From: Escherichia phage HX01
Sequence record: NC_018855.1
Length of the DNA stretch: 64,000 nt
Reading direction: 5' to 3' (one strand)
Part shown: in pieces, positions 1 to 64,000 of the stretch
How positions within the stretch are numbered: position 1 is the stretch's first letter
Layout of the letters: every line of letters begins with the position of its first letter
Position numbers and translations under genes: made by a program
Notes under the pieces: model-generated
Database searches by the model: none
What the model was told of the DNA's origin: nothing
What the model saw: the letters and a program-made list of their open reading frames with translations, nothing else

Positions 1-486
1 TTTAAATCCTTCGTTCACGATACGGTACCCTTTATTGGTGTCGGTTAAAGAACCAAGACCACGAGAGGAAACACCTGGAATCCAACCAGCTCGTATATTA
101 GCAGCTAATTTATCGCCGGGACCATGGTCGCCTTCAATAATTCTAGCACGTCCATATACATCGTTTCCTTTCCACCACATATCTTCAATAATGATAGCGG
201 CTTGCATAGGGTCAACATTTGCACGAGGTGGATGGTTTAATTCTCCAAGGGCTTGTTTGGTTGCGACTTGTTCTTTAATATAGTCACTTACTGCTTTTTC
301 CAAAACGCGTTTAGGATATAAACGTTTATTTCGGTTAACAACCTCTGCCTGAAGAAAAATACCTTCTATATAAAGCCCTGGTTTTAAGCCAGAATCTTTT
401 CCATCATGAGATTCCAACATTGGAACGCCATCAATAATCTCACCGGGTTGACCCCAAGTTTCAATAAGTAACTCGGGTTTATTCAT
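1..486 (-). CDS. 21: Prohead core protein/protease gp21, N-terminal part only (gene continues past window start)
   Basis: Minus-strand ORF starting ATG at 486 ([20 protein letters not shown]...), matches T4 gp21 N-terminus by recall; upstream of gene 68 as in T4. Confidence 0.85.
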   Translation of the reverse strand, partial: MNKPELLIETWGQPGEIIDGVPMLESHDGKDSGLKPGLYIEGIFLQAEVVNRNKRLYPKRVLEKAVSDYIKEQVATKQALGELNHPPRANVDPMQAAIIIEDMWWKGNDVYGRARIIEGDHGPGDKLAANIRAGWIPGVSSRGLGSLTDTNKGYRIVNEGFK

Positions 487-911
487 TAGCTTAATCCTAA
501 TGCTTTACGACGTTTAAGAGCCTTTTTACGCTTACGCAAGCCTTTAACTTGGCCTGAAGGGTTAGCTTTTTTAGCTTTAACGACCTTACGAGCGATTTGT
601 CTACGTTTTGCTTTAGAAAGACCAGTGGTTTGGAACGCGTTACGTTCACGAGTTTTACGGTCTTTAGTGCGGGTGACTTCACCACGAGAAGAAACATGTT
701 TAACGATAAACTCATTTAACTGTTCTTCATTAATAATGGAAGCCATTGCAACAGCTAAATCCGTTTCAGTTTCAAGCATGTTCTCGATAATAGTATTTAT
801 ATCGTCAATATCGAGAGCAGAAGACAATGCATCGATTCGGCCCTGTGCTTCAGGAATAAGTGCTTCGACATTTTCGAGTACCAATTCATAAGATTCAGGG
901 ATAAGATACAT
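486..911 (-). CDS. 68: Prohead core protein gp68
   Basis: 141 aa, basic C-terminus, position and size match T4 gp68; stop overlaps gp21 start (TAATG). Confidence 0.8.
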
Positions 912-1147
912 TATTCATCGTCCTCATCATCTTCGTCTTCGTCGTCATCGCCTTCATCAGCGTCGTCTTCCGAAGCTTTAGCTTTCTTTTCTTCTTCAGG
1001 TTCTTCGCCTTCAATTAAAAATTGAGAAGCGATTTCTGCTTTGCGTGCTTCAATCAAACGAACCGTTTTTTCTGCCATTGCACTTTCAAAAAACTTTCGA
1101 GTAGCAACGAGGTCGTTTGATTTAATAGCTTGAATTAAATCGTCCAT
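911..1147 (-). CDS. 67: Prohead core protein gp67 (acidic tail)
   Basis: 78 aa ending in poly-Asp/Glu ([18 protein letters not shown]); position between 20 and 68 as in T4. Confidence 0.75.
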
Positions 1148-2718
1148 TAAAAATCCTCTTGTTCTTGGTCGGGGTCTTGGAAACGAGCCTCTTTCGACTC
1201 TTCTTCAATTTGCTTAGCCTCTTGTTCAATTTCCTCGTCAGACATCTGAAGAATATCTTTCATAGCTGTTCTGTGAGAAATATATTTACCAATAAATGGT
1301 TCGGCCATCTGAAGCATATTAATGCGGCGCTCCAGAATCTCAGCATCCTTTAATTCCGAGAAATAACTATCCCGATGAAATTTTATCTTAATATTATTTA
1401 TTTCATCATTCCACTCATCTTCTGTAATAATTCCTTTAAGAATTAAATTAGTTTTAAGCGGGTCTAGGAATATCTCTTCAAATTTATGTTGCAGCTCACG
1501 AATAAATTTACCAAACGACAATTCATCTCGTGTAATAGAAGTACCAGCATCAAACTGTATACCACCTTGGTCACTTGGAATACGGGTAATAGGAATACGT
1601 AAAGCCATATAAAGCGCATTACGGAACCAACGTACATCTTCCATATTTCCAGTATTATCTGCACCTGGTAATGTATCAACTTCTGTTACTGCTTTACCAT
1701 CACGTCGTTGTAACCAATAATCTTCGGTCATCGACATAATATGCTGCTGGTTTTTAATCTTGCCTGTAGTAGCATCATATGCAATACGGTTTTTCATCGT
1801 ATTCATAACATGTTGCATATGTTCTGCTGCTTTTCTTGAAGGCATATTACCTGTATCAACGTACCATACACGACGATCTGGAGCACGAGTAATACGATAA
1901 ATTACAACGGCATCTTCAAGAAGTTTTAATTGGTTCGCCGGCTTAATAGCCCGATGCAAATAACCAATGATATTTTTACCACAACAATCAACTAAACCAG
2001 AATGGGCATAAACAATCGCGGCTTTAGGGATTTTTATTTTTGTGCCAGCTTCATATATGCGACCATCACAAGCATAAGATTCGTGTGATGTGTCATAAAT
2101 GAAATATTCTTTATAACCCTTGACTATTTTAACACCGGCTTCAGTGGTTGTAATAACTTCACGGACATATTGAACTTGGCGTGGGTCTAAACGACGAAGC
2201 TCTTTAATACCTTCTTTAGGGCGTTTAGGGTCAATAATTTTATGGAAGAAAATTCGAGAATCTACATACCAACGCCTAAAATGGTCTGAACCTTTACGTT
2301 GGAAAGATAAATGATTCAACACTTCGTTAAATTCATCCAACATCATTGATTTTATATTTGGACTAAATTTTGTGTTGTCTAAATTTATAGAAACGACTTC
2401 TGTATCATCTTCATATACGATAGCATCGGAAACTATTTCAGAGACTGCATTATCCACTTCATAGTTCGTCATCAAATTTCGATACGTATCGATTAATTCA
2501 CGGGTTGATTTGAGCCCTGGTTCTTGACTACCAAACATTCTCTGAAACATAGCATTATATGTTTGCTGTGCTTCATTTTCAGATACTTCGTATTCTTTAG
2601 CACCATCGTCTAATTTTGGTGTGGTGATAGATTCTAAATTTTCTTTTTCTTGGTCTTTGTAATCACGTTCGTCCATTTTTGCCCATGGAGCAAACAAACT
2701 TAAGATATTAAATTTCAT
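1147..2718 (-). CDS. 20: Portal vertex protein gp20
   Basis: 523 aa, size and synteny with T4 gp20 (524 aa). Confidence 0.9.
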
Positions 2719-2746
2719 TGTATTCTCCGAATGGGAATTATAGTTA

Positions 2747-2754
2747 TATTTATA
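2747..2754 (-). promoter_or_regulatory. T4-type late promoter (TATAAATA) for gene 20
   Basis: Plus-strand TATTTATA = minus TATAAATA in the 19-20 intergenic region. Confidence 0.6.
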
Positions 2755-2802
2755 TGGACTTCTCCGTCATCACGGGAAGCTGGGGATTTCTCCCCAACCA
2801 GA

Positions 2803-3294
2803 TTATTCCCACCAATCAAGAGCAAGAGTTACTTCGAACGTTTCAATCTCGTTATTCGAATCCCAATCAAGAGATACTTCACCAACGTTAGTAGGCCACA
2901 AGCCGACAATTTCAACTTCTTTAGTGACCGTTTTAGCATCACGAGCAAATTGACGAACGATAGCAGTCTTTTTATATTCAGCAGGTTTACCACCGGTAAT
3001 TTCATTACCTTGTCCTGCTGCAATACCTTGCCAATCAACAAATTTCTGACGAATGCTATGAGCATCATCGTTCATTACTGTAATAGTCCAATCATCGAAT
3101 GTACGATCACCGGCCACGTTAATTTTACGGTTCATATAAGAAACAGGAACCTTTTCAACGATCGCAGCAGGAAGAGCCGTAGCACGACACTGGAAGCTAA
3201 AGTTTTGCCCAAGATAAGAGATTTCTACTTCGAACAGGTTAGGGCGAGCGAAATCACCTGATTCGAAGGCACGAGTTACGTCATCTACAAACAT
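2803..3294 (-). CDS. 19: Tail tube protein gp19
   Basis: 163 aa, same length as T4 gp19; synteny. Confidence 0.9.
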   Translation of the reverse strand: MFVDDVTRAFESGDFARPNLFEVEISYLGQNFSFQCRATALPAAIVEKVPVSYMNRKINVAGDRTFDDWTITVMNDDAHSIRQKFVDWQGIAAGQGNEITGGKPAEYKKTAIVRQFARDAKTVTKEVEIVGLWPTNVGEVSLDWDSNNEIETFEVTLALDWWE

Positions 3295-3366
3295 ATTAGC
3301 CTCTGTAGTAATATGGGCTTAGGATTAACCTGATGCCCATAGAATTAATTTTTAAACGATATAGTA

Positions 3367-3374
3367 TATTTATA
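3367..3374 (-). promoter_or_regulatory. T4-type late promoter (TATAAATA) for gene 19
   Basis: Minus-strand TATAAATA in the 18-19 intergenic region, next to a GGGCTA/TAGCCC hairpin. Confidence 0.6.
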
Positions 3375-3406
3375 TGGGCTACCGAAATAGCCCATCAGGC
3401 GTCTTA

Positions 3407-5389
3407 TTAGCCACTTACAGTACCAATTAGTTCGTCGAAATCGGCACCAGTTGCTGTTGCTACAAAGTTCAACGTAATATAATTTATCGAGCGGGCCGGT
3501 TGTAAGTAGAAAGTAGCTACAAATTCATTACGGTCGATAACTGCTGGGGTGTTATTGGTAGTATCACAAACAACTTTAAAGTTATATACACCACCAAGAG
3601 CTTTAATACCCTGTAGATATTGAGAAGTCTCTGTACGGAAAGAAGAACGGGTAAATGCGTTGTTCAATTCAAACAGGCGATATTTAGATGCTGAACCAAT
3701 GTTCGTTTTAACCATATTGAACAAACGACGAACGTTAATACGGTCAAATGGTGAAGGAACAGAAGTGGCAGTTTTATCACCATACAGAACATACCCGTCA
3801 CCACCGGTACCAGTAACAGGGTTAATAGCTTCCTGATACAAACGATCACGCTGTGGTTGGCGAGTTTCAATTGCAAGCTTAATAACGTTAAGAATTTGTC
3901 CACGATTATAACCGGCAGGAGACATCCAAGGCTGAGAAATATTGTCTGTGCGAGCACAAAGACCGGCGATATCAGCAGCTAACGGAACCCAACGATTCAC
4001 ATCATTATATTTATCATATTGATATTTATAGTTACCGTCAATAGCGGCATAAGTAGAACTTACATTAAAGTTATTATCAGTGTAAGTTCCTGACGCAGTA
4101 CGCCAATCAACCAGATTATCAACTGCACGATTAACAGGAATACCGACTATAGTTGCACGTGGTGGTGAGCAAAGAACCAAGCAATCTTGGCGAGAATCAC
4201 CAATTGCTACAACATGTTTCTGAACTGTAGAAGCAACTTCTAAAGATTCACCTGCACAAGAACCTGCAATAAACAACTGCGCATTAACAGATTCGCGGTC
4301 AGCAAACAAATCCCAAGCTTCCATTAAATCACCAGCGTCAACCGTTTCATTAGATGATAAGCCACCACCCAGTTTGATTACACCAGAGAAACCTTTTGGC
4401 CAACCTTGTGCAGTAGCGAAAATATAATTGCTTGCACCTTTAGCAAAGAAATCATCAATAAAGATATTACTACCATAAATATCGCGTTCACCACGTTTAG
4501 TAGAAAGAATTACGCTCTGAACTACAGCATCGTTACGACGAACGATAATTGCATATTGGTCATCAGTTTGTGGGCCATACCCAAAGATTGCTTTAGCAGT
4601 AGATGCACGAGTACCACCATCAGGATAAATTTTTAACTGGGCTGAAGCACCTTTGTCGTAGTCTGCTTTAGATACGATTTCAATTTCGAGCTGGTCGCCA
4701 AGTTCACCAGGATAAAGAGCAACTACGCCTGGGACACCATATTTTTTAATAGATTCTTGGAAAGTTAGAGAAGTAATAGCTTCTTCAGAAGTTTCAACTT
4801 CAGTTAACAGAATACCCGAATCGGTTACGATAGAACCAATTGTAATAACGCCAGAAAGTCCAGAAGAAGAACTGGCAACTTCGGCGGTCCAGTTAGAACC
4901 CAATGCCGGATATTCATTAATTTCTTTTGCACGAGCAATAATTTTACCGGTTGGGATATAAATGTTAAGAATTTTACCATCGACATCAACTGAAGTGACA
5001 TAACCATCTGCTTCAACAGTTTCGGTCAAATACTTAACGATAATTTTATCACCAACTGCATAGTTACTACCAGCAGCAGAGATTGTGAATTCAATATTGC
5101 CTGCTACAGGAGATGAGTTCTTAGCAGTATCACGGTCAACTGCGCGTACAACACGAAGGTCATTACCATATTGAAGGAAGTTCATAGCAGACATGAAATA
5201 ATCTGCTGTATCCGTATTAGGAGTACCAAACATATCAACTAACGCAACTTCATCAGTGATTTGTTTAATCTGGAATGCAGGTCCCCATTGGAATTTTCCA
5301 GCCAGGGCAGCAGTACCAGTGGAGTTATTAACTACAGTACTCTGTACGGTAGTTTCTTTGAGCTCAACGCCCGGAGAGAGAAGTGCCAT
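3407..5389 (-). CDS. 18: Tail sheath protein gp18
   Basis: 660 aa (T4 gp18 659 aa); synteny. Confidence 0.9.
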   Translation of the reverse strand: MALLSPGVELKETTVQSTVVNNSTGTAALAGKFQWGPAFQIKQITDEVALVDMFGTPNTDTADYFMSAMNFLQYGNDLRVVRAVDRDTAKNSSPVAGNIEFTISAAGSNYAVGDKIIVKYLTETVEADGYVTSVDVDGKILNIYIPTGKIIARAKEINEYPALGSNWTAEVASSSSGLSGVITIGSIVTDSGILLTEVETSEEAITSLTFQESIKKYGVPGVVALYPGELGDQLEIEIVSKADYDKGASAQLKIYPDGGTRASTAKAIFGYGPQTDDQYAIIVRRNDAVVQSVILSTKRGERDIYGSNIFIDDFFAKGASNYIFATAQGWPKGFSGVIKLGGGLSSNETVDAGDLMEAWDLFADRESVNAQLFIAGSCAGESLEVASTVQKHVVAIGDSRQDCLVLCSPPRATIVGIPVNRAVDNLVDWRTASGTYTDNNFNVSSTYAAIDGNYKYQYDKYNDVNRWVPLAADIAGLCARTDNISQPWMSPAGYNRGQILNVIKLAIETRQPQRDRLYQEAINPVTGTGGDGYVLYGDKTATSVPSPFDRINVRRLFNMVKTNIGSASKYRLFELNNAFTRSSFRTETSQYLQGIKALGGVYNFKVVCDTTNNTPAVIDRNEFVATFYLQPARSINYITLNFVATATGADFDELIGTVSG

Positions 5390-5416
5390 TTTAATTCCTC
5401 TTAATTTGCTTTATTT

Positions 5417-7742
<2,326 letters not shown>

Positions 7743-8567
7743 TTATTGTTTTCTAGGACCAGGAGGGGTTGGTGGAGTCGGGATTGGAATATCATGAGTA
7801 TAAGTTTGTTCAACTTCACCATTCCAATCTTGTGCTTCAACGTCTCTCGGTTTAATTTCTGTATCAACTGATTCAAAAACGCTGGCGGCTGTTTGAAGGT
7901 CTCGTTCATTAGCATGAAAATCAAGATAAGTCGTTTTAATAAGGCCTTCTGCTGCGCCTACCGGAGGATACATCCATCCATTTACTTCAAATGTTAATGA
8001 CCACTCTAAACGTCGACGGGATAAATTATCACCGTCTATTTGTTCATCCATTGCTGCTGCCATCCATACGACTTTAATATCCCTTTCAAATGGAATATCC
8101 TGCCCATATTGCTCAATCATAGTCGTATTAAAATGCGGCTGAAAATATGGAATAATTTGCTCAACGATTTGGAACATATCATCTTCATAACGAGTAAAGA
8201 TGCTCAGTTCAAAAATCATTTTAATTGGTGATGGGTTGTATTGGTCTACAATATCCTTAGTCGATTTACTCAAAAGAGAGTTATTCAATATATTTGTTTT
8301 AAACGTTGGGTTATAAACGAAATCTACCATTTGTAGATTTATACGTGGTAGAATAGTTTCGACTTTAGCCACATCTTCTTGTGAGTTTATAGAGGTCCAT
8401 TTATTAAGTTTCATCATAAAGTGCTCTTTAGATGCATACGTAATAGGAACTCTAATTAATTTATTGCCTGTAGACAATTGACGGTTAACTTGGATATTTG
8501 AAAACAAATCGCCCATCATTGTGATATATCGCCTGAACGACGAGTTGTAAAAATAACCAAACATCAT
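7743..8567 (-). CDS. 15: Tail sheath stabiliser/connector gp15
   Basis: 274 aa (T4 272 aa); synteny. Confidence 0.8.
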   Translation of the reverse strand: MMFGYFYNSSFRRYITMMGDLFSNIQVNRQLSTGNKLIRVPITYASKEHFMMKLNKWTSINSQEDVAKVETILPRINLQMVDFVYNPTFKTNILNNSLLSKSTKDIVDQYNPSPIKMIFELSIFTRYEDDMFQIVEQIIPYFQPHFNTTMIEQYGQDIPFERDIKVVWMAAAMDEQIDGDNLSRRRLEWSLTFEVNGWMYPPVGAAEGLIKTTYLDFHANERDLQTAASVFESVDTEIKPRDVEAQDWNGEVEQTYTHDIPIPTPPTPPGPRKQ

Positions 8568-8616
8568 TTCTCCTAACCGGCCTTTCGACCGGTGTTTGCT
8601 TTATCTTATCTATTTA

Positions 8617-9381
8617 TTAATTCATAAACCCATCGTCAAATGGTGAATTTTGTCTACCACGGTTGTTAACTACTACATACGGCTCAACGTATTCACTTGC
8701 CTCTGAATTGATTTGCTCAACTTCAGAATATTCATCGATATTAATGTCATGGATACCGTCAAGATTTCTAACAGGGTTAAGTTCCAAGTCACTAAATTCA
8801 GGTATATTGATACCTTCATTTTTCTGAAGCACCGGATTGATTTCTTCGCCAGAGTAAATAAACTTGCCTGCAGTAATTTTACGAATCGCATTTTTACCTA
8901 CTTGATAGAACGGGTCATATGGTTCAACCCAGTTAATCTCAAACAAACTATTGTCCATTGGGAAGTATATTAAATCACCTTCCTTGGGCTCCTGATTGTT
9001 GACCTGGTGTTTGAAAAGACCTGGGTTAATAGATAATGTAACTTCGTCTTGAACTTGCATTCCGAAGTTGCTGAAGAACGATTTCGCTCCTTCATAACCT
9101 TCAAAAGAGTTCAGATATGCAGCAAATTTCCATGCTTTAGTAAATTTATTTTTAAGGTCCTCACCAAAGATAAGGTCCACGGCAACATATTCACGTGGAA
9201 CATAAAAACATTCGATACCGCGCATCTGTATGCTTTCTGCCACTAGAACATCGGCTAATGTCTGACTATTCTCATAGTTATTAAAATTGACAAATGGATT
9301 GAGAATTTCAGTCTCATTTGTCTGAGAATACCCACCACTATTTTCTAGTTTGGCGAAAAGATTTTTATCATAAGTTGCCAT
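8617..9381 (-). CDS. 14: Neck protein gp14
   Basis: 254 aa (T4 256 aa); synteny. Confidence 0.8.
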
Positions 9382-9382
9382 A

Positions 9383-10309
9383 TTAACCTACCAAAATACC
9401 TGCAGGAGGGTCCAGTAAATATAACTCTTCTCGTAAAGCTTCTTTCTCTAAACGAGCTTCTTCAATTAATCGAACACCGTCAACAGTGACGCCACCCGGT
9501 AACATCATACCTTGATGTTTAGCAAGAATTTGTCCATTAAGCTCTTTAGCTAATGCAGTTGCATAATCTTTAACCCAGCGGTTGTTATATGCGCCTTGTT
9601 TAGTTGCAGGATCTTCACCAACTCGACGTCCGACTAAATTATGGTCTGGATTATCATAACGTTCAGAAATAGACCATGAATCACGAGGACCTACTTGACC
9701 GTACCCTACTGTATTTCCTACCATCTTATGGGTCTCGATATAAGAGCGAACATACGATTCAACGATAATTACATCTTTCTGTCTAAAGTTACCCATTACT
9801 TTTAATTGCTCGTTTGCAGAGTTAAACCAAAAATCTGGAAGAGGAGCAATCATATCTTGAAGCATACCCATATAAGATACTAATTGAGAATAATACCCGA
9901 GATCAGCGCCAAAAGCGTTCGGACCGTAGAATTTACCGCAATTACTACCCATACCACCTGAAACACCGGCCATTCCTAAAAGGAAATCAGTGAACCATGG
10001 ATAAGTTGCATTACCGTCCATTGAAGTAATAGAGCCAACGTTTGTTCTTATAATTCTTGTTACAGCAAATACGTTAGAACCACGCATATCAAATACGCCG
10101 TGACGGTATTTTTCTTCGTCATCAACAAAAAATACATGGAAACCTTTATTCAACCCGTCAAAATGGTATTCGCCATAAAGTTCTAACGCTCGTGAAATAC
10201 AATCATAAATTTGATCTGTAGTTAATTCAACATTTACAATAGGAGCGCCTAAACGACGTAATATTACGTCCTTTAATTCTTTAGGGTTTTGTGCATTATA
10301 ACCTGACAT
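9383..10309 (-). CDS. 13: Neck protein gp13
   Basis: 308 aa (T4 309 aa); synteny. Confidence 0.8.
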
Positions 10310-10341
10310 ATAAATCCTTTAGGGCCCGAAGGCCCTTTTCA

Positions 10342-11790
10342 TTAAGCTGTAGGAAGTTCAACCCATGCACCGTCTTTGCGAACATAGAATTTACCGTCTG
10401 AAGGAGCATCTTCAATATATCCAGCGTCCTTAAGAGTTTGGATTTCGGCTTCTGCAGCGGCCAAATCAGTTTCAAGAGTAGCAATTCTAGAAGTTAAACC
10501 ATTAATTGTCGTATCATGACTTTTAACTGTAGGCAATATACCACGTTCTTCAACAGTCGAACCATTTGGGTTGGTGCCATTTATAAGAGTATTTAATGTG
10601 TTTACAGAACCCTTAATCCCTGTGGCATTAGTCCCAACATCAGTTTGAATGTTCTGAATGTCATTACTCATCTCACCGATAGATCCTTCAAGCGCTCGAG
10701 TACGATAAAGCAAAGAGCCGTCTGGTTCCGGTTTCCCACCTGAAGCGTCAACACCGACTACGTTATTTAACCATGACACATTAAAACGCAATCCTGACGA
10801 AGAATCAGAGCCGACAACAGTGTTCAATGCTCCGATAGCATCAGTATTGAGTTTAATACGTCCTTGAATTGTAGTAGGCAAATCATCGGTGCCGATGGCA
10901 GTTTCTACTGTAGTCAAACGAGGTTTAATACCACCTGATTGATTGAGCTCAAGATTAATGTCGTTTATTGCTGAACTATTTGCATTAGTGGTAGTGATAA
11001 TAGAAGTCGTATTAGGATACCCAATAGACTGTTTAATGCCATCCAAGTCAGCATTTTGACGCGACAAAGTTAAATCAATACCGGAAAGACGACTAAATAC
11101 TGGAGTAGTGAAAGAAGTGCGAGGTCCCATTTCTTCGCGTAAGTGTTCGACTTCATTAGTTAAAGAGCCGACGTCAGAATCAGCAAATTTAGTTTCTAAA
11201 TCAGTTAATCGAACACCGTGGTCAACAATTACGGAGCTATTAGTCATAATACGGCGTTTCATACCAGTGCTATCATTTCCTGGAGTAGGAACCCCATTAA
11301 TATCTTGACCAGTATATTGTCCTAATTCATTTTTAATCCAAAGCAGGTCGTTACGAACCGTTCTATAAACTGAATCTTTTTCCTGATTATAAACACCAAT
11401 ATCATCAGTATTCGCATCAATATGTTCATTCAAATCATTCAATTCACTGGCATGGGTTTGAACTGTGACTTTAATGACATCGATATCTTGGGTGTTCTGG
11501 CCTATCTGTGCAAGAGCATCAACATCCCCAGAAACATCTAAAATACCTTGAATAACTTTGATATCTTCATTGGCCGTATTCAAAGAAGATGCTATAGTTT
11601 TAATATTAACATCTAACGCTTCTACGTTACGTTGAACTTCAACAATAGGACGGTTCATTACACCTTCAGAACCGTATTTTGTGTCAGCACCTGTTATTTC
11701 TTCATCGTTTTTAATCCATTCAATACGACTCTGACCCGCGTCTGGCGGGCCGTCAACATATGGTAAATCTACCAGAGATATATCAGCCAT
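10342..11790 (-). CDS. wac: Fibritin (whisker) Wac
   Basis: 482 aa coiled-coil protein ending in foldon-like GYIEDAPSDGKFYVRKDGAWVELPTA. Confidence 0.85.
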   Translation of the reverse strand: MADISLVDLPYVDGPPDAGQSRIEWIKNDEEITGADTKYGSEGVMNRPIVEVQRNVEALDVNIKTIASSLNTANEDIKVIQGILDVSGDVDALAQIGQNTQDIDVIKVTVQTHASELNDLNEHIDANTDDIGVYNQEKDSVYRTVRNDLLWIKNELGQYTGQDINGVPTPGNDSTGMKRRIMTNSSVIVDHGVRLTDLETKFADSDVGSLTNEVEHLREEMGPRTSFTTPVFSRLSGIDLTLSRQNADLDGIKQSIGYPNTTSIITTTNANSSAINDINLELNQSGGIKPRLTTVETAIGTDDLPTTIQGRIKLNTDAIGALNTVVGSDSSSGLRFNVSWLNNVVGVDASGGKPEPDGSLLYRTRALEGSIGEMSNDIQNIQTDVGTNATGIKGSVNTLNTLINGTNPNGSTVEERGILPTVKSHDTTINGLTSRIATLETDLAAAEAEIQTLKDAGYIEDAPSDGKFYVRKDGAWVELPTA

Positions 11791-13373
11791 TATTTTACCT
11801 TAATGATATAGTTTAAAGAAATGTTCCATGGGCGTGTTTCATTTCCAATTAATTCAGGACGATTTAATGTATATTTGGAATTTCGTTGTGATGCCGGGTC
11901 AATTTCATATCCGTCATTGGTGAAGTATGAACGGTTATCCCAGTCAAGTCCTTTACGTGTACCAACAAAATTTGATCTACGGGTATTACCGAATGCTCCA
12001 GAATCATCATGCTCACCAAATCCGCCAGCGTGTTTATGATAAGACATCTGTTGTTTCTGTACTTCACCAACATATCCACCAGTACAACCTACACCTAATC
12101 TAGGCTTACCAAACTGGTCATTACCATTAACATTTGGATTTGTTAAGTGAGAGCCACGACCTGAGCCACGAACAAATAATCCACGCATATCAGGCAAGCC
12201 TGGGTTAGAAGAACTACCACCATATCGTGTCCCAATTCTGGAAGCATATACCGGACATTCTGAAGCAGAAACGGTCCCACCATGACAGAAGCGCCAGTCA
12301 GAACTCGGTAAACTATCTGCAGCCCACATTGTAATAGCGCCAACTGGAAGAATTCGGTCTAATTCATTTTGAGTCACAATACGATTGCCTTGAATATAAC
12401 CACCGGACATATTGACATTGCCCGTTATATTAGCGCCGCCAGAACCAACCGTCAACGTATTATTAATGCGAAGTGTGCCATTAATAGTTTGTCCGCCTCG
12501 TTGGTGGATAACATCAGCATTCCAAGCAAGAGCAGAAGAACCATCACCACCTGATTGGCTACCCGCTTGTGTAGTTAAACGAACAACTCCACGTAAAGAA
12601 GTTGTAGCCCCACGCCCGTTTAATGTTGCGCCGGTCACTACAACTGAAGAGTTGTTACTATTTACTTCAGTCTGTGTCCCTAGTTTAACGACGCCTTTAT
12701 TAGTTTCTGATGCTACTGAATTCATAAAGGTATAAGGCGAAATTGCATAGCCTTCACGCAGGGTGCCTTGTTGTGCTTGAGCAACTGTAGCCAAACGAAC
12801 AACACCGGTAATAGATTCGGTGGCGTCGCTATTATTTGGAGCAATTTGTGAAATAAGTTTAATTGCTAATTGTTGCGTTTTTAACGGAGTCATTGCTGTT
12901 GTATCGTCAGAACCAGCTAATGCCGCAGCAGAAGTTGAAATTTTAATTACACCATTTGTTGCTTCTGTTGACACTTTTGTCTGAAATACATTGTCTATTT
13001 TTTGATTCAATTTAAGCGGAGTAATTGATGCATCGTCAATAGTTCCGGTTACTGCTTCATCTTCAGTAGCATAACGAGTTAAGCCATATTGAGTTTCGGT
13101 TGCATTAGGATATTGTAGACGAGCATTCAGTGATGCCGGAGTAACAGCTTTATTATTATCTAATCCATCAATAACTTCTTGTGGAGTAGCTATTTGAATA
13201 ATTCCTGGTGTAGTAGTTGTTGCTTCCGGTACACCATTAACACCTGAAGGAGAAATAGCAGCTAATGCGGCTTGGACATTAGTGACTGTATCTGGAAAAT
13301 TCGTCCCCGTAGGGTCGAATTCAACGTAAATGGATTCGTTTGAAACGTGTTGGTATGTATTGTTATTACTCAT
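11790..13373 (-). CDS. 12: Short tail fibre gp12
   Basis: 527 aa, identical length to T4 gp12; synteny. Confidence 0.85.
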
Positions 13374-14047
13374 GAGGCTCTCACAAAGTGGTAGAAAACG
13401 GTAGGAGTATCATGGTTATCAAGAGTAACCGTTTGGGCACCCAATAAATTCCATGTTCCGTATCCGGATTTTGCTTCAGACAAAATTTCTTGCGAAATTG
13501 TTACACCAAACGAAGCATATGTTGGCAACACATGACGTTGGTTATCTAAATATGTCACCTGAAGTTTATTACCTTCAGTTGGATGGTCTTTATAAGAAGA
13601 AATAGCGATTTGATTAGCAATGGCCTCTTGTAAAGCTATACGAACTTGTGCCGTTAATTCGTTATCAGTCATACCGATTGTTGCTTTAACGGCAAGTCCA
13701 AATACGTTAATAACGACTGGCGTTCCAGTGTCCAAAGTATCGTCGAGAACATCACCGGAAAAAGTCCAATAATCAACTTGTGCTGCACCTTCAGGCGATA
13801 CGCCTGAAGTGTTTGTGACAACAGTACCAATATCAGCTCGTGCCATATTATGGACATCATTTATTGCAGATTCTACGTTAGCATCATAAAAACCGCGAGC
13901 TAACTGAGAAATAGTCACGGAACCTACAGCTTGGTTGTTTAAAACATCGATTTGAGCTGGATTTTTTCTGTAATTCAAAAAATCAGCATGACGGGAAATA
14001 ACTCCCGCCTTTGTATTAAGTACAGTCATTATGCAATCCTTACCCAA
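13370..14047 (-). CDS. 11: Baseplate wedge protein gp11
   Basis: 225 aa; synteny between 10 and 12. Confidence 0.8.
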
Positions 14048-15834
14048 CGGTATACAGTTATAGATGGCTGAATATTAGTTATAGAACGCGCTGGAACATG
14101 AGATCCATTAGTCTTTGCATGGTCTTCACGATATTTAGTGTAAATAGGACCTTCTGCATCCGGGTCATATTGGCAACCGCCTATAATTACTGTACCATTA
14201 TCATCAGAAATAAGAACCTTTTCATCGGTTTGTGTAGCTGGTAAATCAGCATTTTCTAATGTGATAGTTGTTACACCAACGGTACCACCTGCGGTATGAG
14301 TAGGGTTACCATTGATGTCAAGGTCATTATTATTTAATGCAAAATTAGGATCCGATGCGTCATCATTCCAACCGGCTAATACTTTGCCTTGTCCCCAAAT
14401 TTTCCACGAACCAAAACCTAAATAAGTGGCCGGATTATTAGGGTTAACCGCATTTTCGTAAATAGTCCCGACAGGATAAATTGTATCAAATATTGCTGAG
14501 ATAGTCGAGAATTCACGTTCATACTTAGGAACAGGTTCTACATTAGGCCATCCAATTTTATCGAAATCGGTTAATGCAACGTCACCAGTAATTTCAATGT
14601 TAGACCCTTGAGAAACATATTTCTCATCAGCGACATCAAGGATTTCTTCCATTTCAAGAAGAGTTCCTAAATCGTTATTAAACCATGTGATGGTAATAAT
14701 GTCTTGGTCTTCAAATTGACGGTCAAATAGAATTGCGCTAGGGATATTATCAGTATATTCAATCGCGTAATCTGTATACGATTGAGTCCATGTCCCGCCG
14801 AGATTAGCGCATGACTCTTCAGAATCGGCATCCACACCTTCACAATGGAAAATAGGAGTTCCAACAGTACCAGCTAATTCTTGGAGAATACCATTGAAGC
14901 GAACTTCTAATGAATTCGGGTTAGGTGGTTCTGTAGGATTAATACCAAATGCTGTAAATGGAATAGACCGGAACGTACTCAAATCAGTGACGTAAATACT
15001 TCCGTCAATAGACTTTTTAGCAGTCAATTTACTATCTAAAATGCGAACTTGGCGACGAGTATATGAACTACGCCACTGAGAAACACCATCTAGGAATGTC
15101 TCAATTTGTACAGTGTCCCCAACATTACATGGTTGGCGTAATCTAATATTAAATCCATCAAGTGCAACCAGTTCACCAGGATTAGCGCCAGGAGAACCAA
15201 AATCACTATTATCACTGAACACATCACCATAATATAATTCGTTGCCACGATGTTTTACGCGAATGTTGTTAACGTTATAAGAGGTCCCGTTAAAAACATC
15301 CATGAAATCGGTCTGACCTTGGGTTTCAACCAGATATTCTCTACGGGCAACATTACTAATGTCAGAGCTAACTATTTTATCAATTTGTTTGTTCTTGATG
15401 TATTCCCAACGTCCAGGAGCACAATAAACTAATTCTAAATCAGAGAACTGAACGTTAATTTCTACTGGAGATGAAGAACCTTTAATCGTGTCTCCGTTTG
15501 CCGGAATTAAAGTAACAGGGTTAATGTTCCAAGTTGCAAATACGTCACGAGCACGAATAACTTTATTATAGTCTGCAATTGTCCCTTTAGGAAGATTTAC
15601 CGAAACTCGCCCGGAAGTAGTATTAATTGCATAAGATTTACCCCAAGCAGCCTTAAGATTAAGACCATCAGCCGCGTCATAAGTCTTCCATGCGCCAGCG
15701 GCATAAGGAACTTCACCATCACCTAATTCATAATAGATTTCGTCGAAGTTCTCATTTATTTTTTCACCACCTCGACGAAGGTAATCGCCTTGTCCGTCAT
15801 CAACGACGTTACCAATTTTAATATTTTGTTTCAT
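14029..15834 (-). CDS. 10: Baseplate wedge protein gp10
   Basis: 601 aa (T4 602 aa); synteny. Confidence 0.85.
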
Positions 15835-16706
15835 TATTGAGCGACCCCAATTTTCTGTGTTGAGATAATTTTAACTGCTGAACGTAATCCAATAATATCG
15901 GATGTAATCGTCATAGTAGCAAAGTTGTTAATAATACTAAAGCTAATATTAGCAATCTCGTCGGTTTCATCTACATTACCAACTCGCATTACTGCAAATT
16001 CAGTAGAAAGAACTTCTGAGTTAATTGTATCTATTAGAATATTTATTTCGCATGTTTTTATTTTTCTACCGTCGGCGGATTGGCATGTAACAAGCAATTT
16101 AGCCATGTTATAATCTGTGCGATAAAACAGAGGAATAGAAACTGTGTTTCCTGTAAGACTCCAAGTCCCATCGACAGGAGATTCTTTCTGCCCAAACATG
16201 CTATCAGTAGAATAATTCCATACTGAAGTTGGCCCATTAAGTTCAATACAACGAAGAACAACGTGGGTATAAGGGGTGGAAATAACAAGATTATTAAGAA
16301 CACCTTTAATTGAACCATCAGTTACTTGGATACTTAAAGGATTGTTAACAGAAATAGATCCATTAGAGTTTATGAATTCTACAGAGTCACCTAATTCAGG
16401 ACGGTCAATAATAACAATCACACCACCATCAGAAGCATCAATATCATGCATGGTGCCGGGTTTAATAGGAGTTTGATAATCGACCGCCTTTCCTTTTTGA
16501 TAATAACCTGTGGCATGAATAGTTTGACCTGTAGGCCCGGTTCCATCTGCTACAGCCATTTTACGTTGATCGCCAAATGCATTGTAAATAGCGTTGATAT
16601 CGTCATTTATTTTATTACCACCGTCGAATAAGATATCACCTGTTGAGGCATTACCAATTTCGCCGGTATCGATTAATTGTTTAGGAGTTTGCTTAAAAAA
16701 TGCCAT
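15834..16706 (-). CDS. 9: Baseplate wedge protein gp9 (long tail fibre socket)
   Basis: 290 aa (T4 288 aa); synteny. Confidence 0.8.
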   Translation of the reverse strand: MAFFKQTPKQLIDTGEIGNASTGDILFDGGNKINDDINAIYNAFGDQRKMAVADGTGPTGQTIHATGYYQKGKAVDYQTPIKPGTMHDIDASDGGVIVIIDRPELGDSVEFINSNGSISVNNPLSIQVTDGSIKGVLNNLVISTPYTHVVLRCIELNGPTSVWNYSTDSMFGQKESPVDGTWSLTGNTVSIPLFYRTDYNMAKLLVTCQSADGRKIKTCEINILIDTINSEVLSTEFAVMRVGNVDETDEIANISFSIINNFATMTITSDIIGLRSAVKIISTQKIGVAQ

Positions 16707-16738
16707 AATTCTGCCTTTTGTTGTCCGATATTATATTC

Positions 16739-16746
16739 TATTTATA
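16739..16746 (-). promoter_or_regulatory. T4-type late promoter (TATAAATA) for gene 9
   Basis: Minus-strand TATAAATA in the 8-9 intergenic region, just downstream of a terminator hairpin. Confidence 0.55.
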
Positions 16747-16750
16747 GATA

Positions 16751-16775
16751 CAAAAATGGGAGCCCGAAGGCTCCC
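16751..16775 (-). terminator. Rho-independent terminator after gene 8
   Basis: Minus-strand GGGAGCC-UUCG-GGCUCCC hairpin followed by AUUUUU. Confidence 0.6.
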
Positions 16776-16778
16776 TAA

Positions 16779-17783
16779 TTAAAACATAAACAAAATGTTA
16801 ATTTCTTCTGTTTGGTCCATTGCCATAATAACAGGTGGTCGGTTTTCCATATAAATCATTTCACCGGAATGACGCTGCAGGTCTCTAGGGTCATAATAAT
16901 CCTTTTCTGCTTTAACATTAGGGTCATTTGGATTTTTCTTAGCTTCTAACGGGTTTGCGATAATTGATATCTGTCTAAAACCCTTGTTACCAGGCAAAGC
17001 TGCCTCAGGGAAATAAACAGAATCAAAATATGCTTTAAACCGCATCGTATTGGCTTTAACACGGTAAATCAAGCCGTAGTCATCTTGTTGCCAAGTTAAG
17101 TTATTTTCATATCCCCAACGGGCGGGGTCTTCTTTAATTTCTTCCGGCCATGGAACTACAAGATATTCGTTAGTGCAACGGTTAATTGACACATCGGCAG
17201 GAATCTCATAAAGATACTCCCAAATATATCCATCACCGGTTTCGATAACCCCATTAGCATCGCCTCTGCCTTCAGGAGGAGACATAGAACGAACAGACGG
17301 AGTCCATTTACCACCTAATTTAAGACATTCATCTTTATTATCTAAAGATTCTATTGAACAGAGCCCTACGTCAGGGACATCTAAACAACGGTAAATTAAC
17401 CAACCAGCTCCAACTTCTGTCGCGTTGTACGGAGCAGTATTACATGCGACTATATCGTTAATTCTAAACGTGTAAGGGTCTGGATATCGCACATCTCCCC
17501 AATCACGTCTAGGAATAACAGAATCTAACATTGAAGGTAAAACTTTAACAGTACCCATCATATGGGTCCACATATCAGTAACACCAAGAACAGAATCTGT
17601 AGGATAAGGTGGGGCGAAGCCCACCTCATTTTCATTTGACGCCCAAGGTTCTGAACGTCCAAACGTAATATAAATGGAGTTCTTATCGTCTCCATCCCCA
17701 ACTGAATTATAAAAATTCAGCATTTTCTCTGTTCTAAATTTTGATGTAACTATTGCACGATAGATAACACTTGAATCATTCAT
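16779..17783 (-). CDS. 8: Baseplate wedge protein gp8
   Basis: 334 aa, same length as T4 gp8. Confidence 0.85.
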   Translation of the reverse strand: MNDSSVIYRAIVTSKFRTEKMLNFYNSVGDGDDKNSIYITFGRSEPWASNENEVGFAPPYPTDSVLGVTDMWTHMMGTVKVLPSMLDSVIPRRDWGDVRYPDPYTFRINDIVACNTAPYNATEVGAGWLIYRCLDVPDVGLCSIESLDNKDECLKLGGKWTPSVRSMSPPEGRGDANGVIETGDGYIWEYLYEIPADVSINRCTNEYLVVPWPEEIKEDPARWGYENNLTWQQDDYGLIYRVKANTMRFKAYFDSVYFPEAALPGNKGFRQISIIANPLEAKKNPNDPNVKAEKDYYDPRDLQRHSGEMIYMENRPPVIMAMDQTEEINILFMF

Positions 17784-20700
17784 CTAATTTAACCTGTGGT
17801 GGATTCACGGGGTCTCTTGGATTTCCTACATTATCGATTAACCGTTGTTCAACCAAATCTCTAAATCTAGAGAATGTTGTTCCGGACGCATCAAATAACG
17901 GGCTCATCAGTTTACGTCGTTCCGATGGAAGTTGACCTTGAAATATGGAGTTATTGTTTTCAGCGTTATAATCTTCAGGCAATGGATAATCTTGACCAGC
18001 CATAGGGCCTATTTCATATATCGCTTTACCTGTAATAGGGTCAAACTCAACATTTCCTTGTGGGTCTAATTTAGCCACTCGGTCTGCATATTTAGTTGGT
18101 AATCCAGAATCCCACTTATAGTTTTTGTATTTATTAATAATGGTTTCAACATGTTTAAGTGTTAATCCGGTGTTAATAAACATTGTGAGAAGGGTAATTG
18201 CGATAAATCCAAATCCAACCGGATGAACAAAACGTAATACGTCTGATTTCCAACGAGATGATGGAAGTTTAGATTTAATCTTCATTACGTAGTATGCTCT
18301 ACCACGATTTATGTAATCGATGTTGTTCTGAGAAAGCTCTTTACCTTTAATACCACGAACAATTTCACCTTCAAAACCAGGGAGTCTTTCAGCTTTAACT
18401 TCCTGTCCTTGGATTAAACGACCTAAGAGGTTGTGAATTGTTACGGCCCATTGTAATTTACCTTTAGAGTAACTTCTCTCGATATACGTCACATTACAAC
18501 GTCCTGTAGCGGTGTATATGGTTTGTCCGACCAAATCTTCTGTCAACGAATCAGATTCAATGATGATATCATATTCGGTCCCGGAACTAGATTCAATTTC
18601 AATTTCAACATCTTCGTTATAAAGCACTTTAAACAAGAATTTATATGATGCTTCAGTTCCTTTAGTTGAATAGAAGTCATAACTTCTTGATTCAAAGAAA
18701 CGAGATACTAAATCGCGTTTTTCGGCGTTTAAGTAAATGTTTCGTTTATAAATCTCAGACCATAAATATTCCCACGCATGTTCTTCGCGCGGATATTGAT
18801 TTTTAATAAGATTTAAAAGGTTGTTATAATGGGTCCCATAGCCGTCAGAAAGATACTGAATATAAGCCTCGCAGAATGCTTCGAAGTTTGTATTATCTAA
18901 AAGATAAGACTCCGGCATCATTGTAGTGAGCAATGGTCGTAAGTCTGGGTCCGCAATACCGTTCTCTTCTACAGGAGTCCATGTTGTATCTTTTTCTTGG
19001 TTTTGTAACGATGCTGTTAAGAATATATTAGTAGGCTTCCAAATTATAGAAACATTATCTCTAACACGATAACTAAAATCATAATAAGAAATAATCTCAC
19101 CTGATGCTTTATAGAAAATCATGCCAGATGCATATTTTTTAAATCCGGTGAAATCTACGTTAGGCATCACTATTGTACAGTCGCCGTCCTTCCAATATTC
19201 ATGAACTTCACGGTCTGAAGAACTAAGTGGATGATTCTCAATAACCTTAGTGTAAAGTAAATCAGAATAAATTACAACGGCCTTGTCTGAGTTATTAATC
19301 CAACACCGAGTACCAGACTTTCTAGAATAACTAAAGAATGGCTCGGCATAGTATTCCATAGGTTGTGGAGTGAACGATTCCCATTGAGAGTCTTCAGTTG
19401 AAATAAATGCCATCATATGATAATGTTTATCAGCCAACCATTCGCGAGGATACTCATATTTAACAGCACCTATTAAACCGTACTTGGCTTGTGTTTTTGG
19501 GTCATCAACAATATCTGATTCTAAAAATTTAAAATTACTAGATGAAATAGATAACTCAACACCATCAGTAGACATACTGGTGTACCCTGGTTCAATACGA
19601 CGGCGTTCTTCTTCAGTATTACCAAACACGCGTTTAAATGTGCCAGCATCATGGTCTAGAACGTAAACACCCTTATCAGCAGAATCAACAATAGGAGTGG
19701 TCCTCGGGTCGTCATTAAGATTAACAACTTCACCGATAATCAGTGCAAATATTTTACCACCAACAGAATCCATTTTATAGCAAACTGCCTTAGGGTTACC
19801 TGTGATGTTAAATGTTTCTTGTTCAAACAAACGTTCGGAATATGTCGGAGATAATGGGTCCGAATCAATAGGGGCATTACTAGTTTTAATAAAACGAACT
19901 TTATCTCGAGCAGCAACGTATACATAATCGTCATTGCAAACGATAGCTTCTGCAATACGCGATACGTTAGCAGGTAATGATGCGTAGTTACCAAATATTT
20001 CTACATCAAATCCTAAATTTAATTGGTCGCCAATTTTAGCAAATGTTATATCTTGAGAACTAAATCTCACATCATCAGCAGACCAACGAACGTCAGTTGA
20101 TTTACGGCCGTAAAATAATTTATCATACCCAAGAACATACGTGGTGTGATCCGTCTGGTAATACACTGTTCTTGATACAGGGTACCCTACACGGTCATTA
20201 AACAATTTAACCGATTTCCAGGTTTGTCCCTTATCATTAGAGACTTTAACCACAGGCTGGTACCGTTCAAACAAATAAAGAATTCCTTCGGATTCCATCA
20301 AATAAACACGGTTTATATCATGACATACTTGTTGAATCGAACCTTGAATTTCATGATACTCATTTTCGCCAATAATGAAATTTTTAATAGATGAAATATC
20401 CGCATAAGCAGGGCTAAATTGGAACGATTCATTCATTAGAGCTGCCATTATAGTGTCGTTATTAAAATCGACATAAGCCGTGTTGTTATTTGTAAATTTT
20501 TCTCTAATAAAAGTGTTAGCCAATTGCATTTCAATCATATGTTGAAATGTATACGCGTTGGTCTGAAATGATTCAAATATTTCGGTATATACCCAATCAG
20601 ATCTCTCGAAGCCTTCGGCGGCAGTTGATACACGAATAATATAAGAAGTTAATGGGTCTAAGCTACTTTCGAACCAATTGCTATTAGGAGTATATCCTAA

Positions 20701-20874
20701 ATTTATCCATCTGTAGCTGGCAGGGGGAATTAATTCCCCGTCTGCCGTTTTAGTCTCAGCGATTTCTACGAAATAGTAGAAATTAGCACCAACGTCATCC
20801 CAGCGTATTTGAACTTGGTTAGCGGACAACTTGGATATTCTGAGACTTGTGACTGCTGGCGCTTTTACTGTCAT
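17776..20874 (-). CDS. 7: Baseplate wedge protein gp7
   Basis: 1032 aa, same length as T4 gp7. Confidence 0.85.
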   Translation of the reverse strand: MTVKAPAVTSLRISKLSANQVQIRWDDVGANFYYFVEIAETKTADGELIPPASYRWINLGYTPNSNWFESSLDPLTSYIIRVSTAAEGFERSDWVYTEIFESFQTNAYTFQHMIEMQLANTFIREKFTNNNTAYVDFNNDTIMAALMNESFQFSPAYADISSIKNFIIGENEYHEIQGSIQQVCHDINRVYLMESEGILYLFERYQPVVKVSNDKGQTWKSVKLFNDRVGYPVSRTVYYQTDHTTYVLGYDKLFYGRKSTDVRWSADDVRFSSQDITFAKIGDQLNLGFDVEIFGNYASLPANVSRIAEAIVCNDDYVYVAARDKVRFIKTSNAPIDSDPLSPTYSERLFEQETFNITGNPKAVCYKMDSVGGKIFALIIGEVVNLNDDPRTTPIVDSADKGVYVLDHDAGTFKRVFGNTEEERRRIEPGYTSMSTDGVELSISSSNFKFLESDIVDDPKTQAKYGLIGAVKYEYPREWLADKHYHMMAFISTEDSQWESFTPQPMEYYAEPFFSYSRKSGTRCWINNSDKAVVIYSDLLYTKVIENHPLSSSDREVHEYWKDGDCTIVMPNVDFTGFKKYASGMIFYKASGEIISYYDFSYRVRDNVSIIWKPTNIFLTASLQNQEKDTTWTPVEENGIADPDLRPLLTTMMPESYLLDNTNFEAFCEAYIQYLSDGYGTHYNNLLNLIKNQYPREEHAWEYLWSEIYKRNIYLNAEKRDLVSRFFESRSYDFYSTKGTEASYKFLFKVLYNEDVEIEIESSSGTEYDIIIESDSLTEDLVGQTIYTATGRCNVTYIERSYSKGKLQWAVTIHNLLGRLIQGQEVKAERLPGFEGEIVRGIKGKELSQNNIDYINRGRAYYVMKIKSKLPSSRWKSDVLRFVHPVGFGFIAITLLTMFINTGLTLKHVETIINKYKNYKWDSGLPTKYADRVAKLDPQGNVEFDPITGKAIYEIGPMAGQDYPLPEDYNAENNNSIFQGQLPSERRKLMSPLFDASGTTFSRFRDLVEQRLIDNVGNPRDPVNPPQVKLDE

Positions 20875-22844
20875 TGTGAAATAGGCTCCAAATCTATAGT
20901 TAAGTACTGAGGACGTAAGTCATTTTCGAATACGATTAAAGAACCATCCTTTGTAAAAATAATATCATCTGCAGGGTCGGAATAAAGTTCAATTGTTTGA
21001 ACTTCAAAACGGTCTGAAGTGAGGTCAATTTTAGCAATGTTCCAATAAATCGAATCGGCAGGATAATTCACTTCACCAATTGAATAGTATTTGTTTCGTC
21101 CGTCAGTAACAGTAAGTTTATTAAAATCATTACCTGTATAAGGTTGTATATTTTCGTTTTCAACAACATCACCGTCTGCAAATGGACCAATAATAACTTG
21201 ACCTATGCCACGGTCATTACGGTCAGAAGATACTATGCGAACACCGTATTTAATAGTTTCGTTTGCATTTTCTGGATTAGGTCTATGCGAATCAAACGAG
21301 AATATATTAGATTCCATCGATCTATCTTTAATCTGATTATTGTATTTAATACCGGCCTCAGGCGTTTTATAGAAGTTTTGTACTTCGCGAACCATTTGAA
21401 TAGTAGCTGAAGAACCAATAATAGAAATATCTGCATCATCAACATAAGTTAGCATTTTAGATTTTGCAAACGATGAGTTAAAAATTTCTACATCTTCAAT
21501 ATAATAACGGTCAATTTTATTAATAATTTGCCCTTCAAGATATTGTTCTGATTCCTGGAGTTTATTCAAAGCGTACGTAACTTTGATATTCATTTTGATA
21601 AACAAATAATCAGGCGAAATAACAACAGGTGTAATAGTCCCTAAGTTATAATCATTCAAATAGTTTTTGATATCATCTCGTTGGACGGAAGTCAAATACA
21701 ACCCAGACTTAGGTTTAGCAGCAATAAATGCGTACCCAGGCTTAGATGAATCTGTGAATGTTTGAACCGCTTGAATAATAGAACCAAACCGCTCAGAGAC
21801 GAATGTGTCATAGTCAGAAGCGGTTACACAACGTTGTTGAGTTTCGCGTTTAATTGTGCCTAATTCGCGGATACGTTCAATATCTTCAGGGTCGCCACCG
21901 CCATCAGCCCCAACAAAGTCTGGGTTATTGCTAGGGTTCTCGTTAATATCGATTACCGTGATATTAGCTAATGTATCAGCATAAGAAAATCCTACAGCAC
22001 CGTTAGCATCTGCGCCATTAGTAGAAATATACTCAATTACGATTTTAGAACCCTGAACAGGTTTAAGGCCACCAATATAGTTAGATGTTAACGCACCTTC
22101 TGATGTGTTAATAGAGATTTCACCTTCACCAAAATAAAATTCAGTGTTCCCATCAACTGTTTCACGCATATAATAGATTGTTGACGTAGAACCAGCGTGA
22201 ACCATCGACTTACGAGTCCAGTTAATCCATTCTGCTCCGTCAACATACAACTTAACTAAATTACGGTCAATGTTCTTATCACGAATAATGATAGGTTTTA
22301 ATCTATCAAATGTTAATTCAGTGCGAACAATACGACCCTGAGCTAATCGAAGACGTGGAAAATATTGGTTATTTTTGTCTTTAACTACAATGACATCTTC
22401 AGTAGAAACAAAGTTATACGGGTTAACAGAAGTATCTTTAGCGTATGCTAAGAAACGAGTGCCACGTGGAATGGTGATATAGTTTCTATTTAATGCATCC
22501 GTACATGTGAGCATAATTTCTGTTTGTGCTGCTGATTTAGATGAAGGCAGATATCCGTTATCTTGAGCCGCTTGTACAACAGAACTACGCAAGTTTGCAG
22601 TACGCATAAAACTTTCATACACTGCACTATTACTGAACTGTTGGATGTAAAGAGTGTTATATGCTAAAAGGTCACACAATACGTTTAAACGCGAACCTTC
22701 AAAATCATAATCAAGAAATTCATTCTGCCCGTTGAGCCATTCGATAATGTTCTGTTTGATTTCGGCAAATGTGCCCCCGATAAAAATCTCGGGAATAGCA
22801 TTCGCTGTTCGGGTTAATTGATAATTTACAGGAGTGTTTGCCAT
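20871..22844 (-). CDS. 6: Baseplate wedge protein gp6
   Basis: Start placed at MANTPVNYQLTR (ATG 22844) matching T4 gp6 N-terminus; the ORF-track start at 22901 is an upstream extension. Confidence 0.9.
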   Translation of the reverse strand: MANTPVNYQLTRTANAIPEIFIGGTFAEIKQNIIEWLNGQNEFLDYDFEGSRLNVLCDLLAYNTLYIQQFSNSAVYESFMRTANLRSSVVQAAQDNGYLPSSKSAAQTEIMLTCTDALNRNYITIPRGTRFLAYAKDTSVNPYNFVSTEDVIVVKDKNNQYFPRLRLAQGRIVRTELTFDRLKPIIIRDKNIDRNLVKLYVDGAEWINWTRKSMVHAGSTSTIYYMRETVDGNTEFYFGEGEISINTSEGALTSNYIGGLKPVQGSKIVIEYISTNGADANGAVGFSYADTLANITVIDINENPSNNPDFVGADGGGDPEDIERIRELGTIKRETQQRCVTASDYDTFVSERFGSIIQAVQTFTDSSKPGYAFIAAKPKSGLYLTSVQRDDIKNYLNDYNLGTITPVVISPDYLFIKMNIKVTYALNKLQESEQYLEGQIINKIDRYYIEDVEIFNSSFAKSKMLTYVDDADISIIGSSATIQMVREVQNFYKTPEAGIKYNNQIKDRSMESNIFSFDSHRPNPENANETIKYGVRIVSSDRNDRGIGQVIIGPFADGDVVENENIQPYTGNDFNKLTVTDGRNKYYSIGEVNYPADSIYWNIAKIDLTSDRFEVQTIELYSDPADDIIFTKDGSLIVFENDLRPQYLTIDLEPISQ

Positions 22845-22852
22845 TTTAATTC

Positions 22853-23146
22853 CTATTTTATAAAGACTTTTGACGAGGCCTGAGAAACAGTATCCCCGCA
22901 TGAAATTGGGTCGGCCATTTGAACGGCCTTTTTACCGGTGACGTATACTTTGGATGTACGAGGTTCAGTAACACCTCCATGAGTCTCGTATGGTTTTTTA
23001 ATTTCTGTATGAGGTGTTATTTGGTCTCCTGCCACAAGAACAGGAATACCACCGGTGAACACTTTAGATTGGGAAGCATTTATTACAGTAGGAGGCCATG
23101 CTTCATGACCTGTTGTAACGCACTTGTCGTAACTTAAGCCAGACAT
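22853..23146 (-). CDS. 5.4: PAAR-like spike tip protein gp5.4
   Basis: 97-aa core [21 protein letters not shown]... matches T4 gp5.4; start trimmed from ORF-track 23200. Confidence 0.8.
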
Positions 23147-23148
23147 TT

Positions 23149-23664
23149 TCACGGCCTCACATAAACATAGTTTCGTAATTGTTGAGCCCATTTGCTCCAA
23201 TTTCCTACTATAGTTTTTGTATAAACCTTAGTAAGAGTTTTTTGTACTGGAGCCGGTGGAGGTTCTGTACCAGAGTCACTTCTAGAACCGCCTGATGAAC
23301 TTTCTTCTTGGTAGTTATAAATCATTTCAACCGTATAACTAAACACTTTACGAAGATTCTGAGGAGCTCTCCACAAATATAACTGTGTGGATTCATCTTT
23401 TGGTAAATCATCCCATGAAGATGCGGTTTCAAAATCATCATTTAATCGGTATTTCAATGCATCCGAAGAAAAGCTAAACACACTTTCATATGTTCCATAT
23501 AAACGATTACCATCTACCGTAATGCCTTGTGTCGGTTCATAATCTGTTATATTTATTGACACTAAAGTTTCGGTTGGTTCTAACTGTGGAGTAAAAAGGA
23601 CGTCAATAGACGCCCCTTCCATGTCTTCTCCTAAGTCGGTATTTAAAGGAAGTATTTGTGCCAT
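23149..23664 (-). CDS. Hypothetical protein, gp5.1-like by position
   Basis: 171-aa ORF between gene 5 and 5.4. Confidence 0.55.
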
Positions 23665-23667
23665 ATA

Positions 23668-25401
23668 TTACCCAATATCAATACGAGATCCGTCAACAGT
23701 GTATTGTCCTGAAGCTACTGAGCTCATTGTAGACATTGTTTCCGCCCAATCCCCGGCAACAGTCATATCAACATTACCATTAACAGTCCATTTAACGTTT
23801 CCGTTGACGGTGTAATCATGATTCCCTTCGACCTGAGTTTTAGCATCACCTTTAACAAGAATATCCGCATTTCCGTCAACGACTATTTTGATATTACCCT
23901 TAACGTAAAGAGTTCCATCGCCTTCAACAGTTTTAGATTGGTTACCACGAATAAAGATTGTGTCATTGCCGTCTATTTGATGGAGGCGGTCTGCCATGTT
24001 ATAATATATTTCATTAGCACCAACGTTAACAAGTTTATCACCAGAAATCAAGAAGTTCCCATCGCCATTAGTGATGTCAAAAAGGTCTTCTACAGTTTTA
24101 CGAGTACGACGCCCAGACGGAGAAACTTCCTCATATGACCCTGTTGGATGAACTAAGCGATAACGTTCATTACCTGGAGTATCGTCAAATTCTTGGATAT
24201 GACCGCTTTCCGTTTCCATAGCATGAACGTATGGATACTCACCACGATAACTTGATTCAGGTTCTTTAAAAAGGATACGTGAATCTAACGGAACAGGAGG
24301 ACCAGCTGGGTCTTCTGGATCAGTATTTCTAGTAACTAAATCGGCACCAACTCCTGGTGAAGGTGGTGTTTTAACAGGAACGCCATATGATTCCATGTTA
24401 CCAGTTAAAATAATTGTTGTTACACGTGAAGCACGCCCTTTAGTCTGTTGGAACCATAACGAATCACGCCCAGATTTGTATGCGGTTTTCCAATCACCTG
24501 TGGCCATTGCTTTAAGCATAGTATTGAATTTTGCTACACCGCCGACGCCCATCTGGAAGCACATGTTTTCTAATGCCATTTGGCGAGATCTGTTCATTTT
24601 AGCATAAACAGGACCTACTTTAGAATTAGAACGAATGTCTTTCTGCATCTTAGCAAGGTCCTTCTCAAATAACGCTGTTGCTTCTTCTAATGTAATAGTT
24701 CCCGGATTTCCTGTTACTTCACGCCCTACTTGATCAGATAACAATTTATTAATTCGAGACATATCTCTGGTCTTTTCCATTACGATAAGGTGTCCAATAC
24801 CTACTGTAGGATACCCGAGATGGTCCCAATACACTTTATCACGAAGACCTTCGTCACGACGTAACATTTCTGTTATTGTAAAATTAGGGTCATCATCTTC
24901 TGGAATATTTGCTAAATCTGTATCATCTGGGTTTATACCATAATCCAAGTTGTTATCTTGAATTACGTTAGAGTTTGAATAATAACCAGCTTCACCACCT
25001 TGGTTTAATACGTTCGTATCATTACCTAAACGTCGCGGATACTGGCCTGTCGGGTCTGAAAAACCTTCAAGTCTATTGGGCTTTTCACGTACTATTCCGC
25101 CGTATGTACCAAGTACAATCCCGTTTGTTTTCCATTTGTCTAAGAAATGACCATATACTCGAGTTCCTTCAACAGGACCTGTAACAGAACCACCAATACC
25201 TGACATTGATGCAGACGTAATAGGTTGAATAACAGTCATCCATGGAAGTTTTTCTGTAGGAATACCTTGTACATCACCTTGTGTTCTTTGCGCCGGATGA
25301 AGACCAACGACTCGAACTCGAACTCGCCCTTGTTTTAATGGGTCCATTCTGTCCTCGACAACACCAACGAACCAATTAAGGCTACTGCTAATCATTTCCA
25401 T
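23668..25401 (-). CDS. 5: Baseplate hub / tail lysozyme gp5
   Basis: 577 aa; central lysozyme-like segment (TVGIGHLIV...) and C-terminal VxGxxxxx beta-helix repeats. Confidence 0.9.
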   Translation of the reverse strand: MEMISSSLNWFVGVVEDRMDPLKQGRVRVRVVGLHPAQRTQGDVQGIPTEKLPWMTVIQPITSASMSGIGGSVTGPVEGTRVYGHFLDKWKTNGIVLGTYGGIVREKPNRLEGFSDPTGQYPRRLGNDTNVLNQGGEAGYYSNSNVIQDNNLDYGINPDDTDLANIPEDDDPNFTITEMLRRDEGLRDKVYWDHLGYPTVGIGHLIVMEKTRDMSRINKLLSDQVGREVTGNPGTITLEEATALFEKDLAKMQKDIRSNSKVGPVYAKMNRSRQMALENMCFQMGVGGVAKFNTMLKAMATGDWKTAYKSGRDSLWFQQTKGRASRVTTIILTGNMESYGVPVKTPPSPGVGADLVTRNTDPEDPAGPPVPLDSRILFKEPESSYRGEYPYVHAMETESGHIQEFDDTPGNERYRLVHPTGSYEEVSPSGRRTRKTVEDLFDITNGDGNFLISGDKLVNVGANEIYYNMADRLHQIDGNDTIFIRGNQSKTVEGDGTLYVKGNIKIVVDGNADILVKGDAKTQVEGNHDYTVNGNVKWTVNGNVDMTVAGDWAETMSTMSSVASGQYTVDGSRIDIG

Positions 25402-25976
25402 TATGCAATCTCCATCTCACGAATCAAATCTGTGATAAACGAGTTTATATCTTCTTTTGCAACAATTTTTATTTTACGAAGTTTTTCATTATCTAATACT
25501 GCCGCTTCATAAGTATCTACTGCAGCTAAAGGTCCTTTATATTGTGGATACTTACGTGCTTCATCACCTTTATCGTACCACACTAAAGGCTCGTCCGGAT
25601 ATGAAACCAAATTGTAAAATTTCTCACGATTTTCATTAATATGATAAAGAACTTGGTCGCCGCCGGCATTAGCATATTTCTGAATAGAAGCTTGATACGC
25701 TGCTTCCTGAGATGTAATCCAACCATAATACGGATCATAGTTGTCATTGCACATCAAAAGGACCCAGTATAATTGAGGGTTGCCATAAATTATGTTTGCT
25801 AGTTCTTCAGGACGCGGAGAGCCTTTAATATAATAAGAACGTAATCTATAATTGGCAGCAACACGTTTAAAGTACTCTTTATAGTTACGAAATATGTCTG
25901 TCATAGGAATAGTAGGTGCATTCTTATTAACTGTTTTAGCACTATATCCTATTGGGTCGAAGAATGTAAATAACAA
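25401..25976 (-). CDS. 53: Baseplate wedge protein gp53
   Basis: 191 aa beginning (M)LFTFFDPIGY as T4 gp53; apparent TTG start with AGGAG 7 nt upstream. Confidence 0.85.
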   Translation of the reverse strand: MLFTFFDPIGYSAKTVNKNAPTIPMTDIFRNYKEYFKRVAANYRLRSYYIKGSPRPEELANIIYGNPQLYWVLLMCNDNYDPYYGWITSQEAAYQASIQKYANAGGDQVLYHINENREKFYNLVSYPDEPLVWYDKGDEARKYPQYKGPLAAVDTYEAAVLDNEKLRKIKIVAKEDINSFITDLIREMEIA

Positions 25977-26003
25977 GATAGTCTCCTTCCAATATGAAAT
26001 TGG

Positions 26004-26011
26004 TATAAATA
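26004..26011 (+). promoter_or_regulatory. T4-type late promoter (TATAAATA) for gene 4
   Basis: TATAAATA 27 nt upstream of gp4 ATG, followed by AGGAGG. Confidence 0.6.
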
Positions 26012-26018
26012 ATAATAC

Positions 26019-26026
26019 TATTTATA
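26019..26026 (-). promoter_or_regulatory. T4-type late promoter (TATAAATA) for gene 53
   Basis: Minus-strand TATAAATA about 40 nt upstream of gp53 start; divergent from gene 4 promoter. Confidence 0.55.
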
Positions 26027-26037
26027 AGGAGGACAAC

Positions 26038-26487
26038 ATGGCCTACTCTGGTAAATGGGTCCCAAAAAATTTAAAAAAATACCGTGGAGACCATACCAAA
26101 ATAACGTATCGTTCAAACTGGGAAAAATTCTTTTTCGAATGGTTGGATAAAAATCCAGAAATTATTGCATGGGGTAGTGAAACAGCAGTAATTCCATATT
26201 TTTGTAATGCTGAAGGTAAGAAACGTCGATACTATATGGACATATGGATGAAAGATGCATCAGGTCAAGAGTTTTTTGTAGAAATAAAACCAAAGAAAGA
26301 AACTCAACCACCTATTAAGCCTGCAAATCTTACGACTGCAGCAAAGAAACGTTATATGAACGAGATCTACGTGTGGTCTGTGAACTGTGATAAATGGAAA
26401 GCGGCGTCAGCATTAGCGGCTAAAAGAAATATTAAATTCAGAATTCTCACAGAAGACGGTTTACGTCGTTTAGGATATAAGGGATGA
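26038..26487 (+). CDS. 4: Head completion protein gp4
   Basis: MAYSGKWVPKNLKKYRG... 149 aa with AGGAGGA RBS; matches T4 gp4 by recall; ORF-track start 25894 is an upstream extension. Confidence 0.8.
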   Translation: MAYSGKWVPKNLKKYRGDHTKITYRSNWEKFFFEWLDKNPEIIAWGSETAVIPYFCNAEGKKRRYYMDIWMKDASGQEFFVEIKPKKETQPPIKPANLTTAAKKRYMNEIYVWSVNCDKWKAASALAAKRNIKFRILTEDGLRRLGYKG

Positions 26488-26488
26488 T

Positions 26489-27139
26489 ATGTATACTGTA
26501 TATAAAATAACTAACATCGTAAATAATAAAATTTATATAGGTGTTCATAAAACTAATAACCCGGATGATTCTTATAAAGGAACAGGTAAAATTATCTTAA
26601 AAGCCCATGCTAAATACGGATTAGATAATTTTGTAAAAGAAGTATTATATGTGTATGATACCGGTGACGAATTACTAAATGAAGAAATGGCTTTCCAAAA
26701 GGAAGCAGAATTAGTTGATCAATCTTTTGTGGATAGAGAAGATACATATAATATAGACCTAGGAGGAAAGGGAGGACGAGGCCGTTCTATTGATGTGCGA
26801 AAAAGAATAGGCGATTCATCCAGAGGTAGAAAATTAGGTCCTATTTCCGAAGAATCTAAAAAGAAAATGAGTTTAGCTAAGAAGGGTAAGAAATTATCCG
26901 AAGAGCATAAAGCTAAAATAGGTAAAGCAGGCCGAGGCAGGATAATGCCTAAAGAGATTAGAGACAAAATAAAAAATACTCTTACAGGACGAAATAGAAC
27001 TCCTGAAGAAAAGGAAAACATGAGATTAGGATACTTAAATACTCCTAATAAGATATGCCAATACTGCGGTATAGAATGTAAACCTGCGCCTTATAAACGT
27101 TGGCATGGTGATAATTGTAAAATGAGGAAAGTTGAATGA
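26489..27139 (+). mobile_element. GIY-YIG homing endonuclease (Seg-like)
   Basis: N-terminal GIY-YIG module (VYKITNIVNNKIYIGVH), NUMOD3-like lysine-rich repeats, C-terminal Cys/His cluster; inserted between genes 4 and 2. Confidence 0.8.
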
Positions 27140-27957
27140 GCATATTCCAAATTATATCTGAAGGCGTACAAGCCCCTAAGATTGCTCAGTCTATGAATGA
27201 AAGAAAATGGATTGAGATAGGATTAGAATACAAGAAAGCTAAAGAGAAAGGAATCACTGCAAAAGCATTTGCAGAATCAAAAGGAATAAAATACTCGTCG
27301 TTTACATCTGCAATGTCTAGATATGCATCATCTATTAAGACTGCACAGAAAATTGAAACGCTTGAATCTAAACCTAAAAATAAACTCAATAAGCAAGAAC
27401 GTCAACTTCTGATGATAAACTCGTTTCGCAGTTCAATACGAGAAAAGATTAGAAATGAAGGCGCAGCAGTAAACAACAAATCATCTAAGTGGTTTGTTGA
27501 AACAATTAAGAAAAGTGTAAAAGGTCATAAAGTAGTCAAGCCTACGCCAGGCAAAATTTATACTTACGTTTATGATGCTAAACATAAAGATACTCTGCCA
27601 TACTGGGACCAATATCCTTTGATTATTTATTTAGGATTAGGTAAACATAATTTGATGTATGGGTTAAACTTGCACTATATCCCACCTAAAGCACGTCAAC
27701 AGTTTCTTGAAGAATTGCTGAAGCAATATGCTAGCACAACTACTATTACTAATAACACAAAGTTGAAGATAGACTGGAGCAAGGTGAAAGGATTTCAAGG
27801 TGCTGACAAAATGATTAAAGCATACCTGCCAGGCCACATTAGAGGAACAATAACAGAAATAGCTCCTAAAGACTGGGCTAACATAATCATGTTACCTACT
27901 CAGCAGTTTATGTCAAAAGGAAAACGTTTCTCTGCGAATACTGTTTGGAAATCTTAA
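27136..27957 (+). CDS. 2: DNA end-protector protein gp2 (by size and synteny)
   Basis: 273 aa (T4 gp2 274 aa) between gene 4 region and gene 3. Confidence 0.6.
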
Positions 27958-28059
27958 TTCTATTCTCTTCCGTTCATCTGATATTCTGCTGAACCGGATT
28001 AATGGAAAAGACCTAAAACCATTATACTGCATTTTTATTAAAGCGTTTTTGAGGTGCTT

Positions 28060-28644
28060 ATGACTCGTCCAGCGAGACAGATTTTTAACCAAACAAATAT
28101 AACAAACTTTGTTGTGGATATCCCAGATAGTACACGAACTTCAGGTTTTGTGCTCAATGCCCAAACGGCTCCATTGCCAGGTGTGAGAATTCCTGTTGTT
28201 GAAACTGTGACAGGCACAATGGGGCTAGGACGTGCAATGCGTGCAGGCACCACATTTGAATATGACCCTTTTATTGTACGATTTATAGTTGATGAAGACA
28301 TGACGTCCTGGATGAACATGTATAAATGGATGCTCAGCACTAATAACTATATAACCGGCCATAATACGGCCCACTCTGATGGTCCTGAGTTTGTTACTTT
28401 GCACATTTTAAACAACAATAAGACCGAAGTAGTTTTGACGGCAAATTTCTATAAACCATGGATTTCCGATTTGAGTGAAATTGAATTTAGTTACACTGAA
28501 GACTCTGACCCTGCCGTTACTTGCGTAGCAACTATTCATTACGCGTATATGACGATAGAAAAAGATGGCGAAGTCATTGTATCTCAACAACCACGTCAAG
28601 CGGTCGAATCTAAATCCATTTCTAGACACCCTTCCTTGCGTTAA
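28060..28644 (+). CDS. 3: Tail completion / sheath stabiliser gp3 (by synteny)
   Basis: 194 aa between gene 2 and gene 1; ATG 28060 preceded by GAGG. Confidence 0.55.
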   Translation: MTRPARQIFNQTNITNFVVDIPDSTRTSGFVLNAQTAPLPGVRIPVVETVTGTMGLGRAMRAGTTFEYDPFIVRFIVDEDMTSWMNMYKWMLSTNNYITGHNTAHSDGPEFVTLHILNNNKTEVVLTANFYKPWISDLSEIEFSYTEDSDPAVTCVATIHYAYMTIEKDGEVIVSQQPRQAVESKSISRHPSLR

Positions 28645-28697
28645 TCGCTTCTAGCTCCGTATGTTATAATCACTCATAAATTATATGAGGAAAACCT

Positions 28698-29432
28698 ATG
28701 GAGCTAATCTTTTTAAGTGGCATCAAACGTAGTGGTAAAGACACTACTGCTGATTACATCAATTCAAACTTTAAATCCGTAAAATACCAATTGGCATATC
28801 CGATTAAAGACGCTCTAGCAATAGCCTGGGGACGTAGGCATGCTGAAAACCCTGATGTATTCACAGAGTTGAAATACGAATACTTTGAAGGCATTGGATA
28901 CGACCGTGAAACACCATTAAATCTCAATAAGTTGGATGTTATTGAATTATTGGAAGAAGCGCTAATTTATTTGCAAAGTCAATATTTACCAATTAATAAT
29001 GTTAAAGTATTATCATCGTTAGAAGGTGGATATTCGTATCTAGATATTAAACCATATGAAGCCCTGCGTGAAGCTATAAATAATATCAACGACACATGGT
29101 CAATCCGCCGTCTTATGCAAGCCCTCGGTACGGATGTTGTCGTTAATTTATTTGACCGTATGTATTGGGTTAAACTTTTTGCATTAAACTATATGGATTA
29201 TATTGGAAGTGATTTCGATTACTATGTCGTAACCGATACACGTCAAGTCCATGAAATGGAAACCGCTAGAGCGATGGGTGCTACAGTTATTCATGTGGTT
29301 CGCTCTGGTACGGAATCCACCGATAAACATATTACAGAAGCTGGGTTGCCTATTGAAGAAGGCGATTTAGTTATTACAAACGACGGCTCTTTAGAAGAGC
29401 TTTATTCTAAAATTGAAACAATCTTAAGGTAA
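28698..29432 (+). CDS. 1: dNMP kinase gp1
   Basis: MELIFLSGIKRSGKDTTADYI... P-loop; near-identical to T4 gp1 over its length by recall. Confidence 0.9.
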   Translation: MELIFLSGIKRSGKDTTADYINSNFKSVKYQLAYPIKDALAIAWGRRHAENPDVFTELKYEYFEGIGYDRETPLNLNKLDVIELLEEALIYLQSQYLPINNVKVLSSLEGGYSYLDIKPYEALREAINNINDTWSIRRLMQALGTDVVVNLFDRMYWVKLFALNYMDYIGSDFDYYVVTDTRQVHEMETARAMGATVIHVVRSGTESTDKHITEAGLPIEEGDLVITNDGSLEELYSKIETILR

Positions 29433-29436
29433 TAAA

Positions 29437-30122
<686 letters not shown>

Positions 30123-30135
30123 TTTTCACAAAACA

Positions 30136-30166
30136 GTTTACATAAGGATGATGGTGTGTTACTATC
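30136..30166 (+). promoter_or_regulatory. T4-type early promoter with stem-loop upstream of ipI
   Basis: GTTTAC -35, TACTAT -10, flanked by inverted repeat AGGATGAT/ATCATCCT. Confidence 0.55.
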
Positions 30167-30199
30167 ATCCTATCAAATAAACAACCTCAAGGAAATAAA

Positions 30200-30487
30200 A
30201 TGAAAACCTATAAAGAATTTATATCACCTGTTGCTAACGTTTCTACTCTGACTGAAGCAACCCTTACTTCCGAAGTTATTAAAGCAAACAAAGGCCGTGA
30301 GGGTAAACCAATGATTAGTCTAGCTGACGGCGAAGAAGTAAAAGGTACTGTTTACTTAGGAGACGGGTGGTCCGCTAAGAAAGATGGCGCTACTATTGTT
30401 ATCTCTCCGGCTGAAGAGACTGCACTGTTTAAAGCTAAGCACATTTCTGTAGCTCAGCTTAAAATTATTGCAAAAACTCTTCTGTAA
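30200..30487 (+). CDS. ipI: Internal protein I-like (capsid-targeted)
   Basis: 95 aa, N-terminal MKTYKEFI capsid-targeting-like sequence; position after 57B. Confidence 0.7.
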   Translation: MKTYKEFISPVANVSTLTEATLTSEVIKANKGREGKPMISLADGEEVKGTVYLGDGWSAKKDGATIVISPAEETALFKAKHISVAQLKIIAKTLL

Positions 30488-30490
30488 GTA

Positions 30491-30528
30491 GTTTACACGC
30501 TGATAGGACTATGTTATAGTAGTCCTAT
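30491..30528 (+). promoter_or_regulatory. T4-type early promoter embedded in stem-loop (PeSL-like)
   Basis: GTTTAC, 18-nt spacer, TATAGT; perfect inverted repeat GATAGGACTA...TAGTCCTATC around the -10. Confidence 0.55.
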
Positions 30529-30558
30529 CAAAACAAAATGAGTAAATGGAGAAATAAA

Positions 30559-30744
30559 ATGAAACGCGCTGAACTGATTCGTAATGTTGCTGTAGTAATT
30601 GCTTCAATGGCTTTTAGTTTTTCGATGTTTGTAGGATTCATTTGTGGACTACTGACAACAACAGAAAATTCTATCTCATTGGTAGTAGCATTTCTAATCG
30701 GCTTAATCGCTATCGTTATGGATAAAATTGCAAAAGGTGAGTAA
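30559..30744 (+). CDS. Small membrane protein (2 predicted TM helices)
   Basis: 61 aa, GGAG RBS 8 nt upstream of ATG 30559; hydrophobic segments. Confidence 0.5.
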   Translation: MKRAELIRNVAVVIASMAFSFSMFVGFICGLLTTTENSISLVVAFLIGLIAIVMDKIAKGE

Positions 30745-30745
30745 A

Positions 30746-31108
30746 ATGAAATATCACGTATATGCGGATTTTGAAGCAAATCCTTCTAAAGACCCTGATT
30801 GTCGTTTGATACGCAGACCATTTGATTCAGCAGCTCAAGCATGGGCTTGGATTAAATCTAAATCGCCTGGTTATATGTTCTTTGAAGTAGTCGATGACAA
30901 TGGTACACTGCATCCGGCCCCTACAGAAACTATTAATTTCCTTCTGTTTGCCGGTTACGACTGTTATCCTCTTGGCGGTATTGACGACCTTGTTGCTACA
31001 GGAAAAACTGTTGAGGCTCTTCGCGAAATTTGTAAAAACGCAGAAGAAAATTTTGACTGGTATCATATTGTTGATGCTCATACCTTTGAAATGGTGGAAC
31101 ATTCATGA
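30746..31108 (+). CDS. Hypothetical protein
   Basis: 120 aa, RBS AAAGGTGAG; tightly packed with neighbours. Confidence 0.5.
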   Translation: MKYHVYADFEANPSKDPDCRLIRRPFDSAAQAWAWIKSKSPGYMFFEVVDDNGTLHPAPTETINFLLFAGYDCYPLGGIDDLVATGKTVEALREICKNAEENFDWYHIVDAHTFEMVEHS

Positions 31109-31395
31109 TTCTTTATGCTAAGGTAAAATCCGTTGAGAATGGATATGAAAGCGACCGAGCTGCAGCTAAAGCACTAGTCGATTACTATGGTATTTTGACC
31201 CACTTTGAAGTTGAAAAGGTTTACGTCGACCGTTCATCTTCACAGGTTAAATTACTTTGGGAAGACCGCAAATTTAATAGTGTGAACTTTGATTTCTTTA
31301 TTGAAACAGAAAAAGGTCCTCTTGAATATGATATTTTCAAGAATCCTTTGAAATTATGTTGCATTGAATATAATTACATTAATATGGTACGGTGA
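31105..31395 (+). CDS. Hypothetical protein
   Basis: 96 aa, ATGA start/stop overlap with upstream gene. Confidence 0.5.
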   Translation: MILYAKVKSVENGYESDRAAAKALVDYYGILTHFEVEKVYVDRSSSQVKLLWEDRKFNSVNFDFFIETEKGPLEYDIFKNPLKLCCIEYNYINMVR

Positions 31396-31399
31396 GTAA

Positions 31400-31915
31400 A
31401 TGAATATTTGTTTAGGCAGTACAATTCCTAAAGGTTACGTAATTGATGTCACTACTTGGGAAAATGACGGCGACAACTATAAAACCAAAACATTATTTGG
31501 TGTAGAAGAGCATGAGCTCCAACAGTTTAAATATCTCTTGAAGAAATTTAAGAGTCGTCATTCTAGCACTAAAGCTGAACGTTACTGTGGTAATACACCA
31601 TTCAGTGATTGCTCGCTTTTAATCTATGAATACTTGGTTGAAGGACTGTTCTCAGACCAGCTTTATCCAGAATTCATTAAAAAGGTCTTTGATATTGAAG
31701 TCGACCTTGGTAATAAATCTGAAGAAGACGAATCGCGTGTATTCGACCTGTTCTTTGTGAAAGGCGATGAGATATCCCAAGGCCTTATTGATATTCTTGG
31801 CTATGCTTCTGAATACTACGACTATGATTTCTTGCGTGTAGTTGAACGTGTTGAATTCGCTTATATTGAAGAAGAAATTGTTTTGCCGACTGTTAAAATG
31901 ATTGATTTGCTTTAA
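31400..31915 (+). CDS. Hypothetical protein
   Basis: 171 aa ORF. Confidence 0.5.
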   Translation: MNICLGSTIPKGYVIDVTTWENDGDNYKTKTLFGVEEHELQQFKYLLKKFKSRHSSTKAERYCGNTPFSDCSLLIYEYLVEGLFSDQLYPEFIKKVFDIEVDLGNKSEEDESRVFDLFFVKGDEISQGLIDILGYASEYYDYDFLRVVERVEFAYIEEEIVLPTVKMIDLL

Positions 31916-31994
31916 GAATTATGTGTTATTATTAATTCATACCCTCTATTACCAAAGGTGCTCTAAAGTGCCTTTCATAATAGAAAGTTATTTA

Positions 31995-32069
31995 GGCCCT
32001 GTAGCTCAATGGGAGAGCTGTCAGCTCATAACTGATAGGTAGCTGGATCGAAACCAGCCAGGGTCACCA
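31995..32069 (+). tRNA. tRNA with CAU anticodon (Met or Ile2-type)
   Basis: Hand-folded cloverleaf: acceptor GGCCCTG/CAGGGTC, U8A9, D-arm GCTC/GAGC, anticodon loop CTCATAA, T-arm GCTGG/CCAGC, encoded CCA. Confidence 0.8.
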
Positions 32070-32072
32070 ATC

Positions 32073-32149
<77 letters not shown>

Positions 32150-32167
32150 ACTTTAAGTGAGGAAAAT

Positions 32168-32512
32168 ATGAAAGGCAATATTTATCTGGTAGTTCATGAC
32201 TTAACGTTTTATTTTAACGAACGTGAAACAGTTATTTCCGATAGGTTAATTAATTCGCTGTATCAGCATGCTGATTATGTCTATTTTCAAAATGAATTCG
32301 GACATTGGAAGTTTCTTAAAAACCGTTCCGGGTTAACTAGTTTTGAATACTTTGACCGTAAAGACCTTTTAAACGAAATTCCATTACAACATCGGTTCCA
32401 GAAACGCGAATCACTATACTATTGTCGTCATATACCAAATGCTGAATGTGTTGATGAAGTAATTAATCTATGGCGTAGACGTAGAGAACAAATTGATGAT
32501 ATGTCAAAATAA
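32168..32512 (+). CDS. Hypothetical protein
   Basis: 114 aa from ATG 32168 with GAGGAAAA RBS just after tRNA-Arg. Confidence 0.5.
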   Translation: MKGNIYLVVHDLTFYFNERETVISDRLINSLYQHADYVYFQNEFGHWKFLKNRSGLTSFEYFDRKDLLNEIPLQHRFQKRESLYYCRHIPNAECVDEVINLWRRRREQIDDMSK

Positions 32513-32610
32513 GAAGCCGGGTCGCTACCGGCAAGTCGTCGGACTGATGTTCCCTGAGTAAGGACTGGTCTTAATAAATCTTTATGATTTGTTAATATCC
32601 CCTTACATCA

Positions 32611-32772
32611 CAGCAGAAACGGCGCAAAGAATTATCGATTCGAGGAAATATCTTTGCCGTAAGCCGAGTAGCGTTTTTGACGGAACGTTCGGATATGGTC
32701 GAGATATGGCCTTTTAAAAATATTGAGTAGCGTCAACTGCTTAATAACCGGGTTCGAATCCCGGCGTTTCGT
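32611..32772 (+). ncRNA. Candidate tRNA-like stable RNA (T4 rnaC/rnaD analogue)
   Basis: Non-coding stretch with canonical T-arm CCGGG-TTCGAAT-CCCGG and possible acceptor pairing GAAACG/CGTTTC; no ORF; ends before a terminator. Confidence 0.3.
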
Positions 32773-32814
32773 ACAAACACTTGCCTTAGTAGGTGGAAAC
32801 CCCGACAAGGTATA

Positions 32815-32843
32815 TAGCCCCTTCCGAAAGGTTGGGGCTTTTT
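32815..32843 (+). terminator. Rho-independent terminator
   Basis: AGCCCC...GGGGCT hairpin followed by TTTTTT. Confidence 0.7.
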
Positions 32844-32844
32844 T

Positions 32845-32852
32845 GTATAAAT
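32845..32852 (+). promoter_or_regulatory. T4-type late promoter (TATAAATA)
   Basis: TATAAATA directly after the terminator, 37 nt upstream of the 32889 ORF. Confidence 0.55.
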
Positions 32853-32888
32853 ATAGTAAACAATAAACCTACTTTCTAAGGACCAGCA

Positions 32889-33515
32889 ATGTATACTTTT
32901 AATGAATTTTTAGCCGAAACGGAAGTAATCACCGAAGCCGGTGTACGTATGACAAAAGAGAAATGGCAAGCTGCTTACGATGCTATTTCTGGTACAAAAA
33001 CTAGTACAGAGTTTTTCAAAAACGTTCAAGCCATGTATGGTATCGACACTTCCAGCCAAAAAGAATATTACAGAGCTTCTAAAGCATTCAAAGATATTGT
33101 TAGTGGCGGTGTTTCTGCTAAATCGGGTTCGCCTAAAGTAAAACCTGCTCCTACCGTTCCTAAACCTGCGACCCCTAAAGCAATAGCAAAACCTGAGCCT
33201 AAGCCGGAAGTAAAAGCAACTCCTAAAGCTCCTGCTCTTAAGTTTGATACTTCTAGCCTGGAAAAAAAATATAAACAACTATCTTCGCTTGTTCGTGATA
33301 TTGAATCCGATACATCTTCACTCGTTCGTGAATTCAACAGTCTTCGTAATGGCCAACATATCAACAACCTTGATACCCCAGACCTTTATCGTCTTTATTT
33401 GACTATCGAAGGTTTGAAGTATACTCAACCACTTCACGATGCGATTAAAGAAAAACTTCGTCAGGCAGGTCGTTTGGCTGCTGACGCTGCTCAGTATGCA
33501 AAAACTCGTAAGTAA
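32889..33515 (+). CDS. Internal-protein-like capsid-targeted protein (novel IP candidate)
   Basis: 208 aa; N-terminal MYTFNEFLAE resembles the IP capsid-targeting sequence with a gp21-type LxE cleavage site; Lys/Pro/Ala-rich repeats; late promoter upstream. Confidence 0.6.
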   Translation: MYTFNEFLAETEVITEAGVRMTKEKWQAAYDAISGTKTSTEFFKNVQAMYGIDTSSQKEYYRASKAFKDIVSGGVSAKSGSPKVKPAPTVPKPATPKAIAKPEPKPEVKATPKAPALKFDTSSLEKKYKQLSSLVRDIESDTSSLVREFNSLRNGQHINNLDTPDLYRLYLTIEGLKYTQPLHDAIKEKLRQAGRLAADAAQYAKTRK

Positions 33516-33567
33516 AGAATGGGGACTTCGGTCCCCATTAGGGGGTCTATAACTTACTGAAAAAGTT

Positions 33568-33596
33568 GTTTACTTCTTCCCTAGATGTGTTACTAT
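33568..33596 (+). promoter_or_regulatory. T4-type early promoter
   Basis: GTTTAC, 17-nt spacer, TACTAT. Confidence 0.5.
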
Positions 33597-33624
33597 AGAC
33601 CTATAAAAACATGAGGAAAATGTT

Positions 33625-33930
33625 ATGAGTCTTTATACCGAACTGAATAAAAAATCTGAAGAATCTGCTGAAACTATTTTTAAAAACGTGCAAAAGCGTA
33701 TTTTAGAAAAGATGTATAACACTGCAGCTAAAGGTGAAAAATCTTGCCGGTTTCCGATGAGGTGTTCTTCAGATTTATGCGCAAATACTATTGAATGGCT
33801 GGAAAGTGAAGGTCTTACGGTAGAGAAAAACCCGGCGACTTCTATTGACAGTGAATCATATATTAGTATTTCTTGGGATAAACCACGTATGAATGAAGGA
33901 CACTACAAGTTGTTAAGTTGGAAAAAATAA
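33625..33930 (+). CDS. Hypothetical protein
   Basis: 101 aa, RBS GAGGAAAA. Confidence 0.5.
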   Translation: MSLYTELNKKSEESAETIFKNVQKRILEKMYNTAAKGEKSCRFPMRCSSDLCANTIEWLESEGLTVEKNPATSIDSESYISISWDKPRMNEGHYKLLSWKK

Positions 33931-33997
33931 AATAATGATGTACAAGCACCAAGGATGGTGATACTATAGACTTATCAACTACAGTGGAGTAAACAAA

Positions 33998-34162
33998 ATG
34001 ACTACTTTAATTATTTGGTTTGACGAAAATGAAGAAACATACTGTGTGAACATTGGCGAAAGCCCAATGCCTGAATTTGAATCCTCAGATAAAAACTCTG
34101 TTGTATCTTGGGCTGAAGGTTATAAAGCCGCTAAAGGTGACGTTGAAATAATTTACATCTAA
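33998..34162 (+). CDS. Small hypothetical protein (54 aa, not in ORF track)
   Basis: ATG 33998 after GGAG RBS and an early-promoter-like element; open to TAA at 34160. Confidence 0.4.
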   Translation: MTTLIIWFDENEETYCVNIGESPMPEFESSDKNSVVSWAEGYKAAKGDVEIIYI

Positions 34163-34208
34163 GTAAGTTTATGTTATAGTAATCACATCAAATCAAGAGG
34201 AAAACAAA

Positions 34209-34436
34209 ATGGCTAAAGTTAGTATTGATGTCGTTGATTATGAATACACCGAAGAAGTTATTCGCAACCGTCACCCTGAAGTTCGTATCGATTCAGTCCA
34301 AGATTCCAAGTTCTGGACAACTGAGCTTAATCTAAGTGGTCCTTATGAAGCTGTTAAGAAGTTCATGGTTGAAGAATACTGTGAAGGCATGCACCCAGAA
34401 GACGCCGAGTTTTATGTCAATTTGATTAAAAAATAA
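34209..34436 (+). CDS. Hypothetical protein
   Basis: 75 aa, RBS AGAGGAAAA; early promoter ATTTAC/TATAGT upstream. Confidence 0.5.
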   Translation: MAKVSIDVVDYEYTEEVIRNRHPEVRIDSVQDSKFWTTELNLSGPYEAVKKFMVEEYCEGMHPEDAEFYVNLIKK

Positions 34437-34471
34437 TTTACAAACTCTTGAGAGCAGAGTATAATGCTCTC
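34437..34471 (+). promoter_or_regulatory. T4-type early promoter in stem-loop; copy A of a repeated 45-bp module
   Basis: TTTACA, 17-nt spacer, TATAAT with -10 in loop of GAGAGCA/TGCTCTC stem; near-identical copy at 63914-63965. Confidence 0.6.
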
Positions 34472-34506
34472 GTTGGATAACAAACCACCAATTGAAAGGT
34501 AATAAT

Positions 34507-35100
34507 ATGAACACACTGAAGAAACTTGTTGAATTCATCCGCACTAAACTGGGTACTGCTATGGCTAAAAATCTGACTGTAGAAGAACAGTATAACGCAG
34601 CTGCAGATAAGTTGATTACCCAAATCAAAGAACTAAAAACGGCTTCTGTTAAATCTATTAATGAAGAAAAACGTATTCGCGAACTTGTTAATGAAAAGAA
34701 CAAGCAAGCCGCTTCTAAGGAACGTGAAATTCGTAAGCTCCTGGCTGAAGGACAAGATGTTACCATGCATGCTAAGCTTGGTCTTCTGTATCGTCGAACG
34801 GCTGAACAACTTAATACAAAAGCTGACGGGTATGCCGCTATGCGAATTGAAATTGCTCGTAAGGTGGTTGAACTTGACGATGCTCGTCAGAACCTGGCAA
34901 TCAAACTCGAATACATTCGTGAAACTCGAGCAGCCAATGCCCTTGGTATCTCTACGGCTGATGATGTAATTGAAATCGCTGCACTAACTAAGGTTGATAT
35001 TGAAGACACTCTGACTCGTGTTGAAACGTTCAATGGCACTCCAACCGGTGTCGAAACCACTTCTGCTGATGTACAAGAATATATTAACTCTTTGAAATAA
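34507..35100 (+). CDS. Coiled-coil protein, function unknown
   Basis: 198 aa from ATG 34507 (RBS AAAGGTAA); heptad-rich helical sequence. Confidence 0.55.
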
Positions 35101-35108
35101 AATAATAC

Positions 35109-35130
35109 GGAGGACTCCGGTCCTCCTTTT
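35109..35130 (+). terminator. Rho-independent terminator
   Basis: GGAGGAC-TCCG-GTCCTCC hairpin followed by TTTT. Confidence 0.7.
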
Positions 35131-35149
35131 GGATAATAAAGGAGTTAAC

Positions 35150-35746
35150 ATGCGAAACCAAAATAATGATATTGACTCAATGTTCGAAGAGTTCCGAAAT
35201 AAGGTAAATCCACCTACGTCTTTAGTTGATTCATTACGATATGTTGCAACTGGACGTAAATGGTATTGGTCGTCTTCTTATGAGACAACTGAATATGCAA
35301 ATAACCGAAAATCTTTATTAGCCCCAGGTATTATGATTCATGATATCGGAGCTATTGCTAAACTAGTTGCAGACCATGATATTAGATTCACTGATTTCGT
35401 TGCTCCTACGTGGTCTGTTTGTTGTTTAAACACTGAATGGGACTATATCAGTGAACGTTCAGATGATTACATAGGCTTTAGAGACAAGCTTTTAAGGTCT
35501 AACATGTTTTATATTGATACAGAAGTTCTGGTCAATAATAAAAAATACTACTTCACTTTAATCGTCGATTCTGAAACTATGTATGAAGGCAAGCCTTTGC
35601 TTAAAAGAGTTGATGCTTTAAGTGCTATTGATGCGCTTTATGAAACCATGGTTGTTAGTCCTAATTTCACTAACAATTTAATCCTTGAGCAATTTATTAT
35701 GGAATGTAGAGAATATGTCAAAGCCAACCCTATACATGCCAAGTAA
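35150..35746 (+). CDS. Hypothetical protein with C-terminal EQFIMECR motif
   Basis: 198 aa from ATG 35150 (RBS AAAGGAG). Confidence 0.55.
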   Translation: MRNQNNDIDSMFEEFRNKVNPPTSLVDSLRYVATGRKWYWSSSYETTEYANNRKSLLAPGIMIHDIGAIAKLVADHDIRFTDFVAPTWSVCCLNTEWDYISERSDDYIGFRDKLLRSNMFYIDTEVLVNNKKYYFTLIVDSETMYEGKPLLKRVDALSAIDALYETMVVSPNFTNNLILEQFIMECREYVKANPIHAK

Positions 35747-36110
35747 GCCCTGGGCGTATGAATACAAGCGTAAATTAATCCCAAATGAAGTACTATTTGG
35801 CCCTATTTTAGCTTTAGCATTTTTAATCTTTATGATTATAGGAGCTGTTTTAGATTCCAATAAAGTTATATCGTCTGATGCAGCGTTTTCATTAATGTTC
35901 GTCGCACCACTTATTGTACCGTTTTTATTAATGCCTATTAATTGGGCAGGATATTGGCACCAAGGCCGTCATCACAGAGCCCGATTAAGAGAATGGAAAG
36001 TTCAGTGCGCAAAAGCCCAAGCTCAGTATGATGAAGCTGTTAAAAAGTATGAATATGAAGAAGCTATGGAATTCGTTAAGGAAATAAGATGCAAAAACCT
36101 CAACTCTTAA
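35715..36110 (+). CDS. Small membrane protein, FVKEIRC family variant
   Basis: 131 aa, two hydrophobic helices, C-terminus ...MEFVKEIRCKNLNS. Confidence 0.5.
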   Translation: MSKPTLYMPSKPWAYEYKRKLIPNEVLFGPILALAFLIFMIIGAVLDSNKVISSDAAFSLMFVAPLIVPFLLMPINWAGYWHQGRHHRARLREWKVQCAKAQAQYDEAVKKYEYEEAMEFVKEIRCKNLNS

Positions 36111-36451
36111 CCGTATGGCCTTCTCTTGGTGAGAACATTCTAATTTTTATTATGAGTATTGGCATGGGATTTGCCTTTGGATTAGTTGGATTTCTTATTG
36201 ACGGCGTTGTGTTAGGATTTATAGGGAACACTGGTGGATTCACAGACCAATGGCAGGACTTACGGTATACCCAAGCCTTTGCATCCATCGCATCATTTTG
36301 TACTGTAGTCTATTTTTACTACGATTTTATAAACCATAACAAGAAAAATAAAAAGGTTTACGCTTCTCAAATGATTAGTTATAATGAACTCCTAGCTAGA
36401 CGTGAAAATGAAACAATAGAAAACTTTATTAAGGAATGTAGAAATGAGTAA
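36089..36451 (+). CDS. Small membrane protein, C-terminal ENFIKECR motif family
   Basis: 120 aa, hydrophobic N-terminal half, ends ...ENFIKECRNE. Confidence 0.55.
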   Translation: MQKPQLLTVWPSLGENILIFIMSIGMGFAFGLVGFLIDGVVLGFIGNTGGFTDQWQDLRYTQAFASIASFCTVVYFYYDFINHNKKNKKVYASQMISYNELLARRENETIENFIKECRNE

Positions 36452-36749
36452 GATTATTGAAATTAAAGTACCAGAGTTTAATGATGCCAAATCCGCTTCA
36501 GATGCAATTTATAAACTTCTGAATCAAGCTGAACGTATCGAAGAAGAAGCAACAAAGATCGCAGACCAATATGCCGTATCATTTTCTGTAGGTGATTATG
36601 GTAGCGGTCGTACTTATTATCCTAAGGGTGAAATCGTATCCCAGTGGATGAAAGATGAAATTGAAAATAATGGTGGCGATGTTAAGCGTGAAGGTAATGG
36701 TTACGTTATTACTGAAGGTGCTTGGGTTTCGTCTTCTGCGTTGTGCTAA
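36444..36749 (+). CDS. Small protein, tandem paralogue 1 (C-terminal GxWVSSSxxC)
   Basis: 101 aa ending EGAWVSSSALC. Confidence 0.55.
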   Translation: MSKIIEIKVPEFNDAKSASDAIYKLLNQAERIEEEATKIADQYAVSFSVGDYGSGRTYYPKGEIVSQWMKDEIENNGGDVKREGNGYVITEGAWVSSSALC

Positions 36750-36758
36750 GGAATCATT

Positions 36759-37031
36759 ATGTCTAAAGAACAAACCGAACTGGCTGAAGCTGTAGCAAAA
36801 ATCTATGCAGCTATTGAGGCTGCCAAAGAAATTGCTGATAAACAAAACACAACATTCGACTTGTATCCAGCTTATGGTATGGGTGGAACATATCATTCAC
36901 CCGGACAGCTTAAAGCCGATCTTGAACGTTGTACAAAAAACGGCTATGCTGAATGGGCTGACGTTTACCAATACGACTACAACCTGAGCCTCGAAACTGG
37001 TGGTTGGATCGCATCTTCTCACACTTGCTAA
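36759..37031 (+). CDS. Small protein, tandem paralogue 2
   Basis: 90 aa ending GGWIASSHTC; 9-nt spacer TAAGGAAxCAT to neighbour. Confidence 0.55.
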   Translation: MSKEQTELAEAVAKIYAAIEAAKEIADKQNTTFDLYPAYGMGGTYHSPGQLKADLERCTKNGYAEWADVYQYDYNLSLETGGWIASSHTC

Positions 37032-37040
37032 GGAAACCAT

Positions 37041-37238
37041 ATGTCTCGTGAATTAGATTGTGCTGTACGTACGGCAGTAGCTGCCCTGGAAAACCTGTTC
37101 CAAATTGCAACAGAAGAACGCGAAGAAGTTACATTGTGGATTGAAGATAACGCAGGTCTGAATCTCCAGAACGCGATCTCATTATCCCACAATAGTATCA
37201 CTGTTCAAGGCTGGGTATCATCTAGTTATTCTTGCTAA
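37041..37238 (+). CDS. Small protein, tandem paralogue 3
   Basis: 65 aa ending QGWVSSSYSC. Confidence 0.5.
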   Translation: MSRELDCAVRTAVAALENLFQIATEEREEVTLWIEDNAGLNLQNAISLSHNSITVQGWVSSSYSC

Positions 37239-37242
37239 AACA

Positions 37243-37280
37243 GTTTACAACAAGATAGGGCTATGTTATAGTAGTCCTAT
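37243..37280 (+). promoter_or_regulatory. T4-type early promoter embedded in stem-loop
   Basis: GTTTAC, 18-nt spacer, TATAGT; inverted repeat GATAGGGCTA/TAGTCCTATC. Confidence 0.55.
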
Positions 37281-37300
37281 CAAATTAAATGGAGTCCACA

Positions 37301-37540
37301 ATGATTTATTACGAAAGTATTGGAACCGAAGTGGTTGCTAAAACCATTACTCGTGAAAAGTTTGCAAAGATATTCGATATGCGTTATAAAAAATCTGAAC
37401 ACAAAGGCATCCGATTCGAAGATGCACACTGTACAATTTGCCCTTATAACGAAGACATAAATGGTACAATCGTTCCATTGGTAGAGGCTTCACACGATGA
37501 CCTCTGGGATGAATATGATATCGCATGTCGTGAAATTTAA
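37301..37540 (+). CDS. Hypothetical protein
   Basis: 79 aa from ATG 37301 (RBS AATGGAG). Confidence 0.5.
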   Translation: MIYYESIGTEVVAKTITREKFAKIFDMRYKKSEHKGIRFEDAHCTICPYNEDINGTIVPLVEASHDDLWDEYDIACREI

Positions 37541-37568
37541 GTTAATGAATTAATCCGAGGAAAATATT

Positions 37569-38525
37569 ATGATGTTAGTTATTGGTTCTCGTGCACTTCA
37601 CTATCACGGTCTTATTGATTCTAACGCTATCAAAAATAGTGACTGGGACTTTATTGCAGACCAAGGTTCTTGGAATGCATTCAAAAATCAAATGATGGGT
37701 GTATATGTTCACCAAGATAACCCTGATGTCCAAGTTTTCAAATGCTTCCATAATGGACGCGAAACTCATTTTGAAGCATATATTGTTCCGGCAATCACTA
37801 ATGTCCGTGAATTAGTAGGTGAACTCACTCCTGAAGATTTCACGTCTTCTTATGACCTTTTAAAATACGCCAAGAAAAATTTGACTAAAGACCGTTTGAA
37901 CGGGTTTTACTGGGCAACTCCTGAGATATGTCTTGCAATTAAGATGTCTCATCGTTTCAAGAAAAATAATCCATTCTTTTTAAAGACTATGAACCATATT
38001 CAGTATCTTCGTGGTAAAGGTGTTACACTGAACGATGAACTTACTGAAATTATGCTAAAACGCCAGAAAGAAACCTTGAACTATGCTCACCCAGTTCTTG
38101 ACACTTCTAAAAGTGCGTTCTTTAAAGATGACATCTATACATATGACCATGATACTATTCATGAAGCCATTGCACTAACAGACCGTCCAGCGTATACATT
38201 TTATATGAAAGACGGTTCTGAAGTCATGACATCACGCGAGAAGTTCGAATCATTACCAGAAATGGTCAAATTGGCCGGTGTATACGAAGAATCATGTGTA
38301 CTAGCATTAGAACGTTCTCAAATTCCTAATGACTTTAAAATTAACCCTGAAGCCAGTTTTATGATGGCATTAGAAAAAGTATGTACAAGCATCACCTCCG
38401 GTTGGTTCCGTGAGTATGCCTGGGAAAACTACAGCAAAGTAGTAAGTATGTACCAAAGCTTAGGACATGATGATTACGTCAAACGTTTCAAACAAAATTT
38501 CCATATGGTAAAACCTTTCAAATAA
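37569..38525 (+). CDS. Hypothetical 318-aa protein, possible nucleotidyltransferase-fold N-terminus
   Basis: N-terminal VIGSRA...x16...SDWDF resembles the G[GS]...DxD polymerase-beta-type motif; weak call. Confidence 0.6.
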   Translation: MMLVIGSRALHYHGLIDSNAIKNSDWDFIADQGSWNAFKNQMMGVYVHQDNPDVQVFKCFHNGRETHFEAYIVPAITNVRELVGELTPEDFTSSYDLLKYAKKNLTKDRLNGFYWATPEICLAIKMSHRFKKNNPFFLKTMNHIQYLRGKGVTLNDELTEIMLKRQKETLNYAHPVLDTSKSAFFKDDIYTYDHDTIHEAIALTDRPAYTFYMKDGSEVMTSREKFESLPEMVKLAGVYEESCVLALERSQIPNDFKINPEASFMMALEKVCTSITSGWFREYAWENYSKVVSMYQSLGHDDYVKRFKQNFHMVKPFK

Positions 38526-38537
38526 CTTCACAAAACT

Positions 38538-38575
38538 GTTTACACAATTATAGGGCTATATTATAGTAGTCCTAT
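38538..38575 (+). promoter_or_regulatory. T4-type early promoter embedded in stem-loop
   Basis: GTTTAC, 18-nt spacer, TATAGT; inverted repeat TATAGGGCTA/TAGTCCTAT. Confidence 0.55.
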
Positions 38576-38595
38576 TAAAACATGAGGAGAATATT

Positions 38596-38901
38596 ATGAA
38601 ATTAACAGAAACCAACCGAATTGGTCTTTTAACAATATTTGCATCACCTTTTTACGCAGCCCTTTCTGTTGCAGTATTACAAAAGGCTTACGATATGGAT
38701 GGTGTTCCTGGTTTTGTATTCTTATCACCGTTTTTATTATTCGTCGGAGCATTGTTATTATATGCCACGACTAGTTTCGACCATAATGTCTGGGTCAATT
38801 ATAAATGTAAATTGTCTGAAGAAGAACACGCAGAAGCTCGTAAAAAAGCTATTGAATCTACCAATCTAGAAAATTTCATTAAAGAATGTCGAGGAAAATA
38901 A
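38596..38901 (+). CDS. Small membrane protein, C-terminal ENFIKECR motif family
   Basis: 101 aa, two hydrophobic helices, ends ...NLENFIKECRGK. Confidence 0.55.
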   Translation: MKLTETNRIGLLTIFASPFYAALSVAVLQKAYDMDGVPGFVFLSPFLLFVGALLLYATTSFDHNVWVNYKCKLSEEEHAEARKKAIESTNLENFIKECRGK

Positions 38902-38902
38902 T

Positions 38903-39589
38903 ATGAATAGTTCTAAAGTGTTTAATAGTCAAGCTCGTGCAGTAGGTGGTTTCGCTGGTAAAATTTCTAACGATAAAATCAAAAACGAACCTATGTTCTT
39001 CAACAGCTCGTTAGCCTTCGCTTTTGATAATGGTGGCCCTATTACTCGCAGCTTCATCATGAACCTACCAGATGATTGGAACACCGACCAGGTTGTATTT
39101 GATTCACGAGTCCACATGCTGATGCCTGGTTGGTATCCTGCTATTCCTGGATATCACCATGATGACGTACCACGCCCTGATATTCCAGTTGGTCAACACT
39201 TTATTACTGCAGGACAACCTGATTATGACAATCCTCGCTATTTGTCTGAACATATTCTTGGTCTTGTTAACGCTGATGTGTGTCCTACTCATTTTGCAAC
39301 AGGAACTGCAGAGTTCAGTCAGATTCCTGATGGCGAACTTATCTATCGTCAGTGGCACAAAGAAGTCCTCGAAAAAATTGAAAAAGGTGAACTAGAGAAA
39401 TGGGAAGCTCCAGATCGTACTCTTCTTCAGTTTGATTGGCAAACATGGCACACTGGTTCTCGTGCAATTAGTAACGGATGGCGTTGGTTCGGACGTGTAT
39501 CTCGTAATACAGACCGAGTTAAAAAGATTACCAATGAAATTCGTGTCAATGCTCAAGTTTATCTGGAATTCCCTATGGAAGGCTGGTAA
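38903..39589 (+). CDS. Hypothetical protein
   Basis: 228-aa ORF, no recognisable motif. Confidence 0.55.
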   Translation: MNSSKVFNSQARAVGGFAGKISNDKIKNEPMFFNSSLAFAFDNGGPITRSFIMNLPDDWNTDQVVFDSRVHMLMPGWYPAIPGYHHDDVPRPDIPVGQHFITAGQPDYDNPRYLSEHILGLVNADVCPTHFATGTAEFSQIPDGELIYRQWHKEVLEKIEKGELEKWEAPDRTLLQFDWQTWHTGSRAISNGWRWFGRVSRNTDRVKKITNEIRVNAQVYLEFPMEGW

Positions 39590-40080
39590 TGATTAACAAA
39601 ACATATTGGTCTAATATAGACGATAGCAATGAAGGTATTTCATACTATTCAGTAGATTGGACAGGATGTCCATCCTACTTAGTGAAAAATATTTGCCAAG
39701 AATTTAAAATCGACCAGCCAGCAGGTATTATCGTGAACAGATACATTAATGGATATCAACCTATCGATGAAGTAATACGAACAACTCAAGCTGAGCTTGA
39801 AAGGTTTTTCAATAAGTGCCAATGGATAACAGGATGGATTATATTTGTACCATCTATATGGTTTTTCAGTACTAAGGTGAGTTCTTTCGGTTTTGTTGAT
39901 ATTATTGCTATCTTATTAGCATCTAGTATCATAAGTGTTGTTGGTGGCATCATTGGCGGCGGTACCGCCGCCATCATTATTAATCTTGTTAAAAGTAGTT
40001 TACAAGAACATAAAGACAAGATAAAAGCCAAGAATAATGAAGTTGAACGTTTTATTACCGAATGCAGGAATTTGAGATGA
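39589..40080 (+). CDS. Membrane protein, C-terminal ERFITECR motif family
   Basis: 163 aa, hydrophobic central region with Gly-rich TM helix, ends ...VERFITECRNLR. Confidence 0.55.
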   Translation: MINKTYWSNIDDSNEGISYYSVDWTGCPSYLVKNICQEFKIDQPAGIIVNRYINGYQPIDEVIRTTQAELERFFNKCQWITGWIIFVPSIWFFSTKVSSFGFVDIIAILLASSIISVVGGIIGGGTAAIIINLVKSSLQEHKDKIKAKNNEVERFITECRNLR

Positions 40081-40313
40081 GTATAGCAATTTACATTAAA
40101 TCAGAATCATGTGATTCTTATCTGTATTCCTATGATACCGGAACGTCAGAAGAGAAAATCAAAGAAGATTTAGAAAGCGACTTGGATATGTTCCGACCTA
40201 TTTCTGATTATATGGTCCAAATATCTGATAGTGAAAGTCCGTCAACAGAAACATGTGTTGAAATTATTATACGAGATATCTTTAAACAATCATGGGACCG
40301 AGATGATGAGTAA
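40077..40313 (+). CDS. Small acidic hypothetical protein
   Basis: 78 aa from ATG 40077; overlaps nudE start. Confidence 0.45.
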   Translation: MSIAIYIKSESCDSYLYSYDTGTSEEKIKEDLESDLDMFRPISDYMVQISDSESPSTETCVEIIIRDIFKQSWDRDDE

Positions 40314-40761
40314 GAAAAATAAAGTGAAAGAACTATCAGCCGGTATTATTTTCCTTACCGAAGATAAAGAATTATTCATGGGGCGTGTAACTGGTTCTCG
40401 TCCTAAAGGTTCTTTAGCTCATCGGTGGGATATTCCTAAAGGTCGTGTCGAGCCCGGTGAATCTCCTATCGAAGCCGCTATTCGTGAATGCGAAGAAGAA
40501 ACTGGGTTTACACAATATGACCCTGCCTTCCTGAAAGACCTAGGTGAACATCATTACTCAGACAATAAGAATATTCACCTGTTCCTATATACCATCCCTG
40601 TAGAGCACGAGCAATTCAGAAATAGTGTTTGTAATTCCTATCATACATTCCCAGACGGACGTCAGATTCCTGAATTTGATGCATTCGCTTTAATTAAACC
40701 TTCTCAATGGGAATATGTAATGGGCAAATCATTATATAAGGTGCTCACTACCCTCCTATAA
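40303..40761 (+). CDS. nudE: Nudix hydrolase NudE (e.1)
   Basis: Nudix box GRVEPGESPIEAAIRECEEETG; immediately upstream of e as in T4. Confidence 0.8.
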   Translation: MMSKKNKVKELSAGIIFLTEDKELFMGRVTGSRPKGSLAHRWDIPKGRVEPGESPIEAAIRECEEETGFTQYDPAFLKDLGEHHYSDNKNIHLFLYTIPVEHEQFRNSVCNSYHTFPDGRQIPEFDAFALIKPSQWEYVMGKSLYKVLTTLL

Positions 40762-40770
40762 GTAATAAAT

Positions 40771-40792
40771 ACCTCCTATAAACGTGGGAGGT
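40771..40792 (+). promoter_or_regulatory. RBS-sequestering hairpin upstream of e, with late-promoter-like TATAAA in loop
   Basis: ACCTCC-TATAAACGTG-GGAGGT; 3' arm is the e Shine-Dalgarno, as described for T4 e. Confidence 0.5.
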
Positions 40793-40795
40793 ATT

Positions 40796-41284
40796 ATGAA
40801 TATATTTGAAATGCTTCGTAATGACGAAGGTCTTAGACTGACTTTATACAAAGACACTGAAGGCTTTTGGACGATTGGCATAGGCCATTTAGTAACAAAG
40901 AACCCATCTTTAGCCGTAGCTAAAGCTGAACTTGACAGAATGATCGGCCGTAAATGCAACGGTACAATTACCCTTGATGAGGCTGAAAAGCTATTTAATG
41001 AAGACGTTGATAAAGCCGTTCGCGGAATCTTGGGTAATGCTAAACTTAAACCGGTATACGATTCTTTAGATGCGGTTCGTCGTTGTGCATTGGTCAATAT
41101 GGTCTTCCAAATGGGTGTAGCAGGCGTCGCCGGTTTTACTAATTCTCTTCGTATGCTTCAACAGAAACGTTGGGACGAAGCGGCAGTAAATCTAGCCCAA
41201 TCTAAATGGTATCGTCAGACACCCAATCGCGCGAAACGCGTAATATCAACATTTAAAACAGGAACTTGGAAAGCGTATATATGA
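40796..41284 (+). CDS. e: Endolysin (T4 lysozyme) gpe
   Basis: [32 protein letters not shown]... very close to T4 lysozyme by recall. Confidence 0.92.
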
Positions 41285-41549
41285 AAACATATAGTGAATT
41301 TTTATCAGAATCTATTCTTAACGAAGCTACTGACACATTTGCAACTAAGTTAGGTGCAGCTTTGGTTGAAGCCGAAAGTCTATTAGCACGTATTTTAAGA
41401 TAGATACTCGCAAATTTGAACGTACCAGTGATATCGTTAAGCTTGAAGCCTTGTTGCGTATGTGTGATAAACCGGAAGAAATCGCTAAGAACGGCTCGCT
41501 GATGAAACAACGTCTTGAAAAATATATTTCAGGCGCTTCAGAAAAATAG
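41281..41549 (+). pseudogene. Internal-protein-like gene interrupted by a frameshift
   Basis: [10 protein letters not shown] capsid-targeting-like start, in-frame TAG at 41401 after 40 codons, coding continues in the -1 frame for 48 codons to 41549. Confidence 0.45.
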
Positions 41550-41550
41550 T

Positions 41551-41605
41551 GTTTACTTCCTCCAAGGGTTTTGATACTATACATTCATCAACTACTTGGA
41601 GGAAA
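41551..41605 (+). promoter_or_regulatory. T4-type early promoter with long stem-loop enclosing -10 and denV RBS
   Basis: GTTTAC, 18-nt spacer, TACTAT; 10-bp inverted repeat TTCCTCCAAG...CTTGGAGGAA whose 3' arm is the SD. Confidence 0.55.
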
Positions 41606-41607
41606 TT

Positions 41608-42021
41608 ATGACTCGTATCAATTTAACACTTGTTTCTGAACTGACCGACCAACATCTTATGGCTGAGTATCGTGAATTACCACGCGTATTTGGTGCAGTC
41701 CGTAAACATGTTCAAAACGGTAAACGTGTAAAGGATTTTAAAATCTCCCCGACATTTATCTTAGGCACAGGTCATGTAACATTCTTTTACGACAAACTCG
41801 AATTTTTACGTTTACGTCAAATCGAGCTAATCGCTGAATGCTTGAAACGTGGTTTCAAAATCAAGGACACGACTGTCCAAGATATTTCCGACATCCCTGC
41901 CGAATTTCGTAATAATTATGTCCCGACCGAAGCGTCCATTGCGATAAGTCAAGCTCGTTTAGATGAAAAAATTGCTCAACGTCCTACTTGGTACAAATAC
42001 TATGGTAAATCAATTTACTAA
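41608..42021 (+). CDS. denV: Endonuclease V (pyrimidine-dimer glycosylase) DenV
   Basis: [34 protein letters not shown]... matches T4 endo V by recall. Confidence 0.92.
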
Positions 42022-42052
42022 GGAAAAAGGTTGCGATGGTAAAGCTTAAACA

Positions 42053-42082
42053 GTTTACGCTTAAGTATTAATATGGTATAAT
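42053..42082 (+). promoter_or_regulatory. T4-type early promoter
   Basis: GTTTAC, 18-nt spacer, TATAAT. Confidence 0.55.
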
Positions 42083-42112
42083 TACTCTATCAAAACAAAC
42101 AAGGAAACAAAA

Positions 42113-42415
42113 ATGAAAACATATCAAGAATTTATTACTGAAGCGCGAGTGAGTGCAGGTAAATTAGAAGCCGCTATAAATAAAAAGGCCCATTCATTTC
42201 ACGATTTGTCCGATAAAGACCGTAAGAAACTTGTAAGCCTTTATATTGACAAAGAGCGTATTCTCGCTCTTCCTGGCGCTAATGAAGGTAAACAGGCCAA
42301 GCCTTTGAATGCTGTTGAAAAGAAAATTGATAACTTTGCTTCTAAATTCGGTATGTCTATGGATGACCTTCAGCAAGCGGCTATCGAAGCAGCTAAAGTA
42401 ATTAAAGGTAAATAA
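42113..42415 (+). CDS. ipII: Internal protein II-like (capsid-targeted)
   Basis: 100 aa starting MKTYQEFITEA (canonical capsid-targeting sequence). Confidence 0.65.
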   Translation: MKTYQEFITEARVSAGKLEAAINKKAHSFHDLSDKDRKKLVSLYIDKERILALPGANEGKQAKPLNAVEKKIDNFASKFGMSMDDLQQAAIEAAKVIKGK

Positions 42416-42417
42416 CA

Positions 42418-42470
42418 GTTTACTTTCTCCTAGAATTGTGATAGTATAATCATAATTACTTGGAGAGGTA
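42418..42470 (+). promoter_or_regulatory. Early promoter/stem-loop duplicate driving a denV remnant
   Basis: GTTTAC ... TATAAT ... TTGGAGAGG, homologous to the denV promoter. Confidence 0.5.
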
Positions 42471-42472
42471 AA

Positions 42473-42525
42473 ATGACTCGATGAAAAAATTTTAATGAAG
42501 CCACACTGGTATAAGTATTAAGGCA
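42473..42525 (+). pseudogene. denV remnant (5' start fused to degraded 3' end)
   Basis: ATGACTCG (as denV start) then TGA after 3 codons; following GATGAAAAAATT...CACTGGTATAAGTAT matches denV 3' end DNA. Confidence 0.4.
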
Positions 42526-42687
42526 AAAATATTTACATTCAAATAACATGGGAACAAGCTGGACCTCATGATTCTATGAGGGATTCCCGCCAACCTGTAA
42601 TAAGGTCGAGTCCAAGTGCGGTAATGGGTAAATACAGAAATGGACAATTCATGTGCCATGGAATGGCCCAAACTTAGAGAGAACAAA

Positions 42688-43227
42688 ATGAAAACATTTT
42701 TAACTGGACCTTATCTATCCCTGATGAATGCTTTTACACACCATTCTGATGCTAGAGTAGAAGAAATTTGTAAGAACGGTTATGTCCCACCATTTGAAGA
42801 CATACTCAAGCAGTACTGTACACTTCGTTTAGACGGTGGCAGACAATCAGGTAAATCCACTGCAGTAACTAATTTTGCTGCTAATTGGCTGCACGACGAT
42901 GGAACAGTTATTGTTCTTTCTAATACTTCAGCTTATGCTAAAATTTCTGCTGGCAACATTAAAAAAGAATTTTCTCGTTATTCTAGCGACGATATTCGAT
43001 TCCGTTTATTTACTGATTCTGTCCGTAGTTTTATTGGCAATGAAGGTTCTAAATTCCGTGGATTAACGCTTTCTCGTATTCTGTATATAATTGACGAGCC
43101 TATTAAAGCTCCTGATATGGATAAGATTTACAACATACATATTAAAACAGTCCAACACTGTTGCAAAAGCAAATATTGCATCAGTGGTATTGCTCGTCCT
43201 CAATTTTTTGTGATTGGAATGCAATGA
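42688..43227 (+). CDS. P-loop NTPase, function unknown
   Basis: 179 aa; Walker A GGRQSGKST and Walker B-like LYIIDE. Confidence 0.6.
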   Translation: MKTFLTGPYLSLMNAFTHHSDARVEEICKNGYVPPFEDILKQYCTLRLDGGRQSGKSTAVTNFAANWLHDDGTVIVLSNTSAYAKISAGNIKKEFSRYSSDDIRFRLFTDSVRSFIGNEGSKFRGLTLSRILYIIDEPIKAPDMDKIYNIHIKTVQHCCKSKYCISGIARPQFFVIGMQ

Positions 43228-43532
43228 TGACCACTATTGAAGTTTTTGAGTATTGTTATAACAGCCCAGTATGCAATAAAAGGGCTCTTGTAGAAAATTA
43301 TGAGATTTACCATTTTAAACCTAAACGATACCGTTTGACTAAAGGTCCGTTCGCAGGGCAGCAGGTTCTTTGTACTGCTCCTAATGCACGGTTGATGACT
43401 AGTATTCCGCATTTCAAAATGGAATTTATTGATGGGCCATTTAAAGGATTAATCACTCAAAGTTTAATGGCGTTTAATTCCGACCCATTTTTGATTAAAG
43501 AAAAAACTTGGATAAATTTATTTTCTAATTGA
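43224..43532 (+). CDS. Hypothetical protein
   Basis: 102 aa, ATGATGA overlap with upstream stop. Confidence 0.5.
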   Translation: MMTTIEVFEYCYNSPVCNKRALVENYEIYHFKPKRYRLTKGPFAGQQVLCTAPNARLMTSIPHFKMEFIDGPFKGLITQSLMAFNSDPFLIKEKTWINLFSN

Positions 43533-43538
43533 GGTTAT

Positions 43539-43901
43539 ATGAAAGCATATCAAATTCTTGAAGGTGTACATAAAGGCACTATTTATTTTGAAGACGGTAC
43601 TCAAGCCCGGATTATCGTCTCTAAGACTTTTAAAGAAGACGCTATTGTAGACCCGGAAATTTTCTACGGTTTGAATGCCCGTGAAATTGAAATTGAACAT
43701 CAACCTAAAGTTAAAATTGAAGGTGGTCAACACCTGAACGTTAACGTTCTGCGTCGTGAAACTCTGGAAGATGCAGTTAAGCATCCGGAAAAATATCCGC
43801 AGCTGACCATCCGTGTATCCGGTTATGCAGTTCGCTTTAACTCTCTGACTCCGGAACAGCAGCGCGACGTTATCGCTCGGACATTTACCGAGAGTCTATA
43901 A
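43539..43901 (+). CDS. Autonomous glycyl-radical cofactor GrcA/YfiD-like
   Basis: C-terminal half ...[49 protein letters not shown] matches E. coli GrcA by recall incl. RVSGY glycine-radical motif; enterobacterial-like codons. Confidence 0.85.
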
Positions 43902-44125
43902 TGGCTAAATTGATTATAGAAGGGTCTGAAGATGTTTTAAAATGTTTTGCCGCCTGGTTTAGTTGCTCAGGCGAGCAATCATTCATTGAAGCATTTAGAA
44001 CGGGTGATATTACTGGAAAATATCCGTCAACCGATATCACTGTACGCGGATATGGTATTAATGAGCCTATCCAATTGGTCGAATATGACCTTGCCACCGA
44101 TGAGGAAATTCCTTATGTCGATTGA
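43901..44125 (+). CDS. Hypothetical protein
   Basis: 74-aa ORF coupled to GrcA-like gene (TAATG). Confidence 0.45.
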   Translation: MAKLIIEGSEDVLKCFAAWFSCSGEQSFIEAFRTGDITGKYPSTDITVRGYGINEPIQLVEYDLATDEEIPYVD

Positions 44126-44360
44126 AGACATCAAAGGCTACAAGCCGCATACCGATGATAAAATCGGTAAAGTGAACGCTATTAAAGATGCCGAAGTTCG
44201 TTTAGGACTTATTCTGGACGCCCTGGCAGAAGAAGCATTATCAGAAAATACTCCTGAAGCTCTGACGGCTTTGTCCCAACTTAACTGTGCTAAAGAGCGT
44301 CTAAAGGAAGCTAGTATGTGGGCGTGTCGTGCGGTATTTCGACCTGAGGAAAAATACTAA
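44115..44360 (+). CDS. Hypothetical protein
   Basis: 81 aa from ATG 44115 (RBS GAGGAAA); ORF-track start 43947 is an extension. Confidence 0.45.
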
Positions 44361-44659
44361 TGGCTCAAATCCTATCAGGCTTTGGAACTCATTATGAAGC
44401 ATCTCGACGCATAACTGAAAGCAATCCTTTTGGCCTTGTTCCGAAGCACAAGAAAATTCAAAGCCTTGATGACTTTGAGAATCGCCTATGGGCCCTCTTT
44501 AATGAGTACAAGGCATATCTGAAAGAAGACGCTGACGATTGTCTTGAAGAAGATGAGATTGCGTATTATGAACAACGCCTTGAACAGCTCAAGAACTTCC
44601 ACCAGGTTCGTGACGAAGTATCTAAAGCAGTTAAAAAGTTAATTCCTTTCAAAGAGTAG
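44360..44659 (+). CDS. Hypothetical protein
   Basis: 99 aa ORF. Confidence 0.5.
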
Positions 44660-44707
44660 TTTACTTCTCCTCTAGTTGTGTTACTATAGACCTGTCAACT
44701 AGAGGAG
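44659..44707 (+). promoter_or_regulatory. T4-type early promoter with 14-bp stem-loop enclosing -10 and regB RBS
   Basis: GTTTAC, 17-nt spacer, TACTAT; perfect inverted repeat TTCTCCTCTAGTTG...CAACTAGAGGAGAA. Confidence 0.6.
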
Positions 44708-44715
44708 AAATCAAA

Positions 44716-45174
44716 ATGACTATCAATTCAGACGTTTTTATCCGCCGTAATAAACTCCGTCGAATCTTTGAAACGGAGTTCCGCAAAATAAATGCCAGTA
44801 TAAAAGATGCTGCAAAGTCTCTTGGACTACCAGGCTTTCATATCAAGTATTCTCAACATCTCTTAGATCGTGCCATCCAGAGAGAAATAGATGAGAACTA
44901 CGTTTTTGAATTATTTCGTAAAGTAAAAAATCATGTTAAAGAAGTTGCAGAATTTTTATCAATGCCGGCACGTCCAGATGTTGATGAAGATTTTGTCGAA
45001 GGTGTTGAATATCGCCCAGGCCGTTTAGAAATAACTGACGGAAATCTTTGGTTAGGACTTACAGTTTGTCGCGAAAATCCTGCATTCAAAATGAAGACTC
45101 TTCAATGCAGAATGGCTATTATTAACAGTAAACGACTACCAGGAAAAGCTTCTAAAGCAGTGATTAAAATCTAG
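44716..45174 (+). CDS. regB: Endoribonuclease RegB
   Basis: MTINSDVFIRRNKLRR...HLLDRAIQREIDE... matches T4 RegB by recall. Confidence 0.9.
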   Translation: MTINSDVFIRRNKLRRIFETEFRKINASIKDAAKSLGLPGFHIKYSQHLLDRAIQREIDENYVFELFRKVKNHVKEVAEFLSMPARPDVDEDFVEGVEYRPGRLEITDGNLWLGLTVCRENPAFKMKTLQCRMAIINSKRLPGKASKAVIKI

Positions 45175-45182
45175 AGGTAAAC

Positions 45183-45725
45183 ATGAGAAAAGCACTACTC
45201 GCTGGTCTATTTGCTCTTTCATTATCAGCACATAGCTCCGAGCATACTTTTAGTAATGTCCAACTCGATAACTTGAATTATGCTTATCAGTTTGGGGAAC
45301 AGTTTTCTAAGGACGGAAAATTTAAAACGCATGAAAATATGCATAAGAAAGGACTTGGATACATAATGGCCGCAATACTATGGCAGGAATCATCTGCCGG
45401 TATTAATCTTAAAGATAAGAAAGGTCACCATGCGTATGGAATGTTCCAAAACTATCTACCAACAATGAGGGCAAGAGTTAACCAGCTTGGTTATAATATG
45501 ACTGATGCCCAAATTAAGAAAATGCTATCTAAGCGGTCTAATTCAGCAAGATGGGCTTATATCGAATTTTCTTATTGGTTAAATATACATAACGGGGATA
45601 TAAGGAAAGCCTTATCCTCATATAATGCGGGATGGAAGACAAGTGCTGGAAGTAAATATGCTTCTGAAGTCCTAGAAAAGGCCAATTACCTTAAATCAAA
45701 TAAACTACTGGAAATAAAAGAATGA
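45183..45725 (+). CDS. Secreted lytic-transglycosylase-like (SLT domain) protein
   Basis: Signal peptide MRKALLAGLFALSLSAHS; motifs WQESS, YGMFQ, SYNAGW typical of SLT domains. Confidence 0.6.
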   Translation: MRKALLAGLFALSLSAHSSEHTFSNVQLDNLNYAYQFGEQFSKDGKFKTHENMHKKGLGYIMAAILWQESSAGINLKDKKGHHAYGMFQNYLPTMRARVNQLGYNMTDAQIKKMLSKRSNSARWAYIEFSYWLNIHNGDIRKALSSYNAGWKTSAGSKYASEVLEKANYLKSNKLLEIKE

Positions 45726-46069
45726 CCAAAATGTTGGCTTTAATAGTTGGCTTGGTTTCATTTAACGCTCTTGCTAATACTACATATACTGATGTAACGG
45801 AGTATACAAACAGAACGGCGTCTGATTATTGTGGTAAAAGTCAAGAGTGTAAAGTAGATTTTTCACAAAAATTGTTATATGCGTATAAAGACGGAGAAAA
45901 AGATGGGGCGTCTAGTAGGTTCAAGGCGTCTACCTTAATTAAAAGATACTATAAAAAATGGCAAATATTAGAATGCTCGGTGGCGGAACCTAAAGATAAG
46001 GCAGCATGCAATTCTATGGTGGACCGTCTAGTTGACTCTTATAATAGAGGACTTGCAGCAAGTGATTAA
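45722..46069 (+). CDS. Secreted Cys-containing hypothetical protein
   Basis: 115 aa with N-terminal signal peptide and four Cys. Confidence 0.5.
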   Translation: MTKMLALIVGLVSFNALANTTYTDVTEYTNRTASDYCGKSQECKVDFSQKLLYAYKDGEKDGASSRFKASTLIKRYYKKWQILECSVAEPKDKAACNSMVDRLVDSYNRGLAASD

Positions 46070-46529
46070 AAACTATATCAAGGGCGATATTGTCGCCCTG
46101 TTTTCTAAAGGTAATAATATTGCTCATGGGTGCAATTGTTTTCATACAATGGGCGCCGGTGTAGCAGGTCAATTAGCAAAGGCTTATCCAAAAATTTTAG
46201 AAGCCGATAAACTTCAAACCGAATTCGGAGACGAGTCTAAACTTGGGACTTATTCGGTTTATGAAAAATATTTTAAGACCCATAAAGCTTATTGCTTTAA
46301 TCTTTATACACAGTTTGAGCCGGGACCTAATTTTGAGTACTCTGCTTTAATGAATTGTATAATAGAATTAAATGAATTCGGAAAAAATAAGATAACAAAG
46401 CCTGTAATTTATATGCCAAGAATTGGTGCGGGTATTGGTGGCGGAAACTGGGATGTCATCGAAGAGATTTTAGATACGTATTCCACTAAACTAGAAATTG
46501 TGATTGTTGATTGGGAACCATTATTATGA
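46032..46529 (+). CDS. Macrodomain (ADP-ribose-binding/hydrolase) protein
   Basis: GDIVALFSKGNNIAHGCNCFHTMGAGVAGQLA and PRIGAGIGGG resemble macrodomain signature loops; start ambiguous (TTG 46032 or GTG 46062). Confidence 0.65.
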   Translation: MTLIIEDLQQVIKNYIKGDIVALFSKGNNIAHGCNCFHTMGAGVAGQLAKAYPKILEADKLQTEFGDESKLGTYSVYEKYFKTHKAYCFNLYTQFEPGPNFEYSALMNCIIELNEFGKNKITKPVIYMPRIGAGIGGGNWDVIEEILDTYSTKLEIVIVDWEPLL

Positions 46530-46738
46530 ATATACATTATCCACATCCATATGACCCAAAGAATAAGGCAGTAATTATTCGTCAATGGGAACGCATTTGT
46601 CGTACCAAATGTCCAATTAATAGTCCACATGATGTAGATAAAGACTACATCGGAACATTCGTTGAATATACCTTTATTGATAAGAAAGGCCGTAAACAAC
46701 ATGTAGAAGAATATTGCTTAAAGGTGACATGGTTATGA
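46526..46738 (+). CDS. Hypothetical protein
   Basis: 70 aa, ATGA overlap with macrodomain gene stop. Confidence 0.45.
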   Translation: MNIHYPHPYDPKNKAVIIRQWERICRTKCPINSPHDVDKDYIGTFVEYTFIDKKGRKQHVEEYCLKVTWL

Positions 46739-46920
46739 GTTTAAGTAAAGAACAAAAAGACAGACTCTTTTCTCTTATCCACGAAGTTATGGATAAAAAT
46801 AGCGAATTGGAAAAAGTTTGTAATGAATGCGGTCCTTTTAGCGCAAACGAGTACGAAGAACTTTCTAAAGAATTCGATAATAAAGAACAAGAACTCATTG
46901 ATTATATAAATTCCTTATGA
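46735..46920 (+). CDS. Small helical protein, MxxxEQK paralogue A
   Basis: 61 aa MSLSKEQKDRLFSL... Confidence 0.45.
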   Translation: MSLSKEQKDRLFSLIHEVMDKNSELEKVCNECGPFSANEYEELSKEFDNKEQELIDYINSL

Positions 46921-47114
46921 TTACTCGCGAACAAAAGAACGAAATATTATTTTTAGTTGGTGAAATTATTAGTTTAGAAAAGGATTTGTCTTTTGAATTA
47001 TCTTCTGATTATGGAGATGCCGAAACATATTACGAATTAGTAAAATCTATCGATAAAGCTGAAAATGATTTGGAAACATATTTAGAAAATTTAACTAAGG
47101 ACTCTTATGGCTAG
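46917..47114 (+). CDS. Small helical protein, paralogue B
   Basis: 65 aa MITREQKNEILFLV...; tandem to paralogue A. Confidence 0.45.
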   Translation: MITREQKNEILFLVGEIISLEKDLSFELSSDYGDAETYYELVKSIDKAENDLETYLENLTKDSYG

Positions 47115-47688
47115 TTTAATTTTTACATATGCCGCTATGAACGCTGGTAAGTCTGCTTCATTACTTACTGCCGCACATAACTATAAAGAACGTGGCATGG
47201 GTGTATTAGTTCTTAAACCGGATATTGATACTCGCGATTCAAAAGGTGAAATAGTCTCTCGTATTGGTATTCGTCAGGACGCCAATATAATTACAAAAGA
47301 CATGGATATCTTTGAATTCTATAAATGGGCTGCAGCACAAAAGGATATTCATTGTGTATTTGTTGACGAAGCTCAGTTCTTAACTACTGAAAAGGTGTAT
47401 CAACTTAGTCGTATTGTTGACGTATACAATGTGCCGGTAATGGCATATGGACTACGAACAGATTTTAAAGGTAATCTATTTGAAGGTTCTCAAGCATTAA
47501 TGGCTATTGCCGATAAGCTTGTTGAACTTAAAGGTGTCTGTCATTGCGGTAAAAAAGCCACAATGGTAGCTAGAGTCACGGAAGATGGACTTCCAATTAC
47601 AGATGGCAGTCAAATTGAAATTGGTGATACCGATAGATATGTGTCATTATGCCGGAAGCATTGGAATGATTTGACAGGGTTGTTATAA
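47107..47688 (+). CDS. tk: Thymidine kinase
   Basis: MASLIFTYAAMNAGKSASLL... 193 aa, matches T4 Tk by recall. Confidence 0.92.
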   Translation: MASLIFTYAAMNAGKSASLLTAAHNYKERGMGVLVLKPDIDTRDSKGEIVSRIGIRQDANIITKDMDIFEFYKWAAAQKDIHCVFVDEAQFLTTEKVYQLSRIVDVYNVPVMAYGLRTDFKGNLFEGSQALMAIADKLVELKGVCHCGKKATMVARVTEDGLPITDGSQIEIGDTDRYVSLCRKHWNDLTGLL

Positions 47689-47715
47689 ATACTAATATCT
47701 AACCAAGAGGTATAT

Positions 47716-47928
47716 ATGCAGCAATTAAACGAAAGACAACTTCGTAATCTTACTGTAACCCAATTGGACGAAATCCGAAGAGAAATAGGACATTCTATTT
47801 CTCATTTAAACGAGGATATCCGTCAAACTGGTTCTAAAGCTGATTATACACGCAAGCGCAAGCTGGAAAAATACCTCACAGATGTTAAGGCCGTCCAAAG
47901 GCGAAAAATAAATACTGGCCAAAATTAA
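47716..47928 (+). CDS. Hypothetical protein (rI.1 position)
   Basis: 70 aa ORF between tk and rI. Confidence 0.5.
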
Positions 47929-47940
47929 CAGGAGGCCTAT

Positions 47941-48243
47941 ATGGCCTTAAGAGCGATAGCTGTCATGGCGATGCTGGGGTTTTTTGCAGCAACAACTCCT
48001 AACGTTGGTACTGCGTACACCGACCCATATTTTGATAACTTTATGGAATCAGGGATTAAAAACGTATATACTTTGTTTGAAATTCAAAATGTCGAGAATT
48101 CTGAAAAATTCTATAAGTATATGGCAAAGCATTACAAAAATAGCCCCTGTGATGATGCATTTGAATGCCATGAACAAGGCATAAAAACTGCCAGACAATT
48201 TGCCGAGTTCATGAAAATAAAATTAGAGCCTACATCTATCTAA
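47941..48243 (+). CDS. rI: Lysis-inhibition regulator RI (antiholin)
   Basis: MALRAIAVMAMLGFFAA... signal-anchor then ...DPYFDNFMESGIKNVYTLFE... resembles T4 RI. Confidence 0.8.
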   Translation: MALRAIAVMAMLGFFAATTPNVGTAYTDPYFDNFMESGIKNVYTLFEIQNVENSEKFYKYMAKHYKNSPCDDAFECHEQGIKTARQFAEFMKIKLEPTSI

Positions 48244-48249
48244 TTTACT

Positions 48250-48278
48250 AGCCCCTTCCTTACGGTTGGGGCTTTTTT
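48250..48278 (+). terminator. Rho-independent terminator after rI
   Basis: AGCCCC...GGGGCT hairpin + TTTTTT; near-duplicate of the 32815 terminator. Confidence 0.7.
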
Positions 48279-48288
48279 GCATTTAGCA

Positions 48289-48340
48289 GTTTACTTCTCC
48301 TCAGGTTGTGTTATAGTAGACCTTACTTACTAGAGGAGAA
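48289..48340 (+). promoter_or_regulatory. T4-type early promoter with stem-loop enclosing -10 and RBS
   Basis: GTTTAC, 17-nt spacer, TATAGT; inverted repeat TTCTCCTC...GAGGAGAA. Confidence 0.55.
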
Positions 48341-48344
48341 CGTT

Positions 48345-48524
48345 ATGTCACGTAAAGAAAAGATTTCTAAGTTGATGTTTTTGATTGAAGAGTATGCTAA
48401 TGCGGTATCTGATTGGGAAAATGCTCATGGTTGCGAAGATGGAGACATCGACATTAACAGAGCTATGAAAAAGATGGCCGAAGCCCACACCGAATTGCAA
48501 ATGTATGTTAACGAGATTATGTGA
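48345..48524 (+). CDS. Small hypothetical protein
   Basis: 59 aa from ATG 48345 (RBS AGAGGAGAA). Confidence 0.45.
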   Translation: MSRKEKISKLMFLIEEYANAVSDWENAHGCEDGDIDINRAMKKMAEAHTELQMYVNEIM

Positions 48525-48531
48525 GGATATT

Positions 48532-48696
48532 ATGCTTTACGATTATACTGGAAAATCTGAAGACGGCGTACTTGAACTTTTACCTGAAAGCGCTGAAGAT
48601 GATATGGTGGTGATATATTGTGTTGGTTGTCAATCAATGCGTGATGAAATTTTTAAACGTGAACCAAGAAACTGTTGGCACAGGAGCATGAGATGA
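48532..48696 (+). CDS. Small protein, MLYD paralogue A
   Basis: 54 aa MLYDYTGKSEDGVLELLPE... Confidence 0.45.
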   Translation: MLYDYTGKSEDGVLELLPESAEDDMVVIYCVGCQSMRDEIFKREPRNCWHRSMR

Positions 48697-48788
48697 TTTA
48701 CTATCTTGAACCTTGGGCTTGGTTAACAATGGCTATAGGGCCTGTTTTAATTGGTTTATTCTTTTCATGGTTAGCGAGGAAACTGTAA
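48693..48788 (+). CDS. 31-aa single-TM peptide (not in ORF track)
   Basis: ATG 48693 six nt after CAGGAG; MIYYLEPWAWLTMAIGPVLIGLFFSWLARKL; stop overlaps next ATG. Confidence 0.35.
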   Translation: MIYYLEPWAWLTMAIGPVLIGLFFSWLARKL

Positions 48789-49003
48789 TGCTGTATGACC
48801 CAAGTGGTAATTTTGAAAATGGTGTGATTGTTCTGGAACCTGAGCATCCAGTTGGTGACGTATACCGCCCAGTTGAAGTATGTGAATGTAATTTTGTTGC
48901 AGGTAATACTGGTGGGATTTCCATTGAGCAAGATGATGATGTTATTTACCTGGATGCAAGCCAAGTAGAAGCGCTTTATAGTATTTTAAAACACAATCGG
49001 TAG
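48788..49003 (+). CDS. Small protein, MLYD paralogue B
   Basis: 71 aa MLYDPSGNFENGVIVLEPE... Confidence 0.45.
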   Translation: MLYDPSGNFENGVIVLEPEHPVGDVYRPVEVCECNFVAGNTGGISIEQDDDVIYLDASQVEALYSILKHNR

Positions 49004-49043
49004 TTTACGTCTTGGTAGGACTATGATATAGTAATCCTACCAA
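49003..49043 (+). promoter_or_regulatory. T4-type early promoter embedded in stem-loop
   Basis: GTTTAC, 18-nt spacer, TATAGT; inverted repeat GGTAGGACTA...TAGTAATCCTACC. Confidence 0.55.
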
Positions 49044-49060
49044 GACAAATGGAGAACAAA

Positions 49061-49171
49061 ATGAAACTTTTGCTTATCGCTTATGTTGTAGTACAATACA
49101 ATTATCCGATGTTTACTTATAACATGGTAAACGGCATAGTGAATCTTATTGAAACGAGTATGGTAAAATGA
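49061..49171 (+). CDS. 36-aa hydrophobic peptide (not in ORF track)
   Basis: ATG 49061 after AATGGAGAACAAA; MKLLLIAYVVVQYNYPMF... Confidence 0.3.
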   Translation: MKLLLIAYVVVQYNYPMFTYNMVNGIVNLIETSMVK

Positions 49172-49347
49172 CCCGTGAACAAGCTAATAAATTGATGGAC
49201 CTTATCCATGACTTACGTGAAGCCGATTCAGATTTGAATGATGTAGCTTATCATGCGGTAAATGATAACGGAGACTTTTATGAAAATCAGGTTGATGCTT
49301 GCCAGAATGCTTTGGTGAATTTTGTTGAAACTTTAATTGGTGAATAA
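49168..49347 (+). CDS. Small helical protein, MxxxEQK paralogue C (not in ORF track)
   Basis: 59 aa MTREQANKLMDLIHDLREADSDL..., similar to 46735 and 46917 proteins. Confidence 0.4.
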   Translation: MTREQANKLMDLIHDLREADSDLNDVAYHAVNDNGDFYENQVDACQNALVNFVETLIGE

Positions 49348-49348
49348 T

Positions 49349-49879
49349 ATGAAAACTGTAATTGAAACAACCGAGTTGTTTGGTGATTTATGTATCGAAA
49401 AACGTGGTTATGTGTATGTTCTGACACAAGAAGATGATGCTGCTACTATTCTTCCTATGGAACTGGACAAGATTTTGAAACTCAATCCACCCGGCCATGC
49501 ATCTGTAATTAACATTGATGAAGACCTTCAAGTTCGTTTTTATCACGGACTTTATAGTGGGGTTAATATCGAAACTGAAGACGAATGTTTTTCTATTAAT
49601 AATTGGAAAACATTCGTCACTAAGGTGAAAGAATTCATGGAATCTGAAACAGTCAAAAAAGCCAAACTTCAATGGGCTAAATGCCGTAATGCTTTTATTA
49701 CAAATCAGGACCGCCCTGACTATACAACGATCCTAGGTGTTAATCCTTCTTATGAAGATGGCGATGTTGTAGTTATTCGTCAAATTGATGACCTTCGTCA
49801 GCATATCGTTACATTAGACAAAGATGAAGCAGTTGCTCTTAAAGCTTATCTCGATTCTATTATCCCAACTTTGAAATAA
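49349..49879 (+). CDS. Hypothetical protein
   Basis: 176 aa from ATG 49349. Confidence 0.55.
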   Translation: MKTVIETTELFGDLCIEKRGYVYVLTQEDDAATILPMELDKILKLNPPGHASVINIDEDLQVRFYHGLYSGVNIETEDECFSINNWKTFVTKVKEFMESETVKKAKLQWAKCRNAFITNQDRPDYTTILGVNPSYEDGDVVVIRQIDDLRQHIVTLDKDEAVALKAYLDSIIPTLK

Positions 49880-49888
49880 GGAATTATT

Positions 49889-50362
49889 ATGATTATCAAT
49901 GAAAACTCTTGGCACTTTAAAATTTACGCCGCGTTCAATAGTACATGGAATCGCCCGAAAACGTTGTGTGCTTATTTTTGGAAAACGTTTCTCCCGGTAT
50001 TGTTTGTTTCGATTATTGGATTTGCGATTTTAGCAGCGGCCACAATCGTTGGCCAGGAAATTTTAACTAAATTCTTTGTCTTTAGTAGTTTATGGACATT
50101 AGTTCCGGCCTCAATTGGTGTAGGTGTTTTATTCATTGCATTATGTGTTGGTATTTCTATAGTTTTAGTATTAGGCATACCGTGGCTAATCGACTTATAC
50201 AGAGAGCGGAAGTATTATAAAGAAGTTGAGCTCATTGCACAAAACCAAGAACGAATTAAAAATGGACTTGAGCCTATTGAACGTAAGAAATCATTAATAG
50301 GTGAATACCTTAAAGCTCGTAAAGAAAAAGTCTGTCCTACTCTTGAATATAAGGCTAAATGA
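49889..50362 (+). CDS. Membrane protein
   Basis: 157 aa with two long hydrophobic helices. Confidence 0.55.
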   Translation: MIINENSWHFKIYAAFNSTWNRPKTLCAYFWKTFLPVLFVSIIGFAILAAATIVGQEILTKFFVFSSLWTLVPASIGVGVLFIALCVGISIVLVLGIPWLIDLYRERKYYKEVELIAQNQERIKNGLEPIERKKSLIGEYLKARKEKVCPTLEYKAK

Positions 50363-51372
50363 TGAAAACAATTGTGAAAACTTATTTTGGTAGTCACCTT
50401 TATGGAACGTCTACTCCTGAATCTGACGTCGATTTTAAAGAAATTTACGTCCCTCATGCTCGTGATATCTTGACCGGTAACGTTAAAGAACATATGAGCA
50501 AGAACACGAATAACACGTCTTCTAAGAACACAAAAGACGACGTGGACCATGAGTTGTATAGTCTCAAATATTTCTTTAAACTAGCTGCAGATGGTGAAAC
50601 AGTCGCATTAGATATGCTTCACACTCCACCAAGTTTAGTAGTTAAATCTGATTTGCCTGACGTGTGGAAGTATATTCAAGACAACAGGTCTCGTTTCTAT
50701 ACTACTAACATGAAATCTTATTTAGGGTATGTCCGTAAGCAAGCTTCTAAATATGGCGTCAAGGGTTCTCGATTGGCCGCATTACGTGATGTATTGAAAG
50801 TAGTTAATCAAATCCCTGACCAGTGGGTTGATTACCAAGAGGGAATTCCAGATCGTTTACGCCGAACTAAGGTAGAAGATATCAAACACCGACTCCCTGA
50901 AAACGAGTTTTGTGAATGGGTATTCCATAATCATGAGAAAACCGGTCCACAAACGTTCTACACTGTGTTGGGTCGTAAATATCAGACAACACTTTCTCTT
51001 ATTGAGCTTAAGCAGTCTTTGAATAAACTTGATGCCGAATACGGTGAACGTGCTCGTAAGGCAGAAGCTAACGAAGGTATTGACTGGAAAGCATTGAGTC
51101 ATGCATGCCGTGGTGGACTTCAATTATTGGAAATTTACAAAACCGGCGACCTGGTTTACCCGCTTCAAGATGCTCCATTTATTCTCGATGTTAAGCTTGG
51201 TAAACATACGTTTAAAACTGTACAAGAATTCCTGGAAGATATTGTTGACCAGGTAGAACATGCGTCAGAACAAGCCGCTAAGAATGGTATGCAGCAAAAA
51301 GTAGATATGAGTTTCTGGGATGACTTCCTTGAACAAGTTTACTTAGAAAACCACAATTCGTACTATAAATGA
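50359..51372 (+). CDS. Nucleotidyltransferase-fold protein (pol-beta superfamily)
   Basis: N-terminal YFGSHLYGTSTPESDVDF = G[GS]x9-13DxD motif, downstream acidic DDVDHE; 337 aa. Confidence 0.6.
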   Translation: MMKTIVKTYFGSHLYGTSTPESDVDFKEIYVPHARDILTGNVKEHMSKNTNNTSSKNTKDDVDHELYSLKYFFKLAADGETVALDMLHTPPSLVVKSDLPDVWKYIQDNRSRFYTTNMKSYLGYVRKQASKYGVKGSRLAALRDVLKVVNQIPDQWVDYQEGIPDRLRRTKVEDIKHRLPENEFCEWVFHNHEKTGPQTFYTVLGRKYQTTLSLIELKQSLNKLDAEYGERARKAEANEGIDWKALSHACRGGLQLLEIYKTGDLVYPLQDAPFILDVKLGKHTFKTVQEFLEDIVDQVEHASEQAAKNGMQQKVDMSFWDDFLEQVYLENHNSYYK

Positions 51373-51419
51373 TAAGGGCCTGAAGGCCCTTTAGGGGGAT
51401 AAAATATTTTTAAAAAGTG

Positions 51420-51448
51420 GTGTACATGCTTTTAGGATATGTTATTAT
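51420..51448 (+). promoter_or_regulatory. T4-type early promoter
   Basis: GTGTAC, 17-nt spacer, TATTAT upstream of the AAA+ ATPase gene. Confidence 0.5.
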
Positions 51449-51486
51449 AGACCTATCGAAACGAAATGAGTAAATTGGAGAATAAA

Positions 51487-52467
51487 ATGTTCAACGTTCA
51501 AATCAAAAAAGGTATCTATCGTAATAACGAAATCTCCGGTTCTTATGTTGCCACAAAGACATGGTTCCCGGCAAAGCTTAATCCTGAATGTTCCCACTTA
51601 GGTGACGGTAAAATTTTCGTTATGATCGATGGTTCTGAACGTGGAGTATGGGTCTTCAAATCAGACATCGTAATGGAAGGAGTTGAGACGTCACCAGTTG
51701 CAGTTGTTGAAAGCACTGAAGATATGAAAACTCGTATCAACAAACGCTTTAAAGTAATGAACATGATGACGAATGGCATTATCGATGGCAAAATTCGTTC
51801 ACTCATTATTTCAGGTGCAGCTGGTATTGGTAAGACGTATTCTCTGGATAAAGCACTTAATAATGCTAATGATAACGGTTTCATCAAATACAAAAGCATT
51901 AATGGTAAAATCTCTGGTATTGGCCTTTACGAACAACTTTGGCTCAACCGTGATGCGGACAGCGTTCTCTTAATCGACGACGTTGACGTATTCTCAGATA
52001 TGGACATCTTGAACCTTCTTAAAGCAGCATTAGATACTGGAGATAAACGCAAAGTTTGCTGGAGCACTGCGTCATCTTATCTCGATGATAAGGGTATTGA
52101 TAAAGAATTTGAGTTTGAAGGTACTATCGTTTTCATTACAAACGTTGATATCGATAAAGAGTTAGAACGCGGTTCGAAACTTGCCCCACACCTTCAAGCT
52201 TTAGTATCTCGTTCAGTGTATCTCGACCTTGGAGTACACTCTAATGAAGAGATTATGGTTCGAGTTGAAGATGTAATATTATCTACTGACATGATGCAGA
52301 AACGTGGTCTGACGGATGCAGAAACGTATAAAGCATTGTCCTGGATGAAGGCCAACGTATCTCGTCTTCGCAATGTATCATTACGTACGGCTCTTTATGT
52401 AGCAGATTTTATTTCAACTGATAAAGATGGTTGGGAAGAAATCTCTGAAGTAACTTTACTGAAATAA
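51487..52467 (+). CDS. AAA+ family ATPase
   Basis: Walker A ISGAAGIGKTY, Walker B VLLIDDVD, sensor-1-like VFITN; 326 aa from ATG 51487. Confidence 0.65.
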   Translation: MFNVQIKKGIYRNNEISGSYVATKTWFPAKLNPECSHLGDGKIFVMIDGSERGVWVFKSDIVMEGVETSPVAVVESTEDMKTRINKRFKVMNMMTNGIIDGKIRSLIISGAAGIGKTYSLDKALNNANDNGFIKYKSINGKISGIGLYEQLWLNRDADSVLLIDDVDVFSDMDILNLLKAALDTGDKRKVCWSTASSYLDDKGIDKEFEFEGTIVFITNVDIDKELERGSKLAPHLQALVSRSVYLDLGVHSNEEIMVRVEDVILSTDMMQKRGLTDAETYKALSWMKANVSRLRNVSLRTALYVADFISTDKDGWEEISEVTLLK

Positions 52468-52605
52468 GCTTATAGGAAGTTCTGAGGTAACAAAAGCCAT
52501 AAAGATGAATAATCATATGGCTTACCTCAAAGAAGGACACCAGGAACCTACTGAGGGCATAGAAATATTTAAAAATAATGGTGTACAAATCAAAGAGGAT
52601 ATGTT

Positions 52606-52893
52606 ATGGATTTTATGCAAAAAATTAAAGCCGCAGTCGAACTGTATGCTCATCGTATGGTTAGTTCTACGATGCAATATAGCGAGGAGGTTCGCCAGGA
52701 CTCTTCCTTGAAAGGAAAAACTAAAGCCTTAATTACCTTAGACCGTCTACAAAAGAATGCCCTAGAGTTGTTCCAGTACGACAAGGATGCATATAAGAAA
52801 GAACAGGAAGAGAAACTTAAATCCGAAAAATTACAGAAAGTCCCGAAGTCTGTTTGGTTCAGTGGAAAAAATACCGAAAAAAGTTTCTTTTAG
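52606..52893 (+). CDS. Hypothetical protein
   Basis: 95 aa, RBS AAAGAGGA. Confidence 0.5.
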   Translation: MDFMQKIKAAVELYAHRMVSSTMQYSEEVRQDSSLKGKTKALITLDRLQKNALELFQYDKDAYKKEQEEKLKSEKLQKVPKSVWFSGKNTEKSFF

Positions 52894-52895
52894 TT

Positions 52896-52935
52896 GTTTA
52901 CAAGGTCTATGGTTATGTTATTATAGACCTATCAA
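52896..52935 (+). promoter_or_regulatory. T4-type early promoter embedded in stem-loop
   Basis: GTTTAC, 17-nt spacer, TATTAT; inverted repeat GGTCTAT...ATAGACC. Confidence 0.55.
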
Positions 52936-52951
52936 CTACTGGAGGTAAAAC

Positions 52952-53479
52952 ATGAACGCTAAAGATATTTTCAACCTGGTAAATTATAACGACGGTAAAT
53001 TTAAATCTGAAGCACAAAGCAAGTTCTTTAATGACGTTGCTTATGGTAACGAGATTACCGTGGACGGAGGTCAGATTTTCAAATCTCGCTGGAATTGGAT
53101 TGCTATCATCGATTCAGTTGGAATTGTGGAAGTCTACAAAAACACTAACAAAAAACGTACATTATTCTGGTCTCGTGAAACTAACGAGCAGTACAAAAAG
53201 GATAAAGCATCTCGTTTATCCAAAGTAACCCAGGAAGATATCGAGTTTATCAAGAAAGATATCGAGATGTACGAAAATTTAATCGCTGAAGACCAGGCAG
53301 TACTCGATAAGTTTGATGAAATTAAAGCTTCTCGTGAAATCCCTGACTTCATGAAAGAAACAGTAAACGAACGATACGCTCTCACTTCAGAACGTATTGC
53401 AAACTATACAAAACAGAAAGCAGAACGTATTAGTACTCTTCGGAAATTTGAAGAACGTTTAAAGACGGTTCACGCATAA
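52952..53479 (+). CDS. Hypothetical protein
   Basis: 175 aa ORF. Confidence 0.55.
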   Translation: MNAKDIFNLVNYNDGKFKSEAQSKFFNDVAYGNEITVDGGQIFKSRWNWIAIIDSVGIVEVYKNTNKKRTLFWSRETNEQYKKDKASRLSKVTQEDIEFIKKDIEMYENLIAEDQAVLDKFDEIKASREIPDFMKETVNERYALTSERIANYTKQKAERISTLRKFEERLKTVHA

Positions 53480-53541
53480 ACGCTTTACCCAAGGACGGGT
53501 TATAATGGTTTTGAGTTCCAATTCAATCTGAGGAAATAGAT

Positions 53542-54537
53542 ATGAGCATTACATCTGATGCGGTAAAACATGAAATTAACGGTTTATGTGCTTCACAGAT
53601 TAAAGTATGGTTTAAAGACCATAATGATCGCAGAGCACTTAATTATGAGCAAATTGCTATCCAAGTTCATCAATTACTGACTAGTAAATTTGATTTTCAT
53701 ATGCCGTCTGAAATCTATACTAATCTACCGCGAGCGCTTATTAAAGCGTGTAAAGGTTACGGAAAATCAATGGCCGATGGAATCTTCAGCGCGCTGAATA
53801 AACTTAACGTTCTGTCGATGATTAACTCTAACAACATCCTGCGTAATCTAGGACGTACTGATTTGTTCGGTCGTGAACAGTGTAAAATGCCTTTGAAATG
53901 GATTGTTGCTCATCTTAACGAGAACCAAACACGTTTTATGGCCGTATCAGCACGCTTACAAATGGGCCTAGATCGTCAGATGAACTTTAAAACTCATCCA
54001 CGGTATTCAGGTTCAACAGACTTTTATAAATGTGAGCTTCAAAAGGTTGCAGGTAAAACTGTCTTAGTAGTTCGTGTAACGTTTGAAGGACGACGTCAAG
54101 GATATTTTGACCTAATCGGCTCTGGTCTTAAACATTGTGGATTTATTGACGAAGTTGATATTAAGCGAGACGGCATTGGATACCGTATTGGATATGTTTG
54201 TACTCTTAAAGAAGAGATTTCAGGACCAGCACCAGGACTAAAAGACGTTAGATATAAAGACGAGCTTGTTGAAGAAATAAAAGAAGTTGAATATGATATC
54301 AACCAAGAAGATGCTCTTAAAGACCTTATTGATGAACTAAACCAAGACATTATTCCGGTTCAGAAATTTGAATCAAAACATGTTGAGCAAATCAAATACT
54401 TTGAAGCTTTGATTAACGAACTTAATGTAACTATTCAACAGACTGATGATGAAATCTCACGATTAGCAGGCTTAAATGGTAAAAATAAAACGGAACGAGC
54501 TAATCTTATTCAAGTAGTAAAACTTCTTAAGGAATGA
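53542..54537 (+). CDS. Hypothetical 331-aa protein with C-terminal coiled coil (tandem family member 1)
   Basis: Long ORF, RBS GAGGAAA, C-terminal heptad-rich tail. Confidence 0.6.
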   Translation: MSITSDAVKHEINGLCASQIKVWFKDHNDRRALNYEQIAIQVHQLLTSKFDFHMPSEIYTNLPRALIKACKGYGKSMADGIFSALNKLNVLSMINSNNILRNLGRTDLFGREQCKMPLKWIVAHLNENQTRFMAVSARLQMGLDRQMNFKTHPRYSGSTDFYKCELQKVAGKTVLVVRVTFEGRRQGYFDLIGSGLKHCGFIDEVDIKRDGIGYRIGYVCTLKEEISGPAPGLKDVRYKDELVEEIKEVEYDINQEDALKDLIDELNQDIIPVQKFESKHVEQIKYFEALINELNVTIQQTDDEISRLAGLNGKNKTERANLIQVVKLLKE

Positions 54538-54566
54538 TGTACAACCAGGGATGGTTGGAGTATAAT
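54538..54566 (+). promoter_or_regulatory. T4-type early promoter with CAACCA/TGGTTG stem-loop
   Basis: TGTACA, 17-nt spacer, TATAAT; near-duplicate of 55533 promoter. Confidence 0.55.
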
Positions 54567-54592
54567 AAATTTTTCAACATGAGGAATATAAA

Positions 54593-55528
54593 ATGGCTTC
54601 TATTACACGTAGAGAACTTATCAAAGAATTTACCTCGAACGCATATACCCCAGGACCTAATCCTATCCGTATGCCTGTAAAGACTCCTGAAGAGATTGAG
54701 GAAATCTGTTCATATTATGGGATTAATTCTCGTAAGTTTACTCAATTTGAATGCGTTACTAACACACCCGTTAAAGAGTTCATTAAAAATGGTGAGTTCA
54801 GCCGTTTATTAGCCAAACAGAAACTTCGTAATTTTTGTATTGGCGGTGAAGGACAATATTTCGCTAAGCAGTTCAGGAATAACCTTAACAATCTGATGGC
54901 CATTGCTTCTCGTATTCGTCCTCAAGCAATTAACATGAAACATTTGAAATATACTTACGATAAGTTAGAAATCATGGTTATCAGTGAGAACGAGTTCACT
55001 CTTACGTATAAACCTAAGAATGATAACGTTGCTCGTGTATTCCACCAAGCGTTGGAAGTGTTAGGTGATAATATCCACCAGATTAAAGCAATTTATTCTC
55101 GTGAGCTTAATATTATCAACCCTATCAAGAATAAGGGCCATATCGCTATCCAGGCTCGTGTATCTATTGGTAAAAAGGTTCCTGCGCCATGGTGGCACAA
55201 AGACTCTGAATACTATCAAAATCTTAAAAAGGAAAATGCAACGTTCGAAGCGTCAATTACTACAACCCCAATTGGCAATGCTGAAGTTCAAGGTGCATAT
55301 TTTACTGCTCCATCTATATACACTTCACCGTCGACTAAACTGGAAATCTCTAACGGTCTTCTTCCTGCCGAAGATTACTATTATAATCAAATCAAAGCCA
55401 CTGTGGACCAACTGTCTGTTGAACTTGACAAAGCACAAGCTAAGCTTCGTGATGCTCAACAAGTAGTTACCAAGCTCCAGTTGCAGTACTCTAAACTTTT
55501 TAACGCAATGAATGCATTAAAATCATAA
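54593..55528 (+). CDS. Hypothetical 311-aa protein with C-terminal coiled coil (tandem family member 2)
   Basis: Long ORF with own early promoter; C-terminal heptad-rich tail. Confidence 0.6.
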   Translation: MASITRRELIKEFTSNAYTPGPNPIRMPVKTPEEIEEICSYYGINSRKFTQFECVTNTPVKEFIKNGEFSRLLAKQKLRNFCIGGEGQYFAKQFRNNLNNLMAIASRIRPQAINMKHLKYTYDKLEIMVISENEFTLTYKPKNDNVARVFHQALEVLGDNIHQIKAIYSRELNIINPIKNKGHIAIQARVSIGKKVPAPWWHKDSEYYQNLKKENATFEASITTTPIGNAEVQGAYFTAPSIYTSPSTKLEISNGLLPAEDYYYNQIKATVDQLSVELDKAQAKLRDAQQVVTKLQLQYSKLFNAMNALKS

Positions 55529-55532
55529 ATCA

Positions 55533-55562
55533 GTTTACAACCAAGGATGGTTGGAGTATAAT
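55533..55562 (+). promoter_or_regulatory. T4-type early promoter with CAACCA/TGGTTG stem-loop
   Basis: GTTTAC, 18-nt spacer, TATAAT. Confidence 0.55.
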
Positions 55563-55590
55563 CTTTCTATCTTAACGAGAGGAAAATATT

Positions 55591-56541
55591 ATGACACGTT
55601 CACATTACATTGATTATTTTGCAGGTCTTATCGCTAACGTTCATGCCCAACGTGCTTCTGGTTCATTAGGATTTGATGTTCCACACCGAGTTGTAGTAAG
55701 TGGTATTCTTCGCGATTTTGGTACATACACAGGCCAAGAAAATCATATCTGTAAAGATACTCAGAATGCATATTCTCATTCATTAGGGACACTGCTTCAA
55801 TGGTTCAAACGTTCTCGTTTATTATCTTCTACTGTAGCTCGCGATAACATTAAAAACTTTATGAAGCCGAGCTTTATTAAATCTGTGACATCTAAAACCG
55901 ATTTGGTTGAATTCACTATTGTTAATGATGTTAAAAAGACTCATTTGGCTGATTGGTTATCTACCATTCCTGAAACTAAATTTGCTGATAAATTTGCTTG
56001 TCAGTTCAATGACCAAGTGAATATGCTTTTTAAGCATGCTCGTAAACTATTTACTGCAGGTGATGACCGTACAAATACAGTTCATGTTAAGGATTGGGTT
56101 ATTGCTGATGAAGTAACACATAAGCCAGGTGGTTCATCAGTATTAATTAATATTCAGGTTCCTTATTATTACTCACGTAATCTCGGCACCATGAACTCTA
56201 AAGAAATTAATAAGCACAACAAAACTATTCGTTCGTTGTCTTATAAACTCCGCATGATGTTAAAAATTATGGACGTAGTGGAAATGTATGACGAAACCGA
56301 AGATAATGGTTCAATGTTATACAGTTCACGCATTCTAATTAAACTGAAGAACCCTAATACATATAAGCCAAATGTAAAAGAACCTAAAGTAGAAAAGGTT
56401 GATAACCTGAGCGAAGAACGTGAATATCTCAAATCTCGACTAGTTGAAGTTGAAGTCCAGATTGCCGAACACACCAAATTGTTAAAAGCTCTTAATGCAA
56501 AAGCAAATGGTTTACGTAATGCTATTGAGGTATTGAAATGA
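55591..56541 (+). CDS. Hypothetical 316-aa protein with C-terminal coiled coil (tandem family member 3)
   Basis: Long ORF with own early promoter; C-terminal heptad-rich tail. Confidence 0.6.
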   Translation: MTRSHYIDYFAGLIANVHAQRASGSLGFDVPHRVVVSGILRDFGTYTGQENHICKDTQNAYSHSLGTLLQWFKRSRLLSSTVARDNIKNFMKPSFIKSVTSKTDLVEFTIVNDVKKTHLADWLSTIPETKFADKFACQFNDQVNMLFKHARKLFTAGDDRTNTVHVKDWVIADEVTHKPGGSSVLINIQVPYYYSRNLGTMNSKEINKHNKTIRSLSYKLRMMLKIMDVVEMYDETEDNGSMLYSSRILIKLKNPNTYKPNVKEPKVEKVDNLSEEREYLKSRLVEVEVQIAEHTKLLKALNAKANGLRNAIEVLK

Positions 56542-56855
56542 AAAAGCGTCTATTAGAAGATATTGCAGCTTCAAGTAATTCCAGTCTAATTAAAATTATT
56601 ATGGCTGGTGAAGAAGACGATTTAGAAATGCGCGGAAAGATTCATGGTTGTGACGATTTAGATTTTAAACCTCCGGCTTGGGATGCCATTATGGCTATGG
56701 TTAAACGTCGCGAAAGGGCTTCTAAAAACGTTCCTAATTGTCCTGAATGTGGTACTGAACAGGTTCAATTAGTTCATTGGCAGACTAGTAATCTTCGTTA
56801 TAAATGCCGTCATTGTAAACACCGATTTGACCGAGAAGAAAATGACAAAGCGTAA
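56538..56855 (+). CDS. Zn-ribbon hypothetical protein
   Basis: 105 aa with CPECG...CRHC four-Cys cluster. Confidence 0.5.
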
Positions 56856-57084
56856 AGAATATATGGAGACTGCTGAAAAGGCAGTCCGTGAATTAGCAAT
56901 AGCGTATTATAATGAACACGGTAAATTTCCTGATAGATACAGCGTGCTTAAATCTGCTTTAACTCGTTCATATAAAAATATGCTATCAGAAGTAAGTGAT
57001 ATTATATACAAACATAAAGAACAAACAGGTCAAAGTCTTGATTACGACGAGACTTTTAAACAAGTACTAGGAATTAAGGAATAA
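56842..57084 (+). CDS. Hypothetical protein
   Basis: 80 aa from ATG 56842; start uncertain. Confidence 0.45.
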
Positions 57085-57085
57085 T

Positions 57086-57349
57086 ATGTTTAAAGTATAT
57101 GGTTATGATAGCAGCATCCATAAATGTGTGTATTGCGATAATGCAAAACGTCTTTTGACCGTAAAGAAACAGCCGTTTGAATTTATCAACATTATGCCGA
57201 AAAAAGGTGTTTTTGATGATGAGAAAATTGCTGAGCTTCTGACTAAACTAGGTCGTGATACTCAAATTGGACTGACGATGCCACAAGTATTTGCTCCTGA
57301 TGGAAGTCATATTGGTGGATTTGACCAATTGCGGGAATACTTTAAATGA
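57086..57349 (+). CDS. nrdC: Thioredoxin/glutaredoxin NrdC
   Basis: MFKVYGYDSSIHKCVYCDNAKRLL... 87 aa, matches T4 NrdC by recall. Confidence 0.9.
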   Translation: MFKVYGYDSSIHKCVYCDNAKRLLTVKKQPFEFINIMPKKGVFDDEKIAELLTKLGRDTQIGLTMPQVFAPDGSHIGGFDQLREYFK

Positions 57350-57561
57350 TGCTTGAAGGAACTGATTATATCCATGACTACCGCGGAAGCGCGGTATATG
57401 TAGGTGATGAAGTCGCAGTTTATTATGGGTATGGAACTTTGATGACAGCAAAGGTTATTCAAATTAAAAATAATCATGCTAAACTCGAAGTTTATTATTC
57501 TAACGGTGAAAAGTCTATTTCTAAATGGAAATACGGCGATTGTATGGTCAAACTGGGGTAA
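57346..57561 (+). CDS. Hypothetical protein
   Basis: 71 aa, ATGA overlap with nrdC stop. Confidence 0.45.
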   Translation: MMLEGTDYIHDYRGSAVYVGDEVAVYYGYGTLMTAKVIQIKNNHAKLEVYYSNGEKSISKWKYGDCMVKLG

Positions 57562-57563
57562 AT

Positions 57564-57734
57564 ATGATTTACGATATTAGTGTATCAAGAACTCCGTCAA
57601 TGGTTACTATTCCTGCTGAAGAATTAGATCGTCTTCAGAAAATTGAAGAGCTTCTTTGGGAAATTGAATCTGATTTGCCATCAGGATTAGAATCCTGGAT
57701 TGATTATGAAGAACTTAATAAATTGCGAAATTAA
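57564..57734 (+). CDS. Small acidic hypothetical protein
   Basis: 56 aa from ATG 57564. Confidence 0.4.
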   Translation: MIYDISVSRTPSMVTIPAEELDRLQKIEELLWEIESDLPSGLESWIDYEELNKLRN

Positions 57735-57744
57735 GTGGTGACAA

Positions 57745-58065
57745 ATGACTATTGAAAATAAATTAGATGTTGATGCAGTTCTGAGTGAAATCATCGAAGA
57801 CCATGACGCATTTTCAGAAAATTATGATTTCGATTTTTCGGATTATCTTAAACCTGTCGAAATAGAAGATTGGGTACAAGATGGCAAATGCCAATATCGG
57901 CAGTGCGTTTATTTTAGTCCAAAACATAACGTTCATGTGTCTGTAAATGAATCTCGCTCAGGTTCTTACCATTCTGACTGGTATTATGCAGTTCCGACTG
58001 TTGAACTAGTTGAGCCTCGTGAACGTGTAGTAACTCAGACAATACGAGAATGGATTACGCTATAA
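57745..58065 (+). CDS. Hypothetical protein
   Basis: 106 aa ORF. Confidence 0.5.
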   Translation: MTIENKLDVDAVLSEIIEDHDAFSENYDFDFSDYLKPVEIEDWVQDGKCQYRQCVYFSPKHNVHVSVNESRSGSYHSDWYYAVPTVELVEPRERVVTQTIREWITL

Positions 58066-58188
58066 AACCTTGGTGGGCGGCTAGATGGGAAACAGTAGAG
58101 CCAGAGCCGGAAGAACCGGTTTACACTGATGAAGAAACAGTATATAATGAACCAACGATAAATGACTTAATTGATATGGAGATGGGAT

Positions 58189-58635
58189 ATGATTGCAGTA
58201 GATAAGTGGTTTAGAATTAATCGTGCTGATAAAGGGCTGTGTAATTACTGGCCGGAACTTAGTGCAGGTACTGTCTTTAAAGTTCGTGAACTCGCAAAAG
58301 AATGCGAAGATGATATAGAACCTGATATTGGAATTATTGAAATTGAACTTTCTGATGGAAAGATTATTAACATCTATGATAAGCCAATTACGTATTGGTG
58401 CTTGTGGAATACTGAATCCGCAGAAAATGGCGAGATTGAAGAAGTTGTAGAACGAGTTGATCAAGCTATTCATAAACCTAAAGCTGGATTTCAGGGTGAA
58501 CGTATTTCATATGCATTATCTAAATCGGCGTTGAAAAAAGATATTGATGATTACGAAGGAAATTTGATGCAAGCTGCGGCAGAATATATTGAATGGCTTG
58601 AAACTCAAATTTCTTTTTCTGACCGAGCGTTTTAA
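58189..58635 (+). CDS. Hypothetical protein
   Basis: 148 aa from ATG 58189 (RBS GGAGATGGG); ORF-track start 58171 is TTG. Confidence 0.5.
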   Translation: MIAVDKWFRINRADKGLCNYWPELSAGTVFKVRELAKECEDDIEPDIGIIEIELSDGKIINIYDKPITYWCLWNTESAENGEIEEVVERVDQAIHKPKAGFQGERISYALSKSALKKDIDDYEGNLMQAAAEYIEWLETQISFSDRAF

Positions 58636-58684
58636 TACTTGAAAATAATAAATACCTTTATCTATTCAAGGTAAGGGTTTTATT

Positions 58685-59158
58685 ATGTTATTGACTGGCA
58701 AATTATATAAAGAAGAAAAACAGAAATTTTATAATGCACAAAACGGTAAATGCTTAATTTGCCAACGAGAACTAAATCCTGATGTTCAAGCTAATCACCT
58801 TGACCATGACCATGAATTAAATGGACCAAAAGCAGGAAAGGTGCGTGGATTGCTCTGTAATCTTTGCAATGCTGCGGAAGGTCAAATGAAGCACAAATTT
58901 AATCGTTCTGGCTTAAAGGGACAAGGTGTTGATTATCTTGAATGGTTGGAAAATTTACTTACTTATTTAAAATCCGATTACACCCAAAATAATATTCACC
59001 CTAACTTCGTTGGAGATAAATCAAAGGAATTTTCTCGTTTAGGAAAAGAGGAAATGATGGCTGAGATGCTTCAAAGAGGATTTGAATATAATGAATCTGA
59101 CACTAAAACACAATTAATAGCTTCATTTAAGAAGCAGCTTAGAAAGAGTTTAAAATGA
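58685..59158 (+). CDS. 49: Endonuclease VII (Holliday junction resolvase) gp49
   Basis: MLLTGKLYKEEKQKFYNAQNGKCLICQRELNPDVQANHLDHDHELNGPKAGKVRGLLCNLCNAAEG... essentially T4 endo VII by recall. Confidence 0.92.
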   Translation: MLLTGKLYKEEKQKFYNAQNGKCLICQRELNPDVQANHLDHDHELNGPKAGKVRGLLCNLCNAAEGQMKHKFNRSGLKGQGVDYLEWLENLLTYLKSDYTQNNIHPNFVGDKSKEFSRLGKEEMMAEMLQRGFEYNESDTKTQLIASFKKQLRKSLK

Positions 59159-60972
59159 CAATTGAAAAAGAAATTGAAGGATTGATTCATAAAACTAATA
59201 AAGACCTTTTGAACGAGAATGCTAATAAAGATTCTCGTGTTTTTCCAACTCAACGGGACCTTATGGCTGGTATTGTGTCTAAGCACATTGCCAAAAATAT
59301 GGTCCCGTCTTTTATTATGAAAGCACATGAAAGCGGAATTATCCATTTCCATGATATTGATTATTCCCCTGCTCTTCCATTTACTAATTGCTGTTTAGTA
59401 GATTTAAAAGGAATGCTTGAAAACGGGTTTAAGCTAGGTAATGCTCAAATTGAAACGCCTAAATCGATTGGTGTTGCTACTGCAATTATGGCACAAATTA
59501 CCGCACAGGTTGCTTCACATCAGTACGGCGGAACGACTTTTGCTAATGTAGATAAAGTACTTTCTCCTTATGTTAAACGCACCTATGCAAAACATATTGA
59601 GGATGCAGAAAAATGGCAAATCGCTGATGCGTTGAATTATGCCCAATCTAAAACAGAAAAAGACGTATACGATGCATTTCAAGCTTATGAGTATGAAGTA
59701 AATACTCTTTTTAGCTCAAACGGTCAAACGCCTTTTGTAACAATTACATTTGGTACTGGAACTGACTGGACTGAACGAATTATTCAGAAAGCAATTCTTA
59801 AAAACCGCATTAAAGGCCTTGGTCGTGATGGAATAACTCCTATTTTCCCTAAACTTGTTATGTTCATTGAAGAGGGTGTCAATCTTTATAAAGACGACCC
59901 GAACTATGATATTAAGCAGCTTGCTCTAGAGTGTGCAAGCAAAAGAATGTATCCTGATATTATTTCAGTTAAGAACAATAAAGCTATCACTGGTTCATCT
60001 ATTCCTGTTTCTCCAATGGGTTGTCGTAGTTTCTTGAGTGTATGGAAAGATTCGACTGGAAATGAAATTCTTGATGGACGTAATAATCTTGGTGTTGTAA
60101 CACTGAATCTTCCTCGTATTGCGTTAGATTCTTATATTGGAACACAATTCAATGAACAGAAATTTGTTGAGCTATTTAATGAACGAATGGATCTGTGTTT
60201 TGAAGCCTTGATGTGTAGAATTAGTTCTTTAAAGGGTGTTAAAGCAACTGTTGCTCCTATTCTTTACCAAGAAGGTGCATTCGGGGTTCGTCTTAAACCT
60301 GATGACGATATAATTGAGTTATTTAAAAACGGTAGAAGTTCAGTGTCCCTAGGATACATTGGTATTCACGAATTGAATATTCTTGTCGGACGTGATATTG
60401 GACAGGAAATTTTGACTAAAATGAATGCTCGTCTTAAGCAGTGGACTGAAAGAACCGGTTTTGCTTTTAGCTTGTATTCTACTCCTGCTGAAAACCTGTG
60501 CTATCGCTTCTGTAAACTTGATACAGAAAAATATGGAAGTGTAAAGGATGTTACTGATAAAGGCTGGTACACTAACAGTTTCCATGTTTCAGTAGAAGAA
60601 AATATCACTCCGTTTGAAAAGATTTCTCGCGAAGCCCCATATCATTTCATTGCGACAGGTGGTCACATTTCTTATGTTGAACTTCCTGATATGAAAAATA
60701 ACCTAAAAGGTCTTGAGGCTGTATGGGATTATGCTGCACAGCATTTAGATTATTTTGGTGTTAATATGCCAGTAGATAAATGTTTTACATGTGGAAGTAC
60801 CCATGAAATGACTCCTACTGAAAACGGATTTGTTTGTTCTATTTGTGGAGAAACTGATCCTAAAAAGATGAACACCATAAGAAGAACATGCGGTTATCTT
60901 GGAAATCCGAACGAACGCGGATTTAATCTCGGCAAAAATAAAGAAATCATGCATAGGGTTAAACACCAATGA
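59155..60972 (+). CDS. nrdD: Anaerobic ribonucleotide reductase NrdD, uninterrupted
   Basis: 605 aa, C-terminal glycyl-radical motif RTCGYLG and Cys cluster; no intron. Confidence 0.92.
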   Translation: MTIEKEIEGLIHKTNKDLLNENANKDSRVFPTQRDLMAGIVSKHIAKNMVPSFIMKAHESGIIHFHDIDYSPALPFTNCCLVDLKGMLENGFKLGNAQIETPKSIGVATAIMAQITAQVASHQYGGTTFANVDKVLSPYVKRTYAKHIEDAEKWQIADALNYAQSKTEKDVYDAFQAYEYEVNTLFSSNGQTPFVTITFGTGTDWTERIIQKAILKNRIKGLGRDGITPIFPKLVMFIEEGVNLYKDDPNYDIKQLALECASKRMYPDIISVKNNKAITGSSIPVSPMGCRSFLSVWKDSTGNEILDGRNNLGVVTLNLPRIALDSYIGTQFNEQKFVELFNERMDLCFEALMCRISSLKGVKATVAPILYQEGAFGVRLKPDDDIIELFKNGRSSVSLGYIGIHELNILVGRDIGQEILTKMNARLKQWTERTGFAFSLYSTPAENLCYRFCKLDTEKYGSVKDVTDKGWYTNSFHVSVEENITPFEKISREAPYHFIATGGHISYVELPDMKNNLKGLEAVWDYAAQHLDYFGVNMPVDKCFTCGSTHEMTPTENGFVCSICGETDPKKMNTIRRTCGYLGNPNERGFNLGKNKEIMHRVKHQ

Positions 60973-61439
60973 ATTATGATAGATTTTATCCTTGCGATTT
61001 TGTGAATGGCCCTGGTTGCAGGGTCGTTCTTTTCGTTACAGGTTGTTTGCATAAATGCGAAGGGTGTTATAATAAATCAACATGGAACGCTAGAAATGGT
61101 ATTCCATTCACGGGTGAAACACTGGAACAATTAATTGAATGTTTGAATAATGATTATATAGAAGGATTAACTATAACTGGAGGAGACCCTCTCTATCCTG
61201 ATAACCGAGATGTTGTTCATTGCATTGTTCAAACAGTAAAAAATCTTTATCAAAATAAAAGCATTTGGTTGTGGACAGGATATAAGTTTGAAGATATTAA
61301 ACAACTAGAAATGCTTAAATATGTTGATGTTATTATTGATGGGAAGTATGAGAAAAATCTTCCGACCAAAAAACTGTGGCGAGGATCAGATAATCAGCGA
61401 CTTTGGTCAAATACCGATGGGGTGTGGAAACATGATTAA
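60969..61439 (+). CDS. nrdG: Anaerobic RNR activase NrdG (radical SAM)
   Basis: 156 aa, CxxxCxxC-type cluster (GCLHKCEGCYN); ATGA overlap with nrdD. Confidence 0.9.
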   Translation: MNYDRFYPCDFVNGPGCRVVLFVTGCLHKCEGCYNKSTWNARNGIPFTGETLEQLIECLNNDYIEGLTITGGDPLYPDNRDVVHCIVQTVKNLYQNKSIWLWTGYKFEDIKQLEMLKYVDVIIDGKYEKNLPTKKLWRGSDNQRLWSNTDGVWKHD

Positions 61440-61553
61440 ATTGAATTATATTATGGATACTATAAATGATATGATTTTTCATTTTGGTCCAGAATTTTAT
61501 TCGCAGTATAGTTTGGTGTTTATCAATGTTTGGTTAATCAATTAAGGGTAAAT

Positions 61554-61769
61554 ATGTATAAATTTCGTAAAGGTTTAGCTGATTTTCTTACAACTGTAAC
61601 GTTCTTTTTGTTTATGGCAGTTGGAGCTATTTTTCTTATTCCTTTTACTGTTGTATTTTTCTTGATTAGTTTAATTTCTCCGGAAAAGGGATTATCCTCC
61701 AGCGAATTCAATGAACGTTTGGACAAAATTACTAATAAACTGAATTCTGTTCTTGATAAAAAGGCTTAA
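61554..61769 (+). CDS. Small membrane protein
   Basis: 71 aa from ATG 61554, one long hydrophobic helix. Confidence 0.45.
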   Translation: MYKFRKGLADFLTTVTFFLFMAVGAIFLIPFTVVFFLISLISPEKGLSSSEFNERLDKITNKLNSVLDKKA

Positions 61770-61771
61770 TT

Positions 61772-62089
61772 ATGATTAGTTTTGAGCGGTATGTGGTAGA
61801 GAGTTGGAAAGGTTTTGATATGTTCGGTAATGACTATTATTTCTATGAATGTAGTCTAAATCCTAGTTTTTGGGCTGGACGTGAACGAGAACTCGAAGAA
61901 ATTAATAACCGTGCCGAATTGTTAGGTGAATTACCTACGGTTTATTTTACCTTTGATGCATCTGGATTTGTTATCCAGGTTTATTTTCCTGAAGAAAACT
62001 CTGGTGATGATTCTGTTAATCCTCCTTATTGGGCTTACCAAGGAATTATTTCTCGTGGAACAAAACTCGAACTTAAAGAACAAGATTGA
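61772..62089 (+). CDS. Hypothetical protein
   Basis: 105 aa ORF. Confidence 0.5.
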   Translation: MISFERYVVESWKGFDMFGNDYYFYECSLNPSFWAGRERELEEINNRAELLGELPTVYFTFDASGFVIQVYFPEENSGDDSVNPPYWAYQGIISRGTKLELKEQD

Positions 62090-62378
62090 AATTTATGGCA
62101 TCCCTGAAGAAGTAGGACGTTGTCCAGGATGTTATACTGTTACAAAACTTTTAAAGGAGCTCAATGCTCCTTATACATTTTATAAAGTCCTCACTAATAA
62201 TGGTAAGATTGAATATGACCGTCCTTTAATCGTATCTCTTGCTAAACGTGCAGGATTCACTTCACTTAATATTCGTTATCCTGTCATATTTTTAAATGAT
62301 AAGAAACAAAAGAATATTGCAGAGTTTAAAAAGTCCTTGATTTCATTAGGATATGACTCTGATATCATAGAAGATTGA
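62085..62378 (+). CDS. nrdH: Thioredoxin-fold protein (NrdH/glutaredoxin-like), start codon uncertain
   Basis: ...KIEIYGIPEEVGRCPGCYTV... CPGC redox motif; no in-frame ATG/GTG/TTG after upstream stop; candidate ATT at 62085. Confidence 0.55.
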   Translation: MEIYGIPEEVGRCPGCYTVTKLLKELNAPYTFYKVLTNNGKIEYDRPLIVSLAKRAGFTSLNIRYPVIFLNDKKQKNIAEFKKSLISLGYDSDIIED

Positions 62379-62404
62379 CCAGGTGCCGCCTGGTCTTCTT
62401 TATC
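62377..62404 (+). terminator. Rho-independent terminator after nrdH
   Basis: GACCAGG-TGCCG-CCTGGTC hairpin followed by TTCTTTATCT. Confidence 0.6.
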
Positions 62405-62486
62405 TCATTTCTAATATAATCCATTGGAATCTTCACTTCACTATCTCCTTGTGCCCCTCTCAAATCGAAAATATTTTCATAAAACA

Positions 62487-62515
62487 GTTTACATCCTCAA
62501 TAGATGTGTTAAGAT
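62487..62515 (+). promoter_or_regulatory. T4-type early promoter
   Basis: GTTTAC and TAAGAT-like -10, partial inverted repeat. Confidence 0.45.
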
Positions 62516-62543
62516 TAAACCATCTACTATAGAGGAAAATAAA

Positions 62544-62726
62544 ATGACAATTGAAGATAAAGAAATTAAGGTCGACCAGTACTATTCTGTCAATGGTAAT
62601 GCAGTACAGATAACCAGAGTTTCAAGCCTGGATGTTTGGTACCATTCAATCAAATATCCAGAAATTGGTGAAATGCTTTGTGACCGTGGTATCTTCTGTT
62701 CAATTGCGAAGGAAATTAAGCCATGA
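62544..62726 (+). CDS. Small hypothetical protein
   Basis: 60 aa from ATG 62544 (RBS AGAGGAAAA). Confidence 0.4.
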   Translation: MTIEDKEIKVDQYYSVNGNAVQITRVSSLDVWYHSIKYPEIGEMLCDRGIFCSIAKEIKP

Positions 62727-62971
62727 TTAGTTTAGATTCAAAGAAAGTTGTTCTAACTCTTAATGTAAACAACGAACGTCCGATATTCATTACCATTTCC
62801 GATTTGCATGTTGAAATTGCTAATGGCGTCCGTACTTATCAAACGTCTAAAACACAATGGGACTATATCCCAATGTTGACGCTTACTCAGCGTTTAGAAT
62901 CAATCGGTCTTAAAGACCTTTCAGTAAGTGAAGTGAATTTTATCAAACGCATTGTATCAATCAACCTCTGA
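62723..62971 (+). CDS. Hypothetical protein
   Basis: 82 aa, ATGA overlap. Confidence 0.45.
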   Translation: MISLDSKKVVLTLNVNNERPIFITISDLHVEIANGVRTYQTSKTQWDYIPMLTLTQRLESIGLKDLSVSEVNFIKRIVSINL

Positions 62972-62978
62972 GGTACTT

Positions 62979-63272
62979 ATGGGTAAAACATATCGTCGTA
63001 AAGATTTGAAAGTTCGCGATTACGACTATTTTGGTAAACGTAAAGCTCCTGACGGTGTTAGCCACAAAGACATGGTTGAAAACATTTTCCGCTCAGATAA
63101 ATGGAAACGTATGAAAGGCGTTGATTCTGAAGTCAAGAACGAAATGAATCGACAACTTCGCAAAGAAGTTCGTAAGTTGAAAAAAGATGTTTACAGTAAA
63201 GAAGAGTATGATTATAATACTTCTCATACTGAAGCCAAACGTAAAGCTAACGAATGTTATCGTTACAGTTGA
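62979..63272 (+). CDS. Small basic protein
   Basis: 97 aa Lys/Arg-rich from ATG 62979. Confidence 0.45.
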   Translation: MGKTYRRKDLKVRDYDYFGKRKAPDGVSHKDMVENIFRSDKWKRMKGVDSEVKNEMNRQLRKEVRKLKKDVYSKEEYDYNTSHTEAKRKANECYRYS

Positions 63273-63279
63273 GGAAATT

Positions 63280-63414
63280 ATGAATATCAAACGAATGCTT
63301 TTTAAGCAGGGATTATATACTTTAAATGTTAATCCAAAGGGTGATACAACTAAATGGTCTGTAAATGACTGGATTAAGTTCATCGATGAAAATGGGGCGT
63401 GGAACACAAAATGA
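63280..63414 (+). CDS. Small hypothetical protein
   Basis: 44 aa from ATG 63280 (RBS GAGGAAA). Confidence 0.3.
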   Translation: MNIKRMLFKQGLYTLNVNPKGDTTKWSVNDWIKFIDENGAWNTK

Positions 63415-63611
63415 ATCCTGAAAATATTGTGTCATGGCAACTTCGTGAAGAACGTGCCGAATTCTTTGCCAATATGAAACTCAACGGCGTTGAGGACGAA
63501 GACTTCTTACGCTGGTTCTGGATTTACAAATACAAAGAATGTCAACATGCTGTGCTATTGACTTGCGCAGCTATGTACGAAGGCTGGAAAGGCGCTAAAA
63601 AGTTCGGTTAA
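63411..63611 (+). CDS. Small hypothetical protein
   Basis: 66 aa from ATG 63411. Confidence 0.4.
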   Translation: MNPENIVSWQLREERAEFFANMKLNGVEDEDFLRWFWIYKYKECQHAVLLTCAAMYEGWKGAKKFG

Positions 63612-63613
63612 TA

Positions 63614-63658
63614 ATGTACAACGATAGGAAGACATGTTATTATCTTCCTATCGTCTTA
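63614..63658 (+). promoter_or_regulatory. T4-type early promoter embedded in stem-loop
   Basis: TGTACA, TATTAT; inverted repeat GATAGGAAGA...TCTTCCTATC. Confidence 0.55.
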
Positions 63659-63674
63659 AAATGAGGAAAATATC

Positions 63675-63914
63675 ATGGCCCAAGAATTAGATTTTATCAA
63701 ATTCAAAAAACACCTCGACGTTAAAATTGGGGATTCAATTGTTAGGATTGAGTATGACATTTTAACAGATGCTATTACTGTTAGTTGTGATGGAAATAGT
63801 TTCAGCTTCGATACAACAGAAAACAAATACCCAATATATAAAGGTATCTTTGATATGGGTGTCGATATCAGCCCACGCGATACAAATTACTTGCTTTTCA
63901 TGCTTAAAAAATAG
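63675..63914 (+). CDS. Hypothetical protein
   Basis: 79 aa, RBS GAGGAAAA. Confidence 0.45.
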   Translation: MAQELDFIKFKKHLDVKIGDSIVRIEYDILTDAITVSCDGNSFSFDTTENKYPIYKGIFDMGVDISPRDTNYLLFMLKK

Positions 63915-63949
63915 TGTACAGACTCTTGAGAGCAGAGTATAATGCTCTC
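63914..63949 (+). promoter_or_regulatory. T4-type early promoter in stem-loop; copy B of the repeated 45-bp module
   Basis: GTGTACA, 17-nt spacer, TATAAT in GAGAGCA/TGCTCTC stem; about 40 of 44 nt identical to 34444-34487. Confidence 0.6.
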
Positions 63950-63980
63950 ATTGGATAATAAAATAACCGAGGAAAATAAT

Positions 63981-64000
63981 ATGTCTACTAAAATCAAAAA
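63981..64000 (+). CDS. Start of an ORF truncated by window end
   Basis: ATG 63981 (MSTKIK...) after GAGGAAAATAAT. Confidence 0.3.

Follow-up and report, generated by a model that had tools for sequence, protein, structure and literature searches.

Orthologs of the T4 early genes vs.1 and vs in Escherichia phage HX01: a GH23/SLT-fold protein and a neighbor whose predicted export is hard to reconcile with its listed role

Two overlapping ORFs in the 64,000-nucleotide stretch of the Escherichia phage HX01 genome analyzed here (NC_018855.1; hereafter the window) are shown by comparison with their T4 counterparts to be orthologs of the early genes vs.1 and vs. The explanation that best accommodates our results, to which we assign a probability of about 0.68, is that vs.1 encodes an exported GH23 protein and vs an exported, disulfide-bonded protein that acts in the envelope. 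Both are already catalogued T4-type genes, and the SLT-like character of vs.1 was published in 2006, which limits the importance of the find. The pair is ordinary apart from the apparent export of Vs, and its sole point of interest is the tension between this predicted export and the role under which the protein is listed.

Both ORFs lie exactly where the first-pass annotation had placed them, on the plus strand at 45183-45725 and 45722-46069. The first encodes a 180-residue protein with 82% identity to T4 Vs.1 (NP_049725) over 180 aa and a match to PHROG 600 across residues 1-178 (E 1.9e-67); it is T4 vs.1 and not a new gene. The second encodes a protein of 115 aa, annotated as a 'valyl-tRNA synthetase modifier', that is 68% identical to T4 Vs (NP_049724) and matches PHROG 1256 (E 1.8e-35), and all of its database relatives carry PF26829. 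In this Tevenvirinae phage the two genes form part of a conserved series, regB–vs.1–vs–tk.4(adfM)–tk, and the region shares approximately 98.6% identity with Escherichia phage AV117 and its relatives. The regB stop codon (45172-45174) overlaps a GAGG Shine-Dalgarno sequence read directly from the plus strand at 45174-45177, 5 nt upstream of the vs.1 ATG, and the vs.1 stop codon overlaps the vs start codon in the sequence ATGA (45722-45725, plus strand), so expression of the pair is tight and probably translationally coupled. In T4, KpV477 and Acinetobacter phage fHyAci03 the two genes overlap in an equivalent way, by TAATG or by 8 nt. In a scan for promoters and terminators, the promoter result did not exceed that obtained with shuffled sequence.

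Signal peptides were scored with a crude heuristic of our own, based on hydropathy and the -3/-1 rule, rather than with SignalP. The window contains 156 ATG-initiated ORFs of 60 aa or more; six of them were positive, and three of these look like real genes, namely vs.1, vs and the rI ortholog that served as our positive control. By this heuristic, both Vs.1 and Vs are predicted to follow the Sec-export pattern, with n-, h- and c-regions, a -3/-1 site and no further membrane segment, which agrees with the signal peptides that the first-pass annotation had attributed to both ORFs.

Vs.1 is a single-domain protein of the GH23/SLT fold

The predicted signal peptide of Vs.1 spans residues 1-16 or 1-18 (45183-45236, plus strand), with MRK as its n-region, ALLAGLFALSLSA as its h-region and predicted cleavage either between LSA and H or between AHS and S. 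The heuristic was passed by 112 of 118 members of the Vs.1 family. A lipoprotein reading was considered and rejected given that the lipobox Cys is absent. The predicted mature protein has a mass of approximately 18.7-18.9 kDa and a pI of 9.6.

Homology and fold together show that Vs.1 is a single-domain GH23/SLT-fold protein carrying family-1 lytic transglycosylase motifs. Its lysozyme-like catalytic domain covers approximately residues 59-172 (45357-45698, plus strand), an assignment supported by a Pfam match, invariant alignment columns, secondary structure and fold matches. The motifs fall at residues 67-71 (WQESS), 85-89 (YGMFQ) and 146-151 (SYNAGW) and contain the E-S, G-M-F-Q and S-Y-N-A-G elements of the domain, to which an invariant Y159 is added. 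The Pfam SLT model (PF01464) matches residues 61-154 with a score of 19.0 bits (E 1.1e-3), which is below the gathering cut-off of 21.3; the same model matches 33 of 35 Vs.1 homologs (E up to 0.01; best 1.3e-7), several of which have a precomputed PF01464 assignment. Foldseek returned MltD, Slt, a g-type lysozyme and a GH23 chitinase as best matches, and the fold is lysozyme-like and all-alpha with a small beta-hairpin. Searches of PDB sequences by phmmer and profile hmmsearch gave no transglycosylase match, and searches of NCBIfam and PADLOC returned nothing for Vs.1.

The predicted catalytic acid/base is Glu69, encoded by the GAA codon at 45387-45389 (plus strand) and positioned, according to secondary structure, at the C-terminal end of the helix formed by residues 59-70. 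This residue is invariant across the 35 homologs, whose identity to Vs.1 extends down to 39%, as are S71, G86, Q89, Y147, N148, G150 and Y159. In hhalign comparisons of the Vs.1 profile with single Slt70 and MltE sequences, E69 falls onto E505 of the Slt70 precursor (E478 of the mature enzyme) and onto E64 of MltE; the register is as expected but the E-values are weak (0.11-0.14), and we used these alignments for residue correspondence only. The first-pass annotation had named a missing catalytic Glu or a missing signal peptide as grounds for abandoning its proposal of a secreted SLT-like enzyme; because the Glu is present and the signal peptide conserved, neither applies to Vs.1, and the proposal is supported.

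g-type lysozymes employ an Asp downstream of the catalytic Glu. In the alignment of 35 homologs there is no invariant Asp of this kind after E69 and no second invariant acidic residue near it, the sole other invariant acidic position being E128, and this favors a transglycosylase over a g-type-lysozyme-like hydrolase. Given that the Pfam score is sub-threshold and that the activity is a predicted one, Vs.1 might possess the GH23 fold and nonetheless be a hydrolytic muramidase, a chitinase-like glycosidase or a non-catalytic murein-binding protein. We regard this as improbable because none of the four family-1 transglycosylase motifs varies, E69 lines up with the catalytic residue in both Slt70 and MltE, and no invariant Asp of the g-type kind follows it.

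As a putative transglycosylase, Vs.1 would be a Sec substrate set free in the periplasm, where Glu69, serving as the sole acid/base, would cut host murein between MurNAc and GlcNAc and, starting early in infection, leave 1,6-anhydro-MurNAc ends. Candidate roles for such an activity include superinfection exclusion, lysis inhibition and remodeling of the wall in the latent period. Both the e and the gp5 lysozyme of T4 belong to GH24, and Vs.1, as a GH23/SLT-family protein, is indeed distinct from them, as had been proposed from its sequence. Vs.1-like proteins, which occur in over 2000 phage records (2058 with Vs.1 relatives) and at least three groups of myoviruses, constitute a very widespread family of putative exported murein enzymes, the gene for which is early in T4-like phages.

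Vs and its linkage to vs.1

Vs is shown to be a four-helix protein of approximately 11 kDa in its mature form, confined to T4-like phages and possessing a Sec-type N-terminus and two conserved pairs of Cys residues. Its predicted signal peptide (residues 1-18; 45722-45775, plus strand) is supported by the heuristic, an AF2 model and family conservation, and consists of MTK followed by MLALIVGLVSF, with predicted cleavage between NALA and N; 54 of 55 full-length family members pass the heuristic. The AF2 model has a pLDDT of 84.5 and contains helices at residues 15-37, 41-64, 69-85 and 90-114, and since pLDDT falls below 50 for residues 1-15 this stretch lies outside the fold. The predicted mature protein has 97 aa and a mass of 11.0 kDa, compared to 12.9-13.1 kDa for the precursor. 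Its four Cys are at positions 37, 43, 85 and 96, and exactly four are found in the mature part of 53 of 55 family members. Alignments and the AF2 helices place the first pair (C37/C43; 45830-45850, plus strand) at the turn between helices 1 and 2 and the second (C85/C96; 45974-46009, plus strand) at the turn between helices 3 and 4; C37 and C43 are kept in every aligned full-length member, and C85 and C96 are invariant in both family alignments. Cys residues grouped in this way at one end of a helical bundle could bind metal rather than form disulfides.

Taking the Cys pairs as disulfides, Vs would be an exported, disulfide-bonded protein with a probable function in the envelope. The only Met residues are M1, M4 and M99, and a cytoplasmic isoform made from an internal start was rejected for want of a suitable Met. 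In line with export, T4 Vs made in E. coli with an N-terminal His tag ended up in cytoplasmic inclusion bodies (PMC8076793). Neither phmmer nor profile hmmsearch of PDB sequences gave a meaningful match for Vs, and NCBIfam and PADLOC searches returned nothing. An exhaustive search of 1.84 billion representatives yielded seven clusters with a narrow profile and 59 with a broader one, all of the latter PF26829; the longest contigs are phage-sized and there is no bacterial context among the 59 clusters that hints at function. The first-pass annotation was correct about the signal peptide and four Cys of the second ORF but missed its identity as the classical T4 vs.

Vs relatives occur in 794 phage records; with the 2058 for Vs.1 and the conserved residues, signal peptides and Cys of the two families, this shows that neither ORF is a product of chance. 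We found vs directly 3' of vs.1 in 25 of 26 vs-carrying loci, an arrangement kept in an Acinetobacter phage that lacks regB and tk.4 in the neighborhood, and no vs-carrying locus examined was without vs.1 nearby. In Slopekvirus three other genes separate the two. Where genomes are closely related and syntenic, adjacency argues only weakly for functional coupling. In Klebsiella phage KpV477 and Acinetobacter phage fHyAci03, vs is followed by the gene for a third exported protein, no homolog of which was found in the window.

T4 Spackle, which acts on the gp5 lysozyme, and Tsi3, which acts on Tse3, offer parallels for a different possibility, raised in part by the first-pass annotation, namely that a murein-cleaving Vs.1 is held in check by Vs, acting in the periplasm as an inhibitor or immunity-like partner. 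The predicted export of both proteins, the overlap of their genes, the adjacency that survives rearrangement in the Acinetobacter phage and the fact that vs is not seen without a nearby vs.1 all accord with this possibility, and an exported murein enzyme made early would presumably need some restraint if it is not to lyse the cell. However, Pfam, PADLOC and NCBIfam gave no match between Vs and Ivy, MliC/PliC, PliG, PliI or any other family, and Vs has neither sequence nor fold similarity to known families of lysozyme or transglycosylase inhibitor. Furthermore, enzyme and candidate inhibitor do not co-occur obligately; vs is always near vs.1, but Vs.1-like exported enzymes often lack a Vs-like neighbor, as in Aeromonas, Ackermannviridae (Kuttervirus), Felixounavirus and Vibrio phages, and the intervening genes in Slopekvirus likewise speak against this possibility.

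Transposon data from T4 bear on the same question. In the HIDEN-SEQ supplement, insertion counts in liquid LB for vs.1 and vs (22.6 and 26.6) are roughly 10-fold below those of their neighbors (179-652), and a further fall in M9 is stronger for vs than for vs.1, with log2FC values of -2.19 against -0.87 (p = 0.0055 for the latter). This 2025 screen ranks vs as its strongest minimal-medium-specific fitness gene. The stronger M9 depletion of vs is in line with an inhibitor. By contrast, depletion in LB is about equal for the two genes, whereas a pure antidote model predicts that loss of vs.1 would be neutral, and these data do not agree with Vs being a simple inhibitor. The parallel depletion of vs.1 insertions may reflect a polar effect on vs. 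On balance, we consider it unlikely that Vs restrains Vs.1, and an exported Vs may instead share a pathway with Vs.1.

Predicted export of Vs and its listed role on valyl-tRNA synthetase

The gene vs is among the oldest 'host-modifying' genes of T4, and its listed role, binding of valyl-tRNA synthetase (ValRS), reportedly rests on biochemistry and genetics from the 1970s. On the assignment of the genetic vs locus to the sequenced ORF, the papers that our literature searches found all repeat the annotation. That literature assigns vs to the modification of ValRS, a cytoplasmic target (PMC8076793), and direct binding of Vs to ValRS is credited, in the same source, to Muller & Marchin 1975/1977. 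A conserved Sec-type signal peptide and four Cys predict a periplasmic Vs, which conflicts with the binding of a cytoplasmic enzyme. The charge distribution of the sequence points the same way, since with or without cleavage of the peptide it orients the N-terminus inward and the domain outward, and together with the Cys pairs and the lack of an internal start it leads to the prediction that Vs and ValRS occupy different compartments. Judged from sequence, then, the predicted export of Vs is hard to reconcile with its listed cytoplasmic role.

The listed role may nonetheless be right. Under this interpretation Vs is the tau factor, which binds host ValRS in the cytoplasm and alters its stability, its hydrophobic N-terminus is unused for export or Vs is exported only in part, and its adjacency to vs.1 is mere T4 gene packing. 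All annotated records name Vs as a ValRS modifier, the binding credited to Muller & Marchin in PMC8076793 is direct, and T4 early genes are generally tight with overlaps, tk.4 and vs sharing 8 nt for example. In addition, the vs knockout has a defect specific to M9 minimal medium, in which amino-acid supply is limiting, and this defect also fits a role connected with amino acids or tRNA charging. Set against these points are the near-universal signal peptide and four-Cys pattern of the family (54 of 55 full-length members by the heuristic, and 53 of 55, respectively), an N-terminus outside the AF2 fold, a positive-inside charge pattern in the sequence that puts the domain outside the cytoplasm, the absence of an internal Met that could yield Vs without its signal peptide, and the lack, in the literature that we searched, of a source linking the genetic locus to the ORF. 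The mass of the tau factor, which we take to be roughly 10 kDa, is also nearer to that of mature Vs than to that of the precursor and, if this value is right, suggests that Vs is processed. We therefore regard the tau-factor assignment as plausible, if somewhat short of an even prospect.

More tentatively, we propose as a possibility that the ORF labeled 'valyl-tRNA synthetase (modifier)' in approximately 800 records is an exported, disulfide-bonded periplasmic protein with a job in the envelope, probably alongside Vs.1. Such a protein may be part of a larger gene cluster directed at the envelope, which extends in some phages as far as the antiholin gene rI, and the ValRS 'modification' would then be explained in one of three ways: assignment to the wrong ORF, an event that follows cell breakage, or an indirect effect. 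The long-standing annotation of vs may accordingly be wrong or incomplete, and if Vs is truly periplasmic, both this 50-year-old annotation and the interpretation of the transposon screen would need revision.

Comparison with known systems

The closest known counterparts are the T4 proteins themselves. T4 Vs.1, listed as an 'uncharacterized 20.7 kDa protein', has in common with the window protein its length, its position between regB and vs, its SLT motifs and its signal peptide, and we found no substantive difference between these orthologs; a marginal likeness of Vs.1 to SLT was already published in 2006 (PMC1524935). T4 Vs (PF26829) likewise shares with its ortholog a length of 115 aa, a position after vs.1, four Cys and a signal peptide, and the window Vs shows no difference from it. 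Spackle, Ivy, MliC/PliC, PliG, PliI and T6SS immunity proteins such as Tsi3 resemble Vs at the level of architecture only, as small exported Cys proteins encoded beside the gene for a murein enzyme. Vs differs from them in sequence and fold, its putative partner enzyme often occurs without it, and an antidote role is at odds with the fitness data.

For Vs.1, the GH23 family-1 transglycosylases provide the wider comparison, among them Slt70 and MltE of E. coli, MltF and Slt of P. aeruginosa, and small 'specialised' enzymes such as EtgA. They share with it the motifs E-S, G-x-x-Q and Y-N-x-G, a catalytic Glu with which a helix ends and a periplasmic location, which in the case of Vs.1 is predicted. 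Identity to these enzymes is only 13-18% and the Pfam score is under the cut-off. Unlike them, Vs.1 is encoded in the early region of a virulent phage, it is without a lipobox, LysM domain or superhelical domain, and its conserved N-terminal helix (F23, Q27, N30, A34 and G38) is specific to the phage family.

The vs.1–vs gene pair and its surroundings

Two plus-strand ORFs of 180 and 115 aa, found by ORF calling at 45183-45725 (ORF1) and 45722-46069 (ORF2), lie where the first-pass annotation had placed an SLT-like lytic transglycosylase and a secreted, Cys-containing partner. ORF1 is preceded by a GAGG Shine-Dalgarno sequence and its end overlaps the start of ORF2 at ATGA. The two products share 82% and 68% identity with T4 Vs.1 and Vs, respectively, and the flanking genes, encoding RegB (44716-45174; Pfam REGB_T4, E 3e-69), the macro-domain protein Tk.4 (46062-46529, plus strand; Pfam Macro, E 2e-6) and Tk (47107-47688), match the T4 order, which together identify the pair, by sequence, as vs.1–vs of a T4-type phage. 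Many Escherichia phages, AV117 and O157 typing phage 3 among them, match the region at 98.4-98.6% identity over its full length, and one of the near-identical phages, vB_Eco_mar005P1, is classified under Mosigvirus.

The tk.4 ortholog has a GTG start, shares 8 nt with the end of vs and is similar to the DarG antitoxin (NCBIfam NF048014, E 1e-7); T4 tk.4 is named AdfM, an anti-DarTG2 factor, in the HIDEN-SEQ preprint (10.1101/2025.11.20.689424). Directly past the vs stop and within the first tk.4 codons, a terminator-like hairpin (AGGGCGATATTGTCGCCCT then GTTTTCT; 46081-46099, plus strand) could act as an attenuator of transcription or control the translation of tk.4. A vs.6-type ORF of 120 aa (43539-43901, plus strand) occupies the place where T4 has a gene, conserved in the same block, whose annotation is a GrcA-like glycyl-radical cofactor.

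Sec-type signal peptides are predicted for both ORFs, in agreement with the first-pass annotation. ORF1 opens with MRK, then ALLAGLFALSLSA and a site of small residues following residue 16 or 18, and ORF2 with MTK, then MLALIVGLVSF and N-A-L-A/N. These calls come from a crude heuristic of our own, not SignalP. A protein passes when it has a positively charged n-region, a hydrophobic stretch 8 or more residues long, a -3/-1 site and no membrane segment further on. Of the 156 ATG-initiated ORFs in the window that are 60 aa or longer, 6 do so; three of these lie on the wrong strand or out of frame, and the others are vs.1, vs and the ortholog of the antiholin gene rI (47941-48243, plus strand), the sole other plausible gene to pass. 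Because a cleavable signal peptide has been reported for T4 RI (PMC8385771), the rI ortholog serves as a positive control. Among full-length family members, 112 of 118 Vs.1 and 54 of 55 Vs proteins pass, and the six Vs.1 failures look like mis-called starts.

Predicted topology of Vs and its listed function

The ORF2 protein matches PHROG 1256 ('valyl tRNA synthetase modifier'; E 1.8e-35) and all of its database relatives carry PF26829. Its signal peptide and four Cys (37, 43, 85, 96) had been noted correctly, but its identity as the product of the classical named gene vs had gone unrecognised. The family is small and phage-confined: a narrow profile retrieved 7 clusters among 1.84 billion representatives and a broader one 59, the longest contigs of which are phage-sized (154-178 kb) and the others short metagenome fragments, while relatives occur in 794 phage records, with distant members in Jiaodavirus, Slopekvirus and Acinetobacter Lazarusvirus phages. 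In many GenBank records Vs is named 'valyl-tRNA synthetase', after the enzyme itself and not as its modifier, an error that has spread through databases.

An AlphaFold2 model of Vs has four helices (15-37, 41-64, 69-85 and 90-114), in which the 10-residue blocks past residue 20 score pLDDT 83-97, and leaves residues 1-15 outside the fold (pLDDT below 50). Exactly four Cys are found in the mature part of 53 of 55 full-length members. They form two local pairs of variable spacing, one in the turn between helices 1 and 2 and the other in that between helices 3 and 4. Such pairs are well placed to form two stapling disulfides, although a metal site formed by the same residues is conceivable. Since K3 is the sole positive charge ahead of the hydrophobic stretch and acidic residues come after it, the Vs domain should lie on the periplasmic side with or without cleavage of the peptide, and the ORF2 sequence contains no internal Met able to give a cytoplasmic isoform. 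His-tagged T4 Vs made in the E. coli cytoplasm is insoluble (PMC8076793), which fits, but does not prove, an export-dependent protein. We consider it probable that Vs is exported and disulfide-bonded, and we place its action in the envelope; that it shares a pathway with Vs.1 is a tentative proposal, on the doubtful side.

Every annotation has Vs bind host valyl-tRNA synthetase, a cytoplasmic enzyme, and such binding is stated in PMC8076793, citing Muller & Marchin 1975/1977. The predicted topology and this listed function are incompatible as they stand, a conflict that is the single unexplained item of the vs.1–vs finding and one source of interest in the pair. That Vs keeps its cytoplasmic role is a real possibility, somewhat short of even odds, with the old biochemistry as its main support, together with the minimal-medium phenotype of vs. 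The purified modifying factor was reportedly ~10 kDa, nearer to processed Vs (computed 11.0 kDa) than to the precursor (12.9 kDa).

Linkage of vs.1 and vs

In 25 of 26 vs-carrying loci, vs lies immediately 3' of vs.1, and the stop and start of the two genes overlap or abut in T4, Klebsiella phage KpV477 and Acinetobacter phage fHyAci03. The latter keeps the adjacency with regB and tk.4 not nearby, and its run of vs.1, vs, a third predicted exported protein (fHyAci03 locus, L006:2785-3784), one more protein that is hydrophobic in an N-terminal segment, and rI would make a contiguous envelope-targeted cluster. KpV477 likewise encodes a third predicted exported protein after vs (L005:2809-3201); these proteins are 130-141 aa long, carry a signal peptide as well as two conserved Cys and are ~30% identical to each other, and no homolog of them was found in the window. 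The tight adjacency favours a link. Counting against obligate pairing, three genes separate vs.1 from vs in Klebsiella phage Miro, and no Vs-like neighbour was found in Aeromonas phage avDM2 or in the non-T4-like Vs.1 carriers examined, including Kuttervirus, Felixounavirus and Vibrio phage loci.

Published T4 transposon data (HIDEN-SEQ Extended Data Table 6, Data S3 and S8; 10.1101/2025.11.20.689424) report both genes as non-essential and vs as more depleted in M9, compared with LB, than any other gene (mean count 26.6 in LB, 5.0 in M9; log2FC -2.19; p and adjusted p both given as 0), with a clean vs knockout plating poorly on M9. For vs.1 the counts are 22.6 and 11.9 (log2FC -0.87, p 0.0055, adjusted p 0.155). 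Insertion reads of both genes in LB are ~ten-fold below those of neighbours (regB 179, tk.4 290, vs.3 652), having fallen ~four-fold from the plate-grown reference library to liquid LB passage (vs 103 to 26.6, vs.1 76 to 22.6), while vs.3 and vs.4 stayed constant. The data are compatible either with a pathway common to both genes or with insertions in vs.1 being polar on vs.

The suggestion that the partner inhibits the enzyme found no support. We rate Vs as an inhibitor or antidote of Vs.1 as quite improbable, because Vs lacks similarity to known inhibitor families and because, if Vs did no more than neutralise a toxic Vs.1, losing vs.1 should carry no cost, an expectation that the transposon data do not bear out.

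Vs.1: distribution, fold and active site

The 2058 phage records with a Vs.1-like protein extend to Ackermannviridae (Kuttervirus), Felixounavirus and Vibrio phages, in which the signal peptide and E-S motif are kept. Predicted exported SLT-fold proteins from these groups (loci L031:1708-2325, L032:1708-2256 and L033:1747-2301, respectively) are all annotated 'hypothetical'. Some public records and UniRef clusters label Vs.1 'endoribonuclease' or 'site-specific RNA endonuclease', which seems to be spill-over from the adjoining regB. A very widespread family of predicted exported phage murein enzymes is the other source of interest in the pair.

The ORF1 protein just misses the Pfam SLT gathering score (PF01464; E 1.1e-3, 19.0 bits against 21.3), while 33 of 35 diverse homologs (39-82% identity) match at E of 0.01 or less (best 1.3e-7). 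The first-pass reading of ORF1 was right but already known: a marginal SLT match was published in 2006 for six vs.1 orthologs, corroborating PSI-BLAST hits obtained earlier between T4 vs.1 and a lysozyme domain (PMC1524935). An AlphaFold2 model built from the 35-homolog alignment is confident (pLDDT 90.7), and its top Foldseek matches in the PDB are MltD, g-type lysozyme, GH23 chitinase and Slt (probability ~1, E ~1e-2). The motifs WQESS (67-71), YGMFQ (85-89) and SYNAGW (146-151) are all present, and E69, S71, G86, Q89, N90, Y147, N148, G150 and Y159 are invariant across the alignment. Family-1 lytic transglycosylases are marked by E-S, G-x-x-Q, Y-N-x-G and Tyr motifs, to which these residues correspond. 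In profile-to-sequence alignments, statistically weak and used solely for residue register, E69 falls on Slt70 precursor E505 (mature E478) and MltE E64, and GMFQ on GLMQ. With a catalytic Glu and a predicted signal peptide both present in Vs.1, neither of the two observations that the first-pass annotation named as refuting its reading was made.

We predict, with a probability of about 0.8, that Vs.1 is a GH23 lytic transglycosylase. It would be exported, remain soluble in the periplasm and attack host murein from an early stage of infection, with E69 as its putative catalytic acid/base. Unlike in g-type lysozymes, no Asp after E69 is invariant in the 35-homolog alignment, a difference that favours a transglycosylase over a hydrolase.

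Follow-up and report, generated by a model that had tools for sequence, protein, structure and literature searches.

A Mosigvirus ortholog of T4 tk.4/adfM encodes a macrodomain protein with a predicted glutamine-type active site and a probable role against DarTG2

What is encoded by the small open reading frame that lies upstream of tk in Escherichia phage HX01, where does the gene begin, and what might its product do during infection? The window analysed here, i.e. a stretch of 64,000 nt of sequence record NC_018855.1, contains an ORF on the plus strand at 46032..46529, which would encode 165 aa if counted from its TTG codon. The translation carries two motifs, GDIVALFSKGNNIAHGCNCFHTMGAGVAGQLA and PRIGAGIGGG, which had led the initial annotation to describe the product as a macrodomain protein of the regB-tk interval. 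Three roles had been proposed, i.e. counter-defence by reversing defensive ADP-ribosylation, degradation of ADP-ribose-derived signals, and regulation of the phage's own ADP-ribosyltransferases.

The phage belongs to Mosigvirus, a T4-like genus within the Tevenvirinae, and phage moskry is 98% identical to it. The gene order at the locus is regB-vs.1-vs-tk.4-tk.3-tk.2-tk.1-tk, tk.4 being the macrodomain gene, and the genes are tightly packed (Table 1). The earlier placement of the gene was correct, as it is flanked by regB, identified by its Pfam profile, and by tk, identified by the position of its counterpart in moskry. The GTG start codon of the macrodomain gene overlaps with the 3′ end of vs, the stop codon of which is the TAA at 46067-46069, and its own stop codon overlaps with the ATG of the following gene at 46526 (ATGA). 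Therefore, the macrodomain gene forms part of a run of overlapping genes. The similarity of vs.1 to the Pfam SLT profile (E=0.0011) falls short of the cut-off, and its ortholog in a Klebsiella phage carries the annotation SLT domain protein. The proteins encoded directly before it, Vs.1 and Vs, begin with MRKALLAGLFALSLSAHS and MTKMLALIVGLVSFNALA, respectively, and these N-termini look like signal peptides when read from the sequence.

Table 1. Features of the macrodomain gene and its surroundings, with positions in the window and the basis of each assignment
Feature	Position	Strand	Basis or remark
regB, endoribonuclease, left landmark	44716..45174	+	Pfam REGB_T4, E=3e-69
vs.1, weakly similar to SLT transglycosylases	45183..45725	+	PHROG 600, E=2e-67
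vs, valyl-tRNA synthetase modifier, upstream gene	45722..46069	+	PHROG 1256, E=2e-35; annotation of relatives
In-frame upstream extension with TTG at 46032 and 46053	46032..46061	+	Probably untranslated; homologs start at the GTG position
Shine-Dalgarno-like AGAGGA	46046..46051	+	10-11 nt 5′ of the GTG, within vs at its 3′ end
Macrodomain gene, ortholog of T4 tk.4/adfM	46062..46529	+	GTG start, 155 aa, stop TGA at 46527-46529
8-bp GC-rich hairpin followed by a T-run	46081..46099	+	Terminator scan; 20 nt into the CDS
H22-G-C-N25-C-F-H-T-M-G-A-G33, predicted active-site His/Asn and first Gly-rich (diphosphate) loop	46125..46160	+	Conservation
N80-L-Y-T-Q84 motif	46299..46313	+	Q84 at the catalytic Lys position of DarG/TARG1; hhalign, MAFFT
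P119-R-I-G-A-G-I-G-G-G-N-W130, second Gly-rich (phosphate) loop	46416..46451	+	Conservation, TARG1 mapping
tk.3-like gene, DUF7202	46526..46738	+	Pfam DUF7202, E=2e-38 from ORF residue 6; moskry annotation
tk, thymidine kinase, right landmark	47107..47688	+	193-aa ORF; so annotated at the matching moskry position

The initial annotation had predicted a non-canonical start codon and had placed it at 46032. The codon is indeed non-canonical, and the coordinate lies 30 nt too far upstream: the true start is almost certainly the GTG at 46062, because the ATG of T4 tk.4 aligns exactly with this GTG and is directly preceded by an in-frame TAG codon, the 468-nt CDS of moskry is annotated from the same GTG, the 89 homologs share the N-terminal consensus MI..YIKGD at this position, and the GTG is preceded by the Shine-Dalgarno-like motif. 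T4 has the same GAGGA at the same spacing ahead of its tk.4 start. The N-termini of the homologs, the upstream stop codon of T4 and the moskry annotation speak against the TTG at 46032.

Profile searches, fold searches and structure prediction agree in identifying the window protein as a macrodomain. Pfam Macro (PF01661) was matched with 28.1 bits (gathering cut-off 22; E=2.2e-6) over 116 of its 118 profile positions, PHROG 335, which bears the label "phosphatase", with E=8e-67, and homologs were found by tblastn in 2798 phage records, so that the match is far above chance. Among the PDB sequences, phmmer and profile searches retrieved BT1257, TARG1, SCO6735, Poa1p, and DarG with E values from 6e-18 to 2e-11. 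An AlphaFold2 model with the 89 homologs as input reached pLDDT 96.1 and pTM 0.91. The protein has the three-layer alpha/beta/alpha architecture of macrodomains, and its sequence contains the Gly-rich ADP-ribose/diphosphate loops T-M-G-A-G and P-R-I-G-A-G-I-G-G-G. On the basis of the Pfam, PHROG, and PDB-sequence matches and the AlphaFold2 model, the protein is therefore assigned to the ALC1-like/TARG1-like class. The same class includes human TARG1/OARD1 and yeast Poa1p, which were matched by Foldseek with E values of 2e-10 and 1e-9, respectively; in the fold searches, Poa1p was on a par with DarG in its closeness to the window protein. The description as a macrodomain with two signature loops was thus upheld: the profile and structure comparison that had been suggested as a check returned, once run, the macrodomain fold together with the conserved Gly-rich loops.

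By sequence and position, the gene is the ortholog of T4 tk.4/adfM. T4 Tk.4 (NP_049723) and the window protein are identical at 131 of 155 positions (85%) in a gap-free alignment (E=7e-105), and the slot between vs and tk.3 is the same in the window, moskry, T6, and T4. The Gly loops are shared by the two proteins, as are H-x-C-N and N-L-Y-T-Q, and in both phages the start of the gene overlaps the end of vs. They differ in the start codon, which is ATG in T4 and GTG in the window, and by 24 substitutions, e.g. GIGGGNW in the window versus GIGKGNW in T4. Relatives in GenBank already label the gene "macro domain protein", and the T4 record reads "phosphatase; Tk.4; contains A1pp phosphatase motif". 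The dN/dS values of 0.07 versus T4, 0.08 versus T6, and 0.04 versus moskry point to strong purifying selection on the gene.

The tblastn search covered 50,697 phage records, and in 2435 of the 2798 records with a match the homolog is near full length. The phages that carry them include T4-like, Felix-O1-like and rV5-like phages, Pakpunavirus, Ackermannviridae, and others. Homologs are also encoded on bacterial chromosomes; of the 80 that were retrieved, most are 150-170 aa long and stand alone. ORF clustering around these 80 loci, in which a DarT-like partner was sought, revealed no recurrent partner gene, and the clusters obtained were antisense artefacts and lineage-specific housekeeping genes (ileS, lspA, argC).

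To assign the active-site residues, we used profile-sequence alignments against verified PDB sequences: the M. tuberculosis DarG bait sequence is 100% identical to chain 5m3i, and the numbering of the 5e3b sequence matches that of PMC9411070 (V25, N27, K34, Q85, G87, K89). In the 89 phage/metagenome homologs, H22 and N25 are conserved in at least 90% and C26 and G33 are invariant; all four residues are 100% conserved in the 80 bacterial homologs. N80, Y82 and Q84 are invariant in both groups, the bacterial one of which had been fetched with search patterns free of these three residues, and P119, I121, G122, and G124 are invariant in the 89 homologs. N25 aligns with DarG N22 and SCO6735 N27, while Q84 aligns with DarG K80, TARG1 K84, and SCO6735 Q85. 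In the hhalign comparison of the phage family with SCO6735 (E=6e-15), H22/N25 correspond to H24/N27 and N80/Q84 to N81/Q85, and the sole indel in that region is the mobile loop of SCO6735, which is 5 residues longer. The alignment with BT1257 (2.4e-16) is equivalent; for this protein the mapping was taken from the profile alignment, and both phmmer (ungapped) and MAFFT misplace BT1257 at N-x-x-x-Q.

SCO6735 (Streptomyces coelicolor, 5E3B) and BT1257 (Bacteroides, 2AFC/2FG1) are ALC1-like macrodomains of the Gln type and share about 23-32% identity with the window protein, which likewise has Gln at the position of DarG K80 and TARG1 K84 together with the conserved Asn partner. The motif around this residue differs, i.e. 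N-L-Y-T-Q in the window protein and N-M-I-G-Q in SCO6735/BT1257. A further difference is the mobile loop of SCO6735 that contains Lys89 and has been proposed to aid DNA binding; it is 5 residues longer than in DarG/TARG1, and the phage family has a gap of 5-6 residues in its place. In SCO6735, Gln85 takes the place of the Lys and is kept in position by Asn27, and the variants Q85A and N27S are inactive (PMC9411070). The enzyme cleaves thymidine-ADP-ribose efficiently, rescues cells from DarT toxicity and inhibits DarT by binding (PMC9411070), and its mechanism is lysine-independent and, as has been proposed, water-mediated.

The Lys84/Asp125 dyad of TARG1 is replaced by Gln84/Gly126 in the window protein, Gly126 being aligned with Asp125, and the two proteins do not differ in the length of the loop that follows the Thr-Gln/Lys position. 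Poa1p, which acts on a small-molecule substrate, shares the His and the Asn of H-x-C-N and has Ser at the Gln position. Of the Poa1p residues for which mutant structures have been deposited, H23 corresponds to H22 and S30 to T29 in the alignment, and F152 is replaced by Gly126.

In contrast to the window family with its invariant Gln84, DarG (T. aquaticus 5M31/5M3E, M. tuberculosis 5M3I) depends on the essential Lys80. The window protein scored 31.9 bits with the DarG model NCBIfam NF048014 (cut-off 250) and 33.2 bits with the PADLOC DarG model, and its match spans positions 4-146 of the 338-position DarG model. As controls, the macrodomain of M. tuberculosis DarG reached 259 and 264 bits and PhiKZ gp104 reached 138 and 133 bits, respectively. 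Neither a C-terminal DarT-binding domain nor an adjacent darT is present; the protein is a single domain of 155 aa, and its neighbours are vs and tk.3. Identity as a DarG equivalog was therefore rejected, because the score of about 32-33 bits is far from the cut-off of 250; the residue at the catalytic Lys position and the domain and gene context likewise disagree with it.

A comparison with phage PhiKZ is instructive, because its gp104 has also been named AdfM. It is a nucleus-localised macrodomain that counters DarTG2 (Cell Rep 2026, PMC13309987), and it shares with the window protein the property of being a phage-encoded, stand-alone macrodomain. However, gp104 is DarG2-like, its active site consists of N23 and K78 (the latter within FPTK), and its activity has been demonstrated in vitro. 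The Asn is common to both proteins, and the Lys is replaced by Gln in the window protein. The hhalign match of the T4-type family to gp104 reaches only 1.8e-9, and gp104 scores four times higher with the DarG models. The mapping of the T-K residues of gp104 rests on MAFFT and the published numbering; hhalign against the single sequence misaligns at this site. Judged from these alignments, the active site of the T4-type AdfM is of the Gln type found in SCO6735, unlike the Lys type of DarG and PhiKZ AdfM, and the two proteins named "AdfM" belong to different macrodomain subfamilies with a different residue at the catalytic position. The assignment to the Gln type goes slightly beyond the literature searched.

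The function of the T4 ortholog has been addressed genetically. In a HIDEN-SEQ preprint, a T4 transposon library was grown on a host with DarTG2, and tk.4 was the single significant hit; a clean T4 tk.4 knockout was sensitive to DarTG2, and the authors introduced the name adfM, for anti-DarT factor Macrodomain (bioRxiv 10.1101/2025.11.20.689424, Nov 2025). The evidence is thus the genetics of the T4 allele, reported in a preprint, and its authors infer the removal of ADP-ribose from DNA via structural similarity only; a biochemical assay of a T4-type Tk.4 protein was not found in the literature searched. The phenotype is in agreement with the earlier observation that T2 and T4 without adfN/adfA remain DarTG2-resistant (PMC11825919). 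Taken together with the 85% identity to Tk.4, these results support the proposal that the window gene acts in counter-defence by reversing defensive ADP-ribosylation. The proposal is not new, because HIDEN-SEQ had already shown that tk.4 is needed to escape DarTG2.

We therefore favour the reading that the window gene is the Mosigvirus ortholog of tk.4/adfM that neutralises host DarTG2, probably by a hydrolysis like that of SCO6735, and assign it a probability of roughly 0.7. In the present analysis it is based on the macrodomain fold, on the orthology with tk.4, on the signs of purifying selection, and on the Asn/Gln pattern of the active site; by analogy, the window allele would share the T4 phenotype and would act by hydrolysis like SCO6735. 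The protein would be expressed in the infected cell as part of the regB-tk gene string. Host DarT2 modifies thymidine in single-stranded phage DNA with ADP-ribose and thereby blocks replication. The two Gly-rich loops of the macrodomain may then bind the DNA-linked ADP-ribose, and hydrolysis of the N-glycosidic link between ribose and thymine would restore replicable DNA. Gln84, kept in place by Asn25, is likely to position the distal ribose, with the chemistry probably left to a bound water, as proposed for SCO6735. Because the T4-type AdfM has a Gln-type site, the proposed "DarG-like" hydrolysis would probably differ in mechanism from that of DarG. Points against the favoured reading include the missing Lys89 loop of SCO6735, the score of about 32 bits on the DarG models, and the equal structural closeness of Poa1p, which is a small-molecule ADP-ribose-1''-phosphate phosphatase.

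Protection from DarTG2 could also be non-catalytic, if the protein were to bind and inhibit DarT2 or to shield ADP-ribosylated DNA. Catalytically dead variants of SCO6735 (Q85A), DarG (K80A), and TARG1 (K84A) inhibit DarT in vitro by interaction, SCO6735 most strongly (PMC9411070), the window protein lacks the canonical catalytic Lys, and for Tk.4 hydrolysis was inferred from structural similarity without an enzyme assay. Nevertheless, we regard this alternative as unlikely: Q84 is invariant, and N25 and the Gly loops are conserved, across phage and bacterial homologs whose hosts differ widely in their DarT proteins, a pattern more in line with an active site for a small ligand than with an interface between proteins, and the Asn/Gln pair is essential for catalysis in SCO6735 (PMC9411070). 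Somewhat less probable still is a small-molecule enzyme like Poa1p, i.e. an ADP-ribose-1''-phosphate phosphatase or an O-acetyl-ADP-ribose deacetylase, as is implied by the legacy labels. The labels "phosphatase" and "A1pp motif" reflect homology transfer, not tests, and Poa1p differs from the window protein at Q84 (Ser) and Gly126 (Phe152). In addition, no phage pathway that makes ADP-ribose-1''-phosphate is evident, and such a role would leave the DarTG2-specific phenotype of the T4 ortholog unexplained.

T-even phages encode three ADP-ribosyltransferases, Alt, ModA and ModB, and the macrodomain might erase or tune their modifications, including RNAylation; some proteins are likewise substrates of SCO6735 and TARG1. 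Yet Alt and Mod target arginine, and we know of no macrodomain of the ALC1-like class that cleaves the arginine-ADP-ribose linkage, so that this would be the wrong chemistry. Nor is a genomic tie to Alt or Mod apparent: the genes alt and mod map to other parts of the T4 genome, neither was seen among the ORFs at 44000-49000 of the window, and the homologs in many phages and bacterial chromosomes have no recurrent neighbour. As the tk.4 phenotype in the screen was DarTG2-specific (bioRxiv 10.1101/2025.11.20.689424), we judge a role of this kind improbable. Least probable of all, and by our estimate very improbable, is the degradation of immune signals (gcADPR or His-ADPR of Thoeris) or the reversal of RNA ADP-ribosylation, e.g. 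by CmdTAC. It is compatible with the wide range of 1''- and 2''-linked ADP-ribose derivatives that can serve as substrates of macrodomains (PMC9503650) and with the reversal of uracil-ADPr in RNA by SCO6735 and TARG1 (PMC13036486). However, wild-type T4, which bears tk.4, is still restricted by CmdTAC (PMC11618068), SCO6735 is inactive toward 2'-OH RNA ADP-ribosylation, and the window gene has neither a genetic nor a contextual link to Thoeris. Of the three roles proposed initially, the degradation of ADP-ribose-derived signals and the regulation of the phage's own ADP-ribosyltransferases thus found no support.

For annotation, the practical consequence is that the window ORF and its approximately 2,800 phage homologs, whose labels vary between "phosphatase", "hypothetical protein", and "O-acetyl-ADP-ribose deacetylase", may be described as probable anti-DarTG2 factors of the T4 Tk.4/AdfM type, which bears on the predicted host range of phages where E. 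coli, Klebsiella, or other hosts carry DarTG2. The shared name AdfM conceals two distinct protein families. A more far-reaching version, to which we give even odds, is that two unrelated recruitments stand under this name, and that the T4/Mosigvirus type is a lysine-independent thymine-ADP-ribose glycohydrolase with the Asn/Gln site of SCO6735 that was derived from stand-alone bacterial macrodomains, not from DarG. A SCO6735-like protein of such origin would therefore possibly have a wider reach than DarT2 adducts. If so, uracil-ADPr on RNA, acidic-residue ADPr on proteins and direct inhibition of DarT2 might all be within its scope, and a broad-spectrum eraser would be present in thousands of phages.

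Several minor features of the locus were also noted. A scan for sigma-70 promoters yielded 11 sites compared with 12.8 expected in shuffled sequence, and no promoter is claimed because these sites are no commoner than by chance. Two ORFs on the opposite strand, 46014-46172 and 46409-46702, overlap the macrodomain gene and are unannotated in the closest relatives; they were set aside for this reason and because of the strong purifying selection on the plus-strand gene. The hairpin near the start of the coding sequence (Table 1) was considered as an attenuator or a conserved RNA element, and this was dropped on account of its absence from the orthologs of three other Tevenvirinae genera, Kanagawavirus, Karamvirus, and Jiaodavirus. 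It is identical in T4, T6, and PYps32T, i.e. in Tequatrovirus and Mosigvirus, and coincides with the palindromic codons of G-D-I-V-A; it was judged to be lineage-specific and is probably incidental.

Sharply distinct alleles of tk.4 occur inside a single genus, Tequatrovirus, as revealed by a comparison of the tk.4 region of PYps32T with that of T4 (locus L004; coordinates in the table). The two sequences share 90-100% identity over vs and ~40 nt at the 5' end of tk.4, whereas identity drops to ~35-70% over the remainder of the gene (58% at the amino-acid level) and is restored in tk.3, downstream of the divergent tk.4. The same gap is seen in the histogram of tblastn identities, with few records at 60-80%. 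The pattern looks as if one allele of an anti-defence gene had been exchanged for another in the manner of a cassette. By DNA identity, there is a further mosaic junction near the macro gene between the window and T4: from the 3' end of tk.4 through tk.3-tk.2-tk.1 (~46530-47110) the two are 93-100% identical, whereas the identity of vs is only 60-78%.

Features of the tk.4 region and its upstream genes
Feature	Location	Strand	Description
tk.4 region of PYps32T (Tequatrovirus)	L085 401-880		compared with T4 tk.4 (L004)
GC-rich hairpin	window 46081-46099	+	perfect 8 bp, AGGGCGAT-ATT-GTCGCCCT, followed by a T-run
vs.1	window 45183-45725		N-terminus resembling a classical signal peptide, MRKALLAGLFALSLSAHS
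vs	window 45722-46069		N-terminus resembling a classical signal peptide, MTKMLALIVGLVSFNALA

The hairpin is located 20 nt into the macro CDS. Its 19 nt are unchanged in T4, T6, and Yersinia phage PYps32T, and yet the synonymous divergence between the macro gene and its T4 counterpart is high (dS 1.25). The orthologs compared from Kanagawavirus, Karamvirus, and Jiaodavirus lack the hairpin. It is probably incidental, a by-product of the palindromic G-D-I-V-A codons, but its position coincides with a mosaic boundary.

Variant forms of tk.4 were found in two further phage records. In OL964745, "Mutant Escherichia phage T4 clone T4_7t1" (L001 2494-2948), the gene is represented by two CDSs annotated as "macro domain-containing", a split that results from the loss of 2 nt at each of three places (wild-type positions 12-13, 70-71, and 270-271). 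These deletions could reflect sequencing or assembly errors, or they could represent the decay of a gene that is dispensable on laboratory hosts. In Tk.4 of T6 (NC_054907, L003 2501-2968), the position of Gly31 is occupied by Lys, i.e. the T-M-G-A-G diphosphate-binding loop reads TMKAG. Gly is present at this position in 78 of the 80 bacterial homologs and also in the 16-sequence alignment. The replacement might alter the binding of ADP-ribose in T6; alternatively, the sequence may contain an error at this point.

Among bacterial species-representative genomes, 384 stretches encode relatives that share the H-x-C-N...N-x-Y-T-Q signature; they derive from Ruegeria, Desulfobacter, Verrucomicrobia, Hymenobacter, Planctomycetes, cyanobacteria, and other groups. 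In the loci examined (L005-L084), the relatives are stand-alone genes, some of which adjoin ileS-lspA. By analogy with SCO6735, they may act as orphan immunity genes that protect the cell from DarT-like toxins.

Two different families of phage macrodomains share the name AdfM, which was assigned in separate studies to T4 Tk.4 and, independently, to PhiKZ gp104 (bioRxiv 10.1101/2025.11.20.689424; PMC13309987). T4 Tk.4 is of the Gln-type, and the evidence for its role is a genetic phenotype only, whereas PhiKZ gp104 is of the Lys-type, DarG2-like, and biochemically proven. The scores with DarG models are ~32 bits for T4-type Tk.4 and ~135 bits for PhiKZ gp104.

Of the upstream proteins, vs.1 shows a weak likeness to SLT lytic transglycosylases (Pfam E=0.0011), and its ortholog in a Klebsiella phage carries this annotation. 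The putative secretion signal of Vs is odd for a "valyl-tRNA synthetase modifier". In minimal medium, vs is reported to be the most depleted gene (HIDEN-SEQ preprint, bioRxiv 10.1101/2025.11.20.689424).

Follow-up and report, generated by a model that had tools for sequence, protein, structure and literature searches.

Promoter/hairpin recombination cassettes named PeSLs have been described in T4-type phages (Arbiol et al. 2010, PMC2839356; Comeau et al. 2014, PMC4122927), including degraded copies that are "inappropriately spaced" (Comeau et al. 2014, PMC4122927). In phage T4 the nrdC.1-6 block can be deleted (PMC9825161). Its genes nrdC.3, nrdC.4 and nrdC.6 are classed as early-RNA/early-protein and nrdC.5 as early-RNA/middle-protein (PMC9697503 supplement). 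T4 nrdC.5 overcomes Dsr1, a SIR2 defence of E. coli ECOR17, and plating on Dsr1+ cells is regained upon complementation with T4 nrdC.5 (Srikant, Guegler & Laub 2022, PMC9391042).

The window analysed here is a stretch of 64,000 nucleotides of Escherichia phage HX01 (NC_018855.1), a T4-like Mosigvirus (HX01-like). A preliminary description of this DNA had noted three tandem genes of about 320 codons, each with its own early promoter and a C-terminal coiled coil, and had read them as a duplicated, diversifying family for host takeover or anti-defence. These genes, termed A, B and C below, belong to known gene families within a known cassette system. We favour the hypothesis that they code for non-essential early proteins of a superfamily of T4-like phages, likely used in counter-defence and carried in PeSL cassettes.

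Gene order and protein families

Genes A, B and C are real ORFs of 331, 311 and 316 aa arranged head-to-tail on the + strand (53542-54537, 54593-55528 and 55591-56541, respectively), as first reported. Their order is that of the T4 array, with A matching NrdC.6, B matching NrdC.5 and C matching NrdC.3, between an upstream flank coding for NrdC.10, NrdC.9 and NrdC.8 and a downstream flank coding for NrdC.2, NrdC.1 and NrdC. T4 has NrdC.4 and NrdC.7, whereas HX01 carries no copy of either. The flanking genes are 77-100% identical to those of T4 versus 23-55% for A, B and C.

Gene A (phrog_2257; precomputed Pfam assignment PF26899) encodes a full-length homologue of NrdC.6, about 32% identical and covered up to its tail. 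Residues 27-330 align to NrdC.6 in tblastn with ~33% identity (E 1e-25), and the NrdC.6 proteins of RB14, ACG-C40 and IME08 are matched with E-values of 1e-26 to 1e-32. The conserved NrdC.6 motifs LNK..LS..N..IL.N and NQ.R..A..ARL..GLD.QM.FKT are found in A. Its AlphaFold2 model predicts a helical domain at the N-terminus (residues 1-143), a beta-beta-alpha-beta-beta arrangement for the domain at 162-222, disorder in the linker (226-277) and a helical hairpin at the C-terminus; the alpha/beta domain plus linker is shorter in T4-type NrdC.6 than in A. An exhaustive HMMER search with the A profile retrieved six clusters among 1.84 billion representatives, all of them NrdC.6-type proteins or fragments, so that cellular homologues are absent and there is no function to borrow from them.

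Gene B (phrog_2351) encodes a member of Pfam family DUF7235 (PF23882). Its residues 15-310 match positions 1-307 of the 307 of the profile with 376.8 bits (cut-off 30) and E 1.2e-112. T4 NrdC.5 (420.6 bits) and IME08 orf82 (397 bits) are matched over their full length too, the E-values of the three proteins ranging from 1e-112 to 5e-126. B and T4 NrdC.5 are alike in family, array position, size and C-terminal tail (...LNNALNALN vs ...LFNAMNALKS), with an amino acid sequence identity of 23%. B-type alleles are confined to some Mosigviruses (131 records) and are absent from phage AV110.

Gene C (phrog_1435; precomputed Pfam assignment PF26897) encodes the NrdC.3 orthologue, 55% identical to the T4 protein over 316 aa (E 1e-118), 84-89% identical to the RB14-type allele and 100% identical to HX01 gp097. 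It differs from T4 NrdC.3 as a recombinant allele of intergeneric origin. The stop codon of C and the start codon of nrdC.2 overlap in the ATGA at 56538-56541.

Besides DUF7235, Pfam searches with the three proteins gave sub-threshold coiled-coil noise only, NCBIfam and PADLOC gave no matches, and fold and PDB searches yielded no match pointing to a biochemical mechanism.

Promoter elements and the cassette that carries gene B

The near-identical promoter stem-loops announced ahead of B and C are indeed present: the 25-mer quoted in the preliminary description is found at two sites, one exact and one with a single mismatch, where 0 are expected by chance. What had been missed is that both elements are PeSLs (PMC2839356, PMC4122927). 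The one upstream of B (54538-54566, + strand) has a -35 box TGTACA, a 17-nt spacer, the hairpin CAACCA-GGGA-TGGTTG (54542-54557) and a -10 box TATAAT (54561-54566). The one upstream of C (55534-55562, + strand) has TTTACA, an equal spacer of 17 nt, the hairpin CAACCA-AGGA-TGGTTG (55538-55553) and TATAAT (55557-55562). GAGGAA followed by ATG is found downstream of both promoters.

A related element lies upstream of A (53484-53506, + strand), composed of a -35-like TTTACC (53484-53489), a hairpin remnant ACCC-AAGGAC-GGGT (53487-53500) and TATAAT (53501-53506). Since its spacer is 11 nt and there is no TGn extended -10, it is a degraded PeSL and not a canonical promoter. Compared to the PeSL consensus TTTACW-N17-TAYWAT, the elements of B and C conform and that of A departs in spacing. 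An early promoter of its own is thus retained for B and C, which have strong sigma70-like sites with a 17-nt spacer, but not for A. Alignment of upstream regions shows that the same short element as in front of A precedes T4 nrdC.7 and IME08 nrdC.6.

Over nine copies, pairing in the 6-bp hairpin amounts to 92.6%, with compensatory changes in four of the six pairs, a level reached by none of 500 shuffles. Its stability of -7.8 kcal/mol is unremarkable (z about -1), and in the sequence context upstream of C another fold is preferred. As the hairpin has no U-tract, terminator activity is not evident; a terminator scan made no call at its site and Rfam gave no match for the hairpin region.

The HX01 elements have in common with published PeSLs the early promoter consensus, the stem-loop and the Shine-Dalgarno/ATG, as well as their location between non-essential ORFs of the hyperplastic region. 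Both also include a degraded, mis-spaced copy, upstream of A in HX01. They differ in detail: the stem-loop of PST PeSLs is found just upstream of the promoter, whereas that of HX01 sits within the spacer between the -35 and -10 boxes and has CA-AGGA-TG as its invariant core, and the stem-loops of RB49 PeSLs are G/C-rich, unlike the HX01 type.

The elements of B and C form a 27-nt direct repeat (left copy 54540-54566, right copy 55536-55562, 96% identical), the sole substantial DNA repeat in the region, whose two copies flank B exactly. Phage AV110 is devoid of B, and its A-to-C junction is a chimera of the left part of the B element and the right part of the C element with the crossover inside the repeat. 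Published PeSLs likewise include direct repeats around a gene that a close relative lacks precisely, leaving a chimeric junction. The polymorphism of B is a clean natural case of PeSL-mediated exchange and extends the mechanism to Mosigviruses and to genes of ~1 kb with a known phenotype class.

Proposed role in early infection

The anti-defence function suggested initially appears well grounded for B, as T4 nrdC.5, which acts against Dsr1 (PMC9391042), belongs to the same Pfam family; for A and C we infer it. The anti-Dsr1 phenotype belongs to the T4 protein, and with an identity of only 23% the Dsr1 specificity may not carry over to B. Pfam, PDB and fold searches found no characterised inhibitor of defence similar to A, B or C in sequence or structure, and NrdC.5 is absent from the text of the EVADES preprint.

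B and C would each be driven by their own PeSL, acting as an early sigma70-type promoter with a covarying hairpin, and one possibility for A is read-through from a promoter upstream of nrdC.8. The PeSLs also serve as short direct repeats by which whole-gene cassettes are lost, gained and exchanged between phages. The encoded proteins are predicted to share one plan, in which a helical domain at the N-terminus is followed by a small and variable alpha/beta domain, and a flexible linker leads on to the conserved coiled coil at the C-terminus. The variable part of each paralogue could bind directly to a different immunity protein or allele of the host and so neutralise it, to which the genetic effect of T4 NrdC.5 on the SIR2 NADase Dsr1 offers a likeness, while the conserved tail may drive oligomerisation. 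DSAD1 and other protein inhibitors of SIR2-type defences offer an analogy for the proposed logic, in which the phage makes a protein early on to block an NADase defence.

The gene products could instead be host-takeover or housekeeping-modulating factors unrelated to immunity, acting for example on host transcription, metabolism or the nucleoid, in which case T4 NrdC.5 would counter Dsr1 indirectly or as a peculiarity of that one protein. Expression early in infection from strong promoters and the lack of a fold or domain indicating a specific inhibitor mechanism fit such factors. Many early proteins of T4-like phages do reprogramme the host, and six of the 45 early proteins of AV110 tested are growth-inhibitory. 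We consider this explanation unlikely, though not negligible, because the nrdC.1-6 block can be dispensed with on laboratory hosts, natural deletions occur, and the sole phenotype known for any member concerns host range and anti-defence. Strong divergence beside conserved flanks also suits accessory arms-race genes more than core takeover functions.

If the preferred counter-defence hypothesis is true, the locus would be a compact, naturally shuffled anti-immunity array. Phages with this locus are widely considered as therapeutic agents against E. coli and Shigella, and the set of copies in a phage could predict its host range.

Relatedness of the three families

Direct BLASTP comparison of A, B and C gives no matches. 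Divergent paralogy, as proposed in the preliminary description, is however recovered for B and C by profile comparison with NrdC.4 as intermediate, and is probable for A on the grounds of predicted structure and shared architecture. The hint on which it had been based, a short segment common to A and B (FMAVSARLQ vs LMAIASRIRPQ), is present and aligns in register in the profile-profile comparison but is not significant (hhalign E 0.019, equalled by unrelated controls) and drops out as evidence. Hhalign links the NrdC.3 and NrdC.4 families (prob 97%), the NrdC.5 (B) and NrdC.4 families over their full length (prob 90%), and the B family with the joint C and NrdC.4 family (prob 84%, E 7e-6). C is a paralogue of NrdC.4, and these sequence profiles support the view that B and C are distant paralogues through NrdC.4. 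The family of A gives a probability below 3% against the others (E 0.015-0.019). Tried as a bridge between families, the proteins that Konradin and Metamorpho have in single copy gave no significant match by sequence (best E 1e-3).

The AlphaFold2 models of A and C are colinear, with 13-14 secondary-structure elements in the same order, at low/medium confidence (pLDDT 57 and 66) and with Foldseek TM-scores of 0.2-0.5. Foldseek searches of BFVD match the A model to an NrdC.3 orthologue (E 9e-5, prob 1.0, 356 columns) and the C model to NrdC.6 of JS10 (E 2e-4). The named matches of both models with E<1e-3 are all proteins of T4-like phages, about 175-380 aa long. Each of the three pairwise profile alignments pairs up the same two motifs, in unchanged order.

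That A is unrelated to B and C, their common traits being a generic coiled-coil tail and size reached by convergence or composition, would agree with the hhalign scores of its family, matched in E-value by unrelated controls, with the BLASTP result, and with the confidence and low TM-scores of the models. We hold it improbable. The cross-family Foldseek matches are reciprocal, run over the full length (E about 1e-4, prob 0.99-1.0) and are specific to T4-like phages; to this are added the shared order of secondary-structure elements and of the two motifs, an extreme C-terminal motif identical in form, and an array position conserved by synteny. Judging from the models and the shared architecture, A is probably homologous to B and C. 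We propose here, as a modest novelty, to unify the four families NrdC.3, NrdC.4, NrdC.5 and NrdC.6 in one superfamily with a shared tail motif, which would leave a single problem of structure and mechanism in place of four "hypothetical" T4 families.

C-terminal tails

The heptad-rich tails of about 40 residues first seen on all three proteins are borne out over the last ~40-50 residues, with z = 3.0 for A, 3.9 for B and 2.6 for C according to a home-made heptad score; 0-2 of 200 shuffles are as high, and none of the 200 in the case of B. The A tail (54382-54534, + strand; aa 281-331, ending ERANLIQVVKLLKE) is modelled by AlphaFold2 as a coiled-coil/helical hairpin with helices 281-309 and 313-330, and the C tail (56410-56538, + strand; aa 274-316) as a long helix/coiled coil spanning 274-315. 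The heptad-rich tail of B occupies aa 261-311 (55373-55525, + strand), ending YSKLFNAMNALKS. With the threshold set at the 95th percentile of shuffles, the spans above it are 281-311 in A, 261-311 in B and 203-316 in C, the latter with its 28-residue maximum at 286-313.

The A tail is invariant among NrdC.6-type proteins that are ~30% identical overall, and the C tail is the most conserved segment of an alignment of 29 sequences. A sequence search of the PDB with the B tail gave weak matches to the BAP31 coiled coil alone. The end motif L-x-x-[AV]-h-x-x-L-K, defined after the sequences had been seen, is shared by A, B, C and one other of the 80 ORFs of the window, and occurs in shuffled tails at a rate of 1e-4. 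Recent gene conversion as the source of the similar tails was ruled out, the repeat at the DNA level being the PeSL alone.

A broader and tentative reading, to which we give less credit than to the counter-defence role itself, is that NrdC.3, NrdC.4, NrdC.5 and NrdC.6 together make up a single modular platform for counter-defence across the Straboviridae. A conserved helical scaffold and the coiled coil at the C-terminus, likewise conserved (L-x-x-[AV]-h-x-x-L-K-COOH), would build homo-oligomers or hetero-oligomers or bind a common hub in the host, while the variable alpha/beta domain would choose the immune targets, Dsr1-type SIR2 NADases being the first known. PeSL exchange might tune this repertoire to local host immunity, with a gene apparently single-copy in Acinetobacter and Klebsiella phages and expanded to three or four copies in coliphages. 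The variable middle domain is a source of testable specificity determinants.

Copy number and divergence

Members of the families are found across T-even phages, the nrdC slot holding one to four copies and natural deletion scars, and gene B keeping to some Mosigviruses. The slots of ACG-C40 and Pinarejo could have been taken for swaps of the N-terminal domain onto a conserved tail. This was ruled out, as both are deletion scars, made up of a 72-aa nrdC.5 stub with the 3' remnant of nrdC.3, and of a 3' remnant of nrdC.6. Word-seeded homologue searches returned close relatives alone (4, 19 and 35 proteins).

The term "diversifying" used initially is justified by deep divergence and by allele and cassette exchange (23-55% identity vs 77-100% in the flanks), but not in the sense of positive selection, which gene-wide dN/dS values below 1 (NG86, 0.07-0.33) do not show. 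Presence/absence polymorphism and deep allelic divergence are also expected of immune triggers, and anti-defence proteins are often themselves triggers for other defences (EVADES preprint introduction); nevertheless, that A, B and C are decoys or immune-sensed targets, abundant early proteins that diverge or are lost or gained to dodge detection, is very improbable, since T4 nrdC.5, when expressed, restores infection of Dsr1+ cells instead of sensitising the phage, and most T-even genomes have kept three or four copies, which speaks for a benefit.

P0062 and P0063 keep just the NrdC.6 tail and are probably deletion remnants.

Locus and identity of the three genes

The preliminary description is largely correct in its observations and on the right track in its interpretation, although it mostly rediscovered what was already known: the annotated nrdC.3-6 families of T4, the published anti-Dsr1 gene family DUF7235 and the published promoter-early stem-loop (PeSL) cassettes. 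Possibly new are the union of four families in one superfamily with a common C-terminal motif, a PeSL variant with a covarying hairpin in the promoter spacer, and a documented polymorphism of the B cassette; no description of these elements was found in the literature searched.

The region belongs to a T4-like coliphage of the genus Mosigvirus (top megablast match 96%). ORFs A (53542-54537, 331 aa), B (54593-55528, 311 aa) and C (55591-56541, 316 aa), all on the + strand, are present exactly as first described. BLASTP against the T4 locus names the neighbouring genes as those of NrdC.10 (51466-52467, + strand, 77% identical to T4), NrdC.9 (52606-52893) and NrdC.8 (52952-53479, 83%) on one side and of NrdC.2 (56538-56855, 89%), NrdC.1 (56827-57084, 100%) and the NrdC thioredoxin (57086-57349, 98%) on the other. 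These identities indicate that A, B and C fill the slot holding nrdC.6, nrdC.5, nrdC.4 and nrdC.3 in T4. The entire nrdC.x block (window 51466-57349) is labelled 'thioredoxin' in many GenBank records, including those of relatives L001 and L009; this is a propagated misannotation that stems from the nrdC gene names; the sole thioredoxin there is NrdC. The NrdC.10-like P-loop/AAA ATPase, conserved far more widely than the trio (1310 phage records), occurs also in Vibrio KVP40-type phages and in jumbo phages such as RaK2, and is named clamp loader or thioredoxin in some records.

Protein A is homologous over its full length, tail included, to NrdC.6-type proteins (~32% identity, E 1e-25 to 1e-32). 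Its family has only 6 clusters among 1.84 billion representatives, every one phage-derived. B belongs to DUF7235 over its full length (PF23882; E 1e-112). So do T4 NrdC.5 (E 5e-126), which is 23% identical to B, and IME08 orf82. C, identical (100%) to gp097 of Escherichia phage HX01, is the orthologue of T4 NrdC.3 (55% identity) and shares 84-89% identity with an allele class common in other Tequatroviruses. Precomputed Pfam labels are PF26899 for A and PF26897 for C. P0057 and P0058, metagenomic proteins that carry hydrolase or oxidoreductase Pfam domains, match 10-19% of C at 67-85% identity; chimeric assembly or a gene-call artefact is the probable cause.

Relationship of the three families

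Direct BLASTP among A, B and C gives no match. In profile-profile comparison the families are bridged by T4-type NrdC.4, which is matched by the NrdC.3 family (prob 97%, E 5e-11) and, over the full length, by the NrdC.5 family (prob 90%, E 1.6e-6); the tool-built B family matches the C+NrdC.4 family (prob 84%, E 7e-6). The divergent paralogy proposed earlier is thus well supported for B and C. The short A-B segment that hinted at it is in register in the profile alignments, but the sequence link of the A family to those of B and C is not significant (hhalign E 0.015-0.019, the unrelated control NrdC.10 reaching 0.019). The A-C profile alignment is long and colinear (214 columns, to the last residue), the A-B alignment is colinear over 61 columns, and every family-pair alignment brings the same pair of motifs into register, the short segment seen earlier among them.

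AlphaFold2 models are limited in quality (pLDDT 57 for C and 66 for A, whose N-terminal domain reaches about 80-90). In both, an N-terminal domain of six to seven helices is followed by beta-beta-alpha-beta-beta, a disordered linker and, at the end, a helix or helical hairpin. In Foldseek searches of predicted viral structures the two families match each other reciprocally: the C model hits JS10 NrdC.6 (E 1.9e-4) and the A model the fPS-65 NrdC.3 orthologue (E 9.3e-5, prob 1.0). Both models match the same proteins, mostly of about 300 aa, from T4-like phages of Acinetobacter, Klebsiella, Enterobacter, Serratia, Yersinia and Aeromonas. It is probable that A belongs with B and C.

The heptad-rich tails reported for all three proteins stand out from shuffles (z = 2.6-3.9), and the terminal segments are helical in the models. 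All families end in one motif: ...LIQVVKLLKE in A, ...LFNAMNALKS in B, ...LRNAIEVLK in C, ...LEQALQLIK in T4 NrdC.4, ...LNNALNALN in T4 NrdC.5 and ...LRAAVLALK in IME08 orf82. This motif, defined post hoc, is found in 4 of the 80 window ORFs, with a shuffled-tail rate of 1e-4. The fourth carrier, a 176-aa ORF outside the trio (49349-49879, + strand, tail ...LKAYLDSIIPTLK), could be a chance match or a short relative.

Putative function

No informative fold or domain was found for A, B or C: PDB sequence searches match coiled coils only, and NCBIfam and PADLOC searches give no match. In T4, nrdC.3, nrdC.4 and nrdC.6 have early RNA and early protein and nrdC.5 early RNA and middle protein (PMC9697503 supplement), and the nrdC.1-6 block is deletable (PMC9825161). 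When an evolved T4 clone had lost nrdC.5 through a deletion, it plated neither on ECOR17 nor on MG1655 carrying dsr1, the SIR2-type defence of E. coli ECOR17, and nrdC.5 expression recovered its plating (PMC9391042). Because of this literature on expression, dispensability and the anti-Dsr1 effect, we privilege the counter-defence role raised in the preliminary description, which is demonstrated for T4 nrdC.5 and would extend to the window proteins by homology; it is somewhat likelier than not for B and tentative for A and for C. The variable domain may bind its target directly and the tail may serve in oligomerisation.

Promoter stem-loops

B and C are preceded by near-consensus sigma70-type sites, TGTACA-17-TATAAT (54538-54566) and TTTACA-17-TATAAT (55534-55562). 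The element upstream of A (53484-53506) is a shortened form with only 11 nt from TTTACC to TATAAT; A is therefore an exception to the claim of a separate promoter for every gene. The near-identity of the stem-loop promoters is borne out, the quoted 25-mer being found twice with at most 1 mismatch (0 expected); as a 27-nt, 96% identical pair, it is the sole notable DNA repeat in the region.

The element TTTAC(A)-[arm-AGGA-arm']-(GGAG)-TATAAT is found again before different genes in T4, RB14, IME08 and the window, where it also precedes an unrelated early gene at 33947. Its hairpin arms covary (92.6% of cells paired, compensatory changes in 4 of 6 pairs), a level reached by none of 500 shuffles, with slid controls at 44% or less. 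The hairpin has ordinary thermodynamic stability and no U-tract. These elements are PeSLs. In the accounts of Arbiol et al. 2010 and Comeau et al. 2014, PeSLs combine promoter and terminator in one cassette, occur in hyperplastic regions of T4-type genomes and recombine so that the ORFs they flank are deleted, inserted or exchanged; the consensus for PST/T4 reads TTTACW-N17-TAYWAT, and some copies are degraded and mis-spaced. Unlike in the published figures, the stem-loop here sits within the -35/-10 spacer. Such hairpins of 5-6 bp, which mark a subclass of early promoters, lie at 33947-33960 (+ strand), 54542-54557 and 55538-55553; their core CA-AGGA-TG is invariant, the arms covary across phages and genes, and GGAG, the RegB cleavage motif, often directly precedes TATAAT. 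The hairpin could act as a terminator, RNA 3' end, RegB context or recombination site.

Cassette exchange and evolution

B is bracketed by the two copies of the 27-nt repeat. Mosigvirus AV110 has the A-type (98% identical) and C-type (87%) genes without B, and its A-to-C spacer joins the left half of the element upstream of B to the right half of that upstream of C, with the crossover within the repeat. The presence or absence of B is a clean example of PeSL-mediated cassette change.

The slot holds four copies in T4 and RB14, three in this window, IME08 and Pinarejo, two in AV110, and one in ACG-C40 (plus scars), Konradin and Metamorpho. More distant phages apparently have a single such gene directly upstream of the nrdC-like gene, as in Konradin (orf117, tail ...ILEETIKILSK) and Metamorpho (gp214), both with weak sequence links (E about 1e-3), which suggests that tandem duplication expanded the gene in coliphage lineages. 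T4 NrdC.6 (L002 7067-7894, 275 aa) diverges after residue ~259 from its 295-aa counterparts in RB14 (L006 4968-5855) and ACG-C40 (L003 6909-7796) and misses the conserved coiled-coil tail, which suggests that the reference T4 strain carries a frameshift or truncation here. ACG-C40 lost nrdC.5 to nrdC.3 by natural deletion, the scar (L003 7805-8216) consisting of an nrdC.5 stub of 72 aa and, after it, an unannotated nrdC.3 3' remnant; in Pinarejo a deletion scar (L004 6001-6135) leaves only a 3' remnant of nrdC.6. A, B and C are 23-55% identical to T4, against 77-100% for the flanking genes, and their gene-wide dN/dS of 0.07-0.33 indicates purifying or relaxed rather than positive selection.

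The window is a Mosigvirus/Tequatrovirus mosaic. Mosigvirus mogra is matched by NrdC.10, NrdC.8, A and B at 97-98% identity; for NrdC.2, NrdC.1 and NrdC the identity is 89-100% with T4 and only 50-87% with mogra and AV110. Within C, dS to mogra is 0.09 at codons 1-150 and 0.5-1.1 downstream, and dS to RB14 is 0.16 at codons 151-255. C is thus Mosigvirus-like over its first ~150 codons, as is everything before it, and its remainder is Tequatrovirus-like together with NrdC.2, NrdC.1 and NrdC, which places an intergeneric recombination junction inside C, within the stretch 55591-57349.
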